Assembly: GCA_963621995.1 (NCBI GenBank) | Contig: CAVFFZ010000003.1 | Span: forward strand, 12,329 to 76,328 | Direction: 5' to 3' | DNA length: 64,000 nucleotides | Origin: Lachnospiraceae bacterium | GTDB taxonomy: Bacteria > Bacillota > Clostridia > TANB77 > CAG-508 | Shown: one piece after another, positions 1 through 64,000 of the stretch | How the letters are laid out: each line of letters starts with the position of its first letter | How positions within the stretch are numbered: the stretch's first letter is position 1 | Notes under the pieces: model-generated | Told to the model about the DNA's origin: nothing | What the model saw: only the letters and a program-made list of their open reading frames with translations | The model's database searches: none | Program-made: the position numbers and the translations under genes

Positions 1-1
1 T

Positions 2-76
2 GCAATTATAATAGTAGCAATTGCAATTGGAACTATCGGAATAATCTTCATTAAGAAAAAGGTATTAGTAAAATAA
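2..76 (+). CDS. 3' end of a truncated CDS; C-terminal hydrophobic segment plus basic tail (...AIIIVAIAIGTIGIIFIKKKVLVK*)
   Basis: The frame is open from the window edge to TAA at 74-76 and is followed by a terminator hairpin. The hydrophobic stretch plus KKK tail looks like a membrane anchor or sorting-signal tail. The rest of the gene lies outside the window. Confidence 0.3.
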   Translation, partial: AIIIVAIAIGTIGIIFIKKKVLVK

Positions 77-84
77 TATAACAC

Positions 85-122
85 AAAAATAGTTGGTTTT
101 AGCTAAAAACCAACTATTTTTT
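85..122 (+). terminator. Intrinsic terminator hairpin (AAAAATAGTTGGTTTT / AAAACCAACTATTTTT)
   Basis: Perfect 16-bp stem (85-100 / 106-121) with a 5-nt loop, running into a T-tract directly after the truncated CDS. Confidence 0.7.
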
Positions 123-252
123 ATATTATAGGAAACTTTTTCCTATAATATAAAAAGTTTTGCTAAATATTCTACCCCAATTTTATTACATAAAATTGGA
201 TGGGGGAACAAAGACGAGGCATGAAAAGTTTTCTAAAATATCTAAAAATATT
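118..252. repeat. Intergenic repeat element R1, copy A (16-bp AT-rich hairpin 118-156 plus ~95-nt conserved tail)
   Basis: The hairpin is TTTTTATATTATAGGA-N7-TCCTATAATATAAAAA. The tail shares long blocks with 19120-19216 (GCTAAA, AATTTTATT, CATAAAATT, GAACAAAGAC, AGGCATGAAAAGT, TCTAAAAATATT). Confidence 0.75.
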
Positions 253-527
253 AATTATGCCTCTTTGGTTCTTTTACTATTAAAAAAGAAATACCAATTA
301 ATAATTTTCTTACAAACTATTGTATTTTATGCCATTTTACGATAAAATAAATAAAAACAAATGAGAAATTAAAAATAAAAAAGAAATAAAATAAAAAAAT
401 ATATCACAAGTTGTAAAAAACTTTTTTAATTTTCGTATCTAAAACGACAAATAATTAATTTTTTTTATACTAAAATAGGACAAGCAAAACAAAAATGAAT
501 AATTAAAAAAGTATGAGGTGGTAAAGG

Positions 528-3020
528 ATGTTTCAAAATATATCAAGGGATTTTGAAGAAAACCAAAATTCCTACGAGGATGTTGAATTAAATAAAAAAG
601 AAAAGATAAAAGAAGCAATAAAAAAATGTATGTCTAAAAAAATGATAATAGTTTATATTGTGTCTTTCTTACTTTCATGTGTTAGCTTTAATGTAAACAA
701 AGAACTAGCACCTTTTGGAATAGCAGTATTAGTGGCAATTTTAAGTAATTGTATTCCAATAGGAATAGCAAGTATATTTGTAATAATAGGAACTAGCATT
801 TGCTTTGGGGGTTCATCAACTTTAAATTTACTATTAACACTGTTTTTAGTATTTGTTAGTATTTTAATAAAATCGCCAAAATATGAAGAAGAAAAAGGAG
901 AAAAGAGAAAACTAGGTTTACGTTTATTTATAAGTTGTTTATTAGTGCAAGTAGTGCCATTATTTTTTAAACAAATAGTAATATACGACTTATTATTTGC
1001 AGTTATTTATAGTATAGCAGCTTTTATATTCTACAAGATATTCTCCAATAGCATAGGTATAATTACAAATGTAGGAGAAAAAATAGCATATTCTATAGAA
1101 GAAGTAATGGGAGCAAGTTTGATGTTAGCCATTTGCATATGTGCAATAGGAACTGTAAATGTATTTGGATTTAGTGTTAGAAATATTTTATGCATCCTAG
1201 TAGTACTAGTAATGGGCTGGAAAAACGGTATTCTAGTAGGGACAACTTCAGGAGTTACTATAGGTAGTGTAGTAGGAATTATTGGAGGAGGAGAACCTAT
1301 AATAATTGCTACATATGCACTTTCAGGAATGATAGCAGGAATATTTAATCATTTAGGAAAAATAGGAGTAATAATAGGCTTTATATTGGGAAATGTACTT
1401 CTTACATATGTTTCAAATGGAAATACATATTCTATAATAGCTTTTAAAGAAATATTAATTGCTTCATTAGGATTGCTTGCAGTACCTAAAAACGTAAAAA
1501 TAGATATAGAAGATTTATATGGAAAAGTAAAATTGTTGCCAGACGGTGCAGATAGAATTTTAGAGGAAAACAAAGATACAATTTACAAATTAAATAGTAT
1601 GTCTGAAACAATATATGAAATGTCAAAAACATATAAAGAAGCAGCAGCCACAATAGTAGATGAAGAAGAACTTAAAAAACAAGAAGAAAATAATTTAAGT
1701 ATTTTTGAAAGAGAGCTAGAAAACAATTTAGAAGGTTTAGAAGAAAATATATTATTTGATGATATATATTCACCAGAAGATAATTTAATAGAAGATATAT
1801 TTAATTTATTATTAGATAATGAAAGAATTAACAGAAGAGATTTGCTAGATGTTTTAGCTGCACATAATAATTATATAATAGGATATGAAAAAGATTATAT
1901 AAGTGATGATGTAGAAAAGGACATAGAGCAAATGGTAAAAATAATTAACTATTCATATAAAGTTAGTAAATTGAATTTTATATGGAAGAAAAAATTAGAC
2001 GAAAATAAAAAAGCAGTATCTAGTCAATTAGAAGAAGTTTCAAAAGCAATAGGAAATTTAGCAGATCAAATAGATGCTAAAGAGAATGATCCATTTGCAA
2101 AACAAAAAGAAGAAATTAAATTATTATTAAAAGAAAAAGATATAGAAATTCAAAATATAAATTATAAAAAGGAACCATCAGGAAGAATAAAGGTTACATT
2201 ATACACACCTTCTTGCAAAAATGTGGAAAACGCAACCTGCGATATAAAGAAGATGGCAAGAATTATATCTAAAGTTTGTGAAGAAAACATGATTTTACAA
2301 AAACAAGAATGTGCATTAAGAAAGAAAGTTCCAAATTGTATGTATACATTCATATCTGAAGATAAGCAACAAATTAGAATAGGAATAGCAAAAACAACAA
2401 AAGCAGATTCAACTATGTCAGGAGATACAAGTATACAAACCAAATTGGAAGACGGAAAATATTTATTGGCAATTAGTGACGGAATGGGTTCTGGAAATGA
2501 AGCAAGAAAAGCAAGCAAAACAGCAATAGCTATGCTAGATAGACTTCTTACATCAGGATTTGATAGAAATTCATCTTTAAGAATGATAAATTCAACATTA
2601 AATGCTATAGGTCAAGAAGATATGTATGCTACATTAGATATAGCAATTTTAGACTTATATGCAAGAAATTTAGAATTTATAAAAAACGGAGCATGCCCTA
2701 CATACGTTAAAAATAGAAGAAATGTAGAAGTACTAAAATCAGTAAGTCTACCAACTGGAATATTGAATGACATAGATTTAGTAGTATATGACAAAGATTT
2801 ACAAGATGGAGACATTTTAGTAATGTGCAGTGACGGAATATTAGAGTCATCTGAAGAATACACAAATAAAGAATTATGGTTAAAATTTTTGTTAGAAGAA
2901 ATAGAAACAGAAGATGTGCAAAAAATTGCAGACATAATTTTACAAGAAGCAATAGACAACAACTACGGAAAACCAAAGGATGATATGACAGTTATAGTAG
3001 CTAGAGTAAAGAATAAATAA
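528..3020 (+). CDS. spoIIE: Stage II sporulation protein E (polytopic membrane domain plus C-terminal PP2C phosphatase)
   Basis: 830 aa with roughly 10 N-terminal hydrophobic helices, a central charged region, and a C-terminal PP2C-type domain with ISDGMGSG and MCSDG motifs. SD GAGGTGG lies upstream. Confidence 0.9.
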   Translation: MFQNISRDFEENQNSYEDVELNKKEKIKEAIKKCMSKKMIIVYIVSFLLSCVSFNVNKELAPFGIAVLVAILSNCIPIGIASIFVIIGTSICFGGSSTLNLLLTLFLVFVSILIKSPKYEEEKGEKRKLGLRLFISCLLVQVVPLFFKQIVIYDLLFAVIYSIAAFIFYKIFSNSIGIITNVGEKIAYSIEEVMGASLMLAICICAIGTVNVFGFSVRNILCILVVLVMGWKNGILVGTTSGVTIGSVVGIIGGGEPIIIATYALSGMIAGIFNHLGKIGVIIGFILGNVLLTYVSNGNTYSIIAFKEILIASLGLLAVPKNVKIDIEDLYGKVKLLPDGADRILEENKDTIYKLNSMSETIYEMSKTYKEAAATIVDEEELKKQEENNLSIFERELENNLEGLEENILFDDIYSPEDNLIEDIFNLLLDNERINRRDLLDVLAAHNNYIIGYEKDYISDDVEKDIEQMVKIINYSYKVSKLNFIWKKKLDENKKAVSSQLEEVSKAIGNLADQIDAKENDPFAKQKEEIKLLLKEKDIEIQNINYKKEPSGRIKVTLYTPSCKNVENATCDIKKMARIISKVCEENMILQKQECALRKKVPNCMYTFISEDKQQIRIGIAKTTKADSTMSGDTSIQTKLEDGKYLLAISDGMGSGNEARKASKTAIAMLDRLLTSGFDRNSSLRMINSTLNAIGQEDMYATLDIAILDLYARNLEFIKNGACPTYVKNRRNVEVLKSVSLPTGILNDIDLVVYDKDLQDGDILVMCSDGILESSEEYTNKELWLKFLLEEIETEDVQKIADIILQEAIDNNYGKPKDDMTVIVARVKNK

Positions 3021-3048
3021 AAAACAAGGTGTAAACCCTTGTTTTTTT
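3021..3048 (+). terminator. Intrinsic terminator after spoIIE
   Basis: AAACAAGG-TGTAAAC-CCTTGTTT followed by a T-run. Confidence 0.75.
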
Positions 3049-3107
3049 ATGTCAAAATATGTTATAGTATAAAAAGAAAATCCTAAAAAGAACAAGGAGA
3101 TAAAAAT

Positions 3108-4625
3108 ATGAGTAGAGGTAGAAGATATAACAATGACGAAAGAAAATTAAATATGAAAAAAGTATTTGCAGTAATTATAGCAATAATTGTTATAGCAATG
3201 TTTTTTATAGGAATGAAAAAATTGTTGAAAGAAAGTCCAAAGACAAATGAAAAAACATTTGCTCTAGCATATTATACTTTATATGAAAACGAAAAATGGG
3301 GAGTAATAGATACAAGAGGAAATATAGTTATTAAGCCAGAATATGAAGAAATGATTGTAATTCCAGACAATACAAAACCAGTATTTATTTGTATGGAAAA
3401 TGTAGACTATACAAACGATACGTTTAAAACAAAAGCAATAGACAAAGAAGGAAACCAACTGTTTACAAACTATGAACAAGTGGAAGTAATATACAATCAT
3501 GATGAGAATAATAATATATGGTATGAAAGCAATATTTTAAAAGTACAAAAAGACGGGAAATATGGATTAATAAATTTAGATGGAAAAGAAATATTAGCTT
3601 GCACACAAGACAATATAGAAGCAATGACGGGTACAAAATCAGTATACATTACAACTGCTAATGGTAAAAAAGGATTAGTAGACAACATGGGAAAAGTAAT
3701 AATTGAAAACAATTATACAGAAATAAGTGCTCTTACAAGTAAATATTCAAATGGATTTATTGTAAAAAATGAACAAGGAAAATATGGGGTAATAAACAAT
3801 GACAAAACAATAGCACTAGAAGAAAAATATGATGAAATAAGTCCAGTTAGCGAAAATAAAATGTATGTTGTAAAAGAAGGCTCAGACTCTAAAATAGTAA
3901 ATACAGAGGGAGAAGAATTCTTAGTAAATGGATTTGAAGAAGTAAAACAAATAAATACAGACAATATAGTAGTAAAAGTAAATGGAAAATATGGAATAAA
4001 AACAATAAATGGAGTAGAAAAAATACCTGCAATATATGATGATTTAACATATACATTTGACAATTACTATATTGCAAAAAAAGAAGGGAAATATGGAATA
4101 GTCAATGAAAAAAATGAAGAAAAAATTTCATTTAATTATACATATATAAAATATTTAGATACTATAGGAATATTACAAGCAGAAACAGAAAATATGGAAT
4201 CAGAGCTATTAGATACAAACTTAAAAGTTAAAGTTAAGGGAATAATAGCACAAATAAACGACGATAAAAATTACATAAGAGTTAGAGAAAATGACGAATA
4301 TAAATACTATAACTTCAAATTAGAACAAAAAGAAAGCAAAGAAATACTTGCAACAAATACAATATTCTTAAGCAAAAAAGACGGAAAATACGGATATGTA
4401 AATGATAAAGGTATAGTTGTAGTAGATTACCAATACGAAGATGCAACAGAACAAAATAAATATGGATATGCTGCAGTAAAAAAAGACGGAAAATGGGGCT
4501 GCCTAGACGCTAAAGGGAATGTAGTAGTAGAATGTACTAACACATTAGAGGATGTTCTAGTAGTAGATTTCATTGGACAATGGCATTTAGCAACAGACAT
4601 TAACGCAAACTATTATACAAAATAA
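3108..4625 (+). CDS. Membrane-anchored WG (KWG) repeat protein
   Basis: N-terminal TM helix, then many copies of the G-K-Y/W-G-hydrophobic-I-N/D-x-x-G repeat (GKYGLINLDGKEIL, GKYGVINNDK, GKYGIVNEKNE, GKWGCLDAKGN). SD AAGGAG. Confidence 0.75.
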   Translation: MSRGRRYNNDERKLNMKKVFAVIIAIIVIAMFFIGMKKLLKESPKTNEKTFALAYYTLYENEKWGVIDTRGNIVIKPEYEEMIVIPDNTKPVFICMENVDYTNDTFKTKAIDKEGNQLFTNYEQVEVIYNHDENNNIWYESNILKVQKDGKYGLINLDGKEILACTQDNIEAMTGTKSVYITTANGKKGLVDNMGKVIIENNYTEISALTSKYSNGFIVKNEQGKYGVINNDKTIALEEKYDEISPVSENKMYVVKEGSDSKIVNTEGEEFLVNGFEEVKQINTDNIVVKVNGKYGIKTINGVEKIPAIYDDLTYTFDNYYIAKKEGKYGIVNEKNEEKISFNYTYIKYLDTIGILQAETENMESELLDTNLKVKVKGIIAQINDDKNYIRVRENDEYKYYNFKLEQKESKEILATNTIFLSKKDGKYGYVNDKGIVVVDYQYEDATEQNKYGYAAVKKDGKWGCLDAKGNVVVECTNTLEDVLVVDFIGQWHLATDINANYYTK

Positions 4626-4630
4626 AACAA

Positions 4631-4677
4631 CACTCCTTTAGGGACGTTCCTTTTGGTTAATTTGTCCCTCTTGGAGT
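4631..4677 (+). terminator. Hairpin after the WG-repeat gene (CACTCC..AGGGAC..loop..GTCCCT..GGAGTG)
   Basis: Two-part stem, CACTCC/GGAGTG and AGGGAC/GTCCCT. It overlaps the annotated ATG of the ORF-track acpS model, which argues for the downstream start. Confidence 0.55.
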
Positions 4678-4732
4678 GATTTTTAAGCACCAATATAGAC
4701 GTTTTTTGAAGTTTTATAAAGGAGAGAAAAAA

Positions 4733-5101
4733 TTGAGAATAAATTGTGGTACAGACATAATAGAAGTCTACAGAATAAAAGAAAGTATAGAGAAAATGGG
4801 AGCTGACTTCTTAAATAGAATATATACAGAAAAAGAAATAGAATATTGCAACAGTAAAAACAATATGAAATATCAACACTTCGCGGCTAGATTTGCAGCG
4901 AAAGAAGCAATATTTAAAGCAATTTCAAATATACTAAAAGATAAATATGAAATAACTTGGAAAGATGTAGAAATATTAAATGACGAAAATGGCAGACCAT
5001 ATGTGCATTTTTTGAACAATAATTATAACATAAAGCAAATAGATATTAGTATTTCACATTTAAAAGAATATGCAACTGCTAATTGCATAATAGTGTTTTA
5101 A
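4733..5101 (+). CDS. acpS: Holo-[acyl-carrier-protein] synthase
   Basis: An N-terminus G-T-D-I-I-E-V-x-R-I is typical of AcpS. A TTG start at 4733 sits 7 nt after AAAGGAGAG and gives about 122 aa. The 4676 start would add a basic extension overlapping the upstream hairpin. Confidence 0.85.
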   Translation: MRINCGTDIIEVYRIKESIEKMGADFLNRIYTEKEIEYCNSKNNMKYQHFAARFAAKEAIFKAISNILKDKYEITWKDVEILNDENGRPYVHFLNNNYNIKQIDISISHLKEYATANCIIVF

Positions 5102-5206
5102 AGAAAAGTATTAAAAATAAATTGATTGAAACTAAAAAAATAAAAGTAAAAAATATAAAGGAAAGGGGAAACTTGTATAATTATTATACGAGAAGTAGAA
5201 ACTTAA

Positions 5207-5989
5207 ATGGAATTTTTTGACTCACATTCACATTATAATGATGAAAAATTTAATGAAGATAGAGAAGAAATTATAAAAAAAACATATGAGGAAGGAATAA
5301 CAAAATGGATTTGTGCAGGTTATGACATTCCCTCATCTATATTTAGCGTAAAACTTGCAAGAGAAAATGAATTTATTTATTCAATTTGTGGAATTTCACC
5401 AAATGACGTGCCAGAAAATATAGAAGGCATTGATAGAATGGTAAAAGATATAGAAAATCTTATAAAACAAGATGTGAATAAAAAGGTTGTGGCAATAGGA
5501 GAAATAGGATTAGACTATTATTGGAATAAAGAAAATAAAGAAATACAAAAAGAAATGTTTAAAAAACAAATAGAACTTGCAAATAAATATAACTTACCAA
5601 TAGTTATACATACAAGAGAAGCGGTAATGGATACAATAGACATTCTTAAAAAATATGAGGTAAATAAAAAAGGAGTATTTCATTGTTGCCCATTAAATCA
5701 AGAACTAGTGAAAGAAGCTTTGAAATTAGGCTTTTATATATCTTTTGCAGGTCCAATTACATTTAAAAATTCAAGAAATGCTAAAGATGTAGTAAGTATG
5801 GTTCCGCTAGATAGAATATTGATTGAAACAGATAGTCCTTATTTGGCACCAGAGCCTAAAAGAGGAACAAGAAATGATTCGAGAAATGTTAAATTAGTTG
5901 CAGAAAAAATAGCAGAATTTAAAAATATTTCTTTAGCAGAAGTAGCAAAAGCTACATATGATAATGCACTAAAGATTTTTAAAATATAA
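5207..5989 (+). CDS. tatD: TatD-family metal-dependent DNase/hydrolase (YabD-like)
   Basis: FDSHSH at the N-terminus, GEIGLDYYW, IHTREA, ETDSPYLAP; 260 aa. Confidence 0.9.
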   Translation: MEFFDSHSHYNDEKFNEDREEIIKKTYEEGITKWICAGYDIPSSIFSVKLARENEFIYSICGISPNDVPENIEGIDRMVKDIENLIKQDVNKKVVAIGEIGLDYYWNKENKEIQKEMFKKQIELANKYNLPIVIHTREAVMDTIDILKKYEVNKKGVFHCCPLNQELVKEALKLGFYISFAGPITFKNSRNAKDVVSMVPLDRILIETDSPYLAPEPKRGTRNDSRNVKLVAEKIAEFKNISLAEVAKATYDNALKIFKI

Positions 5990-6120
5990 TTTTTGGGAAA
6001 ATTTTTAAAATTATTCATTTTTTTGGTACAAGCCACATATAATATATATTAGAGAAAACTTACAATATGTAAATTAGACAAAAGTCAAGGAGCCCTAAGC
6101 AAAACAAAACATAGTAAAAT

Positions 6121-6149
6121 TTGACATTAAAAATAAATAATGGTATAAT
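6121..6149 (+). promoter_or_regulatory. Sigma-A type promoter for the yabE-like gene
   Basis: TTGACA-17 nt-TATAAT with an extended TGg immediately upstream of the -10. Confidence 0.6.
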
Positions 6150-6182
6150 TGCATTGTTGATTTAGAAGGAGGAGACTTTTCT

Positions 6183-7175
6183 ATGAACAAAAATGAAAAA
6201 GCATCTGGATCACTAATAAAAATATTAGTAATTAGCTTAATACTTGTATCTTTAACAGGAATTGGAGTTATGGCTACCAACACAAAAATTACAAGTGTAA
6301 AAATTATACTTTCTAATGACTATGAAATGGTAGTACTAACAGGAAAAACGAAAGTATCAGAGATATTAAAAGAAAACCATATTTCTTTATCAGAAGATGA
6401 GGTAGTAACACCAAACCTTGAAGATGAAATATTAGAAAATAAAACAATAAGAATTTCAAATAAAATAGATGAAATGTTAGAAAAAGCTGAAACAGAAACA
6501 GTAATTTCAGCAGAAGAAATATTAAGTTCATATGGAACAATTGTAGAAAAATTAGTTACAGAACAAGAAGTTATTCCATTTGAAACAATTACAAAAGAGG
6601 CGACTGGAGAAGGTACAAAACAAAATAAAGTTGTTCAGAGTGGGGAAAATGGTTTAAGAGAAGTAACATATAAAATTAAATATCAAAATGAAGAGGAAAT
6701 TGAAAGAACAGAAATTTCTAACACAATTATTAAAGAACCAGTAAATAAAATAGTAGAAGTAAGAACTGTACAAGTAACGTCAAGAGGTGGAAATGAAAGA
6801 GTTGCAACTTCAAATCCTGCACTTACAGCTTCAACAACACTTGCAAAAAAAGTAGAAGGAATTACTCCTACAGTAAGAACATTTAATACTTCAGCATATT
6901 GTTCTTGTGCAAAATGTTGTGGTAAAACAAATGGAATTACAGCTTCAGGTGCAAAAGCATCAGAGTGGTATACAGTAGCAGCTGGAAGTGGATATAAAAT
7001 TGGAACTGTAATATATATGCCAGCTCTAGCAGACAAGCCAAATGGTGGATGGTTTGTGGTACAAGACAGAGGAGGGGCTATATCAAATAGCAAATTAGAT
7101 ATTTATATGGGTTCTCATAGCAGTGCACTTCAATATGGAAGAAAAACTTTAGAAGCATATATTTATGAATTTTAA
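6183..7175 (+). CDS. YabE-like cell-wall protein (signal anchor, DUF348-like repeats, G5 domain, C-terminal 3D domain)
   Basis: N-terminal TM helix, a G5-like segment (QSGENGLREVTYKIKYQNEEEIERTEIS), and a C-terminal 3D-type segment (CAKCCGKTNGITASG...DRGGAISNSKLDIYM). It follows tatD as in the Bacillus yabD-yabE arrangement. Confidence 0.72.
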   Translation: MNKNEKASGSLIKILVISLILVSLTGIGVMATNTKITSVKIILSNDYEMVVLTGKTKVSEILKENHISLSEDEVVTPNLEDEILENKTIRISNKIDEMLEKAETETVISAEEILSSYGTIVEKLVTEQEVIPFETITKEATGEGTKQNKVVQSGENGLREVTYKIKYQNEEEIERTEISNTIIKEPVNKIVEVRTVQVTSRGGNERVATSNPALTASTTLAKKVEGITPTVRTFNTSAYCSCAKCCGKTNGITASGAKASEWYTVAAGSGYKIGTVIYMPALADKPNGGWFVVQDRGGAISNSKLDIYMGSHSSALQYGRKTLEAYIYEF

Positions 7176-7181
7176 AAATTT

Positions 7182-7218
7182 GGGTCAATTAGGGACAGCC
7201 CCCCAATTGATCCTTTTT
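7182..7218 (+). terminator. Terminator hairpin (GGGTCAATTAGGG / CCCCAATTGATCC plus T5)
   Basis: 13-bp stem with 1 mismatch and 1 wobble, a 6-nt loop and a T-run. Member of the CAATT-GGG...CCCCAATTG family. Confidence 0.7.
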
Positions 7219-7273
7219 GTATTAAGAATATGGCAAATTAAATTAGTTTTTAAAGAAAGTGAGGAGAAGTATT

Positions 7274-8029
7274 ATGAAATTGATATCTTGGAATGTAAAT
7301 GGACTGAGAGCAGTTATAAATAAAGGATTTATGGATTTTTTTAAACAGATAGATGTGGACATTTTTTGCATTCAAGAGACAAAGATGCAGGAAGGTCAAA
7401 TAGAACTTGTACTAGATGGATATTATCAATATTTTAATAGTGCAATAAAAAAAGGATATTCTGGGACGGCAGTGTTTACTAAACAAAAGCCAATAAATGT
7501 TACATATGGTATAGGAATAGAAGAACATGATCAAGAAGGAAGAATAATAACAGCTGAATATGAAAAGTTTTATTTAGTTAATTGCTATACTCCAAATTCA
7601 AAAAGAAAATTAGAAAGACTAGAATATCGTAAAATTTGGGAAGATGAGATAAGAAAATATTTGAAAAAATTGGAGGAAACAAAGCCAGTAATTTATTGTG
7701 GAGACTTAAATGTGGCTCATGAGGAAATTGATTTAAAAAATCCAAAAACAAATCATTATAGTGCTGGTTTTACAGATGAGGAAAGAAATAAAATGACAGA
7801 ATTATTAAATTCTGGATTTATAGATAGTTTTAGATATTTATATCCTGAAAAGGAGAATGCTTATACATGGTGGTCTTATATGATGAAGGCACGTGAAAAA
7901 AATGTTGGGTGGAGAATAGATTATTTTATAACTTCAAATAGTTTAAAAGAAAAAATAGAAGATAGTAAAATACATAGTGAAGTTATGGGAAGCGACCATT
8001 GCCCAATAGAATTAGATATAGAAGTATAA
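7274..8029 (+). CDS. xth: Exodeoxyribonuclease III (AP endonuclease)
   Basis: MKLISWNVNGLRA, QETK, GDLNVAH and SDHCP motifs. ATG 7274 follows GAGGAG; the GTG at 7259 lies inside the SD. Confidence 0.9.
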   Translation: MKLISWNVNGLRAVINKGFMDFFKQIDVDIFCIQETKMQEGQIELVLDGYYQYFNSAIKKGYSGTAVFTKQKPINVTYGIGIEEHDQEGRIITAEYEKFYLVNCYTPNSKRKLERLEYRKIWEDEIRKYLKKLEETKPVIYCGDLNVAHEEIDLKNPKTNHYSAGFTDEERNKMTELLNSGFIDSFRYLYPEKENAYTWWSYMMKAREKNVGWRIDYFITSNSLKEKIEDSKIHSEVMGSDHCPIELDIEV

Positions 8030-8063
8030 AAAAGACCTAATTATTATATAATTAGGTCTTTTT
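8029..8063. terminator. Bidirectional terminator between the convergent xth and 8115-8681 genes
   Basis: AAAAAGACCTAAT / ATTAGGTCTTTTT, a 13-bp stem with an A-run upstream and a T-run downstream. Confidence 0.75.
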
Positions 8064-8114
8064 ATCAGATAAATTATGTAATTAAAAATTTAAATAATTT
8101 ACATTGTACAAAAT

Positions 8115-8681
8115 TTAATTACGATTTTTTCTTTTTTTAATAATAACTGATGCTACTATAATTACAAGTAAAACTGCTATAATTGCAATTACACCTGGCC
8201 ATCCAAGTATTGCTACAATTTTACTACCTAAAGACATTATAATACCAGCTAATAAAACACCGAAAGCTACTGCGGTTACACTAGTTTTAAAATCTAAGTT
8301 TAAAAATGAAGCAGCTAATGTGCCTGTCCATGCACCAGTACCAGGTAAGGGAATACCAACAAATATTAGTAATGCCCAAAATATTCCGTTATTTCCAGCA
8401 GATTTCTTTAATTTTTCTCCGCCCTTTTCACCTTTTTCTAAACACCATGTGAAAAATTTTCCTATTATTTTTTTATCTTTTCCCCACTCGAGTACTTTTC
8501 GTGCAAATAGGTAAATAATTGGTACAGGAAGCATATTTCCTATAATAGCTATAGGATAATATAAAAATATATTTAAACCTAAACCTTCTGCAATTGGAAT
8601 AGCACCTCTTAATTCTACAATAGGTACCATACTTACAAAAAAAACTACTAAATATTTTACAACGATTGGTAAAGTTGTCAT
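8115..8681 (-). CDS. Small multidrug-export-like membrane protein (COG2426-type)
   Basis: 188 aa with about 5 TM helices. The N-terminal motif VPIVELRGAIPIA is characteristic of that family as I recall it. SD AAAGGAG. Confidence 0.55.
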   Translation of the reverse strand: MTTLPIVVKYLVVFFVSMVPIVELRGAIPIAEGLGLNIFLYYPIAIIGNMLPVPIIYLFARKVLEWGKDKKIIGKFFTWCLEKGEKGGEKLKKSAGNNGIFWALLIFVGIPLPGTGAWTGTLAASFLNLDFKTSVTAVAFGVLLAGIIMSLGSKIVAILGWPGVIAIIAVLLVIIVASVIIKKRKNRN

Positions 8682-8810
8682 TAAAAAAACTCCTTTGCTT
8701 TAATATAAATTCAAGTCTCAAACATTGTACTATAAGAAATAAAAAAAGTCTACTATTTTCAAAAAAGAATATTAGATAATTACTAAAAAAGTAACAAAAT
8801 TTTCCTAGCT

Positions 8811-8846
8811 ACCTCAAAAGTACCTGAATCTTTTGGAATAACTTTG
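8811..8846. repeat. Degenerate member of the CCCCAAAAGTACCTGG palindrome family
   Basis: CCTCAAAAGTACCTGAATCTTTTGGAATAACTTTGAGGT shares CAAAAGTACCTG and CTTTTGG with 22906-22942 and 44573-44598. Confidence 0.5.
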
Positions 8847-8993
8847 AGGTGACTAAAAAATTAGACAAAATATGCCAATACATAAAAAAGATTGACAAAA
8901 TGTACTAAAAAATTATATTATAAATGTGCAAGGTAAAAGCATAAAAATATTATGCAAAGAATAAAAATAAAAATAAAGGTTGGAGGTGAACAA

Positions 8994-9908
8994 ATGAAAA
9001 AAATAAAGGATATAGCAATTATTTTATTATCTTTTATAATAATAGGAATACATACATTAAGTTTTGCAGACGTTGGAAGTTTTGATAGATATGATAGTGG
9101 AAGTTCATCATCAGATTGGGGCTCTGGCTCATCAGACTGGGGTTCAAGTTCTTCTAGCTGGGATTGGGATGATGATGATTACAGTTCAATTTCAGGCTCA
9201 GGTTCTTTTGGAACAGGTTTTGGAACAGTAGTTTTTATAATAATTATAGCAATAATAATAAGCGCTAATTCTAAAAAGGGAAAAGGACTACAAAATTATA
9301 GAGTAACACCAACTTATACACCAACTACAGATCCAAACAAATCACATGCTTATGCAGAAAAAATTAAAGAAATAGATCCAAATTTCTCTGAAGAAAAAAT
9401 GTTATCATTTGCAAAAGATTTATTTGTAAAATTGCAAAATGCATGGACAGCAAGAGATTGGGAACCAATGAGACCATTTGAAACAGAAAGCCTATTTGAA
9501 CAACACAAAGCACAAATTCAAGGTTATATAGATACAAATCGTATTAATGTAATGGATAGAATAGCAGTAAATTATGCATATCTTTATAACTTTAGACAAG
9601 AAGGAGATAGAGATATATTAGAAATTGCATTAAAATCTACAATGAAAGACTATATAATAGATGCAAAAACACAAGAACTTCTAGAAGGAAGCAAAACACA
9701 AGATAGAACTACAGTATATAAATTGACATTTGAAAGAAAAACTGGTGTATTAACTCCAGAAGGAACAGCTAAAGTTAAAACAACAAATTGCCCAAACTGT
9801 GGAGCACCAACAGAAATTACATCAGCAGGAAAGTGCGAATACTGCGGAAGTGTTATAATAACAGGAGCAAATACTTGGGTATTATCTGGCTTAGAGCCAC
9901 TAAGATAA
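8994..9908 (+). CDS. Membrane protein with S/G/D/W low-complexity ectodomain, TIM44-like domain and C-terminal zinc ribbon
   Basis: Signal/TM helix, then SSSSDWGSGSSDWGSSSSSWDWDDDD, a second TM helix, a globular domain, and CPNCG...CEYCG. ATG 8994 follows GGAGGTG. Confidence 0.5.
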   Translation: MKKIKDIAIILLSFIIIGIHTLSFADVGSFDRYDSGSSSSDWGSGSSDWGSSSSSWDWDDDDYSSISGSGSFGTGFGTVVFIIIIAIIISANSKKGKGLQNYRVTPTYTPTTDPNKSHAYAEKIKEIDPNFSEEKMLSFAKDLFVKLQNAWTARDWEPMRPFETESLFEQHKAQIQGYIDTNRINVMDRIAVNYAYLYNFRQEGDRDILEIALKSTMKDYIIDAKTQELLEGSKTQDRTTVYKLTFERKTGVLTPEGTAKVKTTNCPNCGAPTEITSAGKCEYCGSVIITGANTWVLSGLEPLR

Positions 9909-9936
9909 AAATGACGAAAAATAAGGAGGAAAAATT

Positions 9937-11181
9937 ATGGGATTAATTAAAGCGGCAGTAAATGCTGTAGGAAGTACATTACATGACCAATGGAAAGAAG
10001 CAATTCGTTGCGAAAACATGGCAAATGATGTATTAATGGTAAAGAAAACAACATCTACGGGAGTTATAACTAACAAAAGTACAATTGTAGTAGCACCTGG
10101 ACAATGTGCTATTATATATGATAATGGTAAAGTAATAGATGCAACGGCAGAAGAAGGATATTATACATTTGACAGTTCATCATCTCCATCATTCTTTGCA
10201 GGACAATTTGGAGAAGTATTTAAAGAAATGTGGCAAAGATTTACATATAATGGAGCAACAGCAAAAGAACAAGCTGTATTCTTCTTTAATATTAAAGAAA
10301 TTATGGATAATAAATTTGGAACACCTGCACCAATACCATTCCAAGATTGGTCACATCCAATTCCAAACCAAATGACAAATACATTAACTCCATTAAGAGT
10401 TCAAATTAAATGTTTTGGTAAATTTACATTTAGCATTATGGATCCAGCATTATTTATGCAAAAATTAGCAGGAACAGCTGATATATACAAAAAAGATCAA
10501 GTTGTAGAACAACTAAGAAGTGAAGTAATAGCAGTATTCCAAAATGTAACAAATGAATTAGGAACTTCAAAATACAAAGTACCAGTACTTGAAATGCCAA
10601 GCCAAACAGATGAAATTAGACAAATGATGGATGAAAAAGTATTTGACGAGAAAATTCGTGAAAGAGGAATTAAAATAGATAGTTTCGCTGTAGAATCTGT
10701 TACTTTAGATGCAGAATCTGAAAAGAAAATAGATGAATATGAATTAAGCTCAAATGCCTATATGCAACAAGGAAAAATAGTTAGTGCATATTCAGAAGCT
10801 GTTAAAAGCGCAGCTGAAAACAGCGGAGGAGCAATGAACGGATTTATGGGAATCGGAATGATGAACATGAATACTGGAAATACAGTTGGAGGAGCAGCTT
10901 CTGGACCATGGAATAATACTGAAAATAGCAAAATGGATTTAAGTAAACAAGAAGAAGTAGTAAAAAAACCAGTTGAAGAAAACAAAACTGAAGAGCCAAC
11001 AGTTGCAGAAGAAGCAAAAAAACCAGTTTCTAATAAATGGACTTGTGAATGTGGAAGTGAAAATGAAGGAAATTTCTGTACAAATTGTGGATTACCAAAG
11101 CCAAGAATTTGCAAAAAATGCAATAGTAAATTAGGCAGAGATTCAAAATTTTGTAGCAATTGTGGAGAAAAAGCTGAATAA
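9937..11181 (+). CDS. SPFH (stomatin/prohibitin/flotillin)-like protein with C-terminal double zinc ribbon
   Basis: 414 aa. The N-terminal ~280 aa have an SPFH/virion-core-like pattern. The tail carries CECGSENEGNFCTNCG and CKKCNSKLGRDSKFCSNCG. SD AAGGAGG. Confidence 0.55.
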   Translation: MGLIKAAVNAVGSTLHDQWKEAIRCENMANDVLMVKKTTSTGVITNKSTIVVAPGQCAIIYDNGKVIDATAEEGYYTFDSSSSPSFFAGQFGEVFKEMWQRFTYNGATAKEQAVFFFNIKEIMDNKFGTPAPIPFQDWSHPIPNQMTNTLTPLRVQIKCFGKFTFSIMDPALFMQKLAGTADIYKKDQVVEQLRSEVIAVFQNVTNELGTSKYKVPVLEMPSQTDEIRQMMDEKVFDEKIRERGIKIDSFAVESVTLDAESEKKIDEYELSSNAYMQQGKIVSAYSEAVKSAAENSGGAMNGFMGIGMMNMNTGNTVGGAASGPWNNTENSKMDLSKQEEVVKKPVEENKTEEPTVAEEAKKPVSNKWTCECGSENEGNFCTNCGLPKPRICKKCNSKLGRDSKFCSNCGEKAE

Positions 11182-11198
11182 AAAATAAATATAAAAAT

Positions 11199-11229
11199 AA
11201 AAAATCCGCTGTGGCGGATTTTTTATTTT
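11199..11229 (+). terminator. Intrinsic terminator after the SPFH gene
   Basis: AAAAAATCCGC-TGTG-GCGGATTTTTT followed by a T-run. Confidence 0.85.
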
Positions 11230-11253
11230 TACCAACAAATTATCCACAATGTA

Positions 11254-11283
11254 TTGACAAAACTAAGAAAAATGAAGTATACT
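11254..11283 (+). promoter_or_regulatory. Candidate stand-alone rpoB promoter (about 290-nt leader)
   Basis: TTGACA-18 nt-TATACT directly after the upstream terminator. A TTATCCACA word lies at 11240-11248. Confidence 0.5.
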
Positions 11284-11582
11284 TATATGGTATAAGCAAT
11301 TTTTTGTCTTACAAAAGAATTAATTACGAAAATTTTATTAAAAAAGAAGAGGAATTGTTTTATTTTAACCTACGGAAAACTTAACTTTAGGTAAGCAGCA
11401 AAGTTAAATTTTAAGTAAGAAAAATAAAAACAAGAAGGGCTTCTTTTACCTATAAATTTTATTCACAAAAGAGCATTTAATGTGAAAATAAATATATTTG
11501 AAACATTGAGAAACAATATTTAAGTTCACAAAATGCTAAAATTTTAAGTCTGCTTTAAATTCAATATAGGGGGTAATTTGTT

Positions 11583-14500
11583 TTGGTAAAAGATATCAAA
11601 CACGAAAAATGCACACGTAAAACGTTTGCAAAAATTGGTGACTTTATTGAGATACCAAACTTAATTAAAGTCCAAAAAGACTCTTACGATTGGTTTGTAG
11701 AAGAAGGATTAGGAGAAGTTTTACAAGATATATCTCCAATAGTAGACTACTCTGGAAACCTTGTACTTGAGTTCTTTGACTATTACATGGAAGACAAAAC
11801 AAAGTATTCTGTTGAAGAAGCAAAAGAAAGAGATGCTACATATTCAACAAGATTACATGTAAAAGTACGTTTAATTAACCGTGAAACAGGCGAAATTAAA
11901 GAACAAGAGATTTATTTAGGGGACTTCCCAGTAATGACAGAAAGTGGAACTTTCATCATAAATGGCGCAGAAAGAGTTGTAGTCAGCCAATTAGTACGTT
12001 CTCCAGGATGTTACTATGCTTTTGAATTCGACAAAACAGGTAAAAAAATATTCACTTCAACAGTTATGCCAATTCGTGGTGCATGGATTGAATACGAAAC
12101 AGATGGAAACGACGTATTCTGGGCAAGAGTTGATAGAACAAGAAAAATACCAGTTACTTGTCTTTTAAGAGCAATTGGAATTGCTACAGACGAAGAAATA
12201 TTAGCTTTATTTGGAGATGAAGAAAAACTTAAAGCTACAATTCAAAAAGATACTATTAAAACTACAGACGAAGCTTTAATAGAAATTTACAAAAAATTAA
12301 GACCAGGTGAACTTCCAACTGTAGATGCTGCAAGAAACTTGTTTAATGGTTTATTCTTTGATGAAAGAAGATATGACTTGGCAAAAGTAGGGCGTTATAA
12401 ATTTAATAAAAAATTAAGTTTAGCATCTAGAATAGTTGGAAAAGTAGCATTTGAAGATATTATTGATCCAACAACAGGAGAAGTATTAGTAGAAAAGGAC
12501 AATGTTATTTCAGAAGAAATAGCAGAAGAAATACAAAATACAGGACTAAACATTGTAGATGTTAAAGTTGGAGAAACTAAAGTTAGAATTATAGGAAATG
12601 GGACAGTAAATATCCACAAATTTGTAACAGATGTTGATATTTCAGATTTACATTTCAAAGAAAAAGTAAATTATGAAGTACTAAAATCAATATTAGATGC
12701 AACTGACAAAAAAGATTTACACAAAGTATTAAAAGAAAGAAAAGAAGAATTAATACCAAAACATATAACAAACGAAGATATAATTGCTTCAATTAGTTAC
12801 TTATTAAATCTAGACCATGGACTAGGTGTAACAGATGATATAGACCATTTAGGAAATAGACGTATTAGATGTGTTGGTGAATTATTACAAAATCAATTTA
12901 GAATTGGTTTAACAAGACTTGAAAGAGTTGTTCGTGAAAGAATGACAATTCAAGACTTAGACATAGTAACACCACAAACATTAATTAATACAAAACCTAT
13001 TACATCATCTATTAGAGAATTCTTTGGAAGCTCTCAATTATCACAATTTATGGACCAAACAAACCCATTATCAGAGCTTACACATAAAAGAAGAATTTCA
13101 GCATTAGGACCTGGTGGACTTTCTCGTGAAAGAGCAGGATTCGAAGTACGTGATATTCACTATACTCACTATGGAAGACTTTGCCCAGTAGAATCTCCAG
13201 AAGGACCAAACATTGGACTTATTTCTGCATTATCATCTTTTGCAGTTATTAATGAATATGGATTTATTGAAACACCATATAGAAAAGTAGTAGATGGAAA
13301 AGTTACAGATACTGTAGAATATATGCCAGCTGATGAAGAAGATAAATATATTATTGCTCAAGCATCAGAACCTTTAGATGAAGAAGGAAAATTCGTACAT
13401 AAAAGAATTCGTGTACGTCATAGAGAAGAAATTACAGAAGTTGATGCTAGCCAAGTTGACTATGTAGATGTCTCTCCAAAGCAATTAGTATCTGTTGCAG
13501 CAGCAATGATACCATTCTTAGAGCATGATGACGTTAAACGTTCACTTATGGGTTCTAACATGCAACGTCAAGCAGTTCCACTACTTATGCCAGAATCTCC
13601 AATAGTTGGAACAGGAATTGAATACAGAGCAGCAAGAGACTCTGGAATTACAATTACTGCAATTAATGAAGGTATTGTAGAAAAAGTAACAGCAGACGAA
13701 GTAAAAGTACGTAATAAAAAGAATGAAATAGATACATATAGGTTACGTAAGTTCAAAAGAACAAATGGTGGTACATGTATTAACCAAAGACCAGTTGTAA
13801 CAAGAGGAGAAAAAGTTAAAGCAGGAGACATTTTAGCAGATGGACCATCTACAAAAAATGGAGAAATGGCTCTAGGAAGAAATGTTTTAATAGCTTTTAC
13901 AACTTGGGAAGGTTACAACTACGAGGACGCTGTATTAATTAGCGAAAGATTAGTTAAAGAAGATGTTTATACATCTATACATATTGAAGAATATGATTGC
14001 GAATGCCGTGATACAAAATTAGGTCCAGAAGAAATTACTCATGATATTCCAAATGTTGGAGACGACAGCTTAAAAGACCTAGACGAAAACGGAATTATAA
14101 GAATTGGTGCTGAAGTAAGACCAGGAGATATATTAGTAGGTAAAGTTACTCCAAAAGGAGAAACAGAACTTACAGCAGAAGAAAGATTACTTCGTGCTAT
14201 ATTTGGAGAAAAAGCAAGAGAAGTTAGAGACACATCTTTAAGAGTTCCTCATGGTGAAGCTGGAACAATAGTAGATGTTAAAATATTTACTAGAGATAAT
14301 TCAGATGAATTAGGACCTGGTGTTAACCAAGTAATTCGTTGTTATATTGCAACAAAGAGAAAAATCTCTGTCGGTGATAAAATGGCCGGACGTCATGGTA
14401 ACAAAGGTGTTATTTCAAGAATACTTCCAGTAGAAGATATGCCATTCTTAGAAGATGGTACACCAGTAGATATAGTATTAAACCCACAAGGTATTCCATC

Positions 14501-15290
14501 TCGTATGAATTTAGGTCAAGTTCTAGAAGTTCACTTAGGTATGGCTGCAAAAGCATTAGGCTGGAAAGTTGCAACACCAGTATTTGATGGTGCTACAGAC
14601 GAAGAAATTAAAGAATTATTAATAGAAGCTGGATTAAGACCAGATGGAAAAACAATACTTCATGATGGACGTACAGGTGAAAAATTTGATAATCCTGTTA
14701 CAGTTGGTGTAATGTATATGCTTAAACTACATCACTTAGTTGATGATAAAATACATGCTCGTTCAACTGGACCATACTCACTAGTTACACAACAACCTCT
14801 AGGTGGTAAAGCACAATTCGGTGGACAACGTTTTGGTGAAATGGAAGTTTGGGCATTAGAGGCATATGGTGCAGCTTACACATTACAAGAAATGTTAACA
14901 GTTAAATCAGACGACGTTGTTGGACGTGTTAAAACATATGAAGCAATTGTTAAAGGTGAAAATGTTCCTGAACCAGGTGTTCCAGAATCATTCAAAGTAT
15001 TAATTAAAGAACTTCAATCTTTAGGATTAGACATACGCCTATATTCAGAAGATAATAAAGAGTTAGAATTACAAGAACATATTGATGAAGGAGTAGACTA
15101 CGAAGACGCAAAAGTCGGAGAAAACGTAGTTGATGAATCTGAATTAGAAGATAGCTATATAGAAGCAGATGAAGATTCAGACGCAATGCTATTAGACACA
15201 GATGAATCAGATGATTTATTCCTTGGTTTAGATGATGAAGGTGATGATTCTATATTTGATTCAAATTTAGATGAAGACGGATTAGAATAA
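11583..15290 (+). CDS. rpoB: DNA-directed RNA polymerase subunit beta
   Basis: 1235 aa with unmistakable RpoB blocks ([67 protein letters not shown]). TTG start after AGGGGG. Acidic C-terminal tail. Confidence 0.97.
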
Positions 15291-15296
15291 AAAAGT

Positions 15297-15326
15297 TGCA
15301 ATTTGGGGGTATTTCCCCAATTGGCA
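15297..15326. repeat. Hairpin in the rpoB-rpoC spacer, CAATTTGGGG...CCCCAATTG family
   Basis: TGCAATTTGGGG-GTATTT-CCCCAATTGGCA. It shares the CCCCAATTG arm with 7201-7209. Confidence 0.5.
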
Positions 15327-15484
15327 CAATAATTTGATTAGAAAATATCCTTAATTGGAAAAAACAATTAAATAAATTTTAAAAAGATAAGAGGCGACAT
15401 TTAAAATTTGCACCAGCAGTGGTTAGAACTTGAAATCTGTTTTAAAATTACCCAATAAAATAGTAATAGGGGGCTAATTAAAAA

Positions 15485-18400
15485 GTGGATGAATTAGAAA
15501 TGTTTGATAAAATCAAAATCGGCTTAGCATCAGACGAAAAAATAAGAGAATGGTCAAAGGGTGAAGTTAAAAAACCAGAGACTATTAACTACAGAACATT
15601 AAAACCAGAAAGAGATGGTCTATTCTGTGAAAGAATATTTGGACCAACTAAAGATTGGGAATGTCATTGTGGTAAATATAAAAGAGTACGTTACAAAGGT
15701 ATAGTTTGTGATCGTTGTGGTGTAGAAGTTACAAAATCAAAAGTAAGACGTGAAAGAATGGGACATATCGAACTTGCAGCTCCAGTAGCTCATATTTGGT
15801 ATTTCAAAGGAATACCAAGCAGAATAGCTTTAATGCTTGATATTTCACCAAGAAACTTAGAGAAAGTAGTATATTTTGCATCTTATATAGTTACAGATAA
15901 AGGTACTTCTGGATTAATGAAAACACAAGTTTTAACAGAAAAAGAATACCATGAAGCTGTGGAAAAATATGGTTTTGGAAGCTTTAAGGCAGAAATGGGT
16001 GCAGAAGCATTAGAAAAACTATTAAAAGAAATAGATTTAGACAAATTATCTGCACAATTAAAGAAAGAATTAGAAACAGCTAGTGAGCAAAAGAAAGCAA
16101 AACTAGTAAAAAGACTAGACACAGTAGAATCATTTAGATTATCAGAAAATAGACCTGAATGGATGATTATGAATGTTGTACCAGTTATTCCACCAGAATT
16201 AAGACCAATGGTTCAATTAGATGGTGGTAGATTTGCAACATCAGATTTAAACGATTTATATAGAAGAGTTATAAACAGAAATAATCGTTTAAAAAGATTA
16301 ATAGAACTTGGAGCACCAGAAATTATTAAAAGAAACGAAAAAAGAATGCTTCAAGAATCTGTAGATGCATTAATAGATAACTCAAGACGTGGTAGACCAG
16401 TAACAGGTGCTGGAAACAGACCTTTAAAATCTTTATCAGATATGCTTAAAGGTAAACAAGGACGTTTCCGTCAAAACTTACTTGGAAAACGTGTTGACTA
16501 TTCAGGACGTTCAGTTATAGTTGTAGGCCCAGAACTTAAACTATATCAATGTGGTGTTCCAAAAGAAATGGCTGTTGAGTTATTTAAACCTTTCGTTATG
16601 AAAGAATTAGTAGGAAGAGGAATTGCACACAACATTAAAAATGCAAAAAGAATGGTAGAAAGATTACGCCCAGAAGTATGGGATATACTAGAAGAAGTAA
16701 TTAAAGACCATCCAGTAATGTTAAACCGTGCTCCAACACTTCATAGACTTGGTATTCAAGCATTTGAACCAGTTTTAGTAGAAGGTAGAGCAATAAAATT
16801 ACACCCATTAGTATGTACAGCATTCAACGCTGACTTCGACGGTGACCAAATGGCTATACATTTACCTTTATCACCAGAAGCACAAGCAGAAGCAAGATAT
16901 TTAATGTTATCTGTAAATAACCTTTTAAAACCACAAGATGGTAAACCAGTAACAGTTCCTACACAAGATATGATTTTAGGAAGTTACTATTTAACAATGG
17001 AAGTTCCAGGAGAAAAAGGAGAAGGAAATTACTTCTCATCTCCGGAAGAAGCTATAATTGCATATGAAAACAAAGAAGTAGGTATGCATGCTAAAATTTC
17101 AGTTCGTATGAGTAAAATCGACGAAGAAGGAAATGAAAAACATAGAAAAGTGGAAACAACAGTTGGTAGAATTATATACAATAAAGGTATTCCACAAGAT
17201 TTAGGATTTGTTGATAGAACTAATCCAGAAAATGAATTTGAACCAGAAATTAACTTTGTTGTTAACAAGAAAAAATTAGGAAAAATAATTGAGAAGAGTA
17301 TTAATAAATATGGATTAAACCCTTCAGCAGAATTATTAGACTATATTAAAGCAACAGGTTTCAAATATTCAACAACAGGCGGTATTACAGTATCTATAGA
17401 AGATGTTAAAGTACCAGAAGCTAAAAAAGAAATATTAGCAAAAGCACAAGCAGACGTAGACAATGTATTAAAACAATACAAACGTGGTTTAATTACTGAA
17501 GAAGAAAGATATCAATCAGTAATTAAGATTTGGGAACAAGCAACAGAAGACGTTAAAAATGCAATGAAAGATACATTTACACAATTAAACCCAATGTTCA
17601 TGATGTCTGACTCTGGTGCCCGTGGTAACTTAGACCAATTAAAACAAATTGCAGGTATGCGTGGACTTATGGCTAGTACAACTGGTAAAACAGTCGAAAT
17701 ACCAATTAAATCATCATTCAGAGAGGGTCTAGATGCTCTAGAATACTTTATCTCTGCCCATGGTGCTCGTAAAGGTCTATCAGATACAGCTTTAAGAACA
17801 GCTGACTCTGGATACCTAACAAGAAGATTAGTTGATGTTTCTCAAGACATTATTGTTAGAGAGCATGATTGTGGTACACACGATGGAATCACATTAACAG
17901 CTATAAAAGACGGAAACCAAGTAATTGAAAGCCTACAAGAAAGATTAATAGGACGTTACCCATTAGAAGATATTAAAAATCCTGCAACAGGAGAAACAAT
18001 AGTAGATACAAATACAATAATTTCAGATAAAACAGCAGATCAAATAGTTGAAGCTGGAATTGAAGAAGTTAGAGTACGCAGTGTATTTGGATGTAGAACA
18101 AAATATGGTGTATGTTCTAAATGTTATGGTATGGGCTTAGCTAGTCGTGAAGAAGTAAACATTGGTGAAACTGTAGGTATTATAGCAGCTCAATCTATTG
18201 GTGAGCCTGGTACACAGCTTACAATGAGAACAATTCACTCTGGTGGTGTTGCCGGTGTTGCCGACATTACACAAGGTCTTCCAAGGGTTGAAGAATTATT
18301 TGAAGCAAGAAAACCAAAGGGACTTGCAATAGTTGCAGAAATAGATGGTGTTGTTAAAATCGCAGAAGATAAGAAAAGAAAAACAATTTCAGTTACTTCT

Positions 18401-19030
18401 AAAGATGATAGCAAAACTTATATTATACCATTTGGTTCTAAACTAAAAGTAAAAGACGGAGACGAAGTAGTTGCAGGAGAGCCACTAACAGAAGGTTCAA
18501 TTAACCCTAACGAATTACTTGCAATTAAAGGACCAGAAGGAGTTTACAACTACCTAGTACAAGAAGTTCAAAAAGTATATAGAAACCAAGGTGTTGATAT
18601 CAACGATAAACATATTGAAGTTATTGGTAGACAAATGCTTAAGAAGATTAGAGTTGAAGACAATGGAGATACTCCAATGTTCGCAGGTTCATTAGTTGAT
18701 ATGTATGAATTTGAAGATATAAATAAAAAAGCAGTTGAAGAAGGAAAACGCCCTGCAACAGGTAAACGTGTACTTCTTGGAATTACAAAAGCATCACTTG
18801 CAACAGATAGTTTCTTATCTGCAGCATCATTCCAAGAGACAACAAGAGTATTAACAGAAGCAGCTATTAAAGGTAAAGTTGATGAATTAATAGGATTAAA
18901 AGAAAATGTTATCATTGGTAAATTAATCCCAGCAGGTACAGGATTTGCAAAATATAGAAATACACACATTAGCACAGAACAAGACGATGTACAAGAAAAT
19001 GAAGAAGGAAAAGCTAGTGTAGAAGAATAA
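15485..19030 (+). CDS. rpoC: DNA-directed RNA polymerase subunit beta'
   Basis: 1181 aa with the zinc motif [23 protein letters not shown], the NADFDGD catalytic motif and the trigger-loop region. The GTG start gives an N-terminus that aligns in length with typical MFxxxxFDxxxIGLAS. Confidence 0.97.
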
Positions 19031-19040
19031 ATAAAATAAG

Positions 19041-19077
19041 AGTAGTTTAGGAAATTTTTTCTTAAACTACTTTTTTT
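19041..19077 (+). terminator. rpoC terminator
   Basis: AGTAGTTTAGG-loop-CTTAAACTACT followed by T7. Confidence 0.75.
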
Positions 19078-19216
19078 ATATTCTAAGAAAGTTTTCCAAA
19101 CCTCCCTAGAATATAAAAATGCTTCGCTAAACATTCCACACGAATTTTATTTCATAAAATTTGGCGGTCGAACAAAGACAAGGCATGAAAAGTCTTTTAA
19201 AATGTCTAAAAATATT
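19073..19216. repeat. Intergenic repeat element R1, copy B (hairpin 19073-19119 plus conserved tail)
   Basis: TTTTTATATTCTA-N21-TAGAATATAAAAA, then a tail roughly 80% identical (by eye) to 157-252. Confidence 0.75.
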
Positions 19217-19338
19217 TTTGTTCTTTACAAAAATTAAAAACAAATATATAATTTAGAAAAACAATTTTATAAGTATTAAAATAGAAAAATATTACAAATA
19301 TTGTAAAATACATATTAATAGAGTTAGGAGAGAAATTT

Positions 19339-20619
19339 ATGAATATTTTAATAAAAAACGCTACACTTATTTCAATGAGTGAAACAAGAGAAAAAATAGA
19401 AGAAAATATAGATATAAGAATAGAAGAAAATAAAATAATAAAAATAGGGAAAGAACTAAACCAAAATAATATAGATAAAATGATTGATGCAACAGGGAAA
19501 GTAGTAATGCCAGGATTAATAAATACTCACTCACATGTACCAATGAGTATTTTTAGAGAAACTGTAGATGGATTTGCACTTCAAGATTGGCTTACAAAAA
19601 AAATATGGCCAATGGAAGATAAAATGACAAAAGAAGATGTTTACAATGCTTCTAAACTATCATTTATAGAGATGATAAAAACAGGAACTACAACAATAAA
19701 TGATATGTATTTTATGACAGAGGATATTATAAATGCAGCAATAGATACAGGAGTAAGACTTCAAACAACAAGAACATTGATGTGTATGGATGAAAAAGAA
19801 GGACTACAAAGAATAGAAGAATTAAATAACTTAATAGAAGAATACAGAGGAAGAAATGAATTAATAACATTTAATGTAGGAATACATGGATTATACACAA
19901 CAAATAGACAATATGTGGAAAAATGTATTGAGTTTGCAAAGAAAAAAGGACTTATAACTCATATGCATTTCTGTGAAAACAGTAAAGAAGTAGAAGATAT
20001 AAAAAATATATATAAAGAAAATCCAATAGATGTTTTAGAGAAAGAATTTACAGGAATAAAAACAATATTAGCCCATTGTGTAAAACTATCTAAAGAAGAC
20101 CTTAAAAAACTTTCAAAATTAGATGTAAGTGTTTCTCATTGCCCAGTAAGTAACTTAAAGTTAGGATGTGGAATTGCTAATATAACTGAAATGTTAGAAA
20201 ATAATATTAATGTTTCTATAGGAACAGATGGACAAGGTAGCGGTAGTAATTTAGATTTATTTGAATCTATGAAATATGCAGCTTTACTTCAAAAGGGAAC
20301 AAAAGAAGATGCAGTTTGTATGCCAGCATACGAAGTGTTGAAAATGGGAACAATAAATGGTGCAAAAGCATTAGGATTAGAAAATGAAATAGGAAGCATA
20401 GAAGAAGGAAAAAAAGCAGACATTATTATATTGAATTTAGATGATGTAGTAACTAAGCCAGTTAATGATTTATGTGCAGACATAGTTTATAATGTAAAAG
20501 GAAATAATGTAGAAACTACAATTATAAACGGAAAAATTTTAATGGAAGAAAATAAAATGGAACAAAATCAAGAAAGAATTTTTGATGAATGTAAAAAAAT
20601 AATTGATAGAATAAAATAA
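19339..20619 (+). CDS. mtaD: Amidohydrolase, 5-methylthioadenosine/S-adenosylhomocysteine deaminase-like
   Basis: 426 aa with NTHSHVPMS metal-binding His pair, HMHFCE, and SIGTDGQGSGSNLDLFE, typical of the MtaD/ATZ-TRZ family. Confidence 0.7.
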   Translation: MNILIKNATLISMSETREKIEENIDIRIEENKIIKIGKELNQNNIDKMIDATGKVVMPGLINTHSHVPMSIFRETVDGFALQDWLTKKIWPMEDKMTKEDVYNASKLSFIEMIKTGTTTINDMYFMTEDIINAAIDTGVRLQTTRTLMCMDEKEGLQRIEELNNLIEEYRGRNELITFNVGIHGLYTTNRQYVEKCIEFAKKKGLITHMHFCENSKEVEDIKNIYKENPIDVLEKEFTGIKTILAHCVKLSKEDLKKLSKLDVSVSHCPVSNLKLGCGIANITEMLENNINVSIGTDGQGSGSNLDLFESMKYAALLQKGTKEDAVCMPAYEVLKMGTINGAKALGLENEIGSIEEGKKADIIILNLDDVVTKPVNDLCADIVYNVKGNNVETTIINGKILMEENKMEQNQERIFDECKKIIDRIK

Positions 20620-20774
20620 AATCCAATTTAATAAAAAATGTAATTATAAAAAGCAAGTGTAATTTACAGGGGTAAATACAATAAAACTATACAGAAGCAG
20701 ATGTACAAAATTTGACAAAAGAGCTAAAAAATAGTAAAATAGTAATTGTGAAAGAATATAAAAGGGAGATATTT

Positions 20775-22808
20775 ATGCCGAATAACACTAATAGAAAAAT
20801 CTTTGATAAATTAGTATCAAAGACAAAGATTTATTTAGTAATTATAGCTATTTTGTTAATAGCCCTATGTATATACGAAGTTCGTTTTATTACACCAGCG
20901 ATAATTGGTTATGCATTAATTATAATGTATGCGTGTTGGACAAATAATAAAAGAAAAGCAGAACTTTCAGAACATATTAAAGACTTAACATTAACAGTAG
21001 ATACAGCTGCAAAAAGTACTTTAATTAACTCACCATTTCCATTAGTAATAATAGAAACAGATGGAAATATTATTTGGAAAAGTTCAAAATTTATACACGA
21101 GTTTGCTAATATAGACATTAATAATTACCTAAATAATATCGTAAAAGAAATAAAGCTAGAACTTGAAAATGGAAGTAATGAAGATAAAAAAGAATTACAG
21201 GACTTAATTTTAAAACAAGTTAAAATAGGAAGTAAAGCATATAAAGTAGTTGGAGAATATGTAGAATCAAAAGAAAAACAAAAGAACAATAATAAAGAAT
21301 ATATGACAACTTTATATTTTATAGATGAAACAAAAAATATTTTATTAGAACAAAAATATAATAATTCTAAATTATGCGTTGGAATTATTATGATAGATAA
21401 TTACGACGAGATAATGCAAAGACTTTCAGATGAAGATAAACCAATATTAACAGCTCAAATAGAAAAAAATTTATATGATTGGGCAGCAACCTTTGAGGGG
21501 CTAATTATTAAATCTGAAAGAGATACATTCGTATTATTATTACAACAAAAATATTTAAAACAATTAGAAGAAGAAAAATTTAATATTTTAGATAAAATAA
21601 AAGAAATAGAAATACCTGGAAAAGTACAATCTACTTTAAGCATAGCTATTGCAACAGAAGAGAGTTCAAATTATGAGAAATATAAAACAGCTCAATCAAT
21701 GATAGATATAGCATTAGGTAGAGGTGGAGATCAAGCAATTCTTAGAAAAGACGGAAAATATATATTCTTCGGAGGAAGAACACAAGAACTAGAAAAGAGA
21801 ACTAAAGTAAAAGCAAGAATAGTTGCAAATGCATTACAAGAATTAATGGAAGAAGCAGAAAATATTTTTGTAATGGGACATACAAATAGTGATATAGACG
21901 CAATGGGAGCAAGTTTAGGTGTATATAGACTAGCAAAGACAATAGGGAAAAAAGCATATATAGTAAATACTACAGTTGGTTCTACATTAGATTCATTTTT
22001 ACAAACAGCAAGAGAAGAAGAAGAATATCAAAAAACAATTATAGGAAAAGACGAAGCAATTGAAAAAATAAACGAAAATAGTTTGTTAGTTGTTGTAGAT
22101 ACTCACAAAACAAGCTATGTAGATGTACCAGAACTATTAAAGAAAACTAATAAAATAGTAATAATAGACCATCACAGAAGAGGAACAGATTTCATAGAAA
22201 ATGCCTTATTAACATTCCATGAAGTTTATGCATCTTCTGCATGCGAATTAGTAACAGAACTATTAGAATATTCAGAACAAGAAATAAAATTAACTCAATT
22301 AGAAACAGAAGGCTTATATGCGGGAATTATGATGGATACTAAGAACTTTACATTTAAAACAGGAGTTAGAACATTTGAAGCAGCAGCTTACCTACGTAAA
22401 TGTGGAGTAGATATAATAAAAGTTAAAAAGTGGTTCCAAAGTGATTTAGAAACATATAATAAAATATCAGAAATTGTTACTAATGCAGAGATTATAAATG
22501 ATACAATAGGAATTTCAATATATGATAAAGAAGAGCCAGATACTAGTTTAATTTGTGCTAAGTCAGCAGATGAACTTTTAACAATTAGTAATATTACAGC
22601 ATCTTTTGTTATAGGAAATTTAGGAGACAAAATATGCATAAGTGGACGTTCAATAGGTGATATAAATGTACAATTGATTTTAGAAAAGCTAGGTGGCGGA
22701 GGGCACATTACATTAGCAGGAGCTCAAGTAGAAGGAATGAGTATAGAAGAAGTAAAACAAGAGCTAATAATTCGAATTAATGAATATTTTACTGAAACAT
22801 CGAATTAA
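20775..22808 (+). CDS. gdpP: Cyclic-di-AMP phosphodiesterase GdpP (2 TM, PAS-like, degenerate GGDEF, DHH/DHHA1)
   Basis: DHH motifs (GHTNSDIDAMGA, VVDTH, IDHHRR) and a GGGH C-terminal motif. The conserved gdpP-rplI-dnaB order is present. ATG 20775 follows AAGGGAG. Confidence 0.85.
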   Translation: MPNNTNRKIFDKLVSKTKIYLVIIAILLIALCIYEVRFITPAIIGYALIIMYACWTNNKRKAELSEHIKDLTLTVDTAAKSTLINSPFPLVIIETDGNIIWKSSKFIHEFANIDINNYLNNIVKEIKLELENGSNEDKKELQDLILKQVKIGSKAYKVVGEYVESKEKQKNNNKEYMTTLYFIDETKNILLEQKYNNSKLCVGIIMIDNYDEIMQRLSDEDKPILTAQIEKNLYDWAATFEGLIIKSERDTFVLLLQQKYLKQLEEEKFNILDKIKEIEIPGKVQSTLSIAIATEESSNYEKYKTAQSMIDIALGRGGDQAILRKDGKYIFFGGRTQELEKRTKVKARIVANALQELMEEAENIFVMGHTNSDIDAMGASLGVYRLAKTIGKKAYIVNTTVGSTLDSFLQTAREEEEYQKTIIGKDEAIEKINENSLLVVVDTHKTSYVDVPELLKKTNKIVIIDHHRRGTDFIENALLTFHEVYASSACELVTELLEYSEQEIKLTQLETEGLYAGIMMDTKNFTFKTGVRTFEAAAYLRKCGVDIIKVKKWFQSDLETYNKISEIVTNAEIINDTIGISIYDKEEPDTSLICAKSADELLTISNITASFVIGNLGDKICISGRSIGDINVQLILEKLGGGGHITLAGAQVEGMSIEEVKQELIIRINEYFTETSN

Positions 22809-22885
22809 AATGATATAATAGTAAAATGTACTAAAAAGATGAATATAAAATTTAAAAGCGAAAAGGGCTGTAAAAAGTCCCTTCC

Positions 22886-22900
22886 CTAGAATATAAAAAA
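22886..22900. repeat. R1 element, isolated right arm (CTAGAATATAAAAAA)
   Basis: Identical to the right arms at 19106-19119 and 47551-47564. No left arm is present. Confidence 0.5.
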
Positions 22901-22905
22901 CTAAC

Positions 22906-22942
22906 AAATACCCCAAAAGTACCTGGTACTTTTGGGGTATTT
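22906..22942. repeat. Perfect 37-nt palindrome AAATACCCCAAAAGTACC-T-GGTACTTTTGGGGTATTT
   Basis: 18-bp arms around a single central base. Related copies lie at 39566-39595, 44573-44598 and 8811-8846. Confidence 0.85.
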
Positions 22943-23096
22943 GGGTTATTTGTTCTAAAAATGTTAATAAAACTATTTCTATTCTAGTAAAGTTGTGATA
23001 TAATCATACTACTTGAAAAGTAAAAAAATTGAAAGAAATTCAGCTTTCATAACTATAGATATTTTCTAATAAAGTAGGAAAGGAATGAAATTTAAA

Positions 23097-23543
23097 ATGA
23101 AAGTTATATTATTACAAGATATTAAAGGTGTAGGAAAGAAAGACCAAATTATAAATGCAAACGATGGATATGCAAGAAATTATTTATTTCCTAAAAAATT
23201 AGCAGTAGAGGCAAATGCAGGGAACTTAGGAAACTTAAAAGCAAAACAAGAATCAAATAAATATAGAAAAGATATAGAAAAAGAAGAAGCAACAAAGTTA
23301 GCTAATAAATTAAAAGATATAACATTAGTGTTAAAAGTAAAAGCAGGAGAAAATGGAAAAATATTTGGTGGAGTTACATCAAAAGAAATTTCAGAAAACT
23401 TAAAAGCACAATACAAAATAGAAATAGATAAAAAGAAAATTATACTAAGCGAAACAATAAAAGTTTTAGGAACTACTATAGTAGATATTAAGTTATACGA
23501 GGGAATAATAGGAAAACTAAAAGTTCAAATTATTGAAAACTAA
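23097..23543 (+). CDS. rplI: 50S ribosomal protein L9
   Basis: [36 protein letters not shown] is the canonical L9 N-terminus. ATG 23097 is preferred over 23085. Confidence 0.93.
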
Positions 23544-23633
23544 ATTAATATAAAGTTTCTAGTCATATTTGTATATTCTACTAAACTAAAAAGGCTCATC
23601 CTTATTAGGTTAGCAAAGAAAAGGAGAAGTTTT

Positions 23634-24965
23634 ATGGAAGTAGGGAAAGTACCGCCACACGATACAGAAGCTGAACAAGCAGTTATAGGAAGTATGCTTA
23701 CAGATAAAGAAGCAATTATTTCTGCTATTGAAGTACTAAAAGAAGAAGATTTTTATAGAGAAGATAATAAAACAATATATGGTGCAATTCTAAATTTATA
23801 TAACCGTGCAGAGCCAGTTGATATTATTACATTAAAGGCAGAACTTTCTTCACTTGGCAAATTAGAAGCAGTTGGTGGATTAGAGTATTTAGCTGAACTT
23901 CCAGATAAGGTACCAACTACTGCGAACGTAGATAAGTATATAAAAATAGTAGAAGAAAAGTCATTACTTCGTAGTTTGTTAAGAACAGCAAATGAAATAA
24001 TAAAATTAGGTTATGACGAAACTCAAGAAGTAGATTTCTTAATGGATCAAGCTGAAAAGAAAATATTTGATACAATACAATCAAGAAATCAAAAAGGTTA
24101 TTCTTCAATTAAAGATATATTAGTAGATACATTTACTCAATTAGAACAATTATATAACCAAAAACAACATATTACAGGTGTACCTACAGGATTTGCAGAC
24201 TTAGATTATAAAACTGCAGGACTTCATAATTCAGATTTAATATTAGTTGCAGCAAGACCTGCTATGGGTAAATCTGCATTTGCATTAAATATAGCTTCTT
24301 ATGCGGCAACACGTGGAAATACACCAGTAGCAATATTTAGCTTAGAAATGTCAAAGGAGCAAATGGTAAATCGTATTTTGTGCAGTGAAGCAATGGTAGA
24401 TAGCAACAAGGTAAGAACAGGTAAAATTGATGATGAAGACTGGGCAAAATTGGCACAAGCCTCTGGAACTTTATCTGAATCCAAAATATTTATAGATGAT
24501 ACACCAGGCATTTCTATAATGGAAATAAGAGCTAAATGTAGAAAGCTGAAATTAGAGCAAAATATTGGACTGGTTGTTATAGACTACTTACAATTAGTAC
24601 AAAGCTCAGGGAAAAGAAGTTCATCACGTGAACAAGAAATTTCAGAAATTAGCCGTTCTTTAAAAATATTAGCTAAAGAGATAAATGTACCAGTAATAGC
24701 ACTATCACAATTATCAAGAGCACCAGAACAACGTCCAGACCATAGACCTATGCTTTCAGACCTTCGTGAATCTGGAGCTATAGAGCAAGATGCTGACATT
24801 GTTATGTTTTTATATAGAGATGATTATTATAATGAAGATAGCGAAAAGAAAAATATTGCAGAAGTAATACTTGCAAAACATCGTTCAGGTTCAACAGGTA
24901 CAGTTGAATTATTATGGATTGGAAATTACACAAAATTTGCAAATATAGAAAAATACAGAGAGTAG
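23634..24965 (+). CDS. dnaB: Replicative DNA helicase
   Basis: PPHDTEAEQAVIGSML, Walker A ARPAMGKSAFALN, IDYLQL and SQLSR motifs. Confidence 0.95.
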   Translation: MEVGKVPPHDTEAEQAVIGSMLTDKEAIISAIEVLKEEDFYREDNKTIYGAILNLYNRAEPVDIITLKAELSSLGKLEAVGGLEYLAELPDKVPTTANVDKYIKIVEEKSLLRSLLRTANEIIKLGYDETQEVDFLMDQAEKKIFDTIQSRNQKGYSSIKDILVDTFTQLEQLYNQKQHITGVPTGFADLDYKTAGLHNSDLILVAARPAMGKSAFALNIASYAATRGNTPVAIFSLEMSKEQMVNRILCSEAMVDSNKVRTGKIDDEDWAKLAQASGTLSESKIFIDDTPGISIMEIRAKCRKLKLEQNIGLVVIDYLQLVQSSGKRSSSREQEISEISRSLKILAKEINVPVIALSQLSRAPEQRPDHRPMLSDLRESGAIEQDADIVMFLYRDDYYNEDSEKKNIAEVILAKHRSGSTGTVELLWIGNYTKFANIEKYRE

Positions 24966-24968
24966 AAA

Positions 24969-25982
24969 ATGTTAGAAGAAAAAGTATTTGAAACAATTAA
25001 AAAGTATGAATTAATTGAAAAAGGAGACAATATTGTCATAGGTGTGTCAGGGGGACCAGATTCTATGACTCTATTAAATGTGCTCATTTCTTTAAATAAA
25101 ATGAAAAAAATAGATTGCAAAATAGTAGTGGCACACATAAATCATGGAATTAGAGTAGAAGCAGATGATGAAACTAAGTATGTTCAAGAATTTTGCAAAA
25201 AGAATAATATTCCATGCTATGTAAAAAAAGAAAAAGTGGAAGAGCTAGCAAAAAAAAGTAAAATTGGAACAGAGGAAGCTGGAAGAAAACTTAGATATTC
25301 ATTCTTTGAAGAAGTTGCAAATAAATGTAAAGCAAATAAAATAGCCACAGCACACACTGCAAATGATAATGCAGAAACAATTTTAATGAATATAATTCGC
25401 GGAACAGGTTTATCTGGTATTAAAGGAATAGAAATAAAAAGAGACAATAAATTTATAAGGCCAATAATAGAACTTACAAGAAAAGAAATAGAAGAATATT
25501 GTGAAGAGAAAAAATTGGATCCAAAAATAGATAAAACAAACAATGAAAATATTTATACAAGAAATAAAGTTAGAAATAAGTTAATTCCTTTTATAGAAAA
25601 AGAATTCAATCCTAATATTATAACTTCATTAAATCGTATGTCTCAATTAGTTTCAAAAGAAGACGAATATTTAGAAAAACAGGTTGAAAGGGCATATAAA
25701 GTAGTTTTAATTGAGGAATATATAGGGAATAAACAATTAGAGGGAAACAACACCATAATTTTAGACTTGAAAAAATTTAATTGTGAAGAAATAGTAATAA
25801 AAAATAGACTAGTTAGATATACTATAAATATATTAATGGGAAGTAAGCAAAACATTGAGAAAATACATATTACAGACATTGTTAAGCTTTGTACAAATAA
25901 TGTTGGAAACAAATTTTTAACACCAAATAAGAATATAAAAGTAAAAGTAGGAAAAGGAAAAATTTTTTTTATAAAATTGTAA
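24969..25982 (+). CDS. tilS: tRNA(Ile)-lysidine synthetase (short form)
   Basis: PP-loop SGGPDS, AHxxxD, and TNNENIYTRNKVRNKLIP. No hpt gene follows, unlike the Bacillus tilS-hprT-ftsH arrangement. Confidence 0.85.
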   Translation: MLEEKVFETIKKYELIEKGDNIVIGVSGGPDSMTLLNVLISLNKMKKIDCKIVVAHINHGIRVEADDETKYVQEFCKKNNIPCYVKKEKVEELAKKSKIGTEEAGRKLRYSFFEEVANKCKANKIATAHTANDNAETILMNIIRGTGLSGIKGIEIKRDNKFIRPIIELTRKEIEEYCEEKKLDPKIDKTNNENIYTRNKVRNKLIPFIEKEFNPNIITSLNRMSQLVSKEDEYLEKQVERAYKVVLIEEYIGNKQLEGNNTIILDLKKFNCEEIVIKNRLVRYTINILMGSKQNIEKIHITDIVKLCTNNVGNKFLTPNKNIKVKVGKGKIFFIKL

Positions 25983-26132
25983 TAGGTAAAGAGGAAAGTT
26001 CCGTAAGCAAATCCTTGCAGTGTAAGGATTTGATGAAAAAAGTTAATAAAAAACTCTTGCAAATAAAAATTTAATATGTTATAGTGCAAAAGTAGATAAA
26101 AGTATTTGTTTAAATTTAAGGAGGCAGATAAA

Positions 26133-27935
26133 TTGAAAAATAGTATAAAAACGTTAGCAATGTGGCTAATAATTTTAGTTATATTTATTGTTGTAATTAC
26201 TTCTATATTAGATAATTCAAACAATAAATTAGCTTATTCAGAATTAATTTCAAAAATAGAGGCTGGAGAAGTAAAAGAAATTGAAATAGCTTCAGATGGA
26301 ACAAGTGCAGAAGTATTATTAAAAAATGATAATGTAAAGAAAGAAGTTAATATTCCAAGCATTAGTAGTTTAATGGATAATCTTCAAGAATCAATGAAAA
26401 CAGATAGTGTTAAAGTAACAGAAAAATCACAATCAATTTTGGCAGTAGGTTTAAGTTTACTTACTCCATTTGGAATACTTGCAATATTCATTATTTTCTG
26501 GTTCTTCTTAATGAATGGAAACCAAGCTGGTGGAAATAAAACAATGACATTTGGAAAAAGTAGAGCAAGAATGTTAAATCCACAAGACAAAGCAAAAGTT
26601 ACATTTAAAGATGTAGCAGGTGTAGATGAAGAAAAAGAAGAATTAGAGGAAGTTGTAGAATTCTTAAAAAATCCTAGAAAATTCACAGAAATGGGTGCAA
26701 GAATCCCAAAGGGTGTATTACTTGTAGGTCAACCAGGTACAGGTAAAACATTACTTGCAAAAGCAGTAGCAGGTGAAGCAGGAGTACCATTCTTTATTAT
26801 AAGTGGTTCAGATTTCGTAGAAATGTTTGTTGGTGTTGGTGCATCAAGAGTTAGGGATTTATTTGAAGAAGCAAAAAGAAAAGCACCATGTATTATATTT
26901 ATAGATGAAATTGATGCAGTTGGACGTCAAAGAGGTGCAGGACTTGGTGGAGGACATGATGAAAGAGAACAAACATTAAACCAATTATTAGTTGAAATGG
27001 ATGGATTTGCAGAAAATGAAGGAGTTGTCGTATTAGCTGCAACAAACCGTCCAGACGTACTAGATAAAGCATTACTTCGTGCAGGAAGATTTGACAGACA
27101 AATTGTAGTAGGAGCACCAGACGTAAAAGCAAGAGAACAAATATTAGAGGTTCATAGTAGAAAGAAAAGACTAGCAGATAATGTAGATTTAAGAGTAATT
27201 GCTAAAAATACATCAGGATTTGCAGGAGCAGACCTAGAAAACGTATTAAACGAAGCAGCTTTACTTGCTGCAAGAAGAAATTTACCAGAAATCGGAATGA
27301 AAGAAATAGAAGATGCTATGGTAAAAGTAACAATGGGACCAGAAAAGAGAACAAAAGTTAGAAATGAAAAAGAAAACAAATTAGTAGCATATCATGAAGC
27401 AGGTCACGCTGTTGTAAGTAGATTCTTACCAACACAAGATCCTGTTCATCAAATATCAATAGTACCTAGAGGAATGGCTGGCGGATATACAATGTATCGT
27501 CCAACAGAAGACAAAAACTTTATGTCTAAATCTGAAATGGAAGAAACAATTGTATCTTTACTTGGTGGTAGGGTAGCTGAAAGTTTAATTCTAAATGATG
27601 TATCAACAGGTGCAAGTAATGACATACAAAGAGCAACTCAAATTGCAAGAAATATGGTTACTAAATATGGTATGAGCGATAGAATTGGAGCAATAATGCT
27701 TGGCTCAGGACAAGAAGAAGTATTTTTGGGTAGAGATTTTGCACAAGCAAAAGAATACTCAGAAGAAACAGCAGCAGTTATAGATGAAGAAATTAAGAAA
27801 ATAGTTGACAATGCATATAGAAGAGCAGAACAAATCTTAAGAGATAATATAGACAAATTACATGCTGTAGCAGAAGTATTATTAGAAAAAGAAAAAATTG
27901 ATGGAAAAGAATTTGATGCCATCTTTAATAACTAA
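26133..27935 (+). CDS. ftsH: ATP-dependent zinc metalloprotease FtsH
   Basis: Walker A GQPGTGKT, the SRH region, and the HEAGH zinc motif. TTG 26133 sits 7 nt after AAGGAGG. Confidence 0.95.
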
Positions 27936-27940
27936 AAACA

Positions 27941-27971
27941 TGACGCAAAGGGAATATTCCCCTTTGCGTCA
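27941..27971 (-). terminator. Terminator for the minus-strand PBP gene
   Basis: TGACGCAAAGGG / CCCTTTGCGTCA, a 12-bp stem. The T-run is on the minus strand only. Confidence 0.7.
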
Positions 27972-27979
27972 AATAAATA

Positions 27980-28018
27980 AAAATAGCAAGCTTAAGAAGA
28001 TTTTAAGTTTGCTATTTT
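27980..28018 (+). terminator. Candidate ftsH terminator
   Basis: AAAATAGCAAGCTTAA / TTAAGTTTGCTATTTT, a 16-bp stem with one G-T pair, ending in a T-run. Confidence 0.6.
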
Positions 28019-28044
28019 ATTTATTACATAAATGTAAAACATTT

Positions 28045-30312
28045 TTAATGTGCATCTTGTATTTCATTTTTTAGTGTTACATTTATAACAGTTCCTTCTT
28101 CTACAGAAGTTCCAGCCATAGGATCTTGTGAAATAACAGTTCCTGTTCCAGTTACGTGAATATTTAAGTTCTTTTGCTTTAAAGAACTTTTTGCTTGTAA
28201 ATAACTCATTCCTTTTAAGTCTGGTACTTCTTGTGATATTCTAGCGTCATTTCCTTCTGAATATAAATTAACAATAGCTCCACTTACTAAAGCTGTACCT
28301 GGCTTTGGAACTTGGTCTGTTACTAGTAAAGAAGTATCATCACCTGAAATATTGCAAGTAAATCCTGCATCTTCAATTATTTTCTTAGCTTCTGCTAAAG
28401 TTTTATTTCTAACATCTAATAATGTAGTTGTAGTAATAGTATCTGTATCTTCATCAGAAGATAAATCATCTGAAGGAACTCCTAAATAAGGTAATACCTC
28501 ACTTAATATTTGGGAAACAACAGGGGCAGCTATTGTACCACCTTGATGTCCTGCTTTACCTTGAGGATCATATAGTGTAACTAATGCAACTACCTCAGGA
28601 TTTTGAACAGGAGAGATTCCAACAAATGATGCAACATACATTGCATTTTCATTTGTAGAGTCTGGTTCTGAAGTACCTGTTTTTCCGGCTATACTATAAC
28701 CTTTAACTTGTCCATACCTACCAGTTCCTTCGGTTACAACAGATTCTAACATATCCATTAATTTATCAGATGTTTCTTTTGAAATGACTTGTCTTACATT
28801 AGTAGATTCTATTGAAGTAATAGCACCAGTGTCTGGGTTTTCAACTTGCTTTACAATACGTGGTTCAACTAACACACCATTATTTGCAACGGAAGATACA
28901 GCAGTAATTAGCTGGATAGGAGTAACACGGAAACGTTGACCAAATGACATTGTTGCAAGTTCTATAGGTCCTACGTCATCTAAATCCCAAAAATAGCTGT
29001 TAGCTTCTCCAGAAGTTGCAATTCCAGTCTTATCGAATAAACCAAATGCTTCATAATATTTATATAAAGTTTGAGCACCAATTCTTTTTCCAAGTTGCAT
29101 TAATGCAGGGTTACAAGAATTCATTAATGCTTGTCTTAAAGTTTGACTTCCATGAGTTGTTTGATATTTCCAACAATTAATTTTAATGCCATTTATTAAT
29201 TCATAACCTGAACAATAAAAATCGCCAGAAGTATCTGTACTTACAACATTTTCTTCCAAACCAATAGCAGCAGTAATTATTTTAAAAGTAGAACCAGGTT
29301 CGTAAGTATCTGAAACAGCTTTGTTTCTCCACATTTTCATTAAAGAATTGACTTGCTCCTCACTTGAAAGACTATCCCATGTACTAGAAAGACTATCATT
29401 TGGAGTTCTTGGCGAATTTAAATCATAATCAGGATATGTAGCCATTGCTAAGATATCTCCAGTTGAAGGATTCATTATAATTACATTTCCACCACTTTTA
29501 CAATCGTTTTCTATACATGCTTGTTTTAAATATTTTTCAGCAATAGCTTGAATATTAGCATCTATAGTTAAAGTGATGTTATTTCCATTTTCAGCAGGTA
29601 TATAAGTTTCGTTTTTATCAGGTATTAACTGAGCTGCTGCATTTTCTATACTAGTAATTTTCCCAGATGTACCACTTAGAACACTATTCCATTTTAATTC
29701 TATACCTTCTTGTCCATCATTGTCTGTGTTACAAAATCCAATTAAATTAGAAGCAAGTGTTCCATATGGGTAATATCTTTTAACATCTTCATCTATATTA
29801 ATTCCTGAATAAATTTCTGTTTCTTCCATCCATTCTTGTAATTTTGTAATTTTATCTTTTTCAACTTTTTTAATTATAGTCTCAAAAGAATTTGAGCTAT
29901 TTACTTTAGCTAAAGTTTCTTCATAGTCTAACTCAAAAATTTCAGAAAATGCTTTTGCAACTTTTTCTTTATTCTCATTTTTTATTTTAGAAGGATTAAT
30001 ACTAACTGTATCTACAGAAGCACTGGCTGCTAATAGCTTTCCGGTGGAATCATATATATTGCCTCTTTTAGCACTTATAACACGATTTGTAGACTGCTGA
30101 CGATTGGCGGCTTCTTTTAATTCAGGACCTTTAATAAATTGTAGGTATGCTAGCCTTAATATAAGTAGCAAAAATATAGCAAATATAATAAACATACATA
30201 TAAGTAAATTTTTTGATTTTACAGATTTTACGTTTTTACTTTCAACCTTAGAGCTAACACTATTAGAAGTCTTTATATTTTTTGATTTAAAAAAATTTTT
30301 TCTTTTATTCAT
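28045..30312 (-). CDS. Class B penicillin-binding protein (SpoVD/PBP2B-type) with two C-terminal PASTA domains
   Basis: 755 aa with a Lys-rich N-tail, a TM helix, a dimerisation domain, transpeptidase motifs STFK, SxN (SCN) and KTGT, and two PASTA-like repeats. Confidence 0.85.
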   Translation of the reverse strand: MNKRKNFFKSKNIKTSNSVSSKVESKNVKSVKSKNLLICMFIIFAIFLLLILRLAYLQFIKGPELKEAANRQQSTNRVISAKRGNIYDSTGKLLAASASVDTVSINPSKIKNENKEKVAKAFSEIFELDYEETLAKVNSSNSFETIIKKVEKDKITKLQEWMEETEIYSGINIDEDVKRYYPYGTLASNLIGFCNTDNDGQEGIELKWNSVLSGTSGKITSIENAAAQLIPDKNETYIPAENGNNITLTIDANIQAIAEKYLKQACIENDCKSGGNVIIMNPSTGDILAMATYPDYDLNSPRTPNDSLSSTWDSLSSEEQVNSLMKMWRNKAVSDTYEPGSTFKIITAAIGLEENVVSTDTSGDFYCSGYELINGIKINCWKYQTTHGSQTLRQALMNSCNPALMQLGKRIGAQTLYKYYEAFGLFDKTGIATSGEANSYFWDLDDVGPIELATMSFGQRFRVTPIQLITAVSSVANNGVLVEPRIVKQVENPDTGAITSIESTNVRQVISKETSDKLMDMLESVVTEGTGRYGQVKGYSIAGKTGTSEPDSTNENAMYVASFVGISPVQNPEVVALVTLYDPQGKAGHQGGTIAAPVVSQILSEVLPYLGVPSDDLSSDEDTDTITTTTLLDVRNKTLAEAKKIIEDAGFTCNISGDDTSLLVTDQVPKPGTALVSGAIVNLYSEGNDARISQEVPDLKGMSYLQAKSSLKQKNLNIHVTGTGTVISQDPMAGTSVEEGTVINVTLKNEIQDAH

Positions 30313-30451
30313 TTTTTCACCATCTTTTACATTTGTATTTTATCAATAACATTGTACAGAAAATATGAATAAAAATCAATAGAAAATGGACAATCACGTC
30401 AATTTATGGTAAAATAGTAAAGATAAAAATGTTTTAAAGAATGGAGATAAA

Positions 30452-31309
30452 ATGGAAAGTGCATATAATGAGACAATGTTTCTTTTAAGAAAATACAATA
30501 TAACTGCCAATAAAAGTTTGGGACAAAATTTTTTGGTAGATGATGATGTAATAAATAAGACTATAGAATCAGCCAAAATATCAAATGGAGATTTAGTTAT
30601 AGAAATAGGTCCAGGTTTAGGAACATTAACTTGCAAATTACTAGAAAAAGCTAAAAAAGTAATAGCAATAGAGCTTGATAAAAAAATGATTGAAATCTTA
30701 CAAGATCGTTTTAATTTATATTCAAACTTTGAATTAATAAATGATGATGTTTTAAAAGTAGATTTACAAGAACTAATAAAAAAGGAAAAAGAAGAAAATG
30801 AAATAAAAGATGTAAAAATAGTTGCAAATCTTCCATATTACATTACAACGCCAATTATAATGAAACTATTAGAAGATAAATTAAATATAAAAAGCATTAC
30901 AGTAATGGTACAAAAAGAAGTAGCAGAAAGACTTGCAGCAAAACCAGGGGAAAAATTAGCAGGTGCAATTACATATAGTGTGCAATATTATTGCGAAACA
31001 GAACTGGTTGTAAAGGTATCAAATCAAAGCTTTATACCTGCACCAGAAGTAGAATCTGAAGTAATAAACCTAAAAATAAGAAGTACTTCACCAGTAAAAG
31101 TAAAAGACGAGAAAACATTTTTTAAATTAATAAAAGTTTCATTTATGCAAAGAAGAAAAACTTTTTTAAATGGAGTTTCAAATAGTGGATTAATAGATAA
31201 AACAAAATTAAAACAAATTTTAGATGGAATGAATATAAACGAAAACGTAAGAGGAGAAAATTTGTCACTAGAGCAATTTGCAGAAATTTCTAATAAAATT
31301 TGTGATTAG
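30452..31309 (+). CDS. rsmA: 16S rRNA (adenine1518/1519-N6)-dimethyltransferase
   Basis: KSLGQNFL, EIGPGLGTLT, NLPYYITTPI. Confidence 0.92.
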   Translation: MESAYNETMFLLRKYNITANKSLGQNFLVDDDVINKTIESAKISNGDLVIEIGPGLGTLTCKLLEKAKKVIAIELDKKMIEILQDRFNLYSNFELINDDVLKVDLQELIKKEKEENEIKDVKIVANLPYYITTPIIMKLLEDKLNIKSITVMVQKEVAERLAAKPGEKLAGAITYSVQYYCETELVVKVSNQSFIPAPEVESEVINLKIRSTSPVKVKDEKTFFKLIKVSFMQRRKTFLNGVSNSGLIDKTKLKQILDGMNINENVRGENLSLEQFAEISNKICD

Positions 31310-31406
31310 AATTGTTTACAAATTTATTACATTTTATCTGTAAATATTGCATAAAAATAGAATTATGATATAATAAATTTAGGTAATTATAAATAGGAGA
31401 TAATAT

Positions 31407-32144
31407 ATGAATCAAATTTTGGTAACAGAAAAATTATATGTAACACCAGAATTGCGTAGAAAAAAGAAATTGTTTAAAGTACAATTCTTTTTATGCGTCT
31501 TTTTAGCATGTTTATTATTTTCTTATTACATATATGCAGAGTATGACAGAGGAAAAAGCGAAGAAGTATCACAAGAAATATTAATGGGAATGACAAAAAG
31601 AAAAGAAGAAAAAGAAGTAGATAATACAATTAAGGGAAAAGACAATGTCATAATTGTAGCATTAGATGATAGCAATGAAGTTATAAATATTCCAGAAGTA
31701 GAATCTCAAGAAGAATCATCTACAGAAGTATATACAACTACAGACGGAGAAGACTATACAATAGAAGCAACAATTAGAATACCTAGGTTAGATATAGAAT
31801 ATCCAGTAATTAGCGAAACTTCAGAAAGCCTTTTAAAAATATCTGTTAATAAATATTGGGGACCTGCTCCAAATGAAATAGGAAATTATTGTATAGTAGG
31901 TCATAACTATAAAAGCAAGAAAATGTTTGGACGTTTATCAGAAGTAGTTAGTGGAGATATTGTTGAGTTAGAGGGAGTTAATGGAAAAGTAGTTAAATAT
32001 TCAGTATATGACATTGATGTAGTAGATCCGGATGATACAACATGCACTAGCCAATTAACAAATGGAAGAAGAGAAGTAACTCTTATAACTTGCACGAATT
32101 ATGGAACACAAAGATTAGTAGTAAAAGCAAGAGAAGTTAAATAA
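31407..32144 (+). CDS. Sortase-family transpeptidase (class not assigned)
   Basis: N-terminal TM anchor, conserved His (VGHN), the catalytic TLITC motif, and a C-terminal R (LVVKAREV). Confidence 0.8.
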   Translation: MNQILVTEKLYVTPELRRKKKLFKVQFFLCVFLACLLFSYYIYAEYDRGKSEEVSQEILMGMTKRKEEKEVDNTIKGKDNVIIVALDDSNEVINIPEVESQEESSTEVYTTTDGEDYTIEATIRIPRLDIEYPVISETSESLLKISVNKYWGPAPNEIGNYCIVGHNYKSKKMFGRLSEVVSGDIVELEGVNGKVVKYSVYDIDVVDPDDTTCTSQLTNGRREVTLITCTNYGTQRLVVKAREVK

Positions 32145-32186
32145 AAAAGTAGCAATTAGGGACATTCTATAATTAAAAAATAAATA

Positions 32187-32234
32187 AAAAAGCAATACTT
32201 TTTAAAAAAATTTAAAAAAAGTATTGCTTTTTTA
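32187..32234 (+). terminator. Terminator after the sortase gene
   Basis: Perfect 17-bp stem AAAAAGCAATACTTTTT / AAAAAGTATTGCTTTTT plus a T-run. Confidence 0.75.
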
Positions 32235-32260
32235 TTATTCTTATATTAAAATTTAGTAAA

Positions 32261-32290
32261 AGTGGAGCAAAGTGGAACAAAGTGGAATGA
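32261..32290 (+). promoter_or_regulatory. Three phased MraZ-box-like direct repeats (AGTGGAnnnn x3, exact 10-bp period)
   Basis: AGTGGAGCAA AGTGGAACAA AGTGGAATGA, ending 22 nt upstream of the mraZ GTG. This matches the known AAAGTGG 10-bp-period MraZ operator architecture. Confidence 0.6.
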
Positions 32291-32312
32291 AATGCACGGG
32301 AGGTGATTCAAG

Positions 32313-32744
32313 GTGTTGATCGGTGAATACGAGCATTCTCTAGATGTTAAGGGCAGATTAATAATGCCAGCTAAGTTAAGAGAAGACATGGGAGAAAAAT
32401 TCATCATAACCAAAGGGTTAGATGGGTGCTTATTTGGTTTTTCACAAACAGAATGGTCAAACTTTGAAGAAAAACTAAAAACACTACCACTTACTAATAA
32501 AAATGCCAGAGATTTCGTAAGATTTTTCTTATCTGGTGCAATAGAATGTGAAATAGATAAACAAGGAAGATTCTTAATTGCAAGTAACTTAAGAGAATAT
32601 GCCAACATGGAAAAAGATGTTGTAATTATTGGTGTAGGGACAAGACTTGAAATTTGGAATAGAGACAAATGGAAAAATTATACTAGTGATGAAAATATTT
32701 CAGCAGATGAAATTGCAGAAAATATGACAATGCTTGGTATATAA
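32313..32744 (+). CDS. mraZ: Transcriptional regulator MraZ
   Basis: Duplicated SpoVT/AbrB-like halves ([15 protein letters not shown] and [15 protein letters not shown]). GTG start after GGGAGGTG. Confidence 0.93.
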
Positions 32745-32766
32745 CTTTTTAAAAGTTTATATAAAT

Positions 32767-32990
32767 ACTAAAGAAAAAATTTTAATGTACAAAAGATAAA
32801 AAATTTAATTTTTACAAAAGAAAAAACTAAGATACAAAAGATAAAATTTAAAAACAAAAGAAAAAGTTTAAAATAACTAAAGAACAACATTTTAAACTTC
32901 AAAAGAAAAATTCACAATGCTTACAAAAGTAAAAATATAAATTTACAAATGAAAAGATGACAGCTCACTAAAGAAAAATTAAAAAAGTGG
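32767..32990. repeat. Array of about 10 degenerate tandem repeats, period ~22 bp, consensus tACAAAAGaAAAAtTTaAA
   Basis: AC[A/T]AA[A/T]G cores at 32767, 32789, 32814, 32834, 32854, 32876, 32899 (TCAAAAG), 32923, 32945 and 32967. Spacings are 20-25 bp. No ORF is present. Confidence 0.75.
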
Positions 32991-32996
32991 CATTAA

Positions 32997-33027
32997 AATA
33001 GTTGGTATTTTTTAAATACCAACTATT
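32997..33027. repeat. Perfect 14-bp hairpin AATAGTTGGTATTT-TTT-AAATACCAACTATT
   Basis: It shares the AATAGTTGG / CCAACTATT stem with the hairpin at 85-121. There is no T-tract after it. Confidence 0.7.
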
Positions 33028-33065
33028 GGTGCTAATTTAAGAATAGTAGATATAGGAGTTTAAAA

Positions 33066-33998
33066 GTGGAATTTAAACATAAAAGTGTATTACTACAAGA
33101 ATGCATTGAAGGACTGAATATAAAAGAAAATGGAATATATGTAGATGGAACTTTAGGAGGAGCAGGTCATAGCAATGAAATATTGAAAAGTTTATCTTCT
33201 GAAGGAAAACTAATAGGAATAGACAGAGACGAAGAAGCACTTAAAGCAGCAAAGGAAAGACTTAAAGAATATGAAAATGTAGTATATTTACATGGAAACC
33301 ATGATGATATAAAAGAATTACTAGAAAGCATACAAATAGATAAAGTAGACGGAATATTATTAGACTTGGGAGTATCTTCTTATCAATTAGATGAAAGAGC
33401 AAGAGGGTTTAGCTATATGGGAGAAGCTACATTAGATATGAGAATGGATAAAACCCAAGAACTAACAGCAAAAGATATTGTAAACAATTATACAGAAGAA
33501 AAACTTAGCAGAATTATAGAAGAATATGGGGAAGAAAGATTTGCAAAAAATATTACAAGAAACATTGTAAAAGAAAGACAAATTTCACCAATTGAAACTA
33601 CTATGCAATTAGTAGATATTATAAAAAAATCAATACCTATCTCAAAACAAAAGGATGGACATCCAGCAAAAAGAACATTTCAAGCTATCAGAATAGAAGT
33701 AAATAATGAAATAGAACCACTAAAAGAAACTATAAGAAATTGTATAGAATGCTTAAAACCAGAAGGTAGGTTATGTGTAATTACATTTCATTCACTAGAA
33801 GACAGAGTAGTAAAACAAGCATATTTAGATGCAGAAGGTAAATGTACATGTCCAAAAGATTTACCATATTGCGTATGTGGATATCATTCAGAAGGGGAAA
33901 TAATAAATAAAAAACCAATAGTAGCAACAAAAGAAGAACAAGAAGAAAACTCAAGATCTAAAAGTGCAAAATTAAGAATTTTTGAAAAAGCACAATAG
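33066..33998 (+). CDS. rsmH: 16S rRNA (cytosine1402-N4)-methyltransferase
   Basis: [36 protein letters not shown] start after AGGAG. Confidence 0.93.
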
Positions 33999-34034
33999 AA
34001 GAAATATACGAAGGAAAGAGGTGAGTTAAAGCAA

Positions 34035-34550
34035 ATGGCATATCCTAAATATCAAGGGTATCAATATGAAACTAGCCCTAGAAAGTTACAACCTGAGTAC
34101 GAACCTAAAAAGAACCCATATAAACAAAAGAAATCTTCAACTAAAAGTATGAAGGTAGAAAAAAATGCTCCAAAGAAAAAAATGAAACCAAAGGCAAAAT
34201 TAGTTTTATATATTGCTGTTGCCTTTACAATTTTATTTGCTATGGGCTACCAAAACTCACTTATAACAGAAAGTTGCAATAAAAAAGAAAAACTGAAAGA
34301 AGAAGTAAGTGCTATCGAAAAAGAAAATGAACAATTAAAAGTTAATATAGAAAAGACATTAAATTTAAATAATGTTGAGCAGTCTGCAAAAGAAAAATTA
34401 GGAATGCAAAAATTATCAAATAGCCAAAAAGTATATGTAAGCTTACCAAAGAAAGACTACATAGAATCTGCAAAAGAAGAAGTAGTAATAGAAGAAGATA
34501 CAAACTTTTTTCAAAATATTATAAATACAATTAAAAACTTATTTAAATAA
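34035..34550 (+). CDS. ftsL: Cell-division protein FtsL-like (bitopic, coiled coil)
   Basis: Position between rsmH and the PBP gene. It has a basic N-tail, a single TM helix, and then a heptad-rich segment (KEKLKEEVSAIEKENEQLKVNIE). Confidence 0.6.
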   Translation: MAYPKYQGYQYETSPRKLQPEYEPKKNPYKQKKSSTKSMKVEKNAPKKKMKPKAKLVLYIAVAFTILFAMGYQNSLITESCNKKEKLKEEVSAIEKENEQLKVNIEKTLNLNNVEQSAKEKLGMQKLSNSQKVYVSLPKKDYIESAKEEVVIEEDTNFFQNIINTIKNLFK

Positions 34551-34580
34551 AAAATAAAGGTAAAATATTAGATTTTGCTT

Positions 34581-34662
34581 CTGTTTTTGGGGACGGAGCA
34601 AAAAAACAGGTAAAAGTTTAAAATTAATTAAAACTGTTTTTTTGCTCCGTCCCCAAAAACAG
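34581..34662. repeat. Perfect 29-bp inverted repeat (CTGTTTTTGGGGACGGAGCAAAAAAACAG), 24-nt spacer, in the ftsL-PBP spacer
   Basis: Arms at 34581-34609 and 34634-34662 are exact reverse complements. Each arm is itself a hairpin (CTGTTTTT...AAAAACAG). Confidence 0.9.
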
Positions 34663-34735
34663 GTAATGAGAATCATTCTTTTATCATATTCTTAATATAA
34701 GAGATAATATAAACTTAAGAATGTGAGGGATAAGA

Positions 34736-36889
34736 TTGAAGGAGAGAAAAAAGAAAACACCAAAGCAAAAGTTAAAAGTAAAAATTGAAAAAGAAATTAA
34801 AAGACAAGTAAATGATAAAGAGATAAAAAAACTAAAAAATAAAAAGCCAATAAATTTTAAAAAATTAAATAAAAAGAATAAAAGAAATTCAGAGCCGATA
34901 GGAACAATATCTAAAAAGAAAAGAATGAAAAGAGAGATGATAATTGCCATATTACTGCTTGCTTTATTAGTAGTAAGAATTGGATTTATTCAATTTGTAC
35001 AAGGAGAAGAATTGCAATCTATGGCATATATGCAACAAACATTAGACAGAAATATTAACCCTAAAAGAGGGACTATTTATGATGCAACTGGAAAGACTAT
35101 TTTGGCAGTTAGTTCAACTGTAGAAACAATAACAGTTACGCCAACTACTATAAAAAAAGAAGATAGAGAAAAAATAACAACTGCACTATCAAATATATTC
35201 TCATTAGATTATGAAAAGGTTTTAAAAAAAGTAAGTAAAAGAAGTTCTATAGAAACAATAATTAAGAAGGTAGATAAAGAAAAAGCAGATGAATTAAGAG
35301 TTTGGATGCAAAATAATAATATTACAACAGGAATTAATATAGATGAAGATACAAAAAGATATTATCCATTTAACAATTTAGCATCTCAAATTATAGGATT
35401 TTGCGGTAGTGATAATCAAGGGCTAGATGGAATAGAAGCTTTATATGATAAAACTTTGAAAGGTAGCACAGGAAAAATTACAAAGCTAAGGGATGCAAAA
35501 GGTGGAGATATTGATGATACTTCAGAAGATTATATAAAAGCTGTAAATGGAGATGACTTGATATTAACTATAGATAGTACAATACAAGGAATTGCAGAAA
35601 AATATTTAAAAGAAGCATGTATAGATAATAAATGCACAGATGGTGGAAATATAATAGTAATGAATCCAAAAAATGGAGACATATTGGCTTTAGCAGGATA
35701 TCCAAACTATAATTTAAATGAGCCATATTCTCCAAATACAGATGAATTAAAAAGTGTATGGGATACTCTTTCACAAGAAGACAAAACCAAAAACATGCAA
35801 GCAATGTGGAGAAATAAAGCTGTTTCGGATACTTATGAACCAGGTTCAACTTTCAAATTAGTAACAGCCTCGGCATCTTTAGAAGAAAAAATAGCAGAAG
35901 TAGATAAACAAGGGGAATTTTGCTGTACAGGAGGAATTGAAATTGCAGGAGTAAGAATGAAATGTTGGAGGTATTATAGACCACATGGAAGTGAAAGTTT
36001 AAGACAGGCACTAATGAATTCATGCAACCCAGTATTTATAGGGCTTGGACAAAAATTAGGAGTACACACATATTATAGCTATTTAGAAAAGTTTGGATTT
36101 TTGGGAAAAACAGGCATAGATTTGCCAGGAGAAGCGGGAAGTATATTTTTAAAAGAAGAAAAAGTTGGACCGGTAGAGCTTGGAACAATAGCATTTGGGC
36201 AACGTTTTGAAGTAACACCTATTCAAATGATAACAATGGTTTCCACTATTGCAAATGGAGGAACATATGTACAGCCAAGAGTAGTAAAAGCGACTATAGA
36301 TGGAAAAACAGGGGAAAGAAAAGAAATAGAAGTAATAAAAAAAGATAGAGTAATTTCAGAAGAAACAGCAAAAAATGTATTAAGCATGATGGAATCTGTT
36401 GTAGCAGATGGAACAGGTAGAAACTCACAAGTTAAAGGTTATAGAATAGGTGGAAAAACAGGAACTTCAGAAGATGGTGTAAATACAGGGAAATATGTAA
36501 CATCATTCATAGGTGTAGCACCAATATCAGATCCAAGTGTAGCTGTGTTAATAACTTTGTATAATCCAACAGGAGAAGGAGGCCACCAAGGAGGTGGAGT
36601 TGCTGCACCAATAGGTTCACAAATATTTGGGGAGGTGCTACCATATTTAGAAGTAGTAAAAGACAACGAGGAAGAAGAACAAGTAAAAAATGATGTCCAA
36701 GTGCCTAATATTGAAGGAAAAAGTATAAAAGAAGCGGAAAACATACTAAAAGAGAGTAATTTGAAATTAGTTATAAATAATGAACAAGAAGGCATAGACA
36801 AAGAAAATACTATAATAAAAGAACAAACACCAAAAGAAGGTGTAAAAGTTAAAGAAGAGGCAAACATTTACGTAGAGTTGACAAATTAA
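34736..36889 (+). CDS. Class B penicillin-binding protein (FtsI/PBP2B/SpoVD-type) with one PASTA domain
   Basis: 717 aa with a Lys-rich N-tail, a TM helix, STFK, SCN and KTGT motifs, and a C-terminal PASTA repeat. It occupies the dcw position. TTG start after GTGAGGGA. Confidence 0.85.
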   Translation: MKERKKKTPKQKLKVKIEKEIKRQVNDKEIKKLKNKKPINFKKLNKKNKRNSEPIGTISKKKRMKREMIIAILLLALLVVRIGFIQFVQGEELQSMAYMQQTLDRNINPKRGTIYDATGKTILAVSSTVETITVTPTTIKKEDREKITTALSNIFSLDYEKVLKKVSKRSSIETIIKKVDKEKADELRVWMQNNNITTGINIDEDTKRYYPFNNLASQIIGFCGSDNQGLDGIEALYDKTLKGSTGKITKLRDAKGGDIDDTSEDYIKAVNGDDLILTIDSTIQGIAEKYLKEACIDNKCTDGGNIIVMNPKNGDILALAGYPNYNLNEPYSPNTDELKSVWDTLSQEDKTKNMQAMWRNKAVSDTYEPGSTFKLVTASASLEEKIAEVDKQGEFCCTGGIEIAGVRMKCWRYYRPHGSESLRQALMNSCNPVFIGLGQKLGVHTYYSYLEKFGFLGKTGIDLPGEAGSIFLKEEKVGPVELGTIAFGQRFEVTPIQMITMVSTIANGGTYVQPRVVKATIDGKTGERKEIEVIKKDRVISEETAKNVLSMMESVVADGTGRNSQVKGYRIGGKTGTSEDGVNTGKYVTSFIGVAPISDPSVAVLITLYNPTGEGGHQGGGVAAPIGSQIFGEVLPYLEVVKDNEEEEQVKNDVQVPNIEGKSIKEAENILKESNLKLVINNEQEGIDKENTIIKEQTPKEGVKVKEEANIYVELTN

Positions 36890-36913
36890 ATGTATTTACA
36901 TCTTGCTTCAAAT

Positions 36914-36966
36914 AGAAAAAGTAAGAAAGTTTTAAAAAATATCTTAAAACTTTCTTTTCTTTTTAG
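36914..36966 (+). terminator. Hairpin/terminator after the dcw PBP gene
   Basis: AGAAAGTTTTAA / TTAAAACTTTCT core stem with further flanking pairs, then a T-rich tail. Confidence 0.6.
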
Positions 36967-37087
36967 TAATGATTATTTTTTTTAATAATATAATTTACAA
37001 ATAAGAACTTTAGTTATATAATTATGTTGGTTTTTAATAATTATAAAAAATCAACTTATAAATAGATAAAAAAACAGGAGGTATCCT

Positions 37088-38563
37088 ATGAAATTAAAAG
37101 AAATTTTAGTAGGACTAGAAGGATTAAAAGTAAAGGGAAATTTAGATTTAGAAATAACAAACTTAGATAAAGATTCAAGAAATATAAAAGAAAATGGCTT
37201 ATTTATAGCAATAAAAGGTTTCGACACAGATGGACATGAATATGTAGAGACAGCAATAAATAGTGGGGCAAAAGCAGTAATATTAGAAGAAGGGGTAACT
37301 GCAGGATTCGTTAAAAAAATTCCAGAAGGAATTACAGTTGTTATTGCAAAAGATACAAGATATGCTTTAGCAATATGCTCATGTAATTTTTATGGTAATC
37401 CATCTAGAAAATTCAAATTAATAGGAGTTACAGGAACAAAAGGAAAAACAACAACAACTTTTATGATAAAAAAAGTACTAGAAAAAGCAGGAAAAAAAGT
37501 AGGATTAATTGGAACAATTGCTATATATATAGGAGATAAAAAACTAGAAGATAGTGATAGAACAACACCAGAGAGTAATAAATTGCAAGCTATATTTGCT
37601 GAAATGGTAGAAGAAAATGTAGATGTTGTTGTTATGGAAGTATCTTCACAAAGCTTAAAATTACACAGAGTGGCAGGATGTGATTTCGATATAGGAGTAT
37701 TTACAAACTTTTCAGAAGATCATATTAGTCCAAAAGAACATCCAAATATGGAAGATTACTTTAGTTCAAAAGTACAATTATTTAAAATGTGTAAAACAGG
37801 TTTTATAAATGCGGATGATTTTCATGTCGCAAAATTACCAAAACTTGTGCCAGAATGTAATATAACAACATATGGAATAGATAATTATTGCAATGTTTTA
37901 GCAAAAGACATTACAATTACAAATTCATATGTAGATTTTAAAGTAAAAATAGGAATGAAAAATGAAAGAATAAAAACATGTATTCCAGGTAGATTTAGTG
38001 TATACAATTCACTAGCAGCAATTTGTGTTTCAGAAAAATTAGGAGCAAATGCTGAACAAATAAAAGAGGCATTAGAGGAAGTTAGAGTTCCAGGAAGATC
38101 AGAACTTGTAAATAACAAAAAAGATTTAACAATAATGATAGATTATGCACATTCACCAGAAAGCTTGGAAAATATACTAAATGCAGTTAAATCATATACT
38201 AGAGGAAGAGTAATATCTGTGTTTGGCTGTGGAGGAGATAGAGATACAACCAAAAGACCAATAATGGGTGAAATTTCGGGAAGAGTTGCAGACTTTACAA
38301 TTATAACATCAGACAATCCACGTACAGAAGACCCTGAAAAGATAGTAAGCCAAATTGAAGAAGGAATAAAGAAAACAAAAGGAAAATATACTGTAGTAGT
38401 AGATAGAGTTGAAGCTATAAAGAAAGCAATTAGTATGGCAGATAAAAAGGATATTATAGTTTTAGCTGGTAAAGGACATGAACCTTACCAAGAAATAAAT
38501 GGTGTGAAATATCCATTTGATGAAAGAATTATAGTAAATAGTATCATAAATAAATTAAAATAG
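37088..38563 (+). CDS. murE: UDP-N-acetylmuramoyl-L-alanyl-D-glutamate--2,6-diaminopimelate (or L-lysine) ligase
   Basis: GVTGTKGKTTT P-loop, the Mur ligase middle domain, and a DNPR motif (TSDNPRTEDP). Confidence 0.9.
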   Translation: MKLKEILVGLEGLKVKGNLDLEITNLDKDSRNIKENGLFIAIKGFDTDGHEYVETAINSGAKAVILEEGVTAGFVKKIPEGITVVIAKDTRYALAICSCNFYGNPSRKFKLIGVTGTKGKTTTTFMIKKVLEKAGKKVGLIGTIAIYIGDKKLEDSDRTTPESNKLQAIFAEMVEENVDVVVMEVSSQSLKLHRVAGCDFDIGVFTNFSEDHISPKEHPNMEDYFSSKVQLFKMCKTGFINADDFHVAKLPKLVPECNITTYGIDNYCNVLAKDITITNSYVDFKVKIGMKNERIKTCIPGRFSVYNSLAAICVSEKLGANAEQIKEALEEVRVPGRSELVNNKKDLTIMIDYAHSPESLENILNAVKSYTRGRVISVFGCGGDRDTTKRPIMGEISGRVADFTIITSDNPRTEDPEKIVSQIEEGIKKTKGKYTVVVDRVEAIKKAISMADKKDIIVLAGKGHEPYQEINGVKYPFDERIIVNSIINKLK

Positions 38564-38575
38564 AAGGAGAAAAAC

Positions 38576-39559
38576 ATGGAATTTCAAGTAAAAGTATTAT
38601 TCTTAACATTTGCAATAACAGTTATACTTTCTTTCATAATAATACCAATATTAAGAAGACTAAAAGTAGGGCAAATAGAAAGAGATGATGGACCACAAAG
38701 TCATTTGAAAAAACAAGGGACTCCAACAATGGGAGGAATTATAATCATACTTAGTATGATTATAATATGTGTGGGATTATTCTTTTACTACACAAAATAT
38801 AGACCAGAGCCAACTATAGCAAAAAATATTTTACCACTATTAATAACTTCAGTGGGATTTGGACTAATTGGTTTTATAGATGACTTTAAAAAATTAGTAT
38901 TAAAAAATACTAAGGGGTTAAGTCCAACTGCAAAAATGATAGGATTATTAATAATTGCAGTAGGATATACTATATATTTAACAAATGTTTTAAAAATAGG
39001 CACGGATATATATATTCCATTTGTAAAAACTAGCATAGTACTTCCTATTTGGTTATATATTCCCCTTTCAATATTAGTAATGTTAGGTACAACAAACGCA
39101 ATAAACCTAACAGATGGAATAGATGGATTATCAAGTAGTGTAACTACTATAATATTAACTTGTCTAACAGTAATTGCAATTATATTTGATGTAAAAGAAG
39201 TAACTTTATTTGGAAGTGCATTGTCAGGTGCATGTTTAGGATTTTTACTATTTAACTTATATCCTTCAAAAGTAATGATGGGAGATACAGGCTCACTTTG
39301 CTTAGGAGGAGCAGTTGCAGCTATGGCACTATATTTAAAAATGCCATTATTACTTTTAATTATTGCATTAGTTCCAATACTTGAAACATTATCTGTAATA
39401 ATTCAAGTAGCACATTTCAAAAGGACAGGAAATAGAGTATTTAAAATGGCTCCACTTCACCATCATTTTGAACTTTCTGGATGGAAAGAAAATAAAGTAG
39501 TATCAGTATTTAGCATAGTTACATTAATAGTATGTATTATAGGAATATTCGCAATTTAA
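38576..39559 (+). CDS. mraY: Phospho-N-acetylmuramoyl-pentapeptide transferase
   Basis: TPTMGG, NAINLTDGIDGL, MGDTGSL, and HHHFE motifs. Confidence 0.95.
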   Translation: MEFQVKVLFLTFAITVILSFIIIPILRRLKVGQIERDDGPQSHLKKQGTPTMGGIIIILSMIIICVGLFFYYTKYRPEPTIAKNILPLLITSVGFGLIGFIDDFKKLVLKNTKGLSPTAKMIGLLIIAVGYTIYLTNVLKIGTDIYIPFVKTSIVLPIWLYIPLSILVMLGTTNAINLTDGIDGLSSSVTTIILTCLTVIAIIFDVKEVTLFGSALSGACLGFLLFNLYPSKVMMGDTGSLCLGGAVAAMALYLKMPLLLLIIALVPILETLSVIIQVAHFKRTGNRVFKMAPLHHHFELSGWKENKVVSVFSIVTLIVCIIGIFAI

Positions 39560-39565
39560 AAATTT

Positions 39566-39595
39566 TACCCCAAAAGGGACAGGTACTTTTGGGAT
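39566..39595. repeat. CCCCAAAAG...CTTTTGGG hairpin in the mraY-ftsW spacer
   Basis: ACCCCAAAAGGGACAGGTACTTTTGGGAT, related to the 22906-22942 palindrome. Confidence 0.6.
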
Positions 39596-39619
39596 AGAAA
39601 ATGAAAGGAATGGAAGAAA

Positions 39620-40774
39620 GTGCAAAAAAAGAAACAGAAAAAAACAATAAAGTCAAATCAAAAACCATTTGATTTCGCATTATGTATTACAATATTTTTA
39701 TTATTGTCATTAGGAATAATAATGGTGCTTTCTGCTAGTGCACCATCTTCACTTTCAACAAATGGAAATAGTTATACATATGTATTAAAGCAATTAGGAT
39801 TTGCAATTGCAGGAATTATAGCAATGTTTTTTATATCAAAAATAGATTACAGAATTTATAAGAAATTTTATGTTATTGCTTATGTTATTGCAATAGTTGC
39901 ATTATTCTCAGTTGCAATACCAGGAATAGGCGTAGAAGTAAAAGGTGCTAAAAGATGGATAAATCTAGGATTTGGTAATTTCCAACCGTCAGAAATAGCA
40001 AAAGTGGAATTAATCGTATTTTATGCAGGATATCTAACTGAGCATAAAAATGAATTGGGTTTCTTTTGGAAAGGGTGTTTTAAATCACTTTGCTTTTTAG
40101 TACCTCCAATTGCAATTTTATTCTTTATACAAGACCATTTAAGTGCATCAATTGTTATAATTGCAATAACATCAATAATGATGATGATGGCTGGAACAAA
40201 AATAAAAGACTTTATAACAATAGGAATAGCAGGAGGCTCAGCAGCAGTGGCTGGAATGCTAATGCTAGCAACAACAACAGACAAAGGTTCATTCCGTTTA
40301 GCAAGAATTACAACATTCTTAGACCCTTGGCAAGATCCAACAGGAGATGGCTGGCAGGTAATTCAAGGACTATATGCAATAGGTTCAGGAGGACTATTCG
40401 GAGTAGGACTAGGACAAAGCAAACAAAAATATTTGTATATACCAGAGCCTCATAATGATTTTATATTTGCGATAATAGCAGAAGAGCTAGGATTTGTAGG
40501 ATGTTTAGTAGTAATAGGGTTATTTGCAATATTTATATGGAGAGGAATTTTAACTTCAATGAAAGCACCAGACTCATTTGGTAGCTTACTTGCAGTTGGA
40601 ATTACATCACTTGTAGGAATACAAGCAATAATAAATATAGCAGTTGTTACATCATCTATGCCAGCAACAGGTATGTCTCTTCCATTCTTTAGTTATGGAG
40701 GAACAGCATTACTTATATTGCTATGCAGTATGGGAGTACTGCTAAATATATCTAGAGCAGGTTCAAAAGTTTAA
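39620..40774 (+). CDS. ftsW: SEDS-family peptidoglycan glycosyltransferase (FtsW/SpoVE)
   Basis: 10-TM profile with RWINLGFGNFQPSE, PEPHNDFIFA, and LPFFSYGG motifs. GTG start. Confidence 0.9.
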   Translation: MQKKKQKKTIKSNQKPFDFALCITIFLLLSLGIIMVLSASAPSSLSTNGNSYTYVLKQLGFAIAGIIAMFFISKIDYRIYKKFYVIAYVIAIVALFSVAIPGIGVEVKGAKRWINLGFGNFQPSEIAKVELIVFYAGYLTEHKNELGFFWKGCFKSLCFLVPPIAILFFIQDHLSASIVIIAITSIMMMMAGTKIKDFITIGIAGGSAAVAGMLMLATTTDKGSFRLARITTFLDPWQDPTGDGWQVIQGLYAIGSGGLFGVGLGQSKQKYLYIPEPHNDFIFAIIAEELGFVGCLVVIGLFAIFIWRGILTSMKAPDSFGSLLAVGITSLVGIQAIINIAVVTSSMPATGMSLPFFSYGGTALLILLCSMGVLLNISRAGSKV

Positions 40775-40874
40775 AACGTGGTAAAAGGGCCGCCCCTTTT
40801 TGCCACACTTTTCTTACATAACAATACTTTTTTACATGTGGCAAAAAGGGGCGGCCCTTTTACCACGTTTTAAA
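40770..40874. repeat. Perfect 38-bp inverted repeat with G+C-rich core, 29-nt spacer, filling the ftsW-murG spacer
   Basis: TTTAAAACGTGGTAAAAGGGCCGCCCCTTTTTGCCACA (40770-40807) is the exact reverse complement of 40837-40874. The left arm contains the ftsW stop codon and the right arm abuts the murG SD. Confidence 0.92.
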
Positions 40875-40885
40875 GGAGAAGTTTT

Positions 40886-42004
40886 ATGAAAGTAATTATA
40901 GCAGCAGCGGGAACAGCAGGACATATTAATCCAGGATTAGCAATCGCAAATAAAATAAAACAAGAAGAAAAAAATTCAGAAATCATTTTCATAGGAACAA
41001 ATAGAGGTTTAGAAAATGACTTAGTGCCTAGAGCAGGTTATGAGTTAAAGACTATAGATGCATATGGATTAAGTAAAAAGATATCAGTAGATAATATTAA
41101 AAAGATAATAAAGACCATAAAAGGTTATGGTGAGGCAAAAAAAATAATAAAGGAATTTAATCCAGATATAGTAATTGGAACAGGTGGTTATATATGTGGA
41201 GCAACAATATCTGCAGCACATAGTTTAAAAATTCCAACAATGCTTCACGAAAGCAATGCATTTCCAGGAAAAGCTGTAAAAATGCTTACTAAAAAGACAG
41301 ACACAATATTAGTTTCTTTTAAAGATGCAATAGCTAGAATAAAAAATGCTAAAAATATAGTGTTTACGGGCACACCAACAAAAATAACAAAGCAAGAGTA
41401 TTCTATACAAGAACAAAAGGAAATGAAAAACAAAATAGGTTTAGATGATAATAAACCTATAGTATTGGTGTTTGGTGGAAGCCAAGGAGCACAAGTAATT
41501 AATGAGGCTATAATAGGAATAGCAAAGCAAAAGTTAAACAAAGATTATCAAATTATGTGGGCAACGGGACCAAAGCAATATGATATAATAAAAGAAAAAT
41601 TAGAAGATGAAAAATTAAATATAAATATGATAGAAAATATGGAGATTGTTCCATATATATATAATATGGAAGAAATAATGAATATTTCAGACATAATTGT
41701 TGCTAGAAGTGGAGCAATGACAATAACAGAAATTTCAAATTTAGGTAAACCTTCAATTTTAATACCACTTCCAAATGTAAGTAATGATCATCAATTATAT
41801 AATGCAAAAGCATTAGAAAAAGTGCAGGCAGCGAGAATTATACTAAATAAAGATTTAACAGCAGAACAACTAAACAAAAATATAAAAAGTATGGTAGATT
41901 ATCCACAAATTATGAAGCAAATGGGGATAAATGCTTTAAAATTACAAACAAATGATGTTGAAAATAAAATATATAATGAAATAAAAAAATTAGTAAAGAA
42001 ATAA
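40886..42004 (+). CDS. murG: UDP-N-acetylglucosamine--N-acetylmuramyl-(pentapeptide) pyrophosphoryl-undecaprenol GlcNAc transferase
   Basis: AAGTAGHINPGLA N-terminus, GGSQGA, and ARSGAMTITE motifs. Confidence 0.92.
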   Translation: MKVIIAAAGTAGHINPGLAIANKIKQEEKNSEIIFIGTNRGLENDLVPRAGYELKTIDAYGLSKKISVDNIKKIIKTIKGYGEAKKIIKEFNPDIVIGTGGYICGATISAAHSLKIPTMLHESNAFPGKAVKMLTKKTDTILVSFKDAIARIKNAKNIVFTGTPTKITKQEYSIQEQKEMKNKIGLDDNKPIVLVFGGSQGAQVINEAIIGIAKQKLNKDYQIMWATGPKQYDIIKEKLEDEKLNINMIENMEIVPYIYNMEEIMNISDIIVARSGAMTITEISNLGKPSILIPLPNVSNDHQLYNAKALEKVQAARIILNKDLTAEQLNKNIKSMVDYPQIMKQMGINALKLQTNDVENKIYNEIKKLVKK

Positions 42005-42018
42005 GGCTTTACTAATTC

Positions 42019-42103
42019 TTTTATACAATAGGAAACTTTCCTATTGTATAAAAAGAGATTCACTTTAAAGTTGCATAAAAAATTTCGTGCAAGAACGAAT
42101 TTA
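42019..42103. repeat. R1 element, diverged copy D (hairpin 42019-42053 plus diverged tail)
   Basis: TTTTATACAATAGGA-AACTT-TCCTATTGTATAAAA has the same architecture as 118-156, with paired substitutions. The tail retains CATAAAA..TTT and GAACGAA. Confidence 0.6.
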
Positions 42104-42202
42104 TAGAAAGCATCAATATTTTAAATTTGTTAGTAATTATAATTTGTAATTTTTAATAATACTATAAATTTACTAGCTTTCCGATTTGTTCTACTAAACT
42201 AC

Positions 42203-42231
42203 TTGCAAAATTAAGAAAAATAATTTAGAAT
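42203..42231 (+). promoter_or_regulatory. Candidate topA promoter
   Basis: TTGCAA-17 nt-TAGAAT. Confidence 0.5.
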
Positions 42232-42261
42232 ACATAAGTAATAAAAATAAAGGAGAGCATT

Positions 42262-44343
42262 ATGACAGATAAATTAATTATTGTGGAATCACCTGCAAAA
42301 GCCAATACTATAAAAAAGTTTTTAGGTGGAAGTACTAAAGTTGTGGCATCTATGGGACATATTCGTGATTTACCAAAATCTAAACTTGGTGTAGATATAG
42401 AAAATGATTTTGAACCAGAATATATAAATATTAGAGGAAAAGGTGACTTAATAAAATCTTTAAAAAAAGATGCAGAATCTAGTAAAAAAGTGTACCTTGC
42501 AACTGACCCTGACCGTGAAGGAGAAGCAATTGCATGGCATTTAGCACACATATTAAACATTCCAGAAGATAGTATTTGTAGAGTAACATTTAACGAAATA
42601 ACAAAAGAAACAGTACAAGAATCTATAAAACATCCAAGAAAAATAGATATGAATTTGACAGATGCGCAACAAGCCCGTAGAGTTTTAGACAGAATAGTAG
42701 GTTATAAAATAAGTCCACTTCTATGGAAAAAAGTAAAAAAAGGTTTGTCAGCAGGAAGAGTGCAATCTGTAGCAGTAAAATTAATAGTAGATAGAGAAGA
42801 AGAAATCGAAAAATTTGTTCCAGAAGAATATTGGAATATATATGTAACTTTATTAGAACAAAAGTCTAAAAAAACTTTTGAAGCATATTTATATGGAAAA
42901 AATGGAAAGAAAATAGATATTCATTCAAAAGAGGAAATAGACGAAATATTTAAAAATATAGAAAAAGCAAAATACATTGTAAAAGACATTAAAAAGAGCG
43001 AAAAGAAAAGAACTCCAGCACCACCATTTACAACAAGTACAATGCAACAAGAAGCCTCAAGAAAGTTAGGATTTACATTAAAGAAAACAATGAGTGTAGC
43101 ACAAGGGTTATACGAAGGTGTTAAAGTTCCAGAAAAAGGCAGTGTTGGTTTAATTACATACATGAGAACAGACTCTACAAGAATTTCAGATGAAGCAAGA
43201 AATGCAGCTAAAAAACATATAGTAAAAGAATATGGGGAAAATTATTACGAAAATAGATATTATAAAACAAATAAAGACGCACAAGATGCACACGAGGCAA
43301 TAAGACCAACTTATATAGAACTAGCGCCAGATGAAATAAAAAGTTCATTAACTTTAGATCAATATAAACTATACAAATTGGTATACAATCGTTTTATAGC
43401 AAGTCAAATGGCACAAGCTATTTATGACACAGTTGCAGTAGATATAAAGGCAAATGAATATAATTTTAAGGCAAATGGTCAAACTTTAAAATTCAAAGGT
43501 TTCATGGCTTTATATGTGGAATCTGAAGACAATGTAAAAGAAGGTAAAAAGAAAAAGCAAGAAGACGAAACATTGCCAGAGCTAGAAATAAATGAAGAAG
43601 TTATAAAAAAGGAAATAAATCCAAAACAAAGCTTTACAGAGCCACCACCAAGATACACAGAAGCAAGTTTAGTAAAAGCATTAGAAGAAAAAGGAATAGG
43701 AAGACCAAGTACTTATTCACCAACAATTACAACAATTCTAGAAAGAAGGTATATAGAAAAAGTCCAAAAACAACTAACACCAACAGAACTTGGAAAAGTG
43801 GTAAATAAATTATTAGTTGAAAGCTTTCCAGATGTTATAAATGTAGCATTTACAGCAAAAATAGAAGAAGAATTTGACGAAGTAGCAGAAGGAAAAGAAC
43901 AATGGAAACAAGTAATTAGAGATTTCTATGGACCATTTAAGGTAACGCTAGATAAAGTAGAAAAAGAACTAGAACATGTAAAACTAGAAGATGAGGTATC
44001 TGACGTACAATGTGAGAAATGTGGAAGAATGATGGTGTACAAATATGGAAAATATGGAAAGTTCTTAGCATGTCCAGGTTACCCAGAATGTAAAAATGCA
44101 AAACCAATAATAGAAACAATAGATGTACCATGCCCAGTATGTGGAGGAGTAGTGCAAGTAAGAAAAACAAAAAGAAGAAGAAACTACTATATTTGCGAAA
44201 ATAATCCTGCAAGCTGTAATTATATTTCTTGGGATAAACCAAAGCCAGGAGAAAAGTGGGAGCCAAAAGAAACAATAAAAGTAGAAACAAAAAAGAAAAC
44301 CACTACTAAAAAGAAAACAACAGCAACAACAAATGCAAGATGA
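42262..44343 (+). CDS. topA: DNA topoisomerase I with C-terminal zinc ribbons and a Lys/Thr-rich tail
   Basis: LIIVESPAKANTIKKFLG (Toprim), active-site region GLITYMRTDS, and three Cys4 fingers (CEKCG..CPG..C, CPVCGG..., CENN..C). Confidence 0.95.
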   Translation: MTDKLIIVESPAKANTIKKFLGGSTKVVASMGHIRDLPKSKLGVDIENDFEPEYINIRGKGDLIKSLKKDAESSKKVYLATDPDREGEAIAWHLAHILNIPEDSICRVTFNEITKETVQESIKHPRKIDMNLTDAQQARRVLDRIVGYKISPLLWKKVKKGLSAGRVQSVAVKLIVDREEEIEKFVPEEYWNIYVTLLEQKSKKTFEAYLYGKNGKKIDIHSKEEIDEIFKNIEKAKYIVKDIKKSEKKRTPAPPFTTSTMQQEASRKLGFTLKKTMSVAQGLYEGVKVPEKGSVGLITYMRTDSTRISDEARNAAKKHIVKEYGENYYENRYYKTNKDAQDAHEAIRPTYIELAPDEIKSSLTLDQYKLYKLVYNRFIASQMAQAIYDTVAVDIKANEYNFKANGQTLKFKGFMALYVESEDNVKEGKKKKQEDETLPELEINEEVIKKEINPKQSFTEPPPRYTEASLVKALEEKGIGRPSTYSPTITTILERRYIEKVQKQLTPTELGKVVNKLLVESFPDVINVAFTAKIEEEFDEVAEGKEQWKQVIRDFYGPFKVTLDKVEKELEHVKLEDEVSDVQCEKCGRMMVYKYGKYGKFLACPGYPECKNAKPIIETIDVPCPVCGGVVQVRKTKRRRNYYICENNPASCNYISWDKPKPGEKWEPKETIKVETKKKTTTKKKTTATTNAR

Positions 44344-44381
44344 CAACAAAGCTAAGACTAATAAGTAGCAATACATAGTCG

Positions 44382-44417
44382 ATAGAGTGGGGTTCGCAGC
44401 CTGCTCTATTTTTTTTC
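44382..44417 (+). terminator. topA terminator
   Basis: ATAGAGTGGG-GTTCGCAG-CCTGCTCTAT (2 G-T pairs) followed by T8. Confidence 0.75.
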
Positions 44418-44419
44418 AT

Positions 44420-44498
44420 AAAAAAAGTATGTGCATTCGCAGGTACACATACAACTATGTTTTAAATAACAGTGATATTCAAAACTCATTTATTTTGT
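44420..44498 (-). ncRNA. Candidate ~80-nt minus-strand small RNA convergent with topA
   Basis: A minus-strand TTGACA (44533-44528)-17 nt-TATTAT (44510-44505) promoter. A minus-oriented terminator GTATGTG...CACATAC (44427-44452) is followed by T7 on the minus strand. No minus-strand gene accounts for these signals. Confidence 0.25.
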
Positions 44499-44572
44499 AT
44501 TTAAATAATAATATATTATTTTATATTTGTCAAATTAAATTTTTTTAATCTATGATTAATTTTTGAAAACGT

Positions 44573-44598
44573 CCCAAAAGTACCTGGTCCTTTTGGGG
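44573..44598. repeat. CCCAAAAGTACCTGGTCCTTTTGGGG palindrome copy
   Basis: One mismatch relative to the 22906-22942 core. It lies just upstream of the ABC operon promoter. Confidence 0.7.
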
Positions 44599-44619
44599 TA
44601 TTTTATTGTGGAAAAAAAC

Positions 44620-44648
44620 TTGCAAAAGTTAAATAGTTAATATATAAT
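44620..44648 (+). promoter_or_regulatory. Candidate promoter of the ABC transporter operon
   Basis: TTGCAA-17 nt-TATAAT. Confidence 0.6.
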
Positions 44649-44675
44649 TTAACCATAGAAAAAAGGAGGGGAAAA

Positions 44676-45563
44676 ATGTTAATTACTGCAAAAAATGTAG
44701 TAAAAAAATTTGATAAATTTACTGCATTAAATCATTTTAACATGAATGTGCCAGAAGGTAGTATTTATGGATTAGTTGGACCAAATGGATCTGGAAAAAC
44801 AACCACAATAAAACATCTAATAGGAATGTACAAACAAGATGAAGGTGAAATTTTAATAAATGGTAAGAAAGTTTATGACAATGAAAAAGTAAAAAGTAAA
44901 ATAGCATATATTAGTGATGATTTATACTTTTTTCACGGATATAGTATTAAAGATATGGCTAAATTTTATAGTCAAATATACAAAGATTTTAGTTTTAAAA
45001 AATTTAATGACTTGCAAAAAGTATTTAATATTGATGTAAAAAGAAGAGTTAATAAACTTTCAAAAGGAATGAAAAAGCAAGTGGCATTTTGGCTTACAAT
45101 TTCATGCAATCCAGAAATAATGATATTAGATGAACCAATAGATGGGCTAGATCCTATTATGAAAGAAAATGTTTGGAAAATTCTATTAGAAGAAGTCAAA
45201 AAAAGAAAAATGACAGTGATTATATCATCACATAACCTAAAAGAATTAGAAAATGTATGTACCAATATAGGAATCATGAAAAATGGTGAAATGGTATTAG
45301 AAAAAGAATTAGAAAAGAAAGACAATAATATACAAAAGGTACAAATTGTATTTTCTAACAACTCACAAATAAGTAAAATAAGAGAAAAACTTTCTATATT
45401 AAAAGAAGAGAAAGTAGGAAGTGTATATTATTTTATAGTAAAAGGCGAACAAAAAGAAATAGAAGACATACTAAATAAATACAAATTAACATTAACGGAA
45501 TTTTTACCTCTATCATTAGAAGAAGTATTTATGTTTGAAAATGGAGGGGAAGAAAATGTTTAG
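44676..45563 (+). CDS. ABC transporter ATP-binding protein
   Basis: Walker A GPNGSGKTT, signature LSKGMKKQ, Walker B IMILDEP, and H-loop SSHN. Confidence 0.9.
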   Translation: MLITAKNVVKKFDKFTALNHFNMNVPEGSIYGLVGPNGSGKTTTIKHLIGMYKQDEGEILINGKKVYDNEKVKSKIAYISDDLYFFHGYSIKDMAKFYSQIYKDFSFKKFNDLQKVFNIDVKRRVNKLSKGMKKQVAFWLTISCNPEIMILDEPIDGLDPIMKENVWKILLEEVKKRKMTVIISSHNLKELENVCTNIGIMKNGEMVLEKELEKKDNNIQKVQIVFSNNSQISKIREKLSILKEEKVGSVYYFIVKGEQKEIEDILNKYKLTLTEFLPLSLEEVFMFENGGEENV

Positions 45564-47490
45564 TTATGGAATATTTAAATCAAATATAAAAAGATTTTGG
45601 ATTGTTCCGGCGGTAGCAACAATTATTTTGTTTTTAGTAACAACTTTTCAAATGATATTAAGAACAAATGATATAAAGGAAAGAAGAACAGATTATATTA
45701 ACGATATAATTATCCTAGATGAAGAAAAAGCAGATTATTCAGGTATGATTAATCAACAAAATAGAATAGAAGCAAGTACTGAGACTCAAAATTATTCATC
45801 AGACATAGTTATGATAAGTGCTCCAACAATAAGTGATGTGACAGACGAAAATATTATTGCTATAAACAATAATATTGTAAATGAAATAACAAATAATACA
45901 ACAAGTAATGTAACAAATACTGTGCAGGTAGTTGATGAAGATAGCATTGAGCCATATTATTCACCAAATAATTATGATAGAGAACATTATATAGAGATTT
46001 TATATAATCCAATAGTATTGTTAACAATATTTGTATTGCCAGTACTAGTATCAATACTACTATTTAAATATACAAACGAAGAAAAGAGTAGTTCATTTAT
46101 ACATGGACTTCCTATATCTAAAAAAAAGCTATATATAACTAATATTTTAACAGGAATAATAATGTATGTAATACCATTTTTAGTAAATCTAATTATAATA
46201 ATAGTATTAAACCTAGGAGATATGGGAAATTATTTACAATTTGCCGATATAACAAAGTGGTTTGGAGTTTGTATGTTATATAGTACAATGTTCTTTGCAT
46301 TTGCTACATTTATAGGAGCATTTTGCGCATCTAAGATTTCACATGGAATACTTACTTATATATTAATGTATGCACCAATAGGAATAATTGATTTAACATC
46401 AATAATTATAGAAAAAATGCTTTATGGATTTAAGGGATTATCTAGTAATTTAGAAGAATTTTCAAAACTACCATTTATAAAAATAATAGAGGACTTTAGA
46501 GAAATGAGTTCATATTATTTAGACCAAGCAATTAAATTTGAGACATCTACAATAATTATATATATTACTTCAATAATTGTAATGCTAGTTTTAGGATATT
46601 TCATATACAAAAAGAGAAAATTAGAAATAACAAAAGAATTTATAGCATTTAAAGGAATAAGAAGTTTTATAAAATACGCAGCTACATTTTTAGTTAACTT
46701 ACTTTCATATATGTATTTTTATGATGTAATAGGAAAGCACAATATAAGGACACTTTTAGCCTCATTTGTTATAACTTTAATAGCATATTTAATAATAGAA
46801 ATGATATTAAAAAAGACATACAAAGTATTTAAATCAATTATAGGATTTATAATATATGCAGTTGTTATAACAATAACATTTGTAATATTAAATACTGGAG
46901 CTTTTGGATATGAAACAAGAATACCGAAAGCAGAAGATGTGGAAGAAGTTAGTTTTGAAATGAGAAATGAAACTACTAATTTTAAAGAAAAACAAAATAT
47001 AGAAAATATAATAGACTTCCAACAAAAACTAGTAGATGAAAAGAAAGAAGGATATTCTGAATATACATTAGAATATAAGCTAAAAAATGGCAGAAAAATA
47101 ACAAGAAAGTATGATATAAACAACAGCCTTTATAAGGAAGAACTAAATAAAATATTAACAAGTAATGAATATTATGAAGAAAAAATAAAACAAATAGAAG
47201 ATGTTCAAAAAATAAAAAGAATAACTATAAATATAAGTTATAAAGAGCAATATTCAACTAAAACTATTAGAATAAAAGAATCAGATATGTCAGATTTTAT
47301 AGAAAATTTGACAAAAGATATAAAAAATAGAAAAGCAACTATAAATGATAATGAATATGTATCAGAAGTTGCAAGAAAAAATGATAAATTAAGAAGCATA
47401 TATGTGCAAGTAGAATTAAAAGAAGATGTAAGTAAAACAATAAAATACATTAGCTTTGAAGATATAAATATAGAAAAATATATAAATTAA
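45556..47490 (+). CDS. Large polytopic membrane protein, probable permease partner of the ABC ATPase, with a soluble C-terminal domain
   Basis: ATG 45556 follows GGAGGGG and overlaps the upstream stop by 8 nt, which indicates translational coupling. It has an N-rich low-complexity loop, at least 6 hydrophobic helices, and a ~190-aa charged C-terminal domain. Confidence 0.5.
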   Translation: MFSYGIFKSNIKRFWIVPAVATIILFLVTTFQMILRTNDIKERRTDYINDIIILDEEKADYSGMINQQNRIEASTETQNYSSDIVMISAPTISDVTDENIIAINNNIVNEITNNTTSNVTNTVQVVDEDSIEPYYSPNNYDREHYIEILYNPIVLLTIFVLPVLVSILLFKYTNEEKSSSFIHGLPISKKKLYITNILTGIIMYVIPFLVNLIIIIVLNLGDMGNYLQFADITKWFGVCMLYSTMFFAFATFIGAFCASKISHGILTYILMYAPIGIIDLTSIIIEKMLYGFKGLSSNLEEFSKLPFIKIIEDFREMSSYYLDQAIKFETSTIIIYITSIIVMLVLGYFIYKKRKLEITKEFIAFKGIRSFIKYAATFLVNLLSYMYFYDVIGKHNIRTLLASFVITLIAYLIIEMILKKTYKVFKSIIGFIIYAVVITITFVILNTGAFGYETRIPKAEDVEEVSFEMRNETTNFKEKQNIENIIDFQQKLVDEKKEGYSEYTLEYKLKNGRKITRKYDINNSLYKEELNKILTSNEYYEEKIKQIEDVQKIKRITINISYKEQYSTKTIRIKESDMSDFIENLTKDIKNRKATINDNEYVSEVARKNDKLRSIYVQVELKEDVSKTIKYISFEDINIEKYIN

Positions 47491-47494
47491 TACC

Positions 47495-47522
47495 AAAAGA
47501 GGTGGTGAAGCCACCTCTTTTT
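47495..47522 (+). terminator. Terminator after the permease gene
   Basis: AAAAGAGGTGG-TGAAG-CCACCTCTTTT. Confidence 0.85.
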
Positions 47523-47605
47523 ATATTCTAGGCAAGTTTTCCAAACTTCACTAGAATATAAAAAGTTTCGATAAACATTCCACACAAATCTTATATGCAT
47601 AAAAT
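47518..47605. repeat. R1 element, copy C (hairpin 47518-47564 plus partial tail)
   Basis: TTTTTATATTCTAG-N19-CTAGAATATAAAAA. The tail ...AAACATTCCACAC...CATAAAAT matches copy B. Confidence 0.7.
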
Positions 47606-47664
47606 GTGATAATTTGTCGAAAAAAGAATATAAAAAATGTGATACACATTCCATAGTGTACCCC

Positions 47665-47693
47665 TTGTAAAATCTTTAAAAATATTATATAAT
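47665..47693 (+). promoter_or_regulatory. Candidate promoter of the SNF2 helicase gene
   Basis: TTGTAA-17 nt-TATAAT. Confidence 0.5.
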
Positions 47694-47738
47694 ATATCAC
47701 TAGTAAAAATGAGAAATTTAATATGAGAAGGAGAAAAA

Positions 47739-50700
47739 ATGATAGTAAATCCAGAAATATTAAAAGAACTACAAACTTCTGCAGGAAATGAAAGAAAAGA
47801 AAAAGCAGAAAAATATGTAGATAATAAAAAAGTAAAAATAACAAAAGTAATTTATGAAGATAAAAACAATTTTGAAATTCACTCTAAAGTAAGGGGTACA
47901 GAAATTTATGATGTTCATATAAAAGTAGAAAAAGGCGAAATAGAAGACGTAAGTTGTGATTGTCCAGACTATTACGAACACTATGGAACATGTAAGCATA
48001 TTTTAGCAACAGCTATAGAATTTAGTAACAACGAAAATTATATAAGAATATTTTCTGGAGATATAGAACAAAAACAAACAGATATGCAAATGTATAACAA
48101 ATACCAAAAAAGAGAAGAAAAATATCGTGAATTTAAACAATTAATAAATAATTTTTATCCAACTCATGAAGAAACAAACGAGAAAAATAAAACAAAAATT
48201 ATGCCACATAGCATAAAAATAGAACCAAAACTAATTTACAATTCATATTTAAAAACATTAAAAATGGAAGTGAAAATTGGAGAAAAACAATTTTATAAAA
48301 TAAAAAATCTAGTGGAATTCTATGACAGAATGCAAAAAAAAGAATTCTATCGTTATGGAACAAAACTTGAATTTGTACACGAAGAAGAAGCATTTGATAA
48401 AGACTCAATACCTCTATTGCAATACATTTTAAAGTATGCAGAAATAATAAAATACACAAACGAAGCAACAAACCAATACACATACTATGGAAGAACAATG
48501 GAAGATAGCTATATAACTATTTCTAATACAGGTATGGACGAATTATTTGAAGTATTAGAGGGAAAAGAAGCTATACTTCAAAAAGAGAATATAGAAAAGA
48601 AAATATTATTCTTAAAACAAACACCAGAAATAAAATTTAAAATAAAAGAAGAGAATGGAAAAGAATATGTATTAGTCCCTAACATAGATGTTTATGAATA
48701 TGACGTAATTGAAGGTAGAAAAGCTATATATTTCTTTATGCAAAACATCTTATATAAATGTGATGATAGTTTCAAAGAAACATTAAAATTACTTCAAACA
48801 TTTAGAAACAGTTTTACAAACCATATAGTATTTCCAAAAGAAGAAATTTCAAAACTATTTTCAATAGTATTTCCAAAAGTAAGAGATAAAATAGAAGTAA
48901 GTAGCTTAAATGAAGATGAAATAAAAAAATATATACCAAAAGAGCTTTTCGTAAAAGTATATTTAGACTATAATGAGCAAAATTTCATTACAGCAGATAT
49001 AAGGTTTATATATGAAGACAAAGAATTCAATCCACTATTAGAGCAAGAGATGGACTTGGCAAGAGATATAGCAAAAGAAGATGAAGTGTTAGAAATACTT
49101 AAGAATTCTGGTTTCATGTTGGAAGTTGAAAAAGCAAGATTAATTTTAGCTAACGAAAACTTAATCTATAATTTCTTATCTTCAGATATTGAAACATATA
49201 TGAAGAAATTTGAAGTTTTAGCAACAGACAATTTTAAGAAAAAAGAAATAAAAGAACCTAAAATTGGAAGCTTAGGAGTAAGAATAGAAAACAATTTATT
49301 AAGTGTAGATTTCTCGAACTTAGACTTTGAACCATCAGAATTAAAAGAAATAATGCAAAAATACCACTTAAAGAAAAAATATCATAGATTAAAAGATGGA
49401 AGTTTTATAACATTAGAAAAAAACGAAACAATAGAACTTTTAGACAGTATGACAAATGGGTTAGATATAAACTTTAAAGAACTAGAAAAAGGTGAAGTTA
49501 AACTTCCTATATATAGAAGTTTATATTTAGACAGAATGTTAGACAATATAAAGGGTACAGTAATTACTAAAAATGAAAATTACAAAGAGTTAGTAAACAA
49601 AGTTGAAAATAAAGAACTAAATGAAGAAATAAACTTACCTAAAAATTTAAATGCATCTTTAAGAAGTTATCAAAAAGTAGGATACAAATGGTTAAAAGTA
49701 TTAAATAGCTATGGATTTGGAGGAATATTAGCAGACGATATGGGACTTGGAAAAACCATTCAATTATTGGCAGTAATTTTAGATTACGTACAAAATGAAA
49801 AAAATTCAAAGCCAAGTATTGTTATATGTCCAAGCTCACTTTCACTAAACTGGCAAAATGAAATAAAAAAATTCACACCAGATTTAACATCACTTGTAAT
49901 ACATGGAAATGCAGATGAAAGAAAAAAACAACTAAAAAGTATACCAAAGTATAATATAGTAATTACATCATATGATTTATTAAAAAGAGATATAGAAACA
50001 TATAAAGAACTAAATTATGAATTCAAATTTATAATTGCAGATGAAGCACAATATATTAAAAACAACAATACACAAAATGCAAAAGCTATAAAACAGATAA
50101 ATGCAAACACAAAATATGCTTTAACAGGAACTCCAATAGAAAACTCTTTATCAGAGTTATGGTCTATATTTGACTTTATAATGCCAGGATATTTATTTGG
50201 CTATAGAAAATTTAAAGAATTATATGAAATGCCAATAGTAAAAGATGAAGATAACACCACTATGAGAAAACTAAAAATGATTATAGAGCCATTTATATTA
50301 AGAAGAATAAAAGGAGAAGTTTTGACAGAACTACCAGATAAAACAATAACAGTACTTAATAATGAAATGGAAGAAGAACAGCAAAAAATATATATGTCTT
50401 ATATGCAAAATGCTAGAAGTGAAATGATGCAAGAAATAAATGCTAATGGGTTTGAAAAAAGCCAAATAAAAATACTAGCACTATTAATGAGGCTAAGACA
50501 AATATGCTGCCACCCAGCTTTATTCTTAAGTGACTATAAATCAGAAAGCAGTAAACTTAACCAATGTATAGAAGTAATAAAAGATGCAGTAGATTCAGGC
50601 CACAAGATCTTACTATTTTCTAGTTATACAGGAATGTTCCCTATGATAGAAGAAAAACTTAAAAAAGAAAAAATAGGATATTCTAAACTAACTGGACAAA

Positions 50701-51059
50701 CAAAAGTTGGTGAAAGAATTAAACTTGTAGACGAATTCAATGAAGATGAAAATAAAAAGGTATTTTTAATTTCATTAAAAGCAGGAGGAACAGGACTGAA
50801 CTTAATAGGAGCAGACATGGTAATTCACTATGATCCATGGTGGAATATATCAGCAGAAAATCAGGCAACAGATAGAACATATAGAATAGGACAAAAGAAA
50901 AATGTTCAGGTGTATAAGTTAATTACAAAAAACTCTATAGAAGAAAAAATTTATGAACTACAAGAAAGAAAATCAAAACTTATAGATAATGTATTATCTA
51001 CAAATGAAACATTTTTAAACAAACTTTCTAAAGAAGAAATAATGGAATTGTTTAAATAA
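47739..51059 (+). CDS. SNF2-family helicase with N-terminal SWIM zinc finger
   Basis: SWIM motif CDCPDYYEHYGTCKHILA. Helicase motifs DDMGLGKT, DEAQYIKN, LTGTPIEN and TDRTYRIGQKK. Confidence 0.85.
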   Translation: MIVNPEILKELQTSAGNERKEKAEKYVDNKKVKITKVIYEDKNNFEIHSKVRGTEIYDVHIKVEKGEIEDVSCDCPDYYEHYGTCKHILATAIEFSNNENYIRIFSGDIEQKQTDMQMYNKYQKREEKYREFKQLINNFYPTHEETNEKNKTKIMPHSIKIEPKLIYNSYLKTLKMEVKIGEKQFYKIKNLVEFYDRMQKKEFYRYGTKLEFVHEEEAFDKDSIPLLQYILKYAEIIKYTNEATNQYTYYGRTMEDSYITISNTGMDELFEVLEGKEAILQKENIEKKILFLKQTPEIKFKIKEENGKEYVLVPNIDVYEYDVIEGRKAIYFFMQNILYKCDDSFKETLKLLQTFRNSFTNHIVFPKEEISKLFSIVFPKVRDKIEVSSLNEDEIKKYIPKELFVKVYLDYNEQNFITADIRFIYEDKEFNPLLEQEMDLARDIAKEDEVLEILKNSGFMLEVEKARLILANENLIYNFLSSDIETYMKKFEVLATDNFKKKEIKEPKIGSLGVRIENNLLSVDFSNLDFEPSELKEIMQKYHLKKKYHRLKDGSFITLEKNETIELLDSMTNGLDINFKELEKGEVKLPIYRSLYLDRMLDNIKGTVITKNENYKELVNKVENKELNEEINLPKNLNASLRSYQKVGYKWLKVLNSYGFGGILADDMGLGKTIQLLAVILDYVQNEKNSKPSIVICPSSLSLNWQNEIKKFTPDLTSLVIHGNADERKKQLKSIPKYNIVITSYDLLKRDIETYKELNYEFKFIIADEAQYIKNNNTQNAKAIKQINANTKYALTGTPIENSLSELWSIFDFIMPGYLFGYRKFKELYEMPIVKDEDNTTMRKLKMIIEPFILRRIKGEVLTELPDKTITVLNNEMEEEQQKIYMSYMQNARSEMMQEINANGFEKSQIKILALLMRLRQICCHPALFLSDYKSESSKLNQCIEVIKDAVDSGHKILLFSSYTGMFPMIEEKLKKEKIGYSKLTGQTKVGERIKLVDEFNEDENKKVFLISLKAGGTGLNLIGADMVIHYDPWWNISAENQATDRTYRIGQKKNVQVYKLITKNSIEEKIYELQERKSKLIDNVLSTNETFLNKLSKEEIMELFK

Positions 51060-51082
51060 AATGGTAATTATTGTAAAAGCAC

Positions 51083-51111
51083 TTGACAATATAAAAGCAA
51101 TATAGTATTAT
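51083..51111 (+). promoter_or_regulatory. Promoter of the candidate antitoxin small RNA
   Basis: TTGACA-17 nt-TATTAT, about 45 nt upstream of a terminator. Confidence 0.5.
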
Positions 51112-51117
51112 TATTTT

Positions 51118-51186
51118 AGAAATAGCATTAAGTGATTATTTATAAAACCAATAAAAAACTCGCGAGTTCCGTTCGCGAGTTTTTTA
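51118..51186 (+). ncRNA. Candidate ~70-nt antisense (antitoxin-like) RNA
   Basis: Bounded by the 51083-51111 promoter and the 51153-51185 terminator. Nucleotides 51124-51150 match + strand 51245-51271 at 24/27 positions, so the RNA is complementary to the start region of the minus-strand peptide mRNA. Confidence 0.4.
51153..51185. terminator. Bidirectional intrinsic terminator shared by the convergent transcripts
   Basis: A6-ACTCGCGA-GTTCCGT-TCGCGAGT-T6. Confidence 0.85.
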
Positions 51187-51198
51187 TGTACATATTTA

Positions 51199-51264
51199 TT
51201 ATTTAAATAATAAAAGAATTAAATAAATAATTATAAGTACAATAAGCATTAAGTGCTTGTTCAT
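51199..51264 (-). CDS. 21-aa hydrophobic peptide MNKHLMLIVLIIIYLILLLFK (type I toxin-like)
   Basis: Internal ATG of the 62-aa ORF-track model. It is preceded by AAGGAGGTGG with a 7-nt spacer. The stop lies 13 nt before the terminator stem. Confidence 0.45.
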   Translation of the reverse strand: MNKHLMLIVLIIIYLILLLFK

Positions 51265-51312
51265 AAAACCACCTCCTTTTAAAGAATACTCTCTACTAAA
51301 GAGGCAGAAAAA

Positions 51313-51341
51313 ATTATATAATACAATTAACATAAAGTAAA
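51313..51341 (-). promoter_or_regulatory. Candidate promoter of the peptide mRNA
   Basis: On the minus strand, TTTACT-17 nt-TATAAT. Confidence 0.35.
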
Positions 51342-51387
51342 GAAAAATCGTAAGACAAAAAACGACATAAAATTGAAAAATGAACAA

Positions 51388-51416
51388 TTGAAAACAATAA
51401 GTAAGTGTGATATTAT
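51388..51416 (+). promoter_or_regulatory. Candidate trmFO promoter
   Basis: TTGAAA-17 nt-TATTAT with an extended TGa. Confidence 0.55.
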
Positions 51417-51447
51417 ATGAATATTAAATAGAGTTAGGAGAAATTAA

Positions 51448-52851
51448 ATGAAAGATTATATAACAATAATAGGTGGAGGTTTAGCAGGAACTGAAGCGGC
51501 ATACCAAATAGCAAGAGCAGGAATAAAGGTAAAACTATATGAAATGAAACCAGAAGAATTTTCTAAAGCACATTCAAATGAAAACTTAGCAGAAATAGTA
51601 TGCAGTAATTCATTTAAATCAAACTTACATACAAACGCATGTGGTCTATTAAAAGAAGAATTAAGAATGTTAGATAGTTTGCTTATAAAAGTAGCAGATG
51701 AAACAGCAGTTCCAGCAGGACAAGCATTGGCAGTAGATAGAGAAAAGTTTTCTGAAAAAGTAACAAAATTTTTAGAAAACATGGGAAATATAGAAATAAT
51801 AAGAAAAGAAGTAACATCTTTAGAAAAAATAATAAATGATGGGATAGTAATAATAGCAACAGGGCCACTTACATCAAATAAATTAGCAAAAGAAATAAAG
51901 AAACTAACAGGAGAAAAAGAACTTGCATTTTATGATGCAGCAGCACCTATAATAGAAAAAGATAGTATAAATTTTGACATAGCTTTTTATGGAAATAGAT
52001 ATGATGAAGAACGAGGCAAAGACGAAGATGTAGGAGAGTGGAAGAAAAGAATAGAAAACCAAGAACAAAGCTATATAAATCTTCCTATGAACAAAGAAGA
52101 ATATGAAAACTTTGTAAATGAACTAGTAAATGCAGAAATAGTTGAATTACATGAATTTGAAAAAAGAGAAATATTTGAAGGCTGTATGCCAATAGAAGTT
52201 ATGGCAAAAAGAGGACTAGACACATTAAGATTTGGACCATTAAAGCCAGTAGGATTTACAGATTTAAGAACAGCAAGAAGGCCATATGCAGTGGTACAAT
52301 TAAGACAAGATAATGACGAAGGAACAATGTATAATATAGTAGGGTTCCAAACAAATTTAAAATTTGGAGAACAAAAAAGAGTATTTTCTTTAATTCCTGG
52401 GCTAGAAAGTGCGGAATTTATGAAATATGGAGTAATGCATAGAAACACATTTATAAATTCACCTAAACTATTAGACAATACATATAAAATGAAAGAACAT
52501 TCAAATATATATTTTGCAGGGCAAATAACAGGAGTAGAAGGATATGTTGAATCAATTTCATCTGGAATGGTAGCTTCTTTAAATGCAATACAAAATTTTA
52601 ACAAAACAAATAAAAAAATAATATTTCCAAAAGATACAATGATAGGGGCATTAAGTAATTATATATCAACAGATAATGCAAATTTTCAACCTATGAATGC
52701 GAACTTTGGAATAGTACCTTCTTTAGAAGAAAAAATAAAAGACAAAAAAATAAAATATGGAAGACTTGCAGATAAAGCAATAGAGAGCTTAAAACATACA
52801 TGTAAAAATATAGTTGCACTGCATTTAAATATATGTTATAATAATAAATAG
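51448..52851 (+). CDS. trmFO: Methylenetetrahydrofolate--tRNA-(uracil54-C5)-methyltransferase
   Basis: IIGGGLAGTEAA FAD fold, CSNSFKS, and GQITGVEGYVES. Confidence 0.92.
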   Translation: MKDYITIIGGGLAGTEAAYQIARAGIKVKLYEMKPEEFSKAHSNENLAEIVCSNSFKSNLHTNACGLLKEELRMLDSLLIKVADETAVPAGQALAVDREKFSEKVTKFLENMGNIEIIRKEVTSLEKIINDGIVIIATGPLTSNKLAKEIKKLTGEKELAFYDAAAPIIEKDSINFDIAFYGNRYDEERGKDEDVGEWKKRIENQEQSYINLPMNKEEYENFVNELVNAEIVELHEFEKREIFEGCMPIEVMAKRGLDTLRFGPLKPVGFTDLRTARRPYAVVQLRQDNDEGTMYNIVGFQTNLKFGEQKRVFSLIPGLESAEFMKYGVMHRNTFINSPKLLDNTYKMKEHSNIYFAGQITGVEGYVESISSGMVASLNAIQNFNKTNKKIIFPKDTMIGALSNYISTDNANFQPMNANFGIVPSLEEKIKDKKIKYGRLADKAIESLKHTCKNIVALHLNICYNNK

Positions 52852-52881
52852 GTGAAATCTTTTTGGAAGGAGAAAGATATA

Positions 52882-54105
52882 ATGAGAGAAAAATATATAA
52901 AAATTTATGGAGAATTAAAAAGTGGAGAAAAAGATAAGAGACTAGAAGAATTAAAAAACAAAATAAATGAAAAAACAGCAACACAACAAGAATATAAAGA
53001 AGCAAAAAGAATTGAAAAAGCAAAAGAAAATTTAGAAAAAGTAGAATCTGTTATGAAATTACAAAGAAAGGTAAATGCTGAAATATTAAAAGTAGAAGGA
53101 ACAATAAATAGAATAAATACAAACAATAAATTTTCAGAACAACTTGATAAAACTTTAATAGACTTAGAAGAAGAATTAAAGAAAATTGAAGACGAAAGAA
53201 GAAGAAACCAAGAAGAACTAAAAACTGCAACAGAAGAAAATAAAGCTACTTTAACTGCAAAAATAGAAGAAGCAAACAGGGAAATTGAAGAAAACAACTT
53301 TAAATATCAAAAAGCAGTGCAAAGTAAATTAAATATAGAAAACACTAAAAATGTAGAATTAGGCCAATATGGTAAAATGACTATAGAAGAGCTAAATGAA
53401 AAACAAAATGACTTAAAAAATAAATCTGCAAGATGCGATCTTGTAATAGTTAATTTATTAAAAGGTAGAAACTTAGACGACATAAGTGTACAATTAGATA
53501 ATTATCAAAATAGAACATTTAAATGTGATGAAAAATTATCTAATAGAAGAAAAACTATAAAGAAAGACAAGGTTAAAGACACTGAGCTAGAAATGTCAGA
53601 TGAAAAGTTGGCTGAAATTGAGAAAGGTTTAGAAAGAGAAACTAGAAAAATAGAAAATGAAGTTAGAAAAGAAACAGCATTAACAACAGAGTCAGAATTT
53701 GCCAAGAAACATCCAAGATTAGCTAAAATAGGAAATTGGTTTAAAAATATATTTAGCAAAAAAGCAAAGAGTGAACAAGCAGTAGAAAATGTTCAAGAAA
53801 AAGAAACAAAAATAGAAAGAAGAACAAAGGGAGAAAAAGAAACAAGAGTAGAAAAAGATGCTAACAAAGATAAAGTTATAGAAGATATAATAAACTCTAA
53901 TGAAAATGACTTTAAGAAATATTTGAAAGATATTACAAAAAATGGATATGACAAAACTATAGAAGAAAAAGCTATGGAAAATATTGTGAGAAGACAAGAA
54001 AAATTAAAACAAGCTAAAGAACAAGCATATGATAGAGAAGTAGCAAAATTAGGAAAAGATTATGCAGAAAAATCATATCATAAAGACGAAGAATTAGAAA
54101 AGTAA
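52882..54105 (+). CDS. Highly charged K/E-rich predicted coiled-coil protein, function unknown
   Basis: About 407 aa with uninterrupted heptad-like K/E/N composition, no TM helix and no recognisable catalytic motif. ATG 52882 follows GGAAGGAG. Confidence 0.5.
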   Translation: MREKYIKIYGELKSGEKDKRLEELKNKINEKTATQQEYKEAKRIEKAKENLEKVESVMKLQRKVNAEILKVEGTINRINTNNKFSEQLDKTLIDLEEELKKIEDERRRNQEELKTATEENKATLTAKIEEANREIEENNFKYQKAVQSKLNIENTKNVELGQYGKMTIEELNEKQNDLKNKSARCDLVIVNLLKGRNLDDISVQLDNYQNRTFKCDEKLSNRRKTIKKDKVKDTELEMSDEKLAEIEKGLERETRKIENEVRKETALTTESEFAKKHPRLAKIGNWFKNIFSKKAKSEQAVENVQEKETKIERRTKGEKETRVEKDANKDKVIEDIINSNENDFKKYLKDITKNGYDKTIEEKAMENIVRRQEKLKQAKEQAYDREVAKLGKDYAEKSYHKDEELEK

Positions 54106-54153
54106 AACATATAAAGAATTATGTAAAATTACTTAAAAATAAGTGAAATTCTA

Positions 54154-54182
54154 TTGACATATGTACTATAAAATGATACAAT
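54154..54182 (+). promoter_or_regulatory. str-operon (rpsL) promoter
   Basis: TTGACA-17 nt-TACAAT. Confidence 0.65.
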
Positions 54183-54185
54183 AAT

Positions 54186-54237
54186 AACCGCTAATGTAAA
54201 TTGCCAAGAAAAGGCATTTGCGTAGCGGTTTTATTTT
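54186..54237 (+). promoter_or_regulatory. 5'-proximal long stem-loop followed by a U-rich tract in the rpsL leader
   Basis: AACCGCTA...TGCC-AAGAAAA-GGCA...TAGCGGTT followed by TTATTTT. It starts at about the predicted transcription start. Confidence 0.4.
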
Positions 54238-54282
54238 GCCGAAGGACAGAGCAAAAATAAAATTTAAGGAGGTGAAATTTAA

Positions 54283-54696
54283 GTGCCAACAATTAACCAA
54301 TTAGTAAGAAAAGGAAGATATACTGCAACAACTAAATCTACATCACCAGCTCTACAACATGGTTACAATTCTATGAAGAAAAAAGTAACAGATAAAAGAG
54401 CACCACAAAAAAGAGGTGTATGTACAGTAGTTAAAACAGTAACACCTAAAAAGCCAAACTCTGCTTTAAGAAAAGTAGCCAGAGTAAGACTTTCAAATGG
54501 GTATGAGGTAACATCTTATATTCCTGGAATAGGACATAACCTACAAGAACATAGTGTTGTTCTAATTAGAGGTGGAAGGGTAAAAGATTTACCTGGTGTT
54601 CGTTACCACATTATAAGGGGTACATTAGATACAGCTGGAGTAAAAGACAGAATGCAAGCTAGATCTAAGTATGGAGCAAAAAGACCTAAAAAATAA
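54283..54696 (+). CDS. rpsL: 30S ribosomal protein S12
   Basis: [12 protein letters not shown]...[10 protein letters not shown]...[16 protein letters not shown] start after AAGGAGGTG. Confidence 0.97.
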
Positions 54697-55020
54697 AAAA
54701 CAAATAAAAAGCAGCATTTTGCGTTGTCAGGCTGCATAAAAATTTTTTCGATATACAATTTGTATTATCTTAAAAATTTTTACTTGCTTTCCTAGCAATA
54801 TACTACTTTTAATTTGTTTTTAATTAATTTTAGTGCATATAAGAAATTACTAATTTGAAGTAGAAGTTAAATTTTTAGCTTTGGTGCTTAAATTTATAAT
54901 AGATTATACGCACTATACTGAAGAAATTTGAGAAGAAAAGTAAAGTATTAAATTTCTTAAGAGTACCAAAGATACTTTTATAGGTATCTACAAAAAAGGA
55001 GAACATTATAATTATTTTAA

Positions 55021-55110
55021 CACTAATTCACGAGGAAAGGAAACATACACCTTAGCAAGAGTGAAAGTGGCAAAAAAGTAAAATGTGTTCCCTAACATAT
55101 AATAAGGAGG
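55021..55110 (+). promoter_or_regulatory. Conserved ~90-nt leader, copy 1 (upstream of rpsG)
   Basis: CACTAATTCA..AGGAAA..CCTTA..GTGAAAGTGGCAAAA..GTAA..GTGTTCCCT..ACAT..ATAAGGAGG aligns with 55625-55713. Confidence 0.55.
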
Positions 55111-55118
55111 GAAGAATA

Positions 55119-55589
55119 GTGCCAAGAAGAGGATTTATAGCAAAAAGAGATGTAATAGCAGATCCAATGTACAATAGCAAACTTGTTACAAAATTAGTTA
55201 ACAATGTTATGTTAGATGGTAAAAAAACAGTAGCTCAAAAAATAGTATATGATGCATTTGATATCATAAAAGAAAAAGAGCAAAGAGATCCGCTAGAAGT
55301 ATTTGAAGAAGCACTTAACAATGTAATGCCAGTACTAGAAGTAAAGGCAAGAAGAGTTGGAGGTGCTACATACCAAGTACCATTAGAAATTAGACCAGAA
55401 AGAAGACAAACTTTAGGTTTAAGATGGTTAGTATCATATGCTAGAAACAGACATGAAAAAACTATGGCTGAAAAACTAGCAGGTGAAATCTTAGATGCTA
55501 TCGCTGGAAATGGTGGAGCATTCAAGAAGAAAGAAGATATGCATAGAATGGCAGAAGCTAATAAAGCATTTGCACATTACAAATGGTAA
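55119..55589 (+). CDS. rpsG: 30S ribosomal protein S7
   Basis: GTG 55119 gives the canonical MPRRG... N-terminus 8 nt after AAGGAGGG. The ORF-track start at 55083 adds 12 non-conserved residues. Confidence 0.95.
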
Positions 55590-55624
55590 AAATATAACAA
55601 GGCGAATACGAAAATACCTGACAT

Positions 55625-55713
55625 CACTAATTCATAAGGAAAAGAGATATTCCTTATGCCAAGTGGAAGTGACAAAAGGGTAAGGAGTGTCCCTTGACAT
55701 TAGAAATAAGGAG
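55625..55713 (+). promoter_or_regulatory. Conserved ~90-nt leader, copy 2 (upstream of fusA)
   Basis: CACTAATTCA..AGGAAA..CCTTA..GTGGAAGTGACAAAA..GTAA..GTGTCCCT..ACAT..ATAAGGAGG. Confidence 0.55.
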
Positions 55714-55722
55714 GATAAATAT

Positions 55723-57807
55723 ATGGCTGGAAGAGAGTTTCCTTTAGAAAAAACAAGAAACATAGGAATCATGGCCCATATAGATGCAGGAAAAACTACT
55801 ACTACAGAAAGAATTCTATTTTATACAGGTAGAACTCATAAAATAGGAGAAGTTCACGAAGGTGCAGCAACAATGGACTGGATGGTTCAAGAACAAGAAA
55901 GAGGTATTACAATTACTTCAGCCGCAACTACATGTAAATGGTTAGGCCATAGAATCAATATTATAGATACACCAGGTCACGTTGACTTCACAGTAGAAGT
56001 TGAAAGATCTTTAAGAGTATTAGACGGTTCTGTACTTGTACTTGCAGCAAGAAGTGGTGTACAACCACAATCTGAAACAGTTTGGAAACAAGCTAACAAA
56101 TATATGGTACCAAGAATGGCATATGTAAATAAAATGGATATGACAGGCGCTGATTTCTATAGTTGTGTTGAGCAAATGAAAGATAGATTAAAAGCAAATG
56201 CTATTCCAATTGAATTACCAATTGGTGCTGAAGACAATTTCAAAGGAATTGTTGACTTAGTTAAAATGAGAGCTTTTATTCATAAAGATGATTTAGGAAA
56301 AGAAATTGAAGAAACAGATATTCCTGAAGATTTAAAAGAAAAAGCAGAACAATACAGAGCACAAATGGTAGAAGCAGTTGCAGAACAAGATGATGAATTA
56401 ATGATGAAATACTTAGAAGGAGAAGAATTAACAGTAGATGAAATAAGAGCAGGTCTAAGAAAAGGAACAATAGCAAACACAATAGTTCCTGTAACATGTG
56501 GTTCATCATACAAAAATAAAGGTGTACAAGAATTATTAGACGCTATAGTATACTATATGCCATCACCACTTGATATACCACACATTAAAGGTGTAGATGA
56601 AGATGGAAACGAAGTAGAAAGAAAAACTTCAGACTCAGAACCATTTGCAGCATTAGCATTTAAAATTGCAACAGACCCATTTGTTGGAAAACTTTGTTTC
56701 TTTAGAGTATATTCAGGAACATTAGAAGCTGGATCTACAATATTAAATGCAAACAAAGATAAAAAAGATAGAATGGGAAGAATTTTATTAATGCATGCTA
56801 ACCACAGAGAAGATATAGATAAAGTATATGCTGGAGATATAGCAGCAGCAGTTGGATTAAAAGAAGTATCTACAGGTGATACACTTTGTGATCCAGCACA
56901 CCCAGTTATATTAGAATCAATGGAATTCCCAGAGCCAGTTATCGATATCGCTATAGAGCCAAAAGATAAAGCAAATAGCGAAAAAATGGGTATAGCTTTA
57001 GCAAAACTTGCTGAAGAAGATCCAACATTCAAAACTCATACAGATCAAGAAACTGGACAAACAATTATCGCTGGTATGGGTGAGCTTCACCTAGATATCA
57101 TCGTAGACAGATTAAAAAGAGAATTTAAAGTTGAATGTACTGTAGGTAAACCACAAGTTTCTTACAAAGAAACAATTAGAAATAAAGTTAAAGTTCAAGG
57201 TAAATTCGCTCGTCAATCTGGTGGACGTGGACAATACGGAGACGTATGGATTGAATTAGAACCATTAGAGCCAGGTTCAGGAATTGTATTTGAAAGCAAA
57301 ATCGTTGGTGGAGCTGTTCCAAAAGAATATATTAAACCAACAGAAGATGGTATTAGAGAAGCAGCTGAAACAGGAATTTTAGCTGGATATCCAGTTATAG
57401 ATTTCAAAGCTACATTAGTAGATGGTTCATACCACGAAGTTGACTCTTCAGAAATGGCATTCAAAATTGCAGGTTCTATGGCATTCAAAGAAGGATGTCG
57501 TCAAGCAAAATCTGTATTATTAGAGCCAATTATGAAAGTTGAAGTAACAGTTCCAGAAGAATACATGGGAGATGTTATTGGAGATATTAATGCAAGACGT
57601 GGAAGAATGGAAGGTATGGAAGCGAGAAGTGGAGATCAAATAATTCGTGGATTTATTCCATTATCAGAAATGTTTGGTTATGCAACAGACTTACGTTCTA
57701 AAACACAAGGTAGAGGAACATATGCTATGGAACCATCTCATTACGAAGAAGTTCCAAAATCAGTTCTAGAAGCAATAGTAGCTTCAAGAGCTAAAAAACA
57801 AGACTAA
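55723..57807 (+). CDS. fusA: Elongation factor G
   Basis: ATG 55723 gives [36 protein letters not shown], followed by the full EF-G domain set. Confidence 0.97.
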
Positions 57808-57929
57808 TAAAAATAAATAAAGTACTTGCATTTTTAGCAAATATGTTATAAAATGCAAGTGCAAAATTAAATTAGTTATTAATTTTAAAACATAAAAGAG
57901 TGGTGAACTTAAATCACTAAAAGCCAATA

Positions 57930-58052
57930 AAATTTTAATTAAAAACAAGTGTTACTAGGAAAGTAAGTGAATAAACCAGAGGCATACTTATGTATGTTGA
58001 GAGTTTATAAATGAAGCTTGACGAAGCAAAACGTAGTTTTTAATTAAAATTT
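57930..58052 (+). promoter_or_regulatory. tuf leader enclosed by a perfect 17-bp inverted repeat
   Basis: AAATTTTAATTAAAAAC (57930-57946) pairs with GTTTTTAATTAAAATTT (58036-58052). They flank 89 nt and end 8 nt before the tuf SD. Confidence 0.45.
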
Positions 58053-58076
58053 AGATAAAAAGGAGGAAATGAAAAA

Positions 58077-59276
58077 ATGGCAAAGGAAAAATTTGAAAGA
58101 ACTAAACCACACGTTAACATTGGTACAATCGGACATGTTGACCACGGTAAAACAACAACAACAGCAGCTATTACTAAATATTTAGGATTATTAGGAAAAG
58201 CTAAATTTGAAGCTTATGATGCAATTGATAGTGCACCAGAAGAAAAAGAAAGAGGAATTACAATCAATACAGCTCACGTAGAGTATGAAACAGATGCAAG
58301 ACACTATGCACACGTTGACTGCCCAGGCCATGCTGACTATGTTAAAAACATGATTACAGGTGCTGCACAAATGGACGGAGCAATCTTAGTTGTTTCTGCA
58401 GCTGATGGACCAATGCCTCAAACAAGAGAGCACATTTTGTTAGCAAGACAAGTTGGTGTTAAATATATCGTTGTTTATTTAAATAAATGCGATATGGTTG
58501 ATGATCCAGAATTATTAGAATTAGTTGAAATGGAAGTTAGAGATCTATTAACAGAATATGGTTTCCCAGGAGACGAGATTCCAATCGTAAAAGGATCTTC
58601 ATTAAGAGTTCTAGAATCTACATCAACAGATCCAAACGCACCAGAATATCAATGCATGAAAGAATTAATGGATGCAGTTGATAGCTATATCCCAACACCA
58701 GAAAGACCAATCGACCAACCATTCTTAATGCCAGTAGAAGACGTATTCACAATTACAGGACGTGGAACAGTTGCTACAGGTAGAGTAGAAAGAGGAGTTG
58801 TAAAAATCCAAGACGAAGTTGAAATCGTTGGTATTAAACCAATTAACAAGAGCGTTGTAACAGGTGTTGAAATGTTCAGAAAATTATTAGATCAAGCAGA
58901 AGCTGGAGATAATATTGGTGTATTATTAAGAGGTATTGATAGAAAAGACATCGAAAGAGGTCAAGTTTTAGCAAAACCAGGAACAATACATCCACATACA
59001 AAATTCACATCTCAAGTATACGTTTTAACTAAAGAAGAAGGTGGACGTCATACACCATTCTTTAACGGATACAGACCACAATTCTATTTCAGAACAACAG
59101 ACGTTACAGGTGTTATTAATTTACCTGCTGGAACAGAAATGGTTATGCCAGGTGATAACGTAGATATGGAAATCGAATTAATTACTCCAATCGCTATCGA
59201 AAAAGGACTAAGATTCGCTATCCGTGAAGGTGGTAGAACAGTTGGTTCAGGTGTTGTAGCTGAAATTAAAGAATAA
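58077..59276 (+). CDS. tuf: Elongation factor Tu
   Basis: [17 protein letters not shown] and NKCD motifs; full-length at 399 aa. Confidence 0.98.
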
Positions 59277-59287
59277 TTAATATAGTA

Positions 59288-59327
59288 ATAGCAAGGGTTT
59301 GAAATATAGCCACTTGCTATTTTTTTG
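59288..59327 (+). terminator. tuf terminator
   Basis: ATAGCAAG...CTTGCTAT stem followed by T7. Confidence 0.7.
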
Positions 59328-59387
59328 ACTATTTAACGCCTTTTTAACTATTTAATTTTAAATATTAATATATCTAAAAATATTCTA

Positions 59388-59416
59388 TTGCATTGCAAAA
59401 AAACAAATGATATAAT
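59388..59416 (+). promoter_or_regulatory. Candidate promoter of the 59449 gene
   Basis: TTGCAT-17 nt-TATAAT. Confidence 0.55.
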
Positions 59417-59448
59417 AAAACAAGAAAGAGTAAAAGTAGGTGTTACAT

Positions 59449-60303
59449 ATGAAAAAAAGAAATATATTATATATTGCAATTGCAGCAATATGTGTTATTG
59501 CAATTATAGTTGGTGTGTATGCACAAGTATTTGGAGATAAACCAAAACAAAATACAATTAAAAATGAAATAGTAAATACAGGTGATGATGATACAGCAAC
59601 TGATCCCGAAGTGCTAAAACAAGAATTTAATTCTTTATTTAATAATTCTTTTAATGACCAAGGTTATGACAAAACATCAATAAAAAAATTAGCTGGATAT
59701 GAAGGACAAGATGTAATATATGCAGTGTATAGAATAAAAGAAGAAAAAGATGAAAAATATAGTGTTAATATAAACATTCCAGTTTTCAATGTGGATGGTG
59801 AAGTGGCTTCAGAGTTTAATGCTACAACGCAATCTATATTTGCTAATAAAGCAGGAAATGTTTTATCAAATAGTCAAAGTTATACAATATATGATGTTGA
59901 ATATGTAGGATACTTAAATGAAAATATTTTATCATTAGTAATTAAATCAACATTAAAAGAAGGAAATAACCCCCAAAGAATTATTGTACAAACATATAAC
60001 TATGATATCACAACAGGTAAAAAGTTAACATTGAATGAAGTCTTAGAAGCAAAAGGAATTAGTGAAAAAGAAGTAAACAAAAAAATAGAACTTCAAGTAA
60101 CAGAAGCCAACAAAAATGCAGAAGCATTATCAGAAGCATTAGCTAGTGCAGGGCAAACAGTATATAAGAGAGATGTAAATAATGCAATGTATGTTACAGA
60201 TAACGTAAATCATTTCTTTGTAGGATTAGATGGACAAATATATATTGTTTATCCATATGGAAATTCAAACTTTACATCAGAAATGGATATAATAAAAGTA
60301 TAA
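59449..60303 (+). CDS. Membrane-anchored hypothetical protein (possibly DUF4163/DUF3298, RsiV-like fold)
   Basis: N-terminal TM helix and an extracytoplasmic domain ending in a ...FFVGLDGQIYIVYPYG...-type segment. The family assignment is from memory only. Confidence 0.4.
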   Translation: MKKRNILYIAIAAICVIAIIVGVYAQVFGDKPKQNTIKNEIVNTGDDDTATDPEVLKQEFNSLFNNSFNDQGYDKTSIKKLAGYEGQDVIYAVYRIKEEKDEKYSVNINIPVFNVDGEVASEFNATTQSIFANKAGNVLSNSQSYTIYDVEYVGYLNENILSLVIKSTLKEGNNPQRIIVQTYNYDITTGKKLTLNEVLEAKGISEKEVNKKIELQVTEANKNAEALSEALASAGQTVYKRDVNNAMYVTDNVNHFFVGLDGQIYIVYPYGNSNFTSEMDIIKV

Positions 60304-60368
60304 AATTAATATGTGTGCCAATAGAAAAGCTTTTGGCACACAATTTGTAATAGCAAAGGATGTTAAAA

Positions 60369-62330
60369 ATGCCAAAAAAATTATTGATTACAGAAAAGCC
60401 ATCTGTGGCTATGGAATTTTCAAAAGCATTAAAAATAAATGCAACAAGAAAAGATGGATATTTAGAATCAGCAGAATGGATTATAACATGGTGTGTAGGT
60501 CACTTAGTTACAATGTCATATCCTGAAAAATACGATGAAAATTTAAAAGTTTGGAGACTAGATACACTTCCATTTATTCCAAAAGAGTGGAAATATGAAG
60601 TTATAAAAAATGTAGAGAAACAATTTAATATAGTAAAATCACTATTACAAAGGCAAGATGTAGAAGAAATTTATAATGCAGGAGACTCTGGACGTGAAGG
60701 AGAATATATACAAAGATTAGTATTTATGATGGCAAAACCAAATCCAAATGTAAAAATTAAAAGAGTTTGGATAGATTCGCAAACAGAGGAAGAAATTTTA
60801 AGAGGAATAAAAGAAGCAAAAGACCAGTCAGAATATGATAGCTTATCAGATTCAGCATATTTAAGAGCAAAGGAAGATTATTTAATAGGTATTAACTTTT
60901 CAAGGTTGCTTTCTATAATATATGGAAGAAGAGTTGCAAAAGAAATAGAGGAAGAAAGAGCTTCTATTTCTGTTGGTCGTGTAATGACATGTGTTTTAGG
61001 AATGGTAGTATCAAGAGAAAGAGAAATTAGAAACTTTGTAAAAACACCATTTTATAAAATTGTAGGAAACTTTGGAGAAGAAGAAGCAAACTTCAATGCC
61101 GAGTGGAAAGTAAACGAAAAGTCTAAAATGTTTGAATCTTCAAAACTATATAATGATTCAGGGTTCAAAAAAATAGAAGATGCAAAAGAATTCATAGTAA
61201 GTTTAAAAGACAAAAAAGCAGTTGTAGAAGAAATCAAAAAGCAAAAACAAAAAGAAAAGGCACCATTATTATTTAATTTAGCAGAAGTACAAAATGAATG
61301 TACAAAACGTTTTAAAATAAAACCAGATGAAACATTAGAAATAATACAAAATTTATATGAGCAAAAATTAGTTACATATCCAAGAACAGATGCTAGAGTT
61401 ATATCTACAGCAGTTGCAAAAGTTATTTCTAAAAACTTAAATGGTTTAGCAAAAGGATTTAAAGACGAAGAAGTGCAAGGATACTTAAAGCAAATGGCAG
61501 AAGAAAAATATTCTACAGATTTAGTAAAAACAAAGTATGTAAATGATAGCAAAATAACAGACCATTATGCAATAATTCCAACAGGACAAGGTTTTGAAAA
61601 TTACGATAAATTGAAAGATTTACACAAAGAAGTATATAAACTAATAGTAAAAAGATTTTTAGCAATATTTTACCCAGAAGCAGAGTTTAACAAAATATCT
61701 GTAACAATAAAAGTAGAAGAAGAAAAATTTAGTGCAAATGGAAAAGTTTGTACAAAAACAGGATATTTAGATGTGTTAAAACCAAAAAACAAAGAAAAGA
61801 AATCCACAAACGAAGAAGAAAATGTGGAAAACAAGCAGGAAGATGAAAAAGAAGAAGCAAATAATTTAGACATTTTAAACAATTTAAAAAAAGGTCAAGA
61901 AATAAATGTTATAAATTATGAAACTAAAGAATCTGAAACAAATCCTCCAACAAGATATAATTCAGGTTCAATGATATTAGCAATGGAAAATGCAGGAAAA
62001 TTAATAGAAGATGAGGAATTAAGAGAGCAAATAAAAGGTGCAGGAATAGGAACAAGTGCAACAAGAGCAGAAATTATAAAAAAACTAGAAAAAATAGCAT
62101 ATATACAAATAAATAATAAAACTCAAATAATAACTCCAACAAAAAAAGGAGAAGTAATTTATGATGTTGTACTATCTTCTATGCCAGACATGTTAAATCC
62201 AAAACTGACAGCCAGTTGGGAAAAGGGGCTAGACATGGTAGCAAAAAAAGAAATAGGTTCACAGGAATTTATGCAAAAATTGGAGGCATATATAAATGGA
62301 AAATTTGATAAACTTGTTGTGAAATACTAG
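60369..62330 (+). CDS. topB: DNA topoisomerase III
   Basis: LLITEKPSVA Toprim start, DSGREGE, active-site region LVTYPRTDAR, and no zinc-ribbon tail. The start could be 60360 or 60369. Confidence 0.85.
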   Translation: MPKKLLITEKPSVAMEFSKALKINATRKDGYLESAEWIITWCVGHLVTMSYPEKYDENLKVWRLDTLPFIPKEWKYEVIKNVEKQFNIVKSLLQRQDVEEIYNAGDSGREGEYIQRLVFMMAKPNPNVKIKRVWIDSQTEEEILRGIKEAKDQSEYDSLSDSAYLRAKEDYLIGINFSRLLSIIYGRRVAKEIEEERASISVGRVMTCVLGMVVSREREIRNFVKTPFYKIVGNFGEEEANFNAEWKVNEKSKMFESSKLYNDSGFKKIEDAKEFIVSLKDKKAVVEEIKKQKQKEKAPLLFNLAEVQNECTKRFKIKPDETLEIIQNLYEQKLVTYPRTDARVISTAVAKVISKNLNGLAKGFKDEEVQGYLKQMAEEKYSTDLVKTKYVNDSKITDHYAIIPTGQGFENYDKLKDLHKEVYKLIVKRFLAIFYPEAEFNKISVTIKVEEEKFSANGKVCTKTGYLDVLKPKNKEKKSTNEEENVENKQEDEKEEANNLDILNNLKKGQEINVINYETKESETNPPTRYNSGSMILAMENAGKLIEDEELREQIKGAGIGTSATRAEIIKKLEKIAYIQINNKTQIITPTKKGEVIYDVVLSSMPDMLNPKLTASWEKGLDMVAKKEIGSQEFMQKLEAYINGKFDKLVVKY

Positions 62331-62496
62331 CACCAATTATTATGCCCAAAATTGAGAAAAGAGTATAATTAGGGATTGGCCTTAAATTAAAAGAATTATA
62401 TAATTAATATAAAATATCCTTATTTATGAAGAAATATATATGTAGAAAAAGTTAAAAAAGAATTATTAAATAGAAAAAGTTAGGTGGTGTTGTAAA

Positions 62497-63333
62497 ATGA
62501 AGTTAGGTTTAGCGTTAGCAGGTGGAGGAGTAAAAGGTGCTGCACATATAGGTGCAATAAAGGCATTAGAAGAAAATGGAATAAAAATAGATGCAGTAGC
62601 AGGAACAAGTATAGGAAGTATTGTATCAAGTTTATATGCAATGGGGTATTCAACAGAAAAGATGTTAGAAATATTTAAATATTTCTCAAAGGGAATAATG
62701 AAGGCGGACGCAAGGTATTTTGCAGGCAACCTAAAAAACTCAAAAAGGTTATTAGGTGAAGGTTTACTTTCAGGTGAAAATATAGAAATAGCAATAGATG
62801 AATGTGCTAAAGAAAAAGAATATAAAAACATAAAAGATATAGAAATGCCAATAGCCATACCTACAGTAGACATAGTAGAATGTAAAAAATATGTATTTAC
62901 CAATAAAGATATAGAAGGGGACTATTACATAAAAGATGCATTAATTAGTAAAGCAACTAGAGCAAGTAGTAGTTACCCAGGAGTGTTTGCACCATGTAAG
63001 TATAAAGGGCATAAATTTGTAGATGGGGGAATATTAGATAATGTACCTGCTGATGAAGTAAAAAAACTGGGGGTAGATAAAGTGTTAACATTAAAATTTG
63101 CAACAGCTCTAAATTATGATCCAAAAAATATATATGAAATAGCATTTAAATCTATAGATTTATTATTTGAGGCAAGAAGTCAAGAGGCATTACATGCAAG
63201 TGATTTGGTAGTAGATTTAGATGTATCAGAAGCAAGTGTATTTGATGTGAAGAAAATAGATTATTGCTATAATGCAGGATATATAACAATGCTAACTAAA
63301 ATAAATGAAGTTAAAAGAATGCTAAATGAATAG
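62497..63333 (+). CDS. Patatin-like phospholipase
   Basis: GGGVKGAAHIG oxyanion motif, the GTSIGS nucleophile elbow, and DGG near the C-terminal part. Confidence 0.85.
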   Translation: MKLGLALAGGGVKGAAHIGAIKALEENGIKIDAVAGTSIGSIVSSLYAMGYSTEKMLEIFKYFSKGIMKADARYFAGNLKNSKRLLGEGLLSGENIEIAIDECAKEKEYKNIKDIEMPIAIPTVDIVECKKYVFTNKDIEGDYYIKDALISKATRASSSYPGVFAPCKYKGHKFVDGGILDNVPADEVKKLGVDKVLTLKFATALNYDPKNIYEIAFKSIDLLFEARSQEALHASDLVVDLDVSEASVFDVKKIDYCYNAGYITMLTKINEVKRMLNE

Positions 63334-63381
63334 TTTTAGTAAAATAAGAATTTAGTTAATATGAAAGAGGAAAATACATAA

Positions 63382-63957
63382 ATGGAAAACATAGAGAAAA
63401 TAAAAGAAGATTTAAAACAAGTATTAAGTGAAAAAAGATATATTCATTCAATAGGCACAATGGAAAAAGCAATAGAACTTGCAAAAAAATATGGAGAAGA
63501 TGAAGAAAAATCAGCATTAACAGCACTTACACATGATATTGCGAAAGAAATGACAGTAGATGAATATTATAAATATGCAGAAGAAAATAATATAGAATTA
63601 AGTAAAGATGATAAAATGTGCACAAGTGTGTTACATGGAATAATAGGAGCAAACATAGTAAAGAAAAAATATGGATTTACAGATGAAATGTGTAAAGCAA
63701 TATATTATCATACTACAGGAATTACAAATATGACTTTACTAGGAAAAATGGTATATGTAGCTGATAAAATAGAAGATAGCAGAGATTACCCAGAAGCAGA
63801 AACTTTAAGAGAAAAATTCAAGCAGTGTGAAAGTTTAGATGAATTTATATTATACGATATAGATTACTATACTTTACCAAAAATGATTGAAAAAAAGAAA
63901 GTTATTCATCCAAATACAATAAATGTAAGAAATGAAATAATTGAAAAAATGAAATAA
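63382..63957 (+). CDS. yqeK: HD-domain bis(5'-nucleosyl)-tetraphosphatase YqeK
   Basis: HSIGT...LTHDIAK...YHTTG...ADKIE pattern; 191 aa. Confidence 0.8.
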   Translation: MENIEKIKEDLKQVLSEKRYIHSIGTMEKAIELAKKYGEDEEKSALTALTHDIAKEMTVDEYYKYAEENNIELSKDDKMCTSVLHGIIGANIVKKKYGFTDEMCKAIYYHTTGITNMTLLGKMVYVADKIEDSRDYPEAETLREKFKQCESLDEFILYDIDYYTLPKMIEKKKVIHPNTINVRNEIIEKMK

Positions 63958-64000
63958 TAAATAATTAAATATTAACAAAACAGACATTTATAACATAAAA

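Follow-up and report, generated by a model that had tools for sequence, protein, structure and literature searches.

In an uncultured gut Clostridia bacterium, the housekeeping genes for an SNF2 helicase and TrmFO are separated by a 372-bp cassette that is probably a type I toxin-antitoxin-like module, its wiring following that of the Enterococcus par locus. The cassette was analysed within a 64-kb stretch of DNA (the window, to which all positions refer). A preliminary description of this DNA had taken the region between these two genes for a par-like type I toxin-antitoxin candidate. The flanks are as it stated, and all sequence features that it listed were found at the positions given, far in excess of chance; conservation of the locus in relatives, together with co-variation of its two repeat copies, supports the candidate. 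The best reading of these sequence comparisons would be a new type I toxin-antitoxin family that combines par-type control with an Ibs-like, ultra-short peptide. No gene is called at the locus in the public assembly. Genes of such modules are too short for gene callers.

The cassette and its relatives

The features of the cassette are collected in Table 1. It is bordered by two copies of an edge repeat. The whole cassette is missing from three sister species (L001, L004 and L005) as a clean indel, and the empty site in these species holds a single copy of the edge repeat. The distance between the two genes in cassette-free relatives is 15–20 nt, and in the window the cassette terminator, the first one downstream of the SNF2 stop (51059), parts trmFO from SNF2. 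Two small + strand ORFs (51132-51206 and 51257-51340) lack a Shine-Dalgarno (SD) sequence and were set aside.

Table 1. Features of the cassette, in the order of their positions in the window
Feature	Position	Strand	Remarks
Cassette left edge, TTAAATAAAA	51052..51061	+	Overlaps SNF2 stop codon; repeated at 51424-51433
Small-RNA promoter, TTGACA-17-TATTAT	51083..51111	+	11/12 consensus positions; best in region
Predicted antitoxin-like small RNA, ~68 nt (35-nt 5' tail, then terminator hairpin)	51118..51185	+	Ends inferred from -10 box and T-run
Repeat copy 1, small-RNA targeting segment (extended 51117-51150)	51124..51150	+	Complementary to mRNA from SD-AUG spacer to codon 8
Bidirectional intrinsic terminator, common to both transcripts	51151..51187	both	~33 nt perfect antisense overlap
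Predicted peptide mRNA, ~154 nt	51153..51306	-	Ends inferred from -10 box and terminator
21-codon ORF plus stop, putative membrane toxin, MNKHLMLIVLIIIYLILLLFK	51199..51264	-	Length constant across lineages
Repeat copy 2 (extended 51238-51271)	51245..51271	+	On - strand, translation start region of peptide mRNA
Shine-Dalgarno region, AAAGGAGGTG	51270..51279	-	Read directly
Anti-SD, GCCUCUUU, predicted mRNA 5' end	51298..51305	-	Pairs with AAAGGAGG to form 5' stem-loop
Peptide mRNA promoter, TTTACT-17-TATAAT	51313..51341	-	10/12 consensus positions
Promoter-like TTGAAA-17-TATTAT (with TG), cassette right arm, facing trmFO	51388..51416	+	10/12 consensus positions
Cassette right edge, TTAAATAGAG	51424..51433	+	Second copy of edge repeat

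Homologous cassettes were found in six diverged lineages. In five of them the cassette occupies the SNF2-trmFO junction; the sixth lies on a phage contig that carries terminase and G39P genes (L081, L082, L084). Four copies (L002, L003, L086, L089) are 97–98% identical to the window and three (L006, L007, L009) ~74% identical; L056 is a distant nhmmer match (E = 2e-14), and L083 and L087 were recovered from metagenomes of marmot and shrew. Of eight metagenome pattern matches, two (L085, L088) were chance AT-rich sequences without a cassette and were rejected. Among the outcomes that the preliminary description took as refuting its proposal was a lack of conservation of repeat and ORF where relatives retain the two flanking genes. 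Both are conserved in such relatives, whose TrmFO proteins are only 74–81% identical, and the same relatives retain the SD sequence, both promoters and the terminator. Across the whole set, a strong SD sequence, an anti-SD hairpin at the 5' end, the two promoters and the bidirectional terminator are retained by most lineages. The phage-borne copy has a poor antisense promoter and only ~11 nt of complementarity.

A conserved 21-codon reading frame

The minus-strand ORF does have the strong SD sequence ascribed to it: AAAGGAGGTGG lies just upstream, with its GGAGG 7 nt from the ATG, and this is the only short hydrophobic ORF preceded by GGAGG in the window. The encoded peptide of 21 aa contains 16 consecutive hydrophobic residues (L5–F20 in the window copy), is predicted to form a transmembrane helix and, in the window lineage, carries charges at K3 and K21 only. 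Its size lies at the extreme low end. The ORF finder had also offered an in-frame extension to 62 aa. This extension is not conserved, relatives showing stops 2–16 codons upstream, and the 21-codon reading is therefore the correct one.

Every lineage has exactly 21 codons, without indels. In a set of sequences found independently of the ORF, variable sites fell 11/4/11 on first, second and third codon positions, so second positions varied least. Invariant residues are M1, M6, L10, Y14, L15, I16, L17, L19 and F20. The peptides end in LFK or LFQ, and charges in that part are at most K/R18 and K21. These results demonstrate coding-type constraint on the 21-codon ORF. The ORF hardly varies in its C-terminal half, synonymous sites included, so that constraint at the RNA level as well as on the peptide is possible; for L081 to L089, which were found with a pattern from the C-terminal segment, the conservation of this half is partly ascertainment.

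Searches with the peptide and the locus were negative. The peptide matched no Pfam family at E ≤ 1, and the peptides matched nothing relevant in NCBIfam at E ≤ 10; 21 residues give little scoring power in either case. Rfam returned nothing at the gathering score for the whole window plus four homologous loci, and for the locus at E ≤ 10 it returned only terminator noise (Leu_leader, STnc420) well below threshold. No match was obtained by tblastn with the peptides against phage and plasmid collections, where the low-complexity filter possibly masks the peptides, and blastn with the cassette against plasmids and phages gave nothing or AT-rich noise in Campylobacter phages. A degenerate back-translated pattern recovered L081 again and nothing else from viral contigs, and the exact peptide strings do not occur in the searchable literature. 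The suggestion that the peptide may represent a new family is in keeping with these searches: it matches no toxin model and lacks the Fst/Ldr signature (PMC7472228). The Trp and the highly charged C-terminus of that signature are absent (no Trp in 7/7 peptides), as is the P/D/S/TxxxG(C) motif from all peptides, which contain no Pro, Asp or Gly.

Two predicted convergent transcripts and a shared terminator

The minus-strand promoter of the preliminary description was recovered at the same place and matches the consensus at 10/12 positions. Its TATAAT is present in all lineages, and the -35 box of L007 is TTGATA. The transcript predicted from it folds with a minimum free energy (MFE) of -44 kcal/mol in the window (z = -6.8), the SD sequence being predicted to lie within the anti-SD helix. 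This helix is present in 8/8 sequences, with 90% of cells paired. GGAGGTG occurs in seven of the eight sequences, L006 having the weakened TGAGGTG, and L056 has ATT in place of ATG.

The convergent + strand promoter sequence was likewise recovered, and the RNA predicted from it has an MFE of -18.2 kcal/mol (z = -4.8), in a structure that leaves the 3' part of the tail (AUAAAACCAAU) without a partner. The predicted small RNA stops 13 nt before the stop codon of the ORF and overlaps the peptide mRNA in the terminator only. The shared bidirectional terminator, A6-ACTCGCGA-GTTCCGT-TCGCGAGT-T6, is as earlier described. An A-run and a T-run stand on its two sides, and the hairpin extends to perfectly complementary arms of 15 nt (51151-51165 and 51173-51187). 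Terminator-like sites numbered one, against 0.1 expected from shuffled sequences. Both sides of the stem have changed in 9 of 13 pairs across eight sequences, and 99% of cells are paired.

The terminator being the first after the SNF2 stop, all SNF2 transcripts would carry repeat copy 1. The small RNA might then be no independent transcript at all: the antisense segment would be the 3' UTR of the SNF2 mRNA, and production of the peptide would be coupled to transcription of SNF2. We regard this as distinctly improbable, because each of the five chromosomal lineages has a near-consensus TTGACA-17-TAnnAT between the SNF2 stop and the repeat, in surroundings that otherwise diverge, the spacer sequence between the two boxes included. 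SNF2 read-through and a dedicated promoter can coexist as sources of antisense RNA.

Predicted lineage-specific pairing between the two RNAs

The two 27-nt segments reported as repeats are identical at 24/27 positions, are the sole two matches in the window and were matched in none of 100 shuffles; one of the three differences produces the G-U pair noted earlier, which involves the G of the AUG. The repeat extends to 34 nt with 82% identity. As a single block, it yields a duplex that spans -7 to +24 relative to the AUG. The cognate duplex of the window has an energy of -28.2 kcal/mol (z = -6.7), and for the chromosomal lineages z ranged from -3.7 to -7.4 against dinucleotide shuffles. Cognate duplexes of tail and start region reached -20 to -29 kcal/mol, compared with mostly -7 to -17 kcal/mol for non-cognate combinations; on these energies the small RNAs of the window and of L007 would not cross-protect. 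When the two full RNAs were submitted to RNAcofold, the terminator-terminator duplex alone was returned (ddG -22.8 kcal/mol). A tail/start helix together with a terminator helix is a crossing topology, which is beyond cofold, and the tail was therefore analysed separately with RNAduplex.

The two repeat copies are 79–89% identical within a genome and 52–72% identical between most lineages; they co-vary, so that complementarity is preserved. From -6 to +20 of the mRNA, 14 or more positions carry compensatory pairs. Both sides have changed in 11 of 27 intermolecular pairs, a number reached in 0/500 shuffles, and slid registers gave 1–4 such pairs. Concerted change of two DNA repeats could in principle stem from gene conversion rather than from selection for RNA pairing. 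The segment encoding the predicted small RNA is complementary to the predicted peptide mRNA, and the computed cognate pairing is lineage-specific.

These data also bear on the reading that nothing functional is present, in which the SNF2 terminator would be accompanied by a chance ORF in an AT-rich spacer and a decaying tandem duplication, or in which the ORF would be the leader peptide of an attenuator. Promoter-like hexamers are common in AT-rich spacers (8 in this region, 4.9 expected), and the weak Rfam matches on the terminator are to leader families. Against this, ORF length, SD, anti-SD, promoters and terminator survive ~74% DNA identity with compensatory changes, and the repeat copies change together. 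The comparative data already contradict the reading, to which we give almost no credence. The leader-peptide variant was rejected on its own account: downstream of the terminator there is no minus-strand gene, just the tail of the convergent SNF2 gene.

Proposed mechanism

We propose that the weaker of the two promoters would produce the mRNA of ~154 nt for a hydrophobic peptide with a single helix. The 5' end of this mRNA (GCCUCUUU) would fold onto the SD sequence, leaving a fresh transcript poorly translated. The near-consensus convergent promoter would produce the 68-nt RNA, for which the mRNA offers two separate pairing sites. One is the mRNA terminator, to which the terminator hairpin of the small RNA is perfectly antisense; the other, for the 5' tail (repeat copy 1), starts 7 nt before the AUG and reaches codon 8. 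With the start codon occluded, ribosome loading would be blocked, and double-strand RNases may also attack the duplex. Should the small RNA fall, the peptide would be made and inserted into the membrane, and growth would be arrested. Transcription from both promoters, the relative stabilities of the two RNAs, membrane insertion, toxicity of the peptide and its neutralisation are presumed parts of this scheme.

The same RNA circuit could instead control a peptide that is no toxin but a small, conserved membrane protein acting on one specific physiological partner (e.g. modulating a transporter or a respiratory complex), with its synthesis tightly controlled by antisense RNA. The invariance of M6, L10, Y14-L15-I16-L17, L19 and F20 exceeds what generic hydrophobicity would need, and the cassette occupies the same chromosomal junction down to 74% TrmFO identity and looks vertically inherited. 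Specific targets have been reported for some very short type I toxins, such as the FoF1 ATPase for IbsA (bioRxiv 10.1101/2025.05.26.656083), which would also be compatible with a specific partner. We nevertheless consider a non-toxic peptide unlikely. Of six congeneric species three lack the cassette, as do most other genomes with SNF2-trmFO synteny, and a homologue is carried by a phage; furthermore, SD sequestration, start-codon occlusion and a stronger antisense promoter make up a layout for products that must stay off. For the toxin-antitoxin-like module, clean absence from three sister species is not counter-evidence and fits a dispensable, addiction-type element.

Significance

The cassette offers a compact, 372-bp test case that is already supported by covariation, and the six natural variants of its RNA-RNA interface are ready-made orthogonal antisense pairs. 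Should the peptide prove toxic, no shorter type I toxin of a Gram-positive bacterium would be known to us, and the par-type control circuit would be separable from the Fst toxin fold. If the new family holds, the circuit would be able to serve an unrelated peptide. Repeat and terminator geometry combined with covariation of the repeat copies can flag modules in metagenome-assembled genomes without protein homology.

Comparison with known systems

The small hydrophobic peptide (<60 aa, with a predicted transmembrane segment) and the patchy or mobile distribution agree with generic criteria for type I modules. With promoters that are consensus matches only, the predicted RNA wiring agrees with the definition of par-like loci (RNA I/RNA II; PMC7472228). 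As in par of Enterococcus faecalis pAD1 (RNA I = Fst, RNA II), convergent promoters lead to one bidirectional terminator with complementary hairpins, direct repeats would be transcribed oppositely so that the small RNA would pair with the translation start outside the overlap, the predicted 5' stem-loop of the peptide mRNA would sequester the SD sequence, and the ORF lies outside the antisense overlap. Both chromosomal and phage-borne copies exist, as for par. The differences lie in the peptide (21 aa here, ~27–35 aa for the Fst type), in the mRNA (~154 nt here, ~230 nt in par) and in the repeat, which is one continuous block of 27–34 nt here whereas DRa and DRb are separate in par. The terminator loop of the window (ACGGAAC) has no YUNR U-turn, which three of the eight sequences (L006, L007, L009) possess and which is not present in all par homologues (PMC7472228).

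In SprA1/SprA1AS of Staphylococcus aureus, grouped with Fst/RNAII by T1TAdb on account of this layout (PMC8594479), the overlap between antisense RNA and toxin mRNA is likewise confined to the 3' end of the latter, and a 5' domain outside the overlap represses translation by pairing with the start region. Its toxin, PepA1, has 30 aa, belongs to the Fst family and shares no sequence similarity with the present peptide. The Clostridioides difficile modules CD2517.1-RCd8, CD0956.2-RCd10 and their relatives come from the same class, Clostridia, are convergent and occur on the chromosome and in prophages, but their toxins have 34–59 aa with a lysine-rich tail and their antisense overlap is long and continuous (PMC6563280), in contrast to 21 aa, no Lys-rich tail and dispersed complementarity here.

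With regard to the peptide, the closest likeness is to Ibs/Sib of Escherichia coli and Salmonella. Sib antisense RNAs lie directly opposite and span the whole ORF, which is not the case here, and Ibs/Sib is known only from Gram-negative bacteria; the present locus shows no Rfam Sib match and no sequence similarity. Ibs peptides nevertheless have 18–19 aa, are almost purely hydrophobic and lack a positive C-terminal tail, yet are toxic; the 19-aa hydrophobic IbsC is a proven type I toxin that remains toxic even when cut to 15 aa (PMC8309996). We hold it evenly balanced whether the cassette founds a new family of Gram-positive type I toxins of ultra-short length (21 aa), in which an Ibs-like, tail-less peptide would be placed under a par-type RNA circuit complete in all its parts. 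Uncultured gut Clostridia with small genomes would be the native hosts of this family, which one of their phages would carry as well.

Organization of the cassette

Direct reading of positions 50700-51700 of the window (G+C, 29%) recovered all of the elements proposed in the preliminary description, and a promoter and terminator scan and a repeat search confirmed the observation as a whole; the flanking genes are also as proposed (see table). The two putative promoters were the two best promoter-like sites of the region in a consensus scan. Only one terminator-like hairpin was found there, against 0.1 expected from shuffles, and since its arms take in both the A-run and the T-run it is bidirectional, as had been claimed. 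The direct repeat, 24/27 identical between its two copies and extendable to 34 nt at 82% identity, has no other match in the 64 kb and was not reproduced in 100 shuffles. Within the window, the 21-codon ORF is the sole short hydrophobic ORF preceded by GGAGG.

The cassette terminator separates trmFO from the SNF2 gene, and the right arm carries a further promoter-like site facing trmFO. In cassette-free relatives the two genes lie 15-20 nt apart and look co-transcribed. Directly 3' of trmFO, a gene encodes an extremely Lys/Glu-rich protein of ~410 aa that looks coiled-coil-like; the gene table of the public record gives no Pfam family for it.

Features of the cassette, its surroundings and related loci
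Feature	Locus	Position	Strand	Remarks
SNF2-family helicase	window	47739-51059		flanking gene
Left edge motif	window	51052-51061		TTAAATAAAA
Small-RNA promoter-like site	window	51083-51111	plus	TTGACA-17-TATTAT; 11/12
Repeat copy 1	window	51124-51150		small RNA 5' tail
Terminator hairpin arms	window	51151-51165, 51173-51187	both	15 nt each, perfectly complementary
Predicted mRNA	window	51306-51153	minus	
Peptide ORF	window	51264..51199	minus	product MNKHLMLIVLIIIYLILLLFK; preceded by AAAGGAGGTGG
Repeat copy 2	window	51245-51271		translation start region
Peptide promoter-like site	window	51341-51313	minus	TTTACT-17-TATAAT; 10/12
Further promoter-like site	window	51388-51416	plus	TTGAAA-17-TATTAT, TG upstream
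Right edge motif	window	51424-51433		TTAAATAGAG
TrmFO	window	51448-52851		flanking gene
Lys/Glu-rich protein	window	52852-54105	plus	~410 aa
Empty site	L001, L004, L005	around 2975-2990		one edge-motif copy
Inverted-repeat insert	L008	2757-2860		SNF2-trmFO junction
Extra small gene	L006, L007, L009	~2663-2998		coordinates for L007
Second ORF	L081	2231-2368	plus	locus orientation

Distribution among relatives

Searching species-representative genomes with TrmFO yielded 80 loci; all belong to uncultured gut Clostridia, whose genomes measure ~1.5 Mb. SNF2 lies directly upstream of trmFO in ~60 of them. Across these synteny-keeping species the spacer is as short as 15 nt and as long as ~1.9 kb, which suggests a hotspot of small insertions at the junction. 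The peptide cassette is limited among them to a few lineages (L002, L003, L006, L007, L009, L056). In the group of six most closely related species (92-95% TrmFO identity), it is present in the window, L002 and L003 (97-98% identity) and absent from L001, L004 and L005, in which the SNF2 stop is followed by ~13 nt and the trmFO start. This difference is a clean 372-bp indel, bordered in the window by two copies of a 10-nt motif (TTAAATARAR, 8/10 identical) of which the empty sites keep one. Such edges are compatible with an insertion leaving something like a target-site duplication and also with a deletion between short repeats. Deletion seems the more likely origin of the empty sites, since more distant relatives carry the cassette at the identical site: L006, L007 and L009 (TrmFO 81% identical; ~74% DNA identity) and L056 (TrmFO 74% identical; nhmmer E = 2e-14).

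Further copies were retrieved from metagenomes with a pattern from the 3' half of the ORF. Of these, L086 and L089 represent the window type, and marmot and shrew gut samples supplied L083 and L087, again flanked by SNF2 and trmFO. L082 and L084 match the IMG/VR contig L081, which bears terminase and G39P-type replication genes and whose homology is confined to the terminator, ORF, 5' UTR and toxin promoter. Past the terminator of its 21-aa gene, L081 has a second SD-preceded ORF for a hydrophobic, cysteine-rich product of 45 aa (MSTFILFLICTHIILEFLTIVNTFCLIYYTFCCICNCFCFILCSN), with an antisense-repeat-like segment between the two genes and a poor antisense promoter.

Other material occurs at the same junction. 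L008 has a different insert, perhaps a miniature mobile element, perhaps a very long hairpin, with a perfect 36-nt inverted repeat, a 32-nt loop (AGAAAGATTTGGGACGTGTCTAAAAATTTCCAAACA ...) and no peptide ORF. In L006, L007 and L009 an extra small gene between cassette and trmFO encodes a highly charged, Glu/Lys-rich product (MGSWMEKFERKEDEKRERELNEILEEAIEEYDDYN...); the L006 frame has TAA at the CAA of L007.

The peptide ORF as a likely coding sequence

The ORF has exactly 21 codons, the same stop position and no indels in all lineages; indels do occur in the non-coding flanks and between SD and start codon. The predicted peptides (MNKHLMLIVLIIIYLILLLFK, window; MNNHLMLIVLVIIYLILLLFK, L002; MNKFVMLFVLIVIYLILKLFK, L006 and L007; MNKLLMFLVLIIVYLILKLFK, L009; MKSFFMCAVLIVIYLILKLFK, L083; MNKFIMFAVLIVIYLILRLFQ, L081; (I)KSFFMMIALLIIYLILKLFQ, L056) share 9 invariant columns. 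Among the TrmFO-found lineages only, whose retrieval did not depend on the ORF, the variable sites at first, second and third codon positions numbered 11, 4 and 11, as expected if NTN hydrophobic codons are preserved. The 3' half is almost invariant, synonymous sites included; this is the segment by which L081 to L089 were selected. On balance, the 21-codon ORF appears to be genuinely coding. A 62-aa in-frame extension called by an ORF finder in the window was rejected: in each of the other lineages a stop codon closes the frame 2-16 codons before the ATG.

In L056 the start codon (about 2330) reads ATT, not ATG, with 21 codons kept and the small-RNA repeat matching at 23/27. In L006 a G-to-T change in the SD (about 2493) gives ATGAGG for AGGAGG, and the anti-SD has a C-to-T change. 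In both lineages the putative toxin gene may be attenuated or in decay.

Predicted RNA structure and antisense pairing

The predicted mRNA folds with an MFE of -44 kcal/mol (z = -6.8). In this fold, GCCUCUUU at the extreme 5' end base-pairs with AAAGGAGG, the helix enclosing a small inner hairpin, and the terminator lies at the 3' end. In the consensus fold of 8 sequences, the anti-SD helix is kept (90% of cells paired), and most of its variation falls on one side, the SD being fixed. In the terminator, 99% of cells are paired and 9/13 pairs have two-sided changes. None of 500 shuffles equaled the covariation of the whole structure, and slid registers were ~45-54% paired. The predicted 68-nt small RNA (MFE -18.2 kcal/mol, z = -4.8) leaves the 3' part of its tail single-stranded, and its target, UGGUUUUAUGAAC, is likewise unpaired in the mRNA MFE structure.

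When the 5' tail of each small RNA was paired by RNAduplex with the 5'-terminal 80 nt of its own mRNA, cognate duplexes of the chromosomal lineages reached -28.2 (window), -28.6, -27.2, -21.2, -20.1 and -29.2 kcal/mol, against mostly -7 to -17 kcal/mol for non-cognate ones; the exceptions were close relatives (L007 tail with L009 mRNA, L056 tail with L083 mRNA). None of 500 dinucleotide shuffles of the tail equaled the cognate duplex (z = -3.7 to -7.4). In every case the duplex spans the spacer between SD and AUG, the start codon and the first 6-10 codons. At least 14 mRNA positions between -6 and +20 have Watson-Crick pairs that differ among lineages; position +13, for instance, is U:A, G:C or C:G. 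In a formal count on a MAFFT alignment of tail and start region with the window pairing imposed, 80% of cells were paired and 11/27 pairs had two-sided changes, a number equaled by 0/500 shuffles; slid registers gave 1-4.

Within a genome the two repeat copies share 79-89% identity, against 52-72% between most lineages. Gene conversion could mimic such concerted change, but with a repeat of 27 nt and a conserved promoter before copy 1, selection for RNA pairing is the simpler reading of how the copies stay matched. With full molecules, the only output of RNAcofold was a 33-bp duplex between the terminators (ddG -22.8 kcal/mol). The two RNA-RNA contact regions are topologically crossed.

Proposed mechanism

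Both promoters would fire, the antisense one more strongly, and the 5' hairpin of the mRNA would delay translation. The small RNA might dock by way of the terminator loops, or of the open segments AUAAAACCA/UGGUUUUAU, before occluding the start codon; the peptide, if made, would enter the membrane and be harmful. The basis is in silico: the elements, their conservation, covariation both within the structures and between the RNAs, cognate specificity, and a patchy distribution extending to a phage. On these grounds we regard a candidate toxin-antitoxin reading of the cassette as fairly probable. To a specialist the cassette would be a clean, well-supported candidate and no surprise.

Comparison with known systems

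Searches of Pfam, NCBIfam and Rfam gave no match to a curated model, and the peptide strings are absent from the searchable literature. A public MAG with the exact locus (GCA_963660865.1; L090, CAVKZG010000001.1 2113-2500) leaves the interval from SNF2 to trmFO without a gene call, so the peptide gene and both RNAs are unannotated.

Known clostridial type I toxins have 34-59 aa, lysine-rich tails and long antisense overlaps (PMC6563280). Nearest in peptide character is IbsC, of 19 aa, which has no cationic tail and is toxic even when cut to 15 aa (PMC8309996); its antisense RNA, in contrast to that of the cassette, spans the whole ORF. Neither feature of the Fst/Ldr peptide signature was found in the cassette peptides, which are therefore not filed under Fst/Ldr. 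According to T1TAdb, 3' overlap with interaction outside the overlap occurs only in Fst/RNAII and SprA1/SprA1as (PMC8594479), and the cassette has it in common with them. The contact regions of par are also topologically crossed. Par-like loci are defined by convergent promoters, a bidirectional terminator, start-occluding direct repeats and intramolecular sequestration of the SD with the 5' end (PMC7472228, Fst/Ldr review). All four are present in the cassette at the sequence level and, with the covariation and the patchy distribution, support the par-like interpretation first put forward in the preliminary description.
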